Source: Octopus bimaculoides
Lineage: Eukaryota
Length of the DNA: 37,959 bases
NCBI RefSeq assembly: GCF_001194135.2
Contig: NC_068999.1
Location: 50,071,410 to 50,109,368, forward strand
Reading direction: 5' to 3'
Shown here: positions 1-37,959 of the stretch, in pieces
Position numbering within the stretch: the first letter of the stretch is position 1
Layout of the letters: every line of letters starts with the position of its first letter
Position numbers and translations under genes: made by a program
Notes under the pieces: model-generated
Seen by the model: the letters and a program-made list of their open reading frames with translations, nothing else
The model's database searches: none
What the model was told of the DNA's origin: nothing

Positions 1-194
1 CCCCCCCCCGCGCTTCTACACCCAGACTGCCTTCCTGTTGCCAACCCTCACTTGATTCGAAGTAAGGTAGTATTTCTCAGGGGCCAGGCATGTTTTCAGG
101 GAAGATTGGAAACGAGGAACACCGCTTGGGTGACGGTGACTCTCATTTAGGAGTCGAGCAAACCCCTGAACCTGCATGTAGTCAGCTTCTTTCA

Positions 195-550
195 GTTTGC
201 TTCCCAACCCTTGTGGTTTCAGGTTCAGTCCCACTGTATGGCACATTTAGCAAGTATTTTCTTTTATAGCTCTAAGCTGACCAAAATTTTGAGTGGCCTC
301 AGTAGGTAGAAACTGCATGAAATCCATTTGTGCGTATGGTCTTGACTCGTGCTTCTTATAAATGGATGTCAGTCATTTCTGATATGCAAAAACTTGTTTG
401 GCCATGAGGAAATATTACCTTACTTAGACACAGGTAATAGTTAGCAACAGGAAGGACGTTTGGCCATAGAAAATCTGCCGTAATAAACTGCATCCTACCC
501 ATGCAAACATGGAAAAGCAGACATTAAAACAATGGTAGTGGTGATGATGA
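195..550 (+). mobile_element. CORE-type SINE, tail type B (RTE-like 3' end), diverged
   Basis: GGTTCAGTCCCACTGTATGGCAC head followed by AACAGGAAGG...ATAGAAAATCTGCC...CCCATGCAAACATGGAAAAG and a TGA repeat end. Confidence 0.75.
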
Positions 551-1130
551 TAAACATATGTATGCAACTTGGTTTCTGACCACAAAATCCCAATCTAGTT
601 ACTAACTAGTCATCTGAGTGCCATAATGGCAGGCACTTAACCCAACCCAATGTGCCATGCAGAAGCATCAAACCTAGAACTATGCGACTGTGAAGTAAGC
701 TTTGTAAAAATCCCCCCTCAGCCATCATGTAATTATCAACATTCCAGTAGCAAAAATACTTCTACTCCACCTGCACAGTTAAATGAAATTGTTGGTTAGA
801 CATTGTGGGCAATGAAGATCTCACCAAGACTTTTTGCCTAGGCAAAGCATATACACAAGTTTCTTTCTTAAATATTCATGCTTGTTTTCAGACTTGTGTT
901 AGTCCTTGTTCCATTACGTTCTGAGCACTATAAAGCTTTCTTTTCATAAGTTCTAAGTTACTTTGGTAGTTGGAAAAAAAAAAATTAAGAATGTGCATAT
1001 CTTATATGAAACATGGATACCAGGGAAATATGTCCCGTGTATCAAACACAGGACAGGCAAAGGGTTTGTAAAATGTCTGTAGATGGTTGAATCCACATCA
1101 ATGTGTTTATATCGAATGTGGCAGGTTTTT

Positions 1131-1600
1131 AACAAGCAAAGTAGCTAGTTAGGAAACCTATACTAAGAAGTAATGCTTATTGCCACATCAATATGGCTGT
1201 TCTGTAGGAATCGGTGTCACTACCATTTTTAACCCCATCCTATGGAACCACCATATTGATGTGGTGATAAACATTACTTCTCAATATAGTTACTACTTTC
1301 ATCTCTTAGAGAGATTTTTCTAACTAGCTACTTTGCTTGTTGCATGATCAGTGACGAATTGTTGCTTGGTTTTCTATATATCAAGCAAGCTGGAGCGAAT
1401 TGTTGTTACCTCTAGCAGACGGGTGTTCACCACTGACAATGGACACAAATAGCCCAAAACTATATGGTCTGGTGATCCCGTCCGGTGCAGATTGCATTGA
1501 TTGCCAGCTGGAGGAGGCACCTCTTGGAGTTAAAAACAGTAGTGACACTCACTCCAATGGAACAGCCAATATTGATGTAGCAATAATAAGCATTACTTCT
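1131..1600. mobile_element. Fold-back element / MITE-like repeat
   Basis: Perfect 22-bp inverted repeat 1131-1152 / 1320-1341. An internal motif at 1166-1223 is inverted at 1251-1280 and again at 1539-1600. Confidence 0.65.
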
Positions 1601-2515
1601 TGTTGCATATTTTGTTTCTCTTTAATCAATAATTTAGACAATGTTTCTATTTTCTTCTTCATAAGCAATTTCTTAATGATAAAAGAGAGAAAAACATTGC
1701 ATTTATACTTTTTTTGTATTTATCTTGCCTCGGCAATGAAAATATATTAAAACAGTCCAAAAGTTAAATTTGAGTAATAAGTTATCTTAAGGATAATTTG
1801 CTTAGAATATGCTATTAATGTCACCATATTACTGCAGGGTTTATACTTATTTTAAATACAAAAATACAAAGCTATGTACTAATGGAGTTGGATTCTGTTT
1901 CATTACATTATATTTTGTCTCTTATGGGCATTGTTAAATTGAAAGAAATACTTTGTTCTACACAATTAATTAGAACACCACCATATAATTGTAAAGTTAC
2001 ATTGCTTTGGATTAATTTAACCAACACAGCATGCTAGGCAGTTGGGTTAAGCTGGTTATTATTGTGTGGCGAGTAATATAATTTAGTTTTTTAAACTATA
2101 TTACCAAATAAGCCAATAAAATCTTTACTTTGTGTTTGTTCTATTTCTGTAGTGGGGGGTGTTTTGTTTGATTAGATATATTTAAAATAGAAGTGGATGT
2201 AATAGATAAAAACTGTTCATTCATCTATTTTATTCTTTTTCTTTTTTCTTTAAAGCAAAGATAAAAGATTTGATAATTAGAAAAAAAAAAAAAAACCCAC
2301 AAGGTGGTTGCCAAGCAAAAGTTTAAGTACTTTATGAAGTCTGTAATTTTGGAACCCACCTTGCTGGTTTTAATTATAAAGTGATCTGGTTGTGTTCTGT
2401 TAAGTATTAAACACTTAAATTCTCATGCCAAGATGGAAGTTAAAATAAAATCTCTAGGGAGAGCTGAACAATTGAAGGTCTTCGTGCAAGTTTTGACCCT
2501 TCTTACACTCTAAGG

Positions 2516-2711
2516 CAGGGGTTCTCAACCATTTGTCTATGGACCCCTTTGATTACTGTTGTATTCTGGTGGACCCCCATAGCCATTCAGTGTTTAAAAA
2601 CTAGTTTTATAGAAACGTATCTAAAGCAAAACTTATTCAGGGGCCTTTCAAATACTATTGTGAATCCCCAATTTACTATTGTTGCATGGGGGTCCCAGTT
2701 GAGAACCCCTG
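2516..2711. mobile_element. hAT-type MITE (196 bp)
   Basis: TIRs CAGGGGTTCTCAAC...GTTGAGAACCCCTG and a perfect 8-bp TSD CTCTAAGG (2508-2515 and 2712-2719). Confidence 0.92.
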
Positions 2712-2746
2712 CTCTAAGGGGACCATGACTCCTGGGTATCCCTCTG

Positions 2747-3067
2747 CTACTTTCCTGTGCTTGTCTGCATTGCAGCCCTCCTGGAGCCACAATACCTTGA
2801 ATATTGTAACCAGATCAGTCTAAGATGGTAGTTGGCCTGTAGGGTGAATTGTGGCCTCTGGAAATCTACTTCCATTCCACTTTGACCAGATCCAGTTGGG
2901 AATCTTCTCAGCTGATTTACTTTCTCCCAGAAAATGAGTAATTTCATGAGGTCACTTGCAGAATTGTAAATACCTCTGATTTCTGCTGTCCAGTGTACCT
3001 GATCTTTCACTGTCCAGACCTTTCTGAGAAGCCTCTTCTCATACACTCTCAAGTTTAAGACACACAA
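2747..3067 (-). mobile_element. Decayed non-LTR retrotransposon (RTE-like) RT C-terminal fragment
   Basis: The ORF contains LRVYEKRLLRKVW...IRGIYNS, resembling the LRVFERKILRRI...RIRYN motif. The rest is degenerate. Confidence 0.45.
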
Positions 3068-4685
3068 AATGTGACTACATAAGTTTTAGCCATTTCCATT
3101 TCATGCTGTATGACAGACGTGCTGCTTTCTACATTTTCTCCCTTCTATTGAAATTTAAATGATTTCTACATACTGAAGTTTGACACTTCACTCTCTATCT
3201 ATGTCTGAGATACTAAAAGAAGCATTGTTTTTATGGGAAATGAGAGAGGAATGGAAGATAGTTTTATAGTTTGCAGATTGCATGCATTGAGTTTTAGATG
3301 GCAGCAAAGTTAAACACTTTATAGAAGTCATTTTTCAGAAATTGACAGCTTAGGTTAGAATTTTAATTTTTTGTTTTCTTTCTTGACAGCACTCGTTAAT
3401 TCAGAAGGTAAATGGTAGAACACACACACATTTATATATATAGCAAAGTAGTAGAAAAGAGAAAAAAAAAATGGGTTGCTATTAGTTAGTTCATTTGTAA
3501 ATAGGCAGAGATTCTGGTTGTATCTGTTTCAGTGTCTTTTTTAGCTTCAAAATGAGTAATAGGGTGAGTAACATTTGAAACCTATAGCAAATATTCATTT
3601 ATATTGAGGAGCTGTCATTCTCAAAATGCTCAGAATTTGTGATGTGACGCTGTTATCTAAGTCTTGTGAACAACATACAATCTATGCTTTTGGCTCTGTA
3701 CTTTAAGACAAATTCACTGCCTGGTAACCAGATAGCATTGTCTAAATATTCTGGTAAGGTGTATTGAAGTTTTCTTGTTGATATCACCGCTAATGATAAA
3801 CGGGTCTTTATTAGATGAAAGTATTGTCTTTATGAGTAGCAAATATAATTGTGTATTTCAACTGAGATGCTGTGGCACCTTAGCTTAACTGCCAATTTGT
3901 CAAGTTTATAGTACAACAATAAATTTCTTAGATCATCCATTAGCCATCCTGCTTTTATTAATGTTTAACTGTCAATTCAATTAAGTCTTCAATTCTAATC
4001 TACCGAGATTGTTGTTTCAATGTACAGTGTTAGATTTAACTCTATATGTCTCTGGTCACTTATTCATTTGGGAATGCACACTGTTTTCTTTGATTCTTGT
4101 CTACTTAATCTCATTCAAAGTTGAGTTGAAACCCTTTGTCTTTCAAGGTTTAGAAAGCATTTTCATATCTAATTTGTTTGGAATATTGATAGTGAGAATG
4201 TCATAGGCTTTGCTGTTTGAATTGCTTTTCATACAACACAGCTCAGGTAGTAGCTCTCTAACTGTAGCTTGAACACTCTTCTTCCTCTGGAGACTGCAAA
4301 CTGTAGATAAGGGAGCTTTGTCAAAGTACTTGACAAACTGTGATTTCCTTAGTTTTGGCATGCTAGAAAATATATAAATTCCTCTGCTCAGCTGTCATTC
4401 GACCTCTTAAAAATAACTGCTAAGTTATCCTCTCAATCCTCTATTTTAACAAAGGAAAGGTACACAAAATACAACCCTGGATATGCCACATAGCGGTGGT
4501 GGTGATCATGGCTGGAACAACTTTAATCATAGACTGTTCAACTAGTGTTGACCTCACACTAAACACATTCTATGATTTGAACTTTTGTTCACAAGCTGGT
4601 GATTTAATTACCTTATCCATTTAGCCACTTTTCTCTTACGGTTTCATATAGCATGGTTCTGCAATCACACATGATCTTTTTATCT

Positions 4686-5012
4686 TTTACTTTTTACTTG
4701 TTTCAGTCATTGGACTGCAACCGCACTGGGGCACCACCTTGAAGGGTTTAGTCAAAGAAATTAACCCCATTACTTGATTTTTAAGTCTGGGAGTTATTCT
4801 GTCAGTCTTTGCTGACCTGTTAAGTTACAAGGACATAAACAAACTAACACTGGAACACAAGTTGTCAAGCAGTAGTGGGACACAAACAGGCTTCTTTTAG
4901 TTACTGTCTACCAAATCCATTCATTAAGCTCTGCTTAGCCTAAGGCTATAGCAGAAGATGCTTATCCAAGGTATCATGCAGTGGGACTGAACCTGGAACC
5001 ATGTGGTTGGGA
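4686..5012 (-). mobile_element. CORE-type SINE, tail type A variant, diverged
   Basis: TTACTTGTTTCAGTCATT...GCACCACCTTGAAGG...CAGTGGGACTGAACC. Confidence 0.85.
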
Positions 5013-5649
5013 GTGCACCACAAAAATGTAGTTTCATTTGAAATGCTTTTGCAGAGGGTCTTTGCATCCCACCAACAACATTTCATGATGCAACCCTCTT
5101 AACCTATATATTCCCATAAAAAAAAAAAAAAAGTCCTAAAATTTCACTGTATTTAGATTAAACGTTTATGGTAAGCTTTCACAATCTGGAGGAGAAGGAC
5201 AGTATGCAGCTGTTCGCTATGGGTGTCGACTGCCTACTGGACATTTCTTATGCTCAGTCAGATGCTTCCCAGCGAGTTCATATCCAAACAAGTAGGAGCA
5301 GGTTTTGCATTGTGAAAATGCAACCAAGGGTATATATGGGTTAATCCAGAGCTATCTGATGGCTTTCTCTGAGGCTTCACGTGCAGGACTGAAGGGTTTC
5401 CTTCTTTCAAATGCAATTGGATGAGAACTTTGCAGAGTGAGTGTCCTGCAAAACTTCTCTGTAAACCATCTCTGTAATCTGGAGATTTTCCCCCTACACG
5501 AGCTGCTTAATTGTTCAGCTGATTTTTACCAAAGCAAATGGACCTTTCATCAGACTTGAATGAATATCCCAATTGTCTGATGGACTGGGCTACCTGTTCA
5601 TTAAATTTAATTTTAAGTGGCTGAGTATTCTACGTACTAGTACTCTTGA

Positions 5650-5735
5650 CCCTTTAGCATTCAGATTACTTTGTCAGAATGATGTTGCAGGGTAAGTGTA
5701 AGAGGCTGGATATGGCTAGTTTAAATGCTAAAGGG
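5650..5735 (-). mobile_element. piggyBac-like MITE, internally deleted (86 bp)
   Basis: Both ends present (CCCTTTAGCATTCAGATTAC / TTTAAATGCTAAAGGG), middle missing. Confidence 0.8.
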
Positions 5736-6346
5736 ATAAACTTAATCCATCCAGCAGAACTGGTGGAATAACACAATGTCTAAGACCAGTTTTTTGAAAC
5801 CTGTACAGTCTGACAGGATTTTTGCACAGTTTCCATTTTCCTAATTTTTACTCTTGTTTAGATCAACTCAAAAGCTGTGGTTTGGTGCCATACAGTCGCT
5901 GAATTATGGATCTGTAGATTTATGCTGTTAACACCACTCCTTAGCTCTCCATAGATTACATATTATTAATAGAATGGTATAAATAAATCAACAGTAACAT
6001 ATGATGGTATTAAAAGTTGTTCTTGTGTCAAACATTAAAAGTTAGCCAAGCCCAGCATTGTAGTTTAACCATAGGTCAATCCTGATGAAGCAGATCTATG
6101 ATCAAGTGTTTTAGAATTGTGACCATCCTGCCTATTTTAAAGGCAATAAATCTACGTTTTACCTAATGCCCCTTTCCTCTTATCTTATAGACAGTACAGT
6201 GTGATTTCAGAGCAATTTGGTTGCTTTTTCTAGCTGGTCAAAACAACCACATAGAGGTTTCCTCATTGGATTTTAATGTTGTATATCATAGGCACGCGTG
6301 TGTGCACACACACCATCTTTTTTTTTTGTCTTTGCTTTTTTGAATC

Positions 6347-6377
<31 letters not shown>

Positions 6378-6594
6378 ATAATTGTCTACCATTTAACTTG
6401 TAATGACAGTAATTTTCGCATGGCTCGTGCCCTATTCTGACAAGTTGTTTGCCAACAACCGCCAGTTAACTTCTCTCCATTTCATGCCCCTGTAAAGGTT
6501 ATTCTCTTCTGTTTGAATGTCACCGTTCTCTCTTAACTGATCAAATTAGTTCTCTATTAGCTCTCAATTTATACTATTTTATATATGTTTGTCT

Positions 6595-6628
<34 letters not shown>

Positions 6629-6851
6629 GTGAGTCTGTGTGTATAAAATAAACGCGCACATTCATAATGGCACTTGTTAAGGCATTTATCAGTGTATTTA
6701 GATTTGATTGCTGCTGTTCATTTTTTTTATCTATTTCCTATAGGATTGGTTTTTTTTTGTTTTTTTTTTTTGATATCTTTTGTTTTATTTTATTTTCCAT
6801 GTCTTTCTATTTTTCTGTTTGCTTATTATTTCTTTTTTTTATCTTCTGCAG

Positions 6852-6985
6852 AGATAGCACGGATACGCTCCTCATTGTTCCATCACAAAGGAAACAGCAG
6901 GGAATCTTTACCCTTACCTGCATCAGATGGTCAAGCAGTCACATTATCACAGAAACTTTATGTACCTGTCAAAGAACACCCTGAT
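6852..6985 (+). CDS. qki: qki exon 2 (phase 1 to 0): (E)IARIRSSLFHHKGNSRESLPLPASDGQAVTLSQKLYVPVKEHPD
   Basis: Acceptor ttctgcag|AG, donor GAT|gtaagt. KLYVPVKEHPD matches QKI KLYVPVKEYPD. Confidence 0.95.
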
Positions 6986-7029
6986 GTAAGTATTATACCC
7001 CTTATTTCTGCTTGGTTATATCTTTGTTA

Positions 7030-7405
7030 TAGATATCATTTAATGTCCACTTTTCCATGCTTTCATGGGCCAGACAATAGAATTTGTTGAGGCAGATTTT
7101 CTACAGCTTGACACTTTTCCTGTCACCAATTCTAACCTGTTTTCCAAGTAAGGTAGTACTTTCCCATAGTTTTTCTTGGAAGACTGGGGGGAAAAAAACA
7201 AACCCTTACTTGTATGATGCTCATTTACAACCATCACATACAGTCAAGACGGATACCCACTCACACATACACAAGCTTCTTTCCATTTCCATCTGCCATA
7301 TCCACTTATAAGGCTCTGATTAGCTCAGCGCTATAGTAGAAGACCAACCTAAGGTACTACACTATGGAACTGAACCGGAGATCACATAGTTGAGAAGCAA
7401 GCTTC
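7030..7405 (-). mobile_element. CORE-type SINE, tail type B, just downstream of exon 2
   Basis: TTTTCCATGC...GGCAGATTTTCTAC...TTCCAAGTAAGG, then CTTCTTAACCACACAGCCA. Confidence 0.75.
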
Positions 7406-8159
7406 TTAACCACACAGCCATGCCTCTGCCTTTTTTCCCCCCCACCCCACAGATACCAACCTTGTTTCCAAGTATAGCAGCTTTATTCCAATGGTCATTT
7501 GCTTGTCAAACAACTATGGTGTGGGGCATAAATATCACTGCAGCTTAGGCAGTCTCAAAGGATAAGCACACGGACAGCCAACACACACATTTGCACAACT
7601 GGCTTCCATACAGTTTCAGCTAAATTTTACTCATTGGGTATTGGTGAACCCAAAGCCATAGAGCTAAAGGATATACATATCCATTGGATTAAAACAGCAA
7701 AACTGGTAGAACGGTAAATCGAGAAGAGGGGAAATGTTTTATATTCAAAACAAATCCTAAATTTGATAGCCTTTTCAATTGTGCCTGCTCATATTTGAGA
7801 TCATTCTCCGACCTTCTGCAAGTATAATTAAATCCTACACTTAATGTTAGATGGCCTTCCATATAGTTTTCATTGACTAAATTTCATTCACAAAACATTA
7901 GTCTGCCCTTTACTACAGTAGAAACTGTATGAGATGGAACCCCCCACACACACACATAAGAAAAAGCATGATAAACACTAGATATAAATATTTTTGCATT
8001 TTACCATTTAGTTATTTGCATCTTGTGTTTATCATGCTTTTCCCAACATTTGCTCTGTATATTGTAATTGGTAATCCTGCTAAGTAGCAGCTGCAGCACA
8101 TTGCTGCAAGCAGTGGTTGATAATGCTCTGTGTGGAGCTCTAAACTCCATAGTGGCAGT

Positions 8160-8460
8160 CATACATGTCTGCATGAGTTAGATGGAACTCGCTGAGGCAG
8201 ATTTTCTTTTTTATAGCTGGGGATCCTTTCTTTTGCCAGTCCTGACCTGTTTTCATGAAAGGTTGGGAATGAACAATACCAGTTGTAGAGCAAGACGAGG
8301 AGGAAAACGCACACATACATACAATGGGATTTTTTTCAGCTTCAGTTTACCAAATCCAGTCAAGTCTTTAGTTGGTCTAGAACTATAATAGCCAAGGTGC
8401 CATGCAGTGGGACTGAACCCAAACCACATTGAGAAACAAACTTGACTTCACAGCCCATGC
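8160..8460 (-). mobile_element. CORE-type SINE, tail type B, diverged
   Basis: GGCAGATTTTC...CCAAATCCA...CCAAGGTGCCATGCAGTGGGACTGAACCC. Confidence 0.7.
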
Positions 8461-8687
8461 CTATCATGTGTATGTATGTGATATGTGAAATGCCAGTAGC
8501 AGAAATGAACTCATGACCCAGTTGTTTGGTACACCCTGACACGTGTCTGTTTCGACTCACAAAGTGTATGTGTGTGTGTACACACAATATAACCAGTATT
8601 CTCAAATTAATGCAAACCACTTTTACAGGGATGTAAACAAGTCAACACTGGTTGTCAAACAATGGTGGGTGGGGTAACGGTAATATA

Positions 8688-8898
8688 CAAGGGGGTGCTG
8701 AAAAGTTCCTGGTTTTTAGGGAAATCACAAAAGGTCTGGTTGGAGGTCCAGCCTTCCAAGTTCTTTTACAGAGCTTAGAAAAATTGAAGGACCGCTGCAA
8801 TAAGTGTATGAATCTGCGAGGGAACTATATTCAATAAAATCTTAACTGATCCTCCTGTATTTTTTACCCAAAACCAGGAATATTCCAGTACACCCTCA
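8688..8898 (+). mobile_element. Mariner-derived non-autonomous element (211 bp) retaining the transposase C-terminus
   Basis: TA-flanked imperfect TIRs (CAAGGGGGTGCTGAAAAGTTCCTGG / CCAGGAATATTCCAGTACACCCTCA). The internal frame LEKLKDRCNKCMNLRGNYIQ* resembles the mariner transposase end (RWxKCIxxxGxYVE). Confidence 0.8.
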
Positions 8899-9125
8899 TA
8901 TAGACACACACATATATGCAACAGGCTTCTACAGAGTTTCCATCTACCTAATTCACTCATAAGGCATCAGTTGGCTTAGGGTACTAATTGAAGACACCCC
9001 AAGATGCCTGACTACGAGACTGAATCCCCAGAACCATATGGTTGCATAGTGAGCTGATAGACTTTCAATTGACATTTGATTGTCTCAGGCAATGTGATGT
9101 GTATAAAGAAGTTTTGTGTTATTAA

Positions 9126-9339
9126 CCCTTTAGCATTTAAACCAGCCATATATATCTGGCCTAAATATTCTACCTGTTATGTTCAAACTGACCAGATCTG
9201 GCCTCTCACACCTACCCTGCAATGTCCTAAAAATAAGCAATTTTGTGAAAATCTCAAAGCTGCAAGATGATGCATGATTAATTCAAATTAAAATGAATAA
9301 ATAATCGTTACATTTGACAGTAATCTGAGTGTTAAAGGG
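9126..9339 (+). mobile_element. piggyBac-like MITE (TTAA|CCCTTTAGCATT...AAAGGG|TTAA), full copy
   Basis: TTAA at both flanks, CCC/GGG ends, internal sequence shared with other copies. Confidence 0.88.
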
Positions 9340-9441
9340 TTAAAAATGTATGAACTTTGAAAAGTTATTTGTATTCTCGGAGTGTCCTTCTAAAATGTTT
9401 TGTATACTGTCAGGTTAATAAGATCATTGGGGATTAATTAG

Positions 9442-9654
9442 CCCTTTAGCATTTAAACTGGCCATATCCGGTCAAAATATTCCTGTTTTAGGGTTTCAAA
9501 ATGAGTAGATCTGGCCTCTTAAACTAACCCTACAATATCATTCTAAAAATGAATTTATCTCTTCAAAAATCTCAAAGCTACAAAATAATGCATGGTTCCT
9601 TCAAAACAATCTGAATAAATAAGCATTACTTCTGACAATGTGTATGCGAAAGGG
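9442..9654 (+). mobile_element. piggyBac-like MITE, full-length diverged copy
   Basis: TTAG|CCCTTTAGCATTTAAA...GAAAGGG|TTGA, colinear with the 9126 copy. Confidence 0.82.
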
Positions 9655-10000
9655 TTGAGGAATTAGATCCTTATACACAGAAATGTCCTGATGCCATAAC
9701 CCTGCCTCCTCCCCCACCTGAACAGAAATCCATTTAGTTTAGTGCATATTTTTTCCTACCTCCACTGTCTTAACCTCCTTTTCTCCACTACATGCACTGC
9801 ATTATGGGTAATGTCGTATTGCTCTTATCTCGACTCTATCATAGCTTCTTCCCAATCTAAGATAACAAACAAAATTCCCAGAACTTCATAACTTGGCAAT
9901 GACCTTATATGGTTGTCAATTCACGATTTTTTTTTGATTTTTTAAAATCCTTTTTGGAATGGATAGCAGGCTGCTTAGAAAAGTGGTTCCTATTAGTTAA

Positions 10001-10140
10001 CCCTTTCGTTACTCTATTTCTACTGAAATGCTTTAATTTTTGAAAATATATTTAGTAAAACAATTTTTCTGTCATTATTAAGCTGGTTCAAGAACATAAA
10101 TTTGACAGGGAATTTTGAAAGAGGTTTAATTTAGGTCACT
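10001..10140 (+). mobile_element. Possible left end of a second piggyBac-like MITE family
   Basis: TTAA|CCCTTTCGTTAC start with a different internal sequence. No right end found. Confidence 0.35.
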
Positions 10141-10318
10141 TCAAAAAAAAAAAAGGATTGCGCTGTAGAACAAGAGGCAAAAATGTTGATATCAAAAATG
10201 TCAGTATGAATTTAGTGAAAATGCACATTATTCAGTACTGATGGAGATGGCTATCTTTTTAGCTTTGATCCCTTCCTGCTATTGAAAACACAGTGGTGGA
10301 GTATTTATTTATTGCCTG

Positions 10319-10324
10319 CTTCTC

Positions 10325-10355
<31 letters not shown>

Positions 10356-10365
10356 CTTTCTCTCT

Positions 10366-10407
<42 letters not shown>
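10319..10407. repeat. (CT)n-rich microsatellite
   Basis: Direct reading. Confidence 0.95.
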
Positions 10408-10409
<2 letters not shown>

Positions 10410-10593
10410 CTGTTCCTCTCTTTCTCTATCTCTCTCAGAAGTGAGCAATACTGATGTTTGAACTAATAACCATGTAAACAGGTAGTCAAGCATCTTGCTC
10501 TTCAAATAAGAAAATATCTGTCCGAATGATTGTCTTTAGAGTACAATGGTCTGCTAGTTTTTGCACTGATGGTCCTGAGATAAGGTTTTCATA

Positions 10594-10948
10594 GATGCAG
10601 GAGTGGCTGTGTGGTAAGTAGCTTGCTTACCAACCACATGGTTCCGGGTTCAGTCCCACTGCGTGGCATCTTGGGCAAGTGTCTTCTACAATAGCCTCAG
10701 GCCAACCAAAGCCTTGTGAGTGGATTTGGTAGACAGAAACTGAAAAGAAGACGGTCGTATATATATGTATGTTTGTCTGTATTTGTTCCCTTAGCATTGC
10801 TTGACAACCGATGCTGGTGTGTTTATGTCCCCGTCACTTAGCGGTTCGGCAAAAGAAAGCAATAGAATGAGTACTAGGCTGACAAAGAATAAGTGCCGGG
10901 GTCGATTTGCTCAACTAAGGGCGGTGCTCCAGCATGGCCACAGTCAAA
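10594..10948 (+). mobile_element. tRNA-derived CORE-type SINE, tail type A
   Basis: Head with A/B-box-like GGAGTGGCTGTGTGGTAAG...GGTTCAGTCCC, CORE-like CTTGGGCAAGTGTCTT, internal microsatellite and a GGTGCTCCAGCATGGCC tail. Colinear with the 15523 and 27822 copies. Confidence 0.9.
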
Positions 10949-11629
10949 ACTGTTTGGGTACTTTATTAGGGGTTACTTAATTGGTTGTTTTATTTATTGG
11001 CCCTTAAAAGAGTAAAAAGCAAAGTTGACCTTGGTGTGGTTTCAATTCAGGGTACATACAGAAATCCAGGACAAGTAGAAGTCATTCTATGTATTCCCTT
11101 CAAATGGAAAGTAAATTCTTTATATTTTTGGCATTTCCTACATCTTGCTTTTGTCTAGGATCCTTTGACTAGAATTACTTACCAAGCTTTGTATTTGGTG
11201 AATGCAAATTACCAGAGTATTTGAAATGTCATGAAAACGAGGATTAAGTGTCGGTCATGTTTCCCATTAGAGATAAGAATTCTTTAGTCTTGGAGGATGT
11301 TATTACCTTCCTCCACTCTCTAAAATTACTTTTGAAATCGCTCCATAAATTCCTTTGGCATCATTTCTAACAATTTAGCCATTTTAAAGCCTGTAAAATG
11401 TGTTAAATGCTTCTACAGGTACATTTTTTTATCACAGGGATTTTATTCCAAAACAAAGCAAAAAGTGATAAACCATTTCCTTGCACTCTGTAGCTTCCTC
11501 CTCCTCCTCCTCCTCGACACCCTTCATTCAGTTGAGTGAGCTTTTCCCTTTTTCTGTGTGACAAATTACTTGGTAACCTCACTCAAGCTGTTGGCATATG
11601 CACGTGCGCACATACACAGTACATGCTGT

Positions 11630-11775
11630 GAATTGGTTGGTGTTAGGAAAGAGCATTCCAGTTGCAGAAACTATGCCAAGCTAACATTGGAGCTTGGCAC
11701 AGTCCTGCAGCTTGTCAGCTTCTGTCGAACTGTCCAACTCTTGTCACCATGGAAAATGGGTGTCAAATGGTCTAC
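11630..11775 (+). mobile_element. RTE-like LINE 3' end fragment, diverged
   Basis: GTTAGGAAAGAGCATTCCAGTTGCAGAAAC...GAACTGTCCAACTC...CATGGAAAATGG. Confidence 0.55.
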
Positions 11776-12079
11776 TAGAATAGATAGAGGATAGGTGGAG
11801 TTTTTCTCCAAAATTTTGGTTATCTGAAGTAGTTCCTCTTGTAGCTGGATGGTTCTCATACTGTCAAAGTAAAAACCAGTCAAGCTTCTGCAGTTGGATG
11901 AACTTAACTCGTTTGTCACCAAATTGTCTGAAATCTGTACATAGGTCTGGGATATAAAAGCTATCTGTTTTTAGTGTTAATTATTTTAAAATTTAAACTT
12001 TCCCTTAGTTTAAGAAATATTGTTTCAAACACCTGGTTTTTTAAATTATTTGTTATTTAGGCAGAATGCTAGCTAGCAA

Positions 12080-12232
12080 TGGGGAGGTGGGAGTTGGTCA
12101 ATTACATTGACCCCTGCCACTTGTAATTTATTTTGTCGGCCCTGGAGGAACAAAAGGTGAAGCTGACTTTGGCAGGATTTGAACTCACAACCTCCCCACA
12201 ACCTGCTTTAATCATTCTGCCAGCTTGCCACA
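12080..12232 (-). mobile_element. Second SINE family, partial
   Basis: CAATTACATTGACCCC...GGATTTGAACTCAC...ATTCTGCCAGCTTGCCAC is the reverse complement of the family. Confidence 0.72.
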
Positions 12233-12453
12233 TTAGACCCGATTAATGAGTGCAGTTATTTTACATCACTAAATCTCAAAATCTGGATTATTTTCCAAAA
12301 AGGCTGAATTTGGCAACCTTCCAGTGGGTATCAGACCAAAAAATTAGAGCAAGGGGAGCAATGCCTGTTGTCCCAGAAGCCCAAGACAGACCATCACAGA
12401 TTGATTTATATACTGACTGCTGATCACCTATCATTTTAATGTAACATCTTAAA

Positions 12454-12857
12454 CCCTTTAGCATTCAGATTACTTTATCGAATGTAATGCTTCTCTACCA
12501 TTGTTTTGAATAAACCTTTTAGTGTTCAGATGACTGTCAAATGTAATGCTTATTTATTCACATTGTTTTGGATTTATTGTGCGTTATCCCTTAGCTTCAA
12601 GAGTTTGATGTGATTGTTTACTTTTAAAATGACATTGTAGTATAGGTGTGAGAGGCCAGATCTGGCCAGTTTGAACAAAGGCAAGTAAAATATTTTGGGC
12701 CGGATATGGCCCAAAATATGGGCTGATCATGCATTATCTTGCAGCTTCAAGATTTCAAAAATGTGATTGTTTAGAATTAGAATAACATTGTAGGGTAGGC
12801 ATGAGAGGCCAGTTCTGGCTGGTCTGAACACAAAAGATAGGATATTGATATGGCCAG
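12454..12857 (-). mobile_element. Nested pair of piggyBac-like MITEs (inner about 12515-12710 within outer 12454-12510 plus 12727-12857)
   Basis: The outer copy breaks at the family's internal ttgttttgaa-TTAA-tcatgcattatc site and a second copy in the same orientation fills the break. Confidence 0.75.
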
Positions 12858-12883
12858 GGTTTTTTTGGCAGGGGCTTATTATA

Positions 12884-13059
12884 TGGTTCCTTTATTTGAT
12901 TCCAAATATGCCTCTTTATGAGGGTTTCTTTGTGACATTTTTATAGTTTTATTTTTATTTTTTCTTGTTCTACTCCACTTGAATAGTTGTTTACTTGATT
13001 TGTGCCTTGCACCAAGTCATATATCTAGCCTGGGGTTATGCAACTTGTTTATCCAGTTG
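12884..13059 (+). repeat. Direct repeat copy 1 (intron 2), paired with 13503-13661
   Basis: Shared colinear blocks TGATTCCAAATATG, CTCCACTTGAATAGTTG, TTGATTTGTGCCTTGCACC and GCCTGGGGTTA-GCAACTTGTTTATCCA-TTG. Confidence 0.9.
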
Positions 13060-13063
13060 TTAA

Positions 13064-13268
13064 CCCTTAAGCATTTAAAGCGGCCATATCCATCCAAAAT
13101 AATGTTATCTTCAGACTAGTTGGATCTGGCCTCTCACATTTGCCCTACAATATTCTATAAATAATCACATCACTGAAATCTCAAAGCTACAAAGTAATGC
13201 ACGACTAATTCATATCAATGTGAATAAATAGACATTTCATTTGACAGAGAAATCTGAATGTTTAAGGG
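13064..13268 (+). mobile_element. piggyBac-like MITE, 73 nt upstream of exon 3
   Basis: TTAA|CCCTTAAGCATTTAAA...TTTAAGGG|TTTA, colinear with the family. Confidence 0.85.
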
Positions 13269-13341
13269 TTTAAACCTCAAAAAGTTGCCATTCAACCTCA
13301 TTGTTTGTTGCTGTTTTTAATTGTGCTTTTTAATGTTTCAG

Positions 13342-13458
13342 TTTAATTTTGTTGGACGAATATTGGGCCCACGAGGGATGACTGCTAAAGAACTTGAACA
13401 ATACACAGGCTGTAAAATCATGGTACGAGGGAAAGGATCAATGCGGGACAAAGTAAAG
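13342..13458 (+). CDS. qki: qki exon 3 (phase 0 to 0), KH GxxG loop: [39 protein letters not shown]
   Basis: Acceptor tgtttcag|TTT, donor AAG|gtaagt, 117 nt, near identity to the QKI/How KH domain. Confidence 0.98.
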
Positions 13459-13502
13459 GTAAGTTCTTTGGGGGTCTTTTTTTTTTATTTTTCCTTACAA
13501 TT

Positions 13503-13661
13503 TGGTTCCATTATGATTCCAAATATGGCTTTTAAGAGGAGGTTTCTTGTGACATTTTTATAGTTTTTTTTTTAATTTTCTCCACTTGAATAGTTGCTTA
13601 ATTGATTTGTGCCTTGCACCTAATAGCTGGCCTGGGGTTACGCAACTTGTTTATCCAATTG
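13503..13661 (+). repeat. Direct repeat copy 2 (intron 3)
   Basis: See 12884-13059. Starts 45 nt after the exon 3 donor. Confidence 0.9.
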
Positions 13662-14194
13662 AAAGTGGCTAGTAAACAAATTCTTGCTTTATTTAGCTTA
13701 TTGATTTTTGAATATGAATTTCCCCACCTCTTGTCCTTTGAGGAATGTCTTTAGATTCAATAGCCATTAAATTTTGGCAATTGAACACTCATATTTTTGT
13801 CAGAATTTGGTGCTGCCTGAAATATTTAGACAATTTCAGCTTCTGTGTGTGCGTGCACTTGTATATGTGCAAATGTGACTGCGTGGTTATCTGAACTTGT
13901 TTTGTAGTATAGTCAGAACCAATCAATTCCTTGTGGCAGAATTTAGTAAGATATAAAACTGCAGGAAGCCTAGAGTGTGTGTGTATTGCTATTCTGCACT
14001 TGTCAACAGAAGTCATGCAGTGATATTGTTAATGTGCTTTGTCACCCTGCATTTTTGAAGTCCTCTGGAATATTAAAAACAGGTAAGGAGTTGTAGACAA
14101 GTATGTGAGACAGCAAAATCCCTCTTCAAATAACACCCCATCCAAACAAGTCTATAGTGGCATGTGGAACAGACATGAAATATGTATGTATATA

Positions 14195-14600
14195 AGAGAG
14201 GAGTGGCTTTGTTGTTTAGGAGTTTGCTTCCCAACCGTATAATTTTGAGTTCAGTCCCATTGTCCGATACCCTGGGTAAATGTGTTTTACTATGTGTTGG
14301 ACTCTGGTCAACCAAAGCCTTATGAATGGATTCGACAGATGGAAACTGGGAGAAACTAATTTTGTGTTGGTGTGTATATGTTCGTGCCTCCATATCTTGA
14401 TATCATGCAATTGTTGAAAAATGAATCGTTCCTTTCCAATATTCTGCAGAATCACATCATGGGACGGGGGGAAAATATTACCTTGCTTGGAAACAGGTGA
14501 GAGTTGGCAACAGGGAGAGCATCTGGTTGCAGAAAATCTTCCTAAATAAACTTGATCAGACCCATACAAGTATAGGAAAGTGACTTTTAATATGATAATG
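14195..14600 (+). mobile_element. CORE-type SINE, tail type B
   Basis: GGAGTGGCT head, GTTCAGTCCC, then AAATATTACCTTGCTTGGAAACAGGTGAGAGTTGGCAACAGG...AGAAAATCT. Confidence 0.78.
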
Positions 14601-15522
14601 ATTTTATATATCACACACACACACACACACACCCTTGAGATATTAGTTAAGATGAAGGCTTCATAGAAACATTACTGGAACACATTTAAAATCAGTGTAT
14701 TTTGGTGAAAATGCTCTTGACTTTTATGGGCGGGATTGTTTGCTCTCAACAATGTAAATCATCAAATTTGCAAATATTTCTACAGCTGGTTGCCCATCAT
14801 TGAACTGTTAAACAAGATGGCACCTTCTGCAAATTGAAATTTAGTTTTTTTTCCTTTTTTTTTTTTGTTATTTACTTTAAGGTTCCTGTCATCATCATTT
14901 ATCAAAGTTCTGATGTATTGTTTGTATAATAAGTCACCCAGGAACAAGTACTTTGCTTTCAAAAATAACAAATTCAGTTTTCTTAATCCTTTCATTCTCC
15001 TTTCTTTGAGTGGTGGCTGGAGAAGGAGGGGGGCAGGGGCTGAAATTATCATTCAACCAGTTTTTATATCTATACTGGTTCTGGTCGGTAACTTATTAAT
15101 TTCAATTATCTGTGCAAACGTTTAGTTCTTTTGCCGTTCCAAGCAAATGTTTTCACAGACCCAATGTTTTCACAGCTGGTTTTTATAGCTATTTTCCTAC
15201 TTTGAACACCAATTGCTCTTATCAAGAACAGTTGATATTTTTATCATTTCACTTCCTGGAAGCGAGTCAATATGACTAAGAATGACAATGCTGTGTGTGC
15301 TTTGGGACTGGATGCATTTCACTGCTTCGTTTCTTTCACCCACCTCTTACTAGCCAGTTCAAACCTCAACTTAAATCTATTGCTGTGATTTATTAATTTC
15401 TTCTGAGGTTAGTTAGTCTCAATTAATTGTTCTGAAAAATGTTAGTCATGTCTGATTACGAGAGGCAACAGTAGGATTCTGAACAAATGTTAGTTGGGAG
15501 ACGTTTAGTTTATAAAACTTTA

Positions 15523-15914
15523 GGCGCAGGAGTGGCTGTGTGGTAAGTAACTTGCTTACCAACCACATGGTTCTGGGTTCAGTCCCACTGCGTGACACCT
15601 TGGGCAAGTGTCTTCTACTATAGCCTCAGGCTGACCAAAGCCTCGTGAGTGGATTTGGTAGACAGAAACTGAAAGAAGCCTGTTGTATATATGTATGTAT
15701 ATATATATGTGTGTGTATGTTTGTGTGTCTGTGTTTGTCTCCCCCAACATCGCTTGACAACCGATGCTGGTGTGTCTGTCCCCGTAACTTAGTGGTTTGG
15801 CAAAAGAGACCGATAGAGTAAGTACTAGGCTTACAAAGAATAAGTCCTGGGGTCGACTAAAGGTGGTGCTCCAGCATGGCCGCAGTCAAATGACTGAAAC
15901 AAGTAAAAGAGTAA
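15523..15914 (+). mobile_element. CORE-type SINE, tail type A, full length
   Basis: GGCGCAGGAGTGGCTGTGTGG...GACTGAAACAAGTAAAAGAGTAAG, high identity to the 27822 copy. Confidence 0.92.
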
Positions 15915-15924
15915 GTGCATCATG

Positions 15925-16295
15925 ACTGTGTGGGTATGAAGTTCAATTCCCATCCACGTGGTTTCAGGTTCAGTCCCCCTGTATGGCACCTTGGGCAAGC
16001 AACATCCTATGTCTTCCAACCAACCAAATCCTTGTGAACGGATTTGGTTGACAGAAACTGAAAGAAGCCCGTCGTATGTGTCTCAGTTTGACACCCTTTG
16101 ATAGTTTTGAGTATCATTTTCATACAAGCAGTATCATTTATTTCCAGTCTTCCATGAAAACATGTCCAACCAAGAAAATATTAACTTTTGGGAAGCAGTC
16201 GGGGGTTGGCAACAGGAAGGGCAATTTGCTCATAGAAAATCTACCTTAACGAATTCTAACTAACCCATGCAAGCATGGAAAAATGGACATTGAAG
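15925..16295 (+). mobile_element. CORE-type SINE, tail type B, directly after the 15523 copy
   Basis: GGTTCAGTCCCC...GGCACCTTGGGCAAG...GGTTGGCAACAGGAAGGGCA...CCCATGCAAGCATGGAAAAATGGAC. Confidence 0.78.
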
Positions 16296-17399
16296 CAATA
16301 TTCCATTAGCTTTTCAAGAGGAAATTCTTCCAGTCTGTTTACCAGTATTGTTGCACTTCATTTTAAGTGCTGCTAATCAGTTGCTTTTTAAGGAAACTAA
16401 AAAAAAATTAAATTAAACAAAAACTCAACCTGGGGTGATTTTTGGATGCATGTAGCACAGAAATTCACAACAATTTCAGCGTTTGAAATTGAACTGCTTT
16501 ATTTTTCATTCTTACTTTCTGTTTAACTTTTTCTTAATGTTATTCTACTAATTCTAATTACTTAACAATAACCAAGATATATCTTCTACCCATTGTCTGG
16601 AAATACTTTTCCAGAGAAAATATCTTAGGACTAGCTAGGAAGAGGGCGAGTGTCAGAACTAAACTTGGCTATGGCATTTTAGTTTCTGCAATTGTAAAAC
16701 CTTTATATTCTAACATTAAACAAACAAGGATTAAATATAGTCTGGTGGGGATTTATAGATTTTAAGATTCTATTGCTGAAAATGCAACACGAGAATGAAG
16801 TCTAAAGACCCATTTTTCAGTCGCATGACAGTGACAATATCATTTTAAGGTGCAGGATTTTTCAATACCAATCTCATGGTTAATGAAATGAGCGCTGAAT
16901 TTTTTCTCCAAAGCAAACATAGCCGTTTTTAACTGAGGAAGGATTTTGTGTTGAAAACTCAACTCGCCCCAGCTTGGATTAAAAACAAAAAAAAAAAGGT
17001 GGGTTACATGGTTAATTGTTATGAAAACTGGACTATATTATCATATACTCTGTGTTGTGTGTTCAGTCAGAAGTCTACTAAGCAGTCCATTGTTAGACTA
17101 GAAACCTTATTTGATATCTGTTAATCTGTTTATAATAAATATTTGAGTTCAATGTTTGATTGACACCATACTTGACAATGTTCAATTTAAAAAAAAAAAT
17201 TGTGCACGAAACTTCAGTTTCTCTCTCAAAAGTGGAGATTTTATGAGGGTTTTCTCTTTCCATCCCCTCCTAAGCTTTGCACTGTTGCCTTCATATAGTT
17301 TTGTACTTAACCTCAATGATTCTAGAATTTTGCATATGCTTCGACAGTACAGCCACAAACAAATTCTAGATCACATCTGAAGGGAGGCCATTTGAGCGT

Positions 17400-17620
17400 T
17401 AGACAACAATTCACTCACCAACATGCAATGACCAATAGCTTGCAGTTCTGTTTCACTGCCCTGTCCCCTTATAACTAAATAGCTGTACAACCCTCTTCCA
17501 GTCTCACAGTACATCAGTCTTTGCTCCTTATTACTCCAAATATGACCCAACTGCTCTCCCAGGTTCTGCTCTTGTCCCGGTCATTCTCCCTTCAAAACTT
17601 CAAACCTCCAGGGTTCACTT
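17400..17620 (-). mobile_element. Possible decayed RTE-like RT fragment
   Basis: My minus-strand translation gives DWKRVVQLFSYKGTG among stops, loosely like the DW...YKGKGD motif at the start of RTE RT domains. Confidence 0.25.
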
Positions 17621-18332
17621 CCTGCCCATATTTTTCGTGTAGGTATGAACCTACTGATACTGAAGGTCAAGGGCATTGAGACTAAGTAACAGATGTCAAC
17701 TAACTTGCTACTAGAATGTGGCAATGACCTATTTATTTGACAAGATGTCAAACTAGCTGCTGAAAGGAAATTGACCTAGTTGACTTATGCCAACTAACTG
17801 CTGTTAAGACTATTGACTTATTTATTTTACTGTAGAAGTCAGCCTGCTGCTGATACTCCAAGTCATGAACAATACCACTTCCTAGAAATTTTTTTTAATT
17901 ATAATCTTAACTATTTGGCTGAGTTGTTGGTGTGGAGTAGATTGTCTTATAACTCTGATCTGAGTTCAAATTTCATTGAGGTCAACATAGCTTTTCATCC
18001 GCTTAAGGATTGATTTTTAAAAAGAAAAAAAAAAAGTTCAGGACAGTGGATTGGCAGAACATGTTAAGTCTGTTGACATAGCTCGTGGTATCAGTTCCTG
18101 CTCTTTGCATTCTAAAAGCAATATCTGCAATGATGCTGGTGGTACCAAGCTGTATAGGTTCAAGTTCAGCAATCTTTCTCTTAGATAAAACATTGGTGAA
18201 GAGAAATATGCACCCATAGCCAATTGCCAGTCAAGAAGTGAGGACCAAAAAATAAAACTTCCTTGAGCTTGCACATTATCAGCTGTGCCAATGCAAGGCT
18301 ATCGCTGACTAAAGTAGACTATATAAACATAT

Positions 18333-18336
<4 letters not shown>

Positions 18337-18409
<73 letters not shown>
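18337..18409. repeat. (CA)n microsatellite running into an assembly gap
   Basis: Direct reading. Confidence 0.97.
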
Positions 18410-18487
18410 NNNNNNNNNNNNNNNNNNNNNNNNNNNNNNNNNNNNNNNNNNNNNNNNNNNNNNNNNNNNNNNNNNNNNNNNNNNNNN
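18410..18487. other. Assembly gap (78 N). Further 10-N gaps at 25864-25873, 32037-32046 and 35697-35706
   Basis: N runs in the sequence. Confidence 0.99.
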
Positions 18488-19039
18488 GCCATGAGGACAA
18501 AATGACCCAAATATGATTAATATATCTGAAAAAGCAAAAATATATTTTTCCCCGAGATAGTCATATGAACGAATATTGTCTGCACTGTGCGTGTGTACAC
18601 ACACACACACACACACACACGTGCATACATTTGTGTGAATGTATATTGAACTAAATAAACTAAGCTAGCTTGTCTCATGTTGAGTAGTGTATTCATACAC
18701 GCACACACAGTGGTAAAGTTCAGAAGGTAGGGTCAAGAATTTAAACTTTAGAGCCAATGTTTAACTCCCGAAGTGTCTATTCACAGCTTTAAATAGCAAC
18801 TTTCAATGCATTAGCTTGGATTGTATCCCCACCCTTTCAGGATATTGTGAACCCACAAGGGATTGTGAGTTTTCGTAGAAGTAGAGAAATGTAAACCAAA
18901 TGCATTTAAAAAAAAAAAAAAACTCTGTTAGGATTAATATATGAATAGGATTTTGTTATCGATGAGTACAAAATTTGACTGATGGTGCCACAAAGTCTGA
19001 TATGTAATTATGGAGCAGTTTCCATAAATATTGGACATC

Positions 19040-19217
19040 ATCATTTAATAATCATTCTTGTAGGAGTCAGACAGAGTTAAATTTTCTATGGCCAGAATCC
19101 CTTCCTGTCACCAACTTTTACATTTCCAAGCAAGTTAACATTTTCCATGGAAGACTAGGAACAAACAACATCGCTTGTATGATAGTGATGTTCATCCACA
19201 CACCGGGGCAAGGGTGT

Positions 19218-19272
<55 letters not shown>

Positions 19273-19420
19273 ATGAGCTTCTTTCAGTTTCTAACTACCA
19301 AATCCACTCACAAGACTTTGGTCGGCCCAGAGTTACAGTAGAAAACTCACAAGGTGGCACCATGCCATGGGACTGAACCCAAGACCATGTTTCAGAAGCA
19401 AGCTTCTCAACCACATAGCC
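19040..19420 (-). mobile_element. CORE-type SINE, tail type B, with a (CA)n tract
   Basis: TTTCTATGGCCAGAATCCCTTCCTG...(CA)n...CCAAATCCACTCACAAG...GGGACTGAACCC. Confidence 0.8.
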
Positions 19421-19736
19421 ACATTGCACCCAATTCATGCAAGTGTATAAAAAGAGAGACAGGTCGGATGAGATAAATTTTGTGCACTAGCTTCTGTTCG
19501 ATTAAAAAAAAAAAAACTTTTTCTTTTGTCTTTACAAAACACAAGGGAAGAGATGTTTGCAAATTGCCATTCTGTAAAAGTGGGGGTGGTACTAAGCTGC
19601 CAAATGTTGAGGAACTCCCTCCCTCCCCGACTTGTACTTAAATATTGAAACGGCACCAAGTGTGCCAATACCTTTTGACTTTTGCTGGGCTTCTTGACTG
19701 TTCGCTCAATGGCTTTTGGATTTTCCTACTATGCAG

Positions 19737-19880
19737 GAGGAGTTGAATCGGGGAAAGCCAAACTGGGAACACTTGAACGAAGAGTTGCATGTACTCATCA
19801 CTGTAGAAGACACACGTAACAGAGCAGAAATCAAGTTACAGAAGGCTGTCGAAGAAGTGAAACGACTATTGGTGCCAGCA
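19737..19880 (+). CDS. qki: qki exon 4 (phase 0 to 0): [48 protein letters not shown]
   Basis: Acceptor tatgcag|GAG, donor GCA|gtaagt, 144 nt, QKI-like [21 protein letters not shown]. Confidence 0.98.
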
Positions 19881-20050
19881 GTAAGTAACACAGTAATAAT
19901 TGTCTTTTTTAAGGTGGTTTGAGTAGACAAGTATTGGTAAATGCAAGAATCTGAAGGCAGGGTTGGCAGACGGGGAAAGAGGAGGGGCAGTATTGTTAGT
20001 TTTTTTTCTAAAACAGTAGGTTCTAAAAATTGCTTAATTCTGCTTAGTTT

Positions 20051-20053
<3 letters not shown>

Positions 20054-20108
<55 letters not shown>
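20054..20108. repeat. Poly(T) run of about 55 nt
   Basis: Direct reading. Confidence 0.95.
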
Positions 20109-20109
<1 letters not shown>

Positions 20110-21367
20110 ACTGCTGATATTATAATAATGTAATTTATTAATAAAAATAATCATAATAATGAATTTACTAAGCCAATGGCAAATCTGTATTACAAGACTA
20201 GTGTTTCTTTCTGGTGACTAAATTTTCATCACAGCATGGAAAGGGTTCTAACTAAGCTAATAAAGCAAACTAGTCTTTTTCTCTTATTTTTTTTCCTTGT
20301 TGCTTGATTAAAGTGGAAAAAAAAAAAAAAAAACTAATTAAAATTTTTTTTTTTCACCCTGAATCTGATGGGTGGGGTGCAGCAGAGATAATAATTTCAT
20401 GCATATCTTTTCTTTGTAACACTATTTGCTTGTCAATTCTAAGATCTCTCTAATATGGAAATGCATGACCTTAGCTTCCTTTACTTATCTTAAATATTTA
20501 GTCTCTCAGGTTTCTTATTTTCTATAGGATTTTTTTTAAAGTATATTTTAGTGTCCTGTGACCAGGAAGATAAATAAAAAAGAAATTTTATATGCTCCTG
20601 AAAATTTTATGAGAAGGATTTTTTCTCCTTTCTTTCTCTCCCTCTCTCTCTCGTGTCCCACCACCAACATTAGTTTATTTAGCTAATTTCACATTTGTAC
20701 CATTATAATTACTCCTTGTTTTTCATCAGTACAAAAGTTGTTCCCCTCATTTTCCTCTTGTCTTGTTTACTTCAATAAATTATTGGCATTTCTCTTATTT
20801 TCTAAGCATTCTTGCTTTATAATACTGCTCGAAATTTTTGAGTATTTCATTTTCAACATGTTCACATCAGAGGACAATAGCAGTCGGCAGAGCACGGACA
20901 AAACTGCCTTGTTGTATATGGTTATGTCCTACATGTTCTGTGTTCAAAATCTATCAGGTCAACTTAACCTCTCATCCTTCCAATAATTGGTGTTGATGTA
21001 ATAGACTATAGCTGAGAAAGGACTACCCCAGCATGGCCACAGTCCAAGGACTAAGTATTGTTCTTTCTCTCAGTAATTATTCCCAGTATATTCATTATAT
21101 TTTAGTATATAAATGAAATACAGCATATAATGTCTATCTCATCTTGAAACTTGAGTTTTGTGTTCCGCCTTGCCTAATATTAGTGCCAGCCTCACTTAGC
21201 TTTAGGCTTGTGTGTATTTGCTCTATGAATTTGTTTCTGTGAAAATTCTCATTCAGCCAAAAACATTTTGTACCGTTTTGCTTTTTGTACTTTTGACTGA
21301 AAATGTCTTAATGTGGCTGCAGAGATATTTGAGGAAAAGTTGAGGAAAATTTTCTTTTCTTTATTAA

Positions 21368-21510
21368 CCCTTTAGCATTTAAATCGGCTATATCCAGCCC
21401 AAATATTCTGTCTGTTTTAAGTTTAAACCAGTCAGATCTGGACTCTCACACCTACCATACAATGTCATTCTGAAAATAATCACAGCATTGAAATCTTGAA
21501 TCTCTGAGGT
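21368..21510 (+). mobile_element. piggyBac-like MITE, truncated at the right end
   Basis: TTAA|CCCTTTAGCATTTAAA start. Similarity ends at about 21510. Confidence 0.8.
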
Positions 21511-21534
21511 AATCTATGGTCTTAGTACTTATCA

Positions 21535-21830
21535 TGAGAGTGCAGGCGTGTGGTGTAATTGTATTTTACATTTGTGCTCCAGTCTTAAGATTAGTTTGAA
21601 TTTCTGTATTGGGCACTACATTGTGTTCTTGAGCAAGAAAAAAAAAACCGCTTCACTTCATGTTGCTCCAGTCCAGTTAGTTGTGAATAAGTTCCAGCAT
21701 TAGTTGGGCAGTTAACCCTGTGATAGACTGGCATCCCATTCAGTGGTGGAGGAATGTTATAATCTGTCACGTATACTCCATGGAAACCTGATTAAGCCCT
21801 GACCTTATGAATCCAAGGACTCAAGACAGA
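21535..21830 (+). mobile_element. Third SINE-like repeat (CORE-like block plus a V-domain-like block)
   Basis: TTCTTGAGCAAG...CTTCATGTTGCTCCAGTCCA and AACCCTGTGATAGACTGGCATCCCATTCAG. Family assignment is from memory only. Confidence 0.45.
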
Positions 21831-22676
21831 CCTAACTTATCACATGAGGCACGAAAGACCCTTAAAAAAAAATTCCTCTCCTGCTAATGTAAGTCGAGCT
21901 ATGTTTCAAAGTAAGTCTTCAATAGCCAAAATGCAGTTATGGACTGACTTGACCTACAGGTCATCCCATAGAAAACCCTTCATCCAGCAATCTGTTCTGT
22001 CTGTGAATGGGTTTCACTTGTGGAAATTCTTAGCCGTACACAGTATGGTTGTGTGATTAACAGGTTCACTTTACAACTACACAGTTCAGTCCTAATGTGT
22101 GACATTTTGCGTAAGTGTCTTCTATAATTTCAAGCTAACCTGTACTCCATGACTGGGATTTGGCACATAGAAATGGTACAGTAGTTCATAATGTGTGTAA
22201 TTGTTTCTTAATATCCTGTCTGTTAGTCTGGTAATCAATAAGATAGGTACTAGAAGTGCTGGGAATGATCGATATATAAATGACTAAATACATGATGAAA
22301 GCAATGTCCTCAGCATAGCTGCAGTCCAATGACCGAAACCAGTCGAAAAATATAGCAAAGTAGTAATATTTGGTATGTGTAATAATGGTGTTTTCCACAT
22401 TTTTATTTTCATTATTTTATTTTTCTGTTCTGTTGAATGTTGTGGTGATTGGAGCCACATCTTTGGAGATTTTAAGGAAATGGGTTAAATGCAAAAAAAA
22501 AAAAAGAAATTTCTTTTTCCTACAAAGCAAAATAATAGAGATTAGTCGTTTATTTGCTTGTATTAGATTTCTAAAACTATTGTTTAAGAATCCTGCAACA
22601 ATTTTTATTACATGCTTCGAGGAAGGACAGTCAACTTGATTCCAAACATGTAAGTAAATCTACATTGTGTGTCATA

Positions 22677-22812
22677 CACATATATATACTCACACATGTA
22701 TGTGCATATACATATGTACATATGTATATCTACATACATATATATATATATATATATAGAAATATATATATATATATATATATTCTAGATGTGTGTATTA
22801 TATATATATATA
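22677..22812. repeat. (TA)/(CA)-rich low-complexity tract
   Basis: Direct reading. Confidence 0.9.
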
Positions 22813-23733
22813 TTCTGGAAGGTTCTTGCATGATTATCTCCCAAACATAGGTGTAAAGCTTTCTTTGTTTATATTTTTATATTATTTCCACTTTATTTAT
22901 TTATTTTTTTTCCTTCACATTCTATTTGCTATATATATATATTATATATTTGGTGATAATGTTTCTTAGCTGTTGTCTTCTGTGGCTCTTCAATTCCAAT
23001 TTCACAGGTTGCCAGTTGCTTTTAACAAAAAAAGAAAAAAAAAATATTTTATAAATATTTGCACTTTGGTACTTATTGTAATTTTTTTGTAATTTTTATT
23101 TTCCTATTTTTTCCATTTGCTTCAGTTGTTTTTTTTTTTTTTTTCCTGAAATGTGATATTTGCAAAACACCTTTCTTGTCTCCCCCTTCCCCCTCCTCTA
23201 CACTCGCTTTCATGTTGTCATTTAAACTCAAACGTGTGTGTGTGTGTGTCTTATGTAGATGTTAGTATAACAAGCAACTTGTTCATTCAGTAAAAGAAAT
23301 TGCAAAAAAAAATATATATATAAAGTTTCTATTAAAATTAAAAAAAAAAATTCCTGGCAACAAGCTGCATGCTTTATTAAAATACAAAAAAAAAAAAAAT
23401 TGTAAATAAATTCATATCTGAATATATATTACTTTCATATTAGTTTCTCTATTGCATGTTTATCTTGTTTTTTTTTTTTTACCCCCTTTCACACTTAAAC
23501 ACTTCCCCTTCTCCCCTCACACTTGTAAATTTTTAAGAGAAAACTGCATGATAATTCCCCACCCATTCCCATCAATAGTATCACAAACTTGCTGTGGTTC
23601 TGCTATTCATATCCCCGATGCTTTTTTTTTCCTTCTAAAAAGCAGTGATTTCTTTCTCTTCCTTCCTTCTGTATGTATGTGGATAAGCTCATGTATTACT
23701 AGTTACTGATTTCAGATACTATTATACTCTTAA

Positions 23734-23876
23734 ATTGGTTGGCGTTAGGAAGGGCATCCAGCTTTAGATACCATGCCAAAAACAGTCATAGAACCTACTT
23801 GTGCCCTCTGGCTTGTCTGTTCTTGTCAAACTGTCCAACTCATGCCAGCATGGGAAAAAAGGCATGTTAAATTATT
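23734..23876 (+). mobile_element. RTE-like LINE 3' end fragment
   Basis: GGTTGGCGTTAGGAAGGGCATCCAGC...TCAAACTGTCCAACTCATGCCAGCATGG...GTTAAAT, the same motifs as the SINE type B tails. Confidence 0.65.
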
Positions 23877-25556
23877 ATATATATATATACATGCACACAC
23901 ATAGAGAGAGAGAAAGAGATTGGGAGTTTTTGTCAGGGTGACTTTACCTGATAGGTATGCTCTCTCAGTGATCAAATTGTGGTGCCACTAAAATTCCAGT
24001 ATGAACTGCAGTTTATGTGATTTTGTTACTGCATTTCTAAAGCAGTTAGAAGTGATTTTCTCATATATATTCTGGAGGATTCTTATGTGAATATCGTCCC
24101 CAAAATATAGATGAAAATAAAAATATTTCTGTTAGTGTACCACCAATGAGAAATGCTATTAATAGTTTGATAGTGGAAGTATGTCTGGTTGCCCACATTA
24201 CATTAATTAGTAAAATGTAAAACAAAAAAAAAGTAAGCTGAATTGTGATAGTTCATGTGTGTGCATGAGAGAGAAAGAGAGACATAAAGTACAAGGAAAA
24301 ACAGATTGACACAAAGAAAATGCACAGGGGACACACAGGTGCACAGTTGTTGGCTAAAGTCTAGTAGTTTCATTGTGCCAGTGGATTTAAGGGAAAACCT
24401 GTTAGGAAAAGGTTTAACAAAAACAGGACAATGAGGTTTAGGACACTGTGCTTACAGTATAACAGCTTGCACTTCTTATAGATGTAGTCATTCTTTTGGA
24501 AAATGATCAAAATCCAATGATGATGTCCATTTCCTTATGGACTTCGTAGCAGCTGAGATGTGAGACCATTTGTCCTGGGACTAGGAAGGGTGCTAATGGC
24601 AACAGAACACATGGCACAATAAAACCCTCATTGCACAAAGCACCAGGACTGGTTTGATGATTATTAGACCCCTTTTACAGCTTGCTTAAGGACCTGCACC
24701 AAGTACTCTGAGTAACTTGGGTGCACCTTGGTCTGATGACTAACACCCAGCCTCATTGGCATTTTCTTGGAGGGTATGTGAAGTCTTGTACTTTGAAGAC
24801 TAAAAACTGCAAGCACAATTTTTATGCTGTCGGCACAGTTTAACACTTGCGATGGATCAGAATATATTGTCCTGCTGCAGTGGGTGTTAACTTTCAAACA
24901 CCCTCTTCAATTAGGACTCTGGTTCAGACTTCATCATTATTGACATACTTTTCAAAATTTCCTTTCCCCCGCTACTTACATCTCAAGACACTCTACCAGC
25001 TGTCCATTCTGCACACCTGTGTGCATATACACATGCACGTGCATGCACACACACATGCACGCACAGTCTCTTTCTCTCTCTCTCTCTCTCTCTTTCCCTC
25101 TCCAGCAACTGTTGTCTTCTAGCCCATACCAATCCGAAAAATATTTCAAAAGATAGTAATAACTTTTGGTTTCCCAAAATGAGTTATTTCAGATATTTCT
25201 TCCAGAAATTTCAAAATCCTGTCCACACTCAGGTGTCTGTGGCTGCCATGGTAACTATCTTGCCTACCTGGGTCCATTTGGAGTAATCTGCATATGCTCA
25301 CAGCATGGCACTAGTAATTGGATGAGAATTACTGATGCTTGGTGTTGACTGTTGGCATTTTATTTCATTTTACTGCAGCTTTTCTAAGTCATTAAATTCT
25401 AAAGAATCCACAAGTGAAGAGGAGGGGACTCACATTGAACAAAAAAAATGCCATTTGCATAAGACTTGCTGGGAAACCTATGACAAATTTCCTTAGTGAG
25501 AACTTCTGACTTTCAGCTCTGAGTAAACCTTTGTTAAATATAGAGGGTGGTTTTAA

Positions 25557-25761
25557 CCCTTTAGCACTCAAACCAACCATATGCCAAAATATTTAACCTG
25601 TTTCATGTTGAAACTGGCCAGATCCAGCCTCTCACCTCAACCCTACAATGTCGTTCTAAAACTAAACCATCACATCATTGAAATATCTAAGCTACAAGAT
25701 AATGCATGATTAATTCAAAACAATATAAACAAGCATATTTGACAATCTGAATATTAAAGGG
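25557..25761 (+). mobile_element. piggyBac-like MITE, full copy in intron 4
   Basis: TTAA|CCCTTTAGCA...TTAAAGGG|TTAA. Confidence 0.88.
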
Positions 25762-26235
25762 TTAAAACACTTCATAAAAGTGAGTGGGGCTTTACAATTT
25801 GAGCTGGGGGTTTTGTTCTAATGGAGAAAACTCTCCTTGGGTAGAAAATATTTTTGATTTTTCNNNNNNNNNNTCCCCCCCCCCCTACCTTTACATTTCA
25901 CTGTTCGTCAGTTTTAATATATTTATTTACAGAATATTTAATATAGCTTAATACTAAAACTTTGACTAGCTGTGTCCAGTTTCTAACAAAACTGTGCCTT
26001 TCCCCCCACAAAGAATCACAATGTTGCTCCTGTATATTTCTCCCATGTTTAATTTCTTACCACCTCCACCAATACTGATGATAGTCTTAACTTTAGATGT
26101 AGTGTGGAATGTTGCTGTTGCTAGAGAAGTTAGTGAGAGGCTGATGTCATCTGCTTCCGTCCAGCCTCAGCTGTAGTCTTTGTATTCTTAGTTTCTTGCA
26201 ATGCTGCCCTACTTCCCACCCATCCCCACTCCACT

Positions 26236-26259
26236 TACTAATTGTTCTTCGCTTCTAAT
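26236..26259 (+). promoter_or_regulatory. Bipartite Quaking response element / branch-point region upstream of exon 5a
   Basis: TACTAAT (26236-26242), a 13-nt spacer and TAAT (26256-26259) fit NACUAAY-N1-20-UAAY. The site is 31-54 nt upstream of the 5a acceptor. Confidence 0.55.
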
Positions 26260-26289
26260 CACCCCTGCACCCCATTTGTTTTCTTTCAG

Positions 26290-26386
26290 CCTGAGGGGGA
26301 GGATGAACTCAAGAAAATGCAATTAATGGAGCTTGCCATCTTAAATGGAACTTACCGGGATTTCAAAACTGGTTCATCCATCCATC
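26290..26386 (+). CDS. qki: qki exon 5a (phase 0 to 1), QUA2 variant A: [32 protein letters not shown] (absent from the ORF track)
   Basis: Acceptor ttctttcag|CCT, donor ATC|gtaagtttg, 97 nt, open frame, QUA2 motif intact. Confidence 0.92.
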
Positions 26387-26403
26387 GTAAGTTTGCTAAA
26401 TAG

Positions 26404-26409
26404 TGCATG
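26404..26409 (+). promoter_or_regulatory. RBFOX element UGCAUG in the 85-nt intron between exons 5a and 5b
   Basis: Exact TGCATG starting at intron position +18 after the 5a donor. Confidence 0.5.
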
Positions 26410-26471
26410 CTGTGTACATACTCTATTAAGTCATGTTGTTTACAACTATGTTCCTTGTGATCCTTTTTCAG

Positions 26472-26586
26472 CCCGAAGGAGAGGATGACTTAAAGAAACG
26501 ACAACTCATGGAGCTAGCTATCATTAACGGCACATATCGTGACACTTCTAAACCATCCGCCTCTGCAGCACAACCTTCCTCCACCC
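26472..26586 (+). CDS. qki: qki exon 5b (phase 0 to 1), QUA2 variant B: [38 protein letters not shown]
   Basis: Acceptor ctttttcag|CCC, donor CCC|gtaagtttg, 115 nt, QUA2 motif intact. Confidence 0.94.
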
Positions 26587-27821
26587 GTAAGTTTGGGAAG
26601 TGCCGTGCAGTTTTAGCTGTGTGTCATGGTTTTTCTGACAGCTTAGGATTCACTCTAGCTGCACCTGCCCTCTTATCTTAGCCTGCAACTTTTTTTTTTT
26701 CCTCTCTCTCTCTTCCTACCCCTTCTTCAACTCCCCCCTCTCCCACTCTGTTTTTTTTCACTCTCCTTGGGCTCCTACTTGCCAGTCTTATTGCCTCGAA
26801 ACATTGTCATTATTCCTGGCCTCCCCCCACTGCTCTATTTCCATTTCTAGGTTGATTTTTTGCTCTTTGAATTTGATTTGTTTTGTTTTTGATTTGACTT
26901 TTTTTTTACCTGAATTTACCTGTAGATGTTCTCAGTGGAACAGATGCGATGACAATCTTCTATGAATTGCTTAGAACAATTTGATCTTTTTGAATTTGGG
27001 GAATGGTGGGCAGTTGAAATTGCTTAGTATATATAAGCTTAAACCTAAATCTGTGATAATTTAATCTGCATGGGAGCCCTGTTATCGCATGTGTTATGTT
27101 TTGGAGTTGCCTTATCCAACAACCAATAGCCTTCTCTGGCTGGCTTTATAGTTCTGATAGACTATTAAAATCTGTCTTGTGCATTTAGTTGCAGTTTTTT
27201 TTTTTGTTTTTTTTTTAAATACTGTGTTTCTAATCCAACCACAGGTTTGCTTGCATGCTAAAAACATGATTGTTCTTTCCTTTTTTTTTCCTTTAATTAA
27301 ACCTAATTAATCGGGTAACATTCAGTAATCAATCACTTCAGGTGTAGTATTGAGGGTTTTAAATTGTTTTGAAACCAATTCCAGGTTAAAATGATAGTTC
27401 TTATAAGGGTCTTTTTTTTTTTTTTTTCACCCCTCCCCTAAGGGTTCTAATTTGATGTTAGATTTTTCTCATAAAATAAAATTGTCTGGTTTTCTTCGTC
27501 ATTTTATAATGAAACATTTAATTAGGGTCTCTTTAAGCTTAATATTGCAAAAATTTGCCTTGGATAGTTTTTGTTATAAATATGTACTGACAGTAATGGT
27601 CAAGGAATCTGCCATAAATAGTGACGGAATTTTAAAAAATTACTGTATAAAACATTTTTATAAAGTTATTTTTAAGACATAAGCAAAAAAACTTGGAAGT
27701 TTTCATTAGTAAAGCTAAGAGTGAATTATTTTAAATTTAGATGAGTGAAAACTGATGGTTAGAGTAATCGCAAAATTGCCATTTTGTAATAGATGAACTT
27801 TGTTGTTTTCCTCATAAACAA

Positions 27822-28197
27822 GGCGCAGGAGTGGCTGTGTGGTAAGTAGCTTGCTTACCAACCACATGGTTTTGGGTTCAGTCCCACTGCATGGCACCTT
27901 GGGCAAGTGTCTTCTGCTCTAGCCTCGGGCCAACCAAAGCCTTGTGAGTAGATTTGGTAGACAGAAACTGAAAGAAGCCCGTTGTATATGTGTGTGTGTG
28001 TGTTTGTCCCCCCAACTTCGCTTGACAATCGATGCTGGTGTGTTTTACATCCCCGTAACCTAGCAGTTCGGCAAAAGAGACCGATAGAATAAGTACCAGG
28101 CTTCCAAAGAATAAGTCCTGGGGTCAATTTGCTCGACTAAAGGTGGTGCTCCAGCATGGCCGCAGTCAAATGACTGAAACGAGTAAAAGAGTGAGTA
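27822..28197 (+). mobile_element. CORE-type SINE, tail type A, full length
   Basis: Same head, CORE and tail as the 15523 copy. Confidence 0.92.
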
Positions 28198-28394
28198 GTG
28201 GAAATGTAAAAATAAATGCATTACATCAGTATTGAAATCCATTTGATTTGTACAGCTGAGTTGAATAGTTCAGTTGTTGGATCACTTGATTTCATGTGTT
28301 GCTGTGAAGAGGATTTTAGGATTAACCCAATGAGAGCATCTGCCAGTAAGATGCTGATGTAGATAGGTACAGGTATGATTGTGTAGTCAAGCAG

Positions 28395-28735
28395 TTTGCT
28401 TCTTAATGACATGGCTTGGGTTCAGAACCATTGTGCAGTACTTGGGCAAGTGCCTTCTATTATTGCCCTAGGATGATTAGATCTTTGTAGATTTTGATAA
28501 ATGGAAACTAAGAGAAGACTTGTGTGAGTGGAGTTCTTGGCAACAAGCAATGGTTATGAATGTCACTGTCATGTAAGCAGTGTCCTTAGTTTCTAATCTG
28601 ACATGGACATGTATCAGGTCATTGGAAAATATTACATTGCTTGGAAACGAGCAAGGACAACCGGCTGAGAAAATCTGCCTCAATGAATTTTGTCTGACTC
28701 ATGCAAGCATGGAAAAGTGGACATTAAAATGATTA
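28395..28735 (+). mobile_element. CORE-type SINE, tail type B, diverged
   Basis: CTTGGGCAAGTGCCTTCT...TTGCTTGGAAAC...GAAAATCTGCC...CATGCAAGCATGGAAAAGTGGACATTAAA. Confidence 0.75.
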
Positions 28736-28819
28736 TATATAATGGCAGTTACTTGCTGCTAGGTCTAAGCACAAATAAATTGGTGCTTAACAAGTTTAAT
28801 GATTAATATTTAATTCTTA

Positions 28820-29035
28820 AGGTGGTGAGCTGGCAGAATTGTTACTGTGCCAGGTGAAATGCTTAGCAACATTTTGCCCTTCTTCATGTTCTGAGTTCAA
28901 ATTTTGCCTAGGTTAACTTTGCCTTTCATTTTTTCAGGGTTGATAAAATAAGTACCAGTTGAGTACTGGGGTCAATGTAATAAACTTACCCCCTGCCCTG
29001 AAACTGCTGGTTTTGTGCCAAAATTTGAGAGCAAT
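28820..29035 (+). mobile_element. Second SINE family (GGTGGTGAGCTGGCAGAA head)
   Basis: tRNA-like head, CTGAGTTCAAAT, TTTGCCTTTCAT...GATAAAATAAGTACCAG. Colinear with the 34950 copy. Confidence 0.85.
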
Positions 29036-29882
29036 ATTGAATTCTTGAAATTCATTAGTAATTTTTTGGCTTTTCCTCTCCATTGTTTATATGTTGAATC
29101 TACAAATATGCTTCCTTATAGAAATATTTTGTTTGTGGAGGGGCCGATTAATTGTTCAGTGTGTGTGTGTGTGTGCGCGCGCACTTGCGCGTGTGCTATA
29201 TGGAAAATAATAAACAGATTCTAGATCACTTCATTCTTTGACATTCTCTCCTGTTTCTTCTGTTGTATGTCTCTTGCCATATAATGGCCTTGCAAATAGG
29301 CAGCAGGACTGGCTAAATTTTATTTCTAATAAACTTGCTTTCCAATCTCTTGTCACACTTATTCCCTACTTATTCCTATGTTGTTTTCCCCTAAGCATTT
29401 CCTTTTTAGGATTTTTAACATTTACATGAACTTCTCTTAGTCTCTACTATTCTTCTCCTCCTTCTTTCTCCTTTCACAATTTCCTGTTTTGGTGAATTCC
29501 AAGGTCTCTCTACTCTATTAAGCTGTTGACTATAGACTTTTCATTCCATGAAATGGTTTTGTTTCTTCAAGAAAGTTTTCCAAATGAAACTTTAAAACAG
29601 CAAGCAGCTGAAATTACTTCCATTTGAAATGAAATGATTTAAAAGGAACAAAAAAAAAAAAAAAATTGATTATAATTTTCTATTGTTTTTCTGAAGATTA
29701 ATTGTAACATTCAGTAATTTTAATAATCAATGACATTAATATCAAGAACAGCATATATTTAGTTTTGACAGCTGAGATATATGATGTATTTTTATGCAAG
29801 TTATAATATAATGTGCTACATGTTAAATGAAAACTTTTGCTAGCTCCTAATGTCGTTAGACGTTGACTGAAAAGTTTAAAAG

Positions 29883-30061
29883 CAGTGGGTTTCAACCTGG
29901 GTCCATTTAAGATTTTGCTGTTAAAATATTTTGTGTTTTGTAGAAGCATAACCAATTTATTGCACAAATATTTTAACAATTTTTTATACATTTACTAATA
30001 TTTAATTTTTAAAAAATGGGTCCATAGGCAAAAAAAAGATTAAAATGGTTGAGAACCACTG
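29883..30061. mobile_element. hAT-type MITE (179 bp)
   Basis: TIRs CAGTGGGTTTCAACC / GGTTGAGAACCACTG (2 mismatches). TSD GTTTAAA(A)G / GTTTAAAG. Confidence 0.85.
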
Positions 30062-30311
30062 GTTTAAAGCAACCTCAAGCCCAAATGGACAGTGCGGAAA
30101 GTTTATTTTGTTTTGACCCTATAAACGAAGACTAGAAGTGACTGCAGTTGAGGTTTTTACACAAAGATCTTACATTTTAAGATGAAGACATAGCGACTGT
30201 GTTACATATAGTAAGGGTCTTCACAGATGGAAACTTTTCCTGAAGAGGAAATTATTCCACCCACAAAGGTGCCAGCTATTGTATCTCTCATTCAGTTACT
30301 GACTGATGATA

Positions 30312-30377
30312 GTTAAGACTAAGGTCAATGGACGTTAAGACTAAGGTCAATGGACGTTAAGACTAAGGTCAATGGAC
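30312..30377. repeat. Perfect 22-bp x3 tandem repeat (GTTAAGACTAAGGTCAATGGAC)
   Basis: Three identical units at 30312, 30334 and 30356. Confidence 0.97.
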
Positions 30378-31046
30378 GGGAATGTTATATTTAAATTGCT
30401 CTATTTTATGAATTAGCATGCTTTCTTTGTTTTGTTTGTCTTTGAAAAAATAGGATGGGAGTTAGTGGGATTTTATTTTGTTTGTTTTTTTTTTTTAAGC
30501 CTTACACTTAAATTATTGGGTAGTTTTTTTTTTTTTTTGCACTTCAGTTTTAGCATGTAGTTTCTAAGTTGTTTTAACTGTGCTTTTATTTTATTTATTT
30601 ATTTGATTTATAGCTGGGATAAAGGAGCTGCGTGACTCAGTTTATTTTAAACCAAATTATTGAAAAGAAAAAAAAGGGCTTTAATTTTTGGTTGCGTTTT
30701 TAGTTTTTGGGTGTAGGGGTCATTTATTATCAAAAGATGCCTGTAGACATTGCTCTTTGTGGCATTTACCAAACATACTTTTTTATTTTTTTATTTACCA
30801 TTATTTTGAATTTATGAATTCTGTTTCAAGTTGGTACCTCCCACCCACTAGGAAGGAAAGACAAAATGACTTTAGCAGGGAGGGAAGTGCAACATGGGCT
30901 AGCTAGATTTTTTTTTTTTTTTCTTTTAGGCTCTTTAAGTAGTATATGTCTGTTGTTATGACTTCTTTTGCGGGGGGTGGGATAATCCAGAAAGACATGA
31001 TCTGAAAGTAGTTTTATGACTTTGAATCCACTCTATCAACAATCAG

Positions 31047-31166
31047 ATATGTCTGCCGATGGAAGTGGCCTCAGCGGTTTGAATATCCCGACGAGTGCGG
31101 GCTGCCCCCTGGTTGTTGGCAACCAGCTCTCCTCCTTTGATCAGGTGATAGCTTCCAAATTTTCGG
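31047..31166 (+). CDS. qki: Putative symmetric cassette exon (phase 1 to 1, 120 nt): (H)MSADGSGLSGLNIPTSAGCPLVVGNQLSSFDQVIASKFS(E)
   Basis: GC- and CpG-richer island in an AT-rich intron, acceptor aatcag|AT, donor TCGG|gtaaga. Length divisible by 3, no stop, phases fit between exons 5 and 6. No recognised homology. Confidence 0.6.
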
Positions 31167-32332
31167 GTAAGAACCCTTTTCTTTTCTCTCGTCTTTAATA
31201 TTAGCATGACCCTCAAGGCCATTCTTTAAAACAATCTTTTCCTTTCCTCTGACCTTAGGGATCTAGTTATTTTGTCCTCCCTATAGACAGTAATGAGGAA
31301 TTTGTATAATTGGGTGCTAAGGTAATGGTTTAGTTGTATATATGTACAGTATTTGTATTTGCTATATCTCCGCTTTTAAATTTAATATAAAAGAATTTTC
31401 ATCTTGTATGTCTGAAGCAGTTGTTGGTTATTTGATTTTCAAGGACACAGAAATAAACACAATTGATACATCATTTGTTTGTTATTTAACCCCACCCCAC
31501 AAAAATCTAAAATTTCTGACCTTTTCTTGGTACTGTAATATATTTGGTGCTTCGAGATCCTTACCTTTGATGCAGACCTAAAACCAAATTGAAGAAGTCG
31601 ACTGATACTTATTAAAAAGATAGTTTTTACACATACAGATTGGAAAAACAAAAAAAATGGTTTACTCATATAGATTCAACTTAAACTATTTGAAAGCTAA
31701 AACATAACTTACTTATACAAATGTATTTTCTGTGTGTGTGTGTGTGTGTGTGCGTGTGTGTGTTAACATTTTACTAAATCATGGCCCTTGAATGCTCCAA
31801 ACTAGGGATTTTTATTAACACCTAGTTTTTCCATTAAAAAATTTTTTTAAATTCATCCAGTGCTCCTTTCTCCCAGCAATGGCTGTTGGTTTAATTTTCT
31901 TTATTCTGCATTTTAATGTTTTAAATTTGTAGCTTTTAAAAAAAAAAAAAAAAATTTTTTTATAAAAAAAATGTTAGTATTTTAATAAAAAAAAAAATCT
32001 AAAATCTGAATATTTTTGTCATAAATAACTCTTAATNNNNNNNNNNATAAAAAAAATGTTAGTATTTTAATAAAAAAAAAAATCTAAAATCTGAATATTT
32101 TTGTCATAAATAACTCTTAATTGATAAACTTTGTCTTAATTTGTAATATCAATTGTAATTGTCCATTTAAAACTATAATTATTAAAGAATTTAATTAGTC
32201 TTAAATTTGTATTTTTTTCATTTCATATGTTGCATTGTTTTCATTTTTTTTTTTTTGTTCTTTCTGATAACTTTTTCTTTTCATTGAATTTCCTAAGAAA
32301 CTTGGAATATAACTTAAATACTTTTCTTTCAG

Positions 32333-32584
32333 AAGCTCCTCGAATGTGTGCTCCTCCGTTGACCATTCCACAGCTTCGTGCCGCTAACCCCAGCGGTGGT
32401 CAAATCATCCTAACACCTCGCCTACCTTCAGTTGCTACAAGCACAGGCATACTAAATGGTGCACCGCCACCCCTCGTTTCTCCGCCAGATCCTAACCTGA
32501 TGTACAACCCTTATGAATACCCATATGCACTGGCAGCACACACTGCAATTTTGGAATATCCAACCATAGATCAAACTCAAACTG
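32333..32584 (+). CDS. qki: qki exon 6 (phase 1 to 1): APRMCAPPLTIPQLRAANPSGGQIILTPRLPSVATSTGILNGAPPPLVSPPDPNLMYNPYEYPYALAAHTAILEYPTIDQTQT(G)
   Basis: Acceptor ttttctttcag|AA, donor CTG|gtatgc, 252 nt. The YxPYEYPY and ILEYP motifs are typical of the QKI C-terminal region. Confidence 0.93.
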
Positions 32585-32604
32585 GTATGCCTTTTGTCAG
32601 ATAG
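32585..32604 (+). CDS. qki: Putative short-isoform C-terminus by read-through of the exon 6 donor: (G)MPFVR*
   Basis: The frame continues G|GT ATG CCT TTT GTC AGA TAG and resembles short QKI/How tails. No transcript evidence. Confidence 0.5.
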
Positions 32605-32718
32605 TTGCAGATTGTATATTTATTGGTTCTTTATTTTTATTTTAAATCTTTGGGGGACTCCCCCTAGTTTGTGACTATTTGCTATTGCTTTATTTAATTT
32701 ATATATGTGTGTGAAAAA

Positions 32719-32774
<56 letters not shown>

Positions 32775-32804
32775 TACATACACAACACTGCATTAGCAGG
32801 TAAA

Positions 32805-32994
32805 TATTCTTCATTTGTGGATTAACAAGGTTACCAATGGTTCCATGTGGAAGAGATCTTCACAATTGTTCACAAGCACACCACATTGTGATCTTGGTAC
32901 ACATGTCACCAAGGTCTTGACATGGTGAGCTTAAACAGTCGTGGAGACCTCTTCCACAGGGAACCATCAGTTCCTTTAATCCACAAATAAAATA
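32805..32994. mobile_element. Fold-back MITE with ~55-bp imperfect TIRs and TA ends (Tc1/mariner-like)
   Basis: 32805-32863 (tattcttcatttgtggattaac...ggttccatgtggaagagatcttcac) is the reverse complement of 32941-32994 (gtggagacctcttccacagggaacc...ttaatccacaaataaaata) apart from a few mismatches and indels. Confidence 0.8.
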
Positions 32995-34949
32995 CACGCA
33001 CATACACTTTTTTTTTTTTTTTTTTTTTTTTCCCACCTTTTTGGGATGGGGTACAGGGTCTGCTTCTCCCTTGCCCTCCTTATCTCACTCTTTACACCCT
33101 GTCTGAGAATTTAAAGCAGTAGATGAAGTCTTGATGCTATCTACGTAAAATTGAAAAATTCATAAGAATATTGTTTGCTGATGAAATGAGGTGGGGGAGA
33201 AAACATTCCATGGTTTATATACACTTGTTTAGCTGAGGCATAATGTTGTCGTTGTTTCACTCTTGGTTGTGCTCTATTTCTGGCTCCCCCTCCTCCTAAA
33301 TGAATAGGGTCATCTCTTACAGGAATTAAAATTTTGTGCAATTTATTCCCTCCATTCATATTTTCTATCTTGGTTGTTGAACCAATATCATCTGTTCAAG
33401 ACTGTGATAATCCCATATATATATAATATATTTTTAATTTTAATTTTTTGTTTTTCTTTTATTTTATTTTCTAAGTGTCATTAGTTCATCTTGTTCTGAC
33501 TTTTTTTTCCCTCTCAATTTGGTTTCTTTCCAAGCAAAAATGTGTATCACTTCTCCCTGCTTCACTATTATCATAATTAAAAAAAAAAGAGGAAAAATAA
33601 ATATCTTCATTCAGCCCCTGTATGGCAGCTTTTTTTTTTTTTTTTTTTTTTTTTTTCTTCATTAGATTTACCTAATGGTTGTTAATATGGCAATATTCTT
33701 CAAGAACATCCAACTTGCTCCGTTCTAATATCTCTTGTCAGCCATAGCCAATGGAGAAATATCACGTCACATAAAACTGATGCTGTCGTACTCTGATAAA
33801 TATTAAATTAAATTGATGGTTACATGAAAAATAGACTTGGCTTAAATTTCCTTTTCTTTCCTGATGAAGAGAAAAATTAATTATTGTAAGAAGAAAAAAT
33901 ATTTAACAAGTCTTTCAAAATTGTATTAGTAATTTAAATTGTATATAAATTGTTTCAATCTGTTATAGAATTTTGGAAGCTGATATTCAGATTGGTTTGT
34001 TTTTATTTTTGTTTCTAAAAATATTTAATGGTACGTTGGTAGGACTTCTTGTTTTCTTTGTTTTTATTCCTTTTCTAAATTTATCTTTATAAACATCCCC
34101 TTCATTGACTTCACTTTGTCTTTGTTCCTTAGCTGCTAGCTAAGTCACTTTCTTCTTGCAATTGGTTATTATAGCTCTTCGGTCTGCTTCTTCTCTTGCA
34201 TGCTTTTGCAGACATATATATATATATATAGTCTACGCAGCAGATACGCATCTTCTGAAAGTAATGTCATTTATATACATATAATTTGAAATATAATTAT
34301 ATATAATATATGGTTATATTTCAAATTCTTTGTCACCAAACAGGCCATGAGTATCAAAGTTCTCCAAGGAAAATATTAAAATCTAGGCAATTTCTTTGTG
34401 TATTTATGAGATGGTGGTCTTTATTCTATAAATGAATGATCTGGGGGTAGGTAGGTTTACTATATTGTTAATTTAGACTTGTTTTTACTTTCCCTCCATT
34501 TTGCAGTAGGAGATTTGTATTAAGTGCTCCTTTGTGTTTTAGTTTACATATATGCTAAAGCTTTTTTTTTTTTTTTAATTTCTAAATTTAGGTATTTATC
34601 AGGCATTCCTAAATACTGATAATTTTGTTTGTTGACTCCCTTTTTTTTCTTTTATCTTTTGTCCTTTGAGGCCAGCAGTTCCCTAAATATGGAATATGGT
34701 GCCTGCTAAACTGTGTTACTGTTGGTTAGGTGGTAAGAGTTGCATTGCTAAGACTAGAACTGTTTTGATTGTTGTTTTGTTACAAAGTTTGGTTATTTAT
34801 TATTCTTGCAGTTTTTCCACAAGCTCAAAGTTGAGAGTTCGAAATTCAATAAAAAAAAAAATTACAAAAAAGTACTTTTGAAGAGAAGTAAAAGAAAAAG
34901 AAAATGGTTTTTAAACTTTCAACAAAGGCTTCTATATTACTGTGAATGA

Positions 34950-35162
34950 GTGGGCAAGCTGGCAGAATTATTACTATACTTGACAAAATGCTTAGTGACA
35001 TGTTTTCTGGCATCTTCACATTGTGTTCAAATGCTGCCAAGGTCAACTTTGCCTTTCATCCTTTCAGGCTTGATAAAATAAGTCCCAGCTGAGCACTGGA
35101 GTCAATGTGATCGACTTGTCCCCTTCCCCAAATTTCAGGCCTTCTCGCCTACATTAGAAAGA
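34950..35162 (+). mobile_element. Second SINE family copy
   Basis: AGCTGGCAGAATT...GGTCAACTTTGCCTTTCATCCTTTCAGG...GATAAAATAAG...GCACTGGAGTCAATG. Confidence 0.85.
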
Positions 35163-36251
35163 AACACTAAAAATTCCTCAAATAGAGCAGGTGTTACTTA
35201 CCTTGTCTAAACAGACAGAACACACCTGCGTGAATGGATTTTCCTCTGAAAGTTAACTCCTAAGTGGTAAGCATGCATGAAATCATGTTAGAAGCTTATT
35301 AAATGATTTATTTTTCCTTCAGGTGCATCTTCACTACTGGAGTTTAGCTGGGCTTTTTTTTTTTTTTCTCTTTTTTTTCTTGAATTTTTTTTTAAAGAAT
35401 CGTTTAACCTTATTTCACCTTTTTGCTTAACCACTGATAAGGGCCACTACGAAGTCATCTGCAATAAAACTCTTTGCCTTACCCCTATAGTTGGGAAATC
35501 CTCTCCTATACACTTGTCACAACATCAATCAAATTTAAGCACTGGACCTTATTAAATTTTTTTTTTTTCATCCTATTTTAAAATATCTTCATGGCAAACC
35601 CTTTTTTATAAAATTTTAGAAATGATCATTTGTGCTGATTTTATCTATTGACTTCATTCTTTTTGGTCTGACTTTTGACCTTCAAACACCATTAAANNNN
35701 NNNNNNAGAAATGATCATTTGTGCTGATTTTATCTATTGACTGCATTCTTTTTGGTCTGACTTTTGACCTTCAAACACCATTAAAAAAAAAAATAAAGGG
35801 AATTCCTGACCTCCCTCCCTCCCCTCTTATCTATCATTTATTCATGTATAATACACACTTTTGGTTTTTTAAAATTTATAAATATCAGCTGTACATATCG
35901 TATGCGAGATTTGTTAATACCTTCCATTCCTCCATCAGGTGTGTTGCCATATTCATGACAACCATGATGTGCAATGAAGAGTCAATAAATAAATAAATAA
36001 CAGTAATGTTGCATTCCCTCTTCTGTGATAGAGCTGATGTTATTAACATTTGGGACAACTAACAGGTACACATCCCAGGCCTTCAGTACAAAAGTCACAT
36101 TTAAATACCACTTAAACTGCATAATCTGAAGAATTGATAGTAATACATAAATACTATTATTATAAGAATGTGAACATAAGCAGGAACATACTTTCTTTTT
36201 TTGGAATATTGTAATTACAAACTGCCAGTGTGTGTGTGTGTGTATTATTTT

Positions 36252-36590
36252 TTTTTACTTGTTTGTCATTCGACTGCAGACATGCTGGAGCATGGCCTTG
36301 AAAGGTTTTAGTTGAAGAAATCAACCTTTGTACTTATTCTATCAGTTTATTTTGCTGAACTGCTAAGTTATGGGGACATAATCACACCAGCATTGGTTGT
36401 CAAGCAATGGCAGACAGACACACACACAAATATGATGGGCTTCTTTCAGTTTCTCTCTGCTAAATCCACTCGCAAGGCTTTGGTCAGCCCAATGCTATAG
36501 TGAAAGACACATGCCAAAGGTACCACTCAGTGGGACTGAACCCAGAACCATGTGGTTGGGAAGCAAGCTTCTTACCACACAGCCACACCT
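36252..36590 (-). mobile_element. CORE-type SINE, tail type A variant
   Basis: Reverse complement of the family: TTACTTGTTT...CATGCTGGAGCA...GTGGGACTGAACCC...CTTACCACACAGCCAC. Confidence 0.88.
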
Positions 36591-36649
36591 ATATATATAA
36601 AATTTGATGTCCTCTGTTCCAGTTTTGCATGGCTCACACAGAATTTGCC

Positions 36650-36975
36650 AAGTCAGATTTTCTATAGCCAGGTGCACTTTGTTACCAACCCTCCTTTGTC
36701 TTCAAGCAAGATTATACTTGCTCGTTGCTAAGCACCTTTTTTTTTTTTTTTAAATCAAAAATTGCATTTATGATGGTGATGCTCAGCTTAGTCATCACAC
36801 AATCTCTTAAGGCTACACACATGGTGGGCTTCTTTTAGTTTCCATCTACCAAATCCACTTAAAAAGCTGTGGTTAGCCTGTGACTATAGTAGAAGACATT
36901 TGCCCAAGGTGCCACACAAAGGGATTGAACCCAAGACCACAATGGTTGGGAAAAAATTTCTGACCCGCATGGCTG
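36650..36975 (-). mobile_element. CORE-type SINE, tail type B, diverged
   Basis: CAGATTTTCTATAGCC...CTACCAAATCCAC...TTTGCCCAAGGTGCCAC. Confidence 0.7.
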
Positions 36976-37774
36976 AATAAACATCTTTCTATTAAAAGAA
37001 AGTATTCAACAAAGAAACTATTTAAATGGAAATGATTTTATGTCCTTTCACACTGATCAGATTTTCACAATTCAAAAGTTAATTTCTACAGCCTCCATCA
37101 ATAAAGATCCCTCTTTGAATTTGTAGTTCATTTTAAATATGTGAACATTACTATTGTTTTAAACAGCAATTATACCAAACTTTCTATATACATATATCAT
37201 GAATATAAGACAAAAAGTGTGTATTATACACAGAATTTTTTTTTTCTTTCTTTACCATAGGATTTCAGAGCCCATGCGAGTTACATAGTACATACGAATA
37301 TTATTTGGGAAAAAGCAACAGCATTCTGTGAAATTGCTGTGTGGCGTGGCACATGGTAATGTTTCAATCAAATCCCTTCTCAAAGATAAAATTGACTGGA
37401 GGAAAATAAGATAGCCAGCCAGGTCTTTGCATCCTTTGCTGTTTCTCTCCTTTCAGTTTTACTCTGAAGAAGCATGGTCTGGACTGGTGGACCCAGACTC
37501 CACTCCATCCCTACAGTAGTTGCTTTTTCCCAAGTGATACAAGTCTTACTGATGCAGACCATCACCAGTCTGCTCGGATTCTGTTAGGTTTTTTGAGTAC
37601 ATTTCCAAATTGTTATTACATGGATTTTTAATTTGAATAATTTTCTGTATTATCTGCTCTACTTATTTGTTCTAAAATGAGTTTTTTTTTGTTGTTTTTT
37701 TTTTAATTTACTGCTTTTTTTTCCTTTTCTTCAAAACTGTATTTTAACATTTTAAGCATTTTGAATTATTGTAG

Positions 37775-37848
37775 GTCCTATTCCTAAAATCAGGAGAACA
37801 CTCTCTGGTGTCAGAGAACACCCTTACAATAGGGTGGCTCTCCCCTGA
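37775..37848 (+). CDS. qki: qki long-isoform last coding exon: (G)PIPKIRRTLSGVREHPYNRVALP* (absent from the ORF track)
   Basis: Acceptor ttattgtag|GT in phase 1 matches the exon 6 donor. Basic residues plus REHPYNR match the STAR RxHPY(Q/G)R NLS motif of QKI-5/How(L). TGA at 37846-37848. Confidence 0.9.
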
Positions 37849-37959
37849 TCTTTCTCAAAAGCAGGTTAGTCCCCAATTTAATACAGGTTCTATCTTGTAG
37901 TTTTTTTTTACTTATTTATTTCTTTGTTTCATTTAAAGATATATGAAGAGCTTTAAATG

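Follow-up and report, generated by a model that had tools for sequence, protein, structure and literature searches.

Mutually exclusive exons for the QUA2 helix in the octopus QKI/How orthologue: a tandem pair kept in molluscs and an annelid

Introduction

In glia, muscle and the germline, the RNA-binding proteins QKI, How and GLD-1 play a major part in the control of splicing, translation and mRNA stability. The isoform diversity of vertebrate QKI (QKI-5, QKI-6 and QKI-7) lies at the 3' end, and, to our knowledge, diversity among QKI, How and GLD-1 isoforms has been known only from the C-terminal tails, not from the RNA-binding domain. Classical pairs of mutually exclusive exons are found elsewhere, such as exons 2/3 of alpha-tropomyosin and exons 5a/5b of SNAP25. 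Another such pair that arose by tandem duplication is 4a/4b of OGDH (PMC7969005).

Within the RNA-binding domain of this family, the QUA2 helix reads the 5' nucleotides of the RNA site (PMC4081071). In QKI, K190 and Q193 contact RNA (PMC5626755), and the crystal structure of the QKI-RNA complex lists K190, Q193, L194, L197, A198, T203 and Y204 as QUA2 contacts (PMC6847458). The corresponding contacts of GLD-1 are K313, R314, L317, A321 and R328, while D310 and L320 hold the interface between KH and QUA2, and a swap of the neighbouring K/R pair shifts the affinity of GLD-1 11-fold (PMC4081071).

The gene examined here is the octopus counterpart of these regulators. Its product is orthologous to vertebrate QKI (human/mouse Quaking, PDB 4JVH; Xenopus, 2BL5), sharing the STAR/GSG family, the QUA1-KH-QUA2 layout, 80-85% identity over the KH exons and the position of the intron before EGED, and it belongs to the same family as insect How and nematode GLD-1/ASD-2 (PDB 4JVY, 2MJH). 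It differs from these relatives in having two adjacent versions of the exon for the QUA2 helix, termed 5a and 5b. In vertebrate QKI, a single exon-5 type occurs in all isoforms seen and no mutually exclusive QUA2 exons were seen; likewise, the mite and nematomorph loci have only one such exon, and all insect isoform sets seen have one type. The octopus exons resemble the classical exclusive pairs in being adjacent and homologous, of the same phase and similar length, separated by a short intron, incompatible in frame and deeply conserved together with their flanking introns, but they are unlike those pairs in that the part they swap is the helix by which a regulator of splicing and translation recognizes RNA.

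Exon structure of the octopus gene

The window, i.e., the whole stretch of DNA analysed, comprises 37,959 nt of Octopus bimaculoides (GCF_001194135.2, NC_068999.1: 50,071,410-50,109,368, forward strand), and positions are given within it. It contains part of the QKI/How orthologue on the + strand, the exons of which were located by tblastn with QKI, and the splice sites and frames were read directly off its sequence. Exon 1 lies upstream, its peptide being absent from the window. Exon 2 (6852-6985) encodes the end of QUA1 and a linker, as indicated by tblastn, splice sites and frame, and by a spliced model identical to the database isoform P0001. Exon 3 (13342-13458) encodes the KH domain with its GPRG loop, in agreement with tblastn, splice sites and frame, Pfam PF22675 and the spliced models, and exon 4 (19737-19880) encodes the second half of this domain, ends in ...LLVPA and is the upstream partner common to 5a, 5b and a cassette microexon. 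This microexon of 36 nt (22614-22649), ASRKDSQLDSKH, is inserted in the linker between KH and QUA2; it is found in RNA contigs and is supported by the reproduction of P0002 and P0006, and the contigs join it to either 5a or 5b (runs X46, X47, X49, X27 and X31). Immediately before it, the window has AT instead of AG.

The two versions of exon 5, identified by tblastn and RNA contigs, follow in tandem. Exon 5a (26290-26386) encodes one variant of the QUA2 helix and a short tail, FKTGSSIH, and exon 5b (26472-26586) encodes another variant with a Ser/Thr/Pro-rich tail; the intron between them (26387-26471) measures 85 nt and is spliced out in no contig of the runs examined. An earlier note on this DNA had placed exons 5a and 5b at 26290-26586, limits that coincide with the first base of 5a and the last base of 5b. 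Downstream, exon 6 (31047-31166) is the partner common to both, a 120-nt cassette that can itself be skipped. Exon 7 (32333-32584), recognized by tblastn, splice sites and spliced models, encodes a Pro-rich C-terminal region with a PYEYPY motif; alternative acceptors lie at 32336 (of the NAGNAG kind) and, upstream, near 32296. The last coding exon (37775-37848), placed by splice sites, frame and spliced models, reads GPIPKIRRTLSGVREHPYNRVALP*. Rfam and tRNA scans of the whole window gave no match.

From exon 2 on, the spliced models built from the window reproduce the O. bimaculoides isoforms P0001, P0002 and P0006 residue for residue. These isoforms carry PF16544 STAR_dimer (QUA1), exon 1 itself being outside the window, and the KH domain is recognized by PF22675 (1.4e-17) and PF00013. 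Of the features of the Quaking-related branch of the STAR/GSG family (QKI/How/GLD-1), the window exons show a KH domain of type I, whose GPRG loop lies in exon 3, and, directly after KH, a QUA2 helix with all seven RNA-contact residues of QKI in both 5a and 5b. The closest solved structures are those of QKI (4JVH, E = 8e-73) and GLD-1 (4JVY). Going by the kept contact residues, the octopus protein would be expected to bind RNA elements of the ACUAAY type.

Alternative use of exons 5a and 5b

The RNA evidence comes from assembled contigs rather than reads, in which rare forms with both exons or with neither can be missed and abundances are rough. Narrow stretches around each exon were examined, and joints were found by matching the loose-end sequences beside it back to the window. 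In four RNA runs of the source species (X46-X49), contigs align to 26290-26386 and 26472-26586 and stop at precisely these limits. In them, either exon is preceded by the end of exon 4 (19851-19880) or of the microexon (22620-22649) and followed by the start of exon 6, ATATGTCTGCC... (31047). The end of exon 4, ...GTGCCAGCA (19851-19880), is thereby joined to 26290, 26472 and 22614, and a single contig joins 5a directly to 31047-31166. This last joint, between 5a and exon 6, was recovered from a 7.5-kb comparison dominated by interspersed repeats. The contigs of another octopus species (X33 and X36) join each exon likewise, again with no 5a-5b joint, and in X36 5b is joined straight to exon 7, exon 6 being skipped. 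Altogether, no 5a-5b joint occurs in the contigs of 12 RNA runs, among which rare forms may be missed.

Exons 5a and 5b are 97 and 115 nt long, both 1 mod 3, so that transcripts with both or with neither are shifted in frame and run into early stop codons. Given this frame shift and the lack of a 5a-5b joint in the contigs, the two exons are read as mutually exclusive. The suggestion in the earlier note that they are alternative versions of one exon is therefore borne out by RNA contigs and frame alike: the exons are adjacent, homologous, of one phase and similar length, each is spliced alone to common partners, and the pair is kept in other species, as seen in the RNA of the second octopus, in bivalve and gastropod isoforms, and in the genomes of Lottia and Dimorphilus.

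Frame incompatibility is the only mechanism of exclusivity that the data demonstrate; steric hindrance and decay of aberrant transcripts may contribute. With respect to the former, the likeliest candidate branch points in the 85-nt intron lie approximately 43-59 nt from the 5a donor, and the steric threshold for other exclusive pairs is approximately 50 nt (PMC7969005), which makes the fit borderline. The intron between the two copies measures 76 nt in Lottia and 229 nt in Dimorphilus, compared with 85 nt in octopus.

Exon 5a is present with exact boundaries in 10 runs from two octopus species and 5b in 6 runs. In four runs (X26, X27, X30 and X31), 5a is found with no 5b contig, and in the six runs with both exons the depth ratios, rough as contig abundances are, range from about 0.2 to 1.8. 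The usage of 5a and 5b thus differs between samples.

Sequence of the two exons and the RNA contacts

Both exons are bounded by polypyrimidine-AG acceptors (...ttctttcag for 5a and ...cctttttcag for 5b) and gtaagt donors, and both match QKI by tblastn (E 5e-9 and 2e-8, respectively). Their 25-residue cores are identical at 21 of 25 positions, the differences being E/D, M/R, L/I and F/T. At the nucleotide level, the cores are only 68% identical and most synonymous sites have changed, from which it follows that the duplication is old.

With the numbering checked, the M/R site corresponds to QKI M192 and the L/I site to L200. Exon 5a agrees with human QKI (4JVH) at both, in keeping with the earlier description of it as reading like human QKI. 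The parallel description of 5b as Drosophila How holds for insect How: the 5b core fits that of many insect orthologues (the Drosophila sequence itself is not among them), with a single D/E difference from the arthropod core; the insect How sequences seen have S, not T, after RD. At the two diagnostic sites, GLD-1 has K and II.

The M/R site adjoins K190 and Q193, the contacts documented for QKI (PMC5626755, PMC6847458), and, as the earlier note had stated, both are kept in the two exons. In fact, all published contact and interface residues of QKI and GLD-1 are identical in 5a and 5b; three of the core differences adjoin contact residues and none falls on one, and neither M192 nor L200 appears in the contact lists. 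In AlphaFold2 models of a matched pair of a and b isoforms, the two proteins have one helix in common, at about residues 178-193 or, more narrowly delimited, 180-192. The idea that the 5a tail extends the helix was rejected on the basis of these models, in which both tails are disordered (pLDDT <50 from residue 201) and the helix limits are the same. Across phyla, the difference that stays constant between the a and b types is the tail only: the b tail begins with DT(S/T)KP and continues into a stretch rich in Ser, Thr, Pro and Gln, and the a tail is short and variable.

Conservation of the surrounding introns

DNA runs of four other octopus species show zero substitutions in exons 5a and 5b. 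The intron block upstream of 5a (26223-26289) is invariant, with 0 substitutions in these species, and so is the block downstream of 5b (26587-26689), with 0 differences. Over the 255 intronic nt within 26223-26689, there are one substitution and one 3-nt deletion, both located in the 85-nt intron, as opposed to 19 substitutions in the adjacent 223 nt (26000-26222; Poisson 8e-9). On these counts, the introns that flank and separate 5a and 5b are under strong purifying selection, as expected of regulated alternative exons.

The upstream block holds ACTAAT (26237-26242) and CTAAT (26255-26259), motifs that resemble branch points or QKI sites. Competing RNA structures were considered as the basis of the choice and rejected, as the predicted fold of the conserved 468-nt block is no more stable than those of shuffled versions (z = +0.6). 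The sole perfect inverted repeat, 9 nt that could pair across the 5b acceptor (26426-26434 with 26485-26493), was likewise set aside, about 0.7 such repeats being expected by chance. No specific regulator that would explain the choice between 5a and 5b was found.

Distribution of the pair and its age

By protein search, isoforms of the a and b types are found within single species of oysters, mussels, scallops, Mya, Littorina, Gigantopelta, Babylonia and Biomphalaria. In the Lottia genome, a 5a of 118 nt, a 76-nt intron and a 5b of 121 nt stand in tandem, in the order and phase of octopus. The pair is also present in an annelid with a compact genome, Dimorphilus gyrociliatus, in which the annotated gene uses an a-type exon of 124 nt, and an intact 5b of 118 nt, flanked by AG and GT and of the same phase, lies 229 nt downstream inside an annotated intron. 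This second exon, known here from genome sequence alone, is wholly missing from the annotation. The six exons of octopus, Lottia and Dimorphilus all have lengths of 1 mod 3, and in each of the three species the a copy comes first. Moreover, a and b forms, such as P0072 and P0063, respectively, occur among transcripts of an apparently non-mollusc, spiralian-like clade; in a neighbour-joining tree of the constant region, these transcripts fall beside, not inside, the named molluscs, a weakly supported placement.

An ordered pair in both molluscs and an annelid indicates that the pair predates the split between these phyla. The duplication is thus older than Mollusca, but the age contemplated in the earlier note, preceding the divergence of protostomes and deuterostomes, is not supported. 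Nor is the duplication confined to cephalopods or molluscs, the outcome named there as speaking against ancient retention, given the annelid pair.

Outside Lophotrochozoa, the whole QKI/How loci of the crinoid Anneissia (45.6 kb), the mite Dinothrombium and the nematomorph Gordionus contain no second copy of exon 5, and the same holds for the locus of the rotifer Seison. In these four genomic loci, admittedly a small sample, no tandem pair or relic of one was found in an ecdysozoan, deuterostome or outgroup. Annotated isoform sets show no second exon-5 type in insects (often with 5-10 isoforms per species), chelicerates, a centipede and a barnacle, nor in sea stars, sea urchin, sea cucumber, brittle star, hemichordates, amphioxus and dozens of vertebrates. 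The absence outside Lophotrochozoa is accordingly that of four genomic loci plus annotation, a set that does not extend to brachiopods, nemertean genomes, flatworms, priapulids, amphioxus genomic DNA or cnidarians; amphioxus, the chiton, nemerteans and Amphiura were judged from proteins only.

An exon-level tree was attempted and abandoned. The nucleotide identities among the 5a and 5b exons of octopus and Dimorphilus range from 0.62 to 0.75 without clean a-a and b-b pairing, and exons so short, with about 24 conserved residues and saturated synonymous sites, cannot resolve a tree.

States at the two diagnostic sites

The site equivalent to QKI-192 is labile. It is R in arthropods, sea stars, a crinoid, a sea urchin and amphioxus; K in nematodes, the tunicate Styela and a sea cucumber; G in hemichordates (G/IL, giving the two diagnostic sites in order); L or I in several spiralian transcripts and Helobdella; and M in vertebrates, the nematomorph Gordionus and the dicyemid Dicyema, all single-exon lineages with M/IL. 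Site 200 switches among I, L and M. The combination of R or K with II is widespread, occurring in arthropods, sea stars, the crinoid, nematodes and the tunicate. Among chordates, the series runs from R/IL in amphioxus through K/II in Styela to M/IL in vertebrates, and the vertebrate state therefore arose inside a single-exon lineage. Site 192 varies within 5a as well, being M in bivalves, cephalopods and the annelid and K or R in gastropods. In 30 spiralian sequences, the 5b core, which has the widespread "KKRQ..II" form, is invariant, whereas 5a varies at five core positions.

These comparisons are best read as indicating that 5b is the conservative copy with the common ancestral state and 5a a derived, faster-evolving one. 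Since M with IL also arose in single-exon lineages, namely vertebrates, the nematomorph and the dicyemid, the likeness of 5a to vertebrate QKI at M and L is best regarded as convergence at two positions that do not contact RNA. The likeness of 5b to insect How would, in turn, reflect a shared ancestral state and no special relationship. It had been suggested that one gene keeps both the vertebrate and the insect variant, with reciprocal loss in those lineages; with the pair seen only in molluscs and an annelid, and with sites so labile, this is not borne out, and the alternative offered alongside it, convergence, is the branch that gains support, from single-exon lineages as well as from variation within 5a.

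Discussion

The explanation that we favour, at a probability of roughly 0.8, is that 5a and 5b are tandem-duplicated, mutually exclusive exons of single origin in the lophotrochozoan stem, with 5b ancestral and 5a derived and convergently similar to vertebrate QKI. Each exon encodes the whole QUA2 helix together with the first residues of the disordered C-terminal linker. Only one of the two would be chosen by the spliceosome as the partner of exon 4, or of the 36-nt microexon, with exon 6 or 7 following. Frameshifted and stopped early, transcripts that have both or lack both would presumably be removed by nonsense-mediated decay, and the short 85-nt intron may also block splicing from 5a to 5b sterically. 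The choice between the exons is probably set by the near-invariant intronic sequences around and between them. The duplication would have taken place once, before molluscs and annelids parted. After it, 5b would have stayed frozen in the ancestral bilaterian core, with Arg at QKI-192, Ile at QKI-200 and a Ser/Thr/Pro-rich tail, and 5a would have acquired a hydrophobic or variable residue at 192, L, I or M at 200, and a fast-changing tail.

The origin of the pair could be sought deeper or, conversely, more than once. Had the pair been present in the bilaterian ancestor, with the 5a type kept by vertebrates, the 5b type by insects and both by lophotrochozoans, then the agreement of 5a with human QKI at M192/L200 and of 5b with insect How at R and I would be accounted for, and the great age of the pair, beyond the mollusc-annelid split, would fit. 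Against this improbable history stand the crinoid, mite, nematomorph and rotifer loci without a second exon, and the single type in isoform sets of insects, chelicerates, echinoderms, hemichordates, amphioxus and vertebrates. The resemblance itself loses its force, as M/IL is derived within a single-exon chordate lineage, has also arisen in Gordionus and Dicyema, and is departed from by the K or R of gastropod 5a. What is more, at least two or three independent losses would be needed, compared with one gain for an origin in the lophotrochozoan stem, which makes a single duplication there the simplest reading. The order of the copies (a upstream), their phase and their length class (all 1 mod 3) agree between molluscs and the annelid, the b copies share a frozen core, the a copies of annelid, bivalves and cephalopods are all hydrophobic at 192, and a and b transcripts exist in a further non-mollusc, spiralian-like clade. 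All this argues against independent duplications of exon 5 in molluscs and annelids with a coincidental a/b likeness, which we hold to be very improbable, even though tandem exon duplication is common, the a-b intron of Dimorphilus is 229 nt long compared with 76-85 nt in molluscs, and no clean a-a and b-b grouping emerges from the nucleotide identities.

As regards function, the two proteins might differ in the RNA sequence they prefer, beyond affinity or regulation. The swapped helix is the one that reads the 5' nucleotides of the site (PMC4081071), the neighbouring K/R swap in GLD-1 alters affinity 11-fold, R versus M changes the charge beside K190/K191, and, to judge from their strong conservation, both exons matter. 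However, every residue of QKI and GLD-1 reported to touch RNA is identical in 5a and 5b, M192 and L200 not being listed among them; the AlphaFold2 models of the two isoforms agree in the helix and have disordered tails; and gastropod 5a has reverted to K or R and yet the pair is kept, leaving the tail as the constant a/b difference. Because of the identical contacts, the predicted identity of the helix and a constant difference confined to the tail, a change of core RNA specificity between the isoforms is unlikely. It appears more plausible that a functional difference would consist in a modest effect on affinity, through the loss of a positive charge beside K190/K191, or in regulation that depends on the linker. 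A bolder proposal is that lophotrochozoans have run a two-state Quaking for more than half a billion years, with different RNA targets for the two states and a choice set by the ultraconserved introns, maybe including feedback by QKI itself on the ACUAAU...CUAAU motif in the branch-point region of 5a; in a variant, the pair would be ancestral to bilaterians and lost in Ecdysozoa and Deuterostomia. We regard it as quite doubtful.

The isoforms themselves are known as automatic RefSeq predictions: in Octopus, oysters, mussels, scallops and snails, both exon types are already among the predicted isoforms X1...X17. These models come with no interpretation, and some of them (P0016, P0017, P0027 and P0284) wrongly read through both exons, a then b. 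No paper on mutually exclusive QUA2 exons in QKI/How was found in the literature. What sets the octopus pair apart is its location, as a classical tandem exclusive pair, in the helix with which a STAR protein binds RNA, and its retention in at least molluscs and annelids. In practical terms, the unannotated annelid exon and several oyster read-through models call for correction in genome annotation. The locus also offers a caution, in that a match of two residues to vertebrate and insect orthologues mimicked retained lineage variants, and it took denser taxon sampling to reveal ancestral state and convergence instead.

The feature is thus an old, tightly conserved alternative exon pair, regulated between samples. 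It means that a superphylum, at least molluscs and annelids within it, alternates the QUA2 recognition helix of a Quaking protein through mutually exclusive splicing. With both copies and their flanking introns under very strong constraint, the pair provides a natural experiment on the role of the QUA2 face that does not touch RNA and of the linker next to it.

Alternative splicing around the QUA2 exons

Between exon 4 and the mutually exclusive pair 5a/5b, RNA contigs from five runs include a 36-nt cassette microexon (ASRKDSQLDSKH, window 22614-22649), the inclusion of which lengthens the KH-QUA2 linker and which these contigs join to 5a in some cases and to 5b in others. In the window sequence, the dinucleotide preceding the microexon is AT rather than AG in whatever register is tried, and its acceptor therefore looks non-canonical, unless the expressed allele differs from the assembly at this point. 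Downstream, exon 6 (31047-31166) is a skippable cassette of 120 nt, with 5b spliced directly onto exon 7 in run X36 from a second octopus species. Exon 7 itself has a NAGNAG acceptor (32333/32336), through which one Glu is gained or lost, and an alternative acceptor further upstream (32296) that adds RNLEYNLNTFLS. Reading through the exon 7 donor (32585-32604) gives a short C-terminus, G-MPFVR-stop, that is devoid of the REHPYNR motif. Because other spiralian transcripts end in comparable tails (GTSYVR, GTSYMR or GMGYVR), a conserved short isoform is suggested, of which the octopus form is predicted from the window.

Exon 4 (19737-19880; 144 nt, in frame) is skipped in two annotated isoforms, P0004 (O. 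bimaculoides X12) and P0012 (O. sinensis X17), the products of which would be missing the second half of the KH domain.

Three intron segments (27660-28412, 28915-29165 and 31676-31926) reach an RNA-contig depth of 10,000-100,000 with hundreds of chimeric joints, as is characteristic of interspersed elements that are transcribed and present in very many copies.

Gene models in molluscs and an annelid

Several mollusc models (P0016, P0017, P0027 and P0284 from oysters, and P0042, P0086 and P0098) span 5a together with 5b, or run into the intron that separates them, and the resulting read-through proteins carry two QUA2 helices; these models are probably annotation errors. In the annelid Dimorphilus gyrociliatus, the published model DgyrCDS532 has the a-type exon only, and an intact, unannotated b-type exon 5 is located within one of its annotated introns (CAJFCJ010000001.1, 7119-7236 of genomic stretch L003).

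Candidate signals near the 5a and 5b acceptors

A perfect 9-nt inverted repeat, TTAAGTCAT (26426-26434) and ATGACTTAA (26485-26493), would place the 5b acceptor inside a hairpin, a possibility treated only as a lead since chance alone would yield about 0.7 repeats of this kind in the stretch. At 31-53 nt ahead of the 5a acceptor, the invariant intron block contains ACTAAT followed 12 nt on by CTAAT (26237-26259). In Lottia, a similar pair, ACTAAC...CTAAC, precedes 5b instead, and thus this layout is not obviously conserved. The octopus pair is compatible both with the branch-point consensus and with a bipartite QKI binding site; given the latter resemblance, this candidate site might allow the choice between 5a and 5b to be autoregulated by the QKI/How protein.
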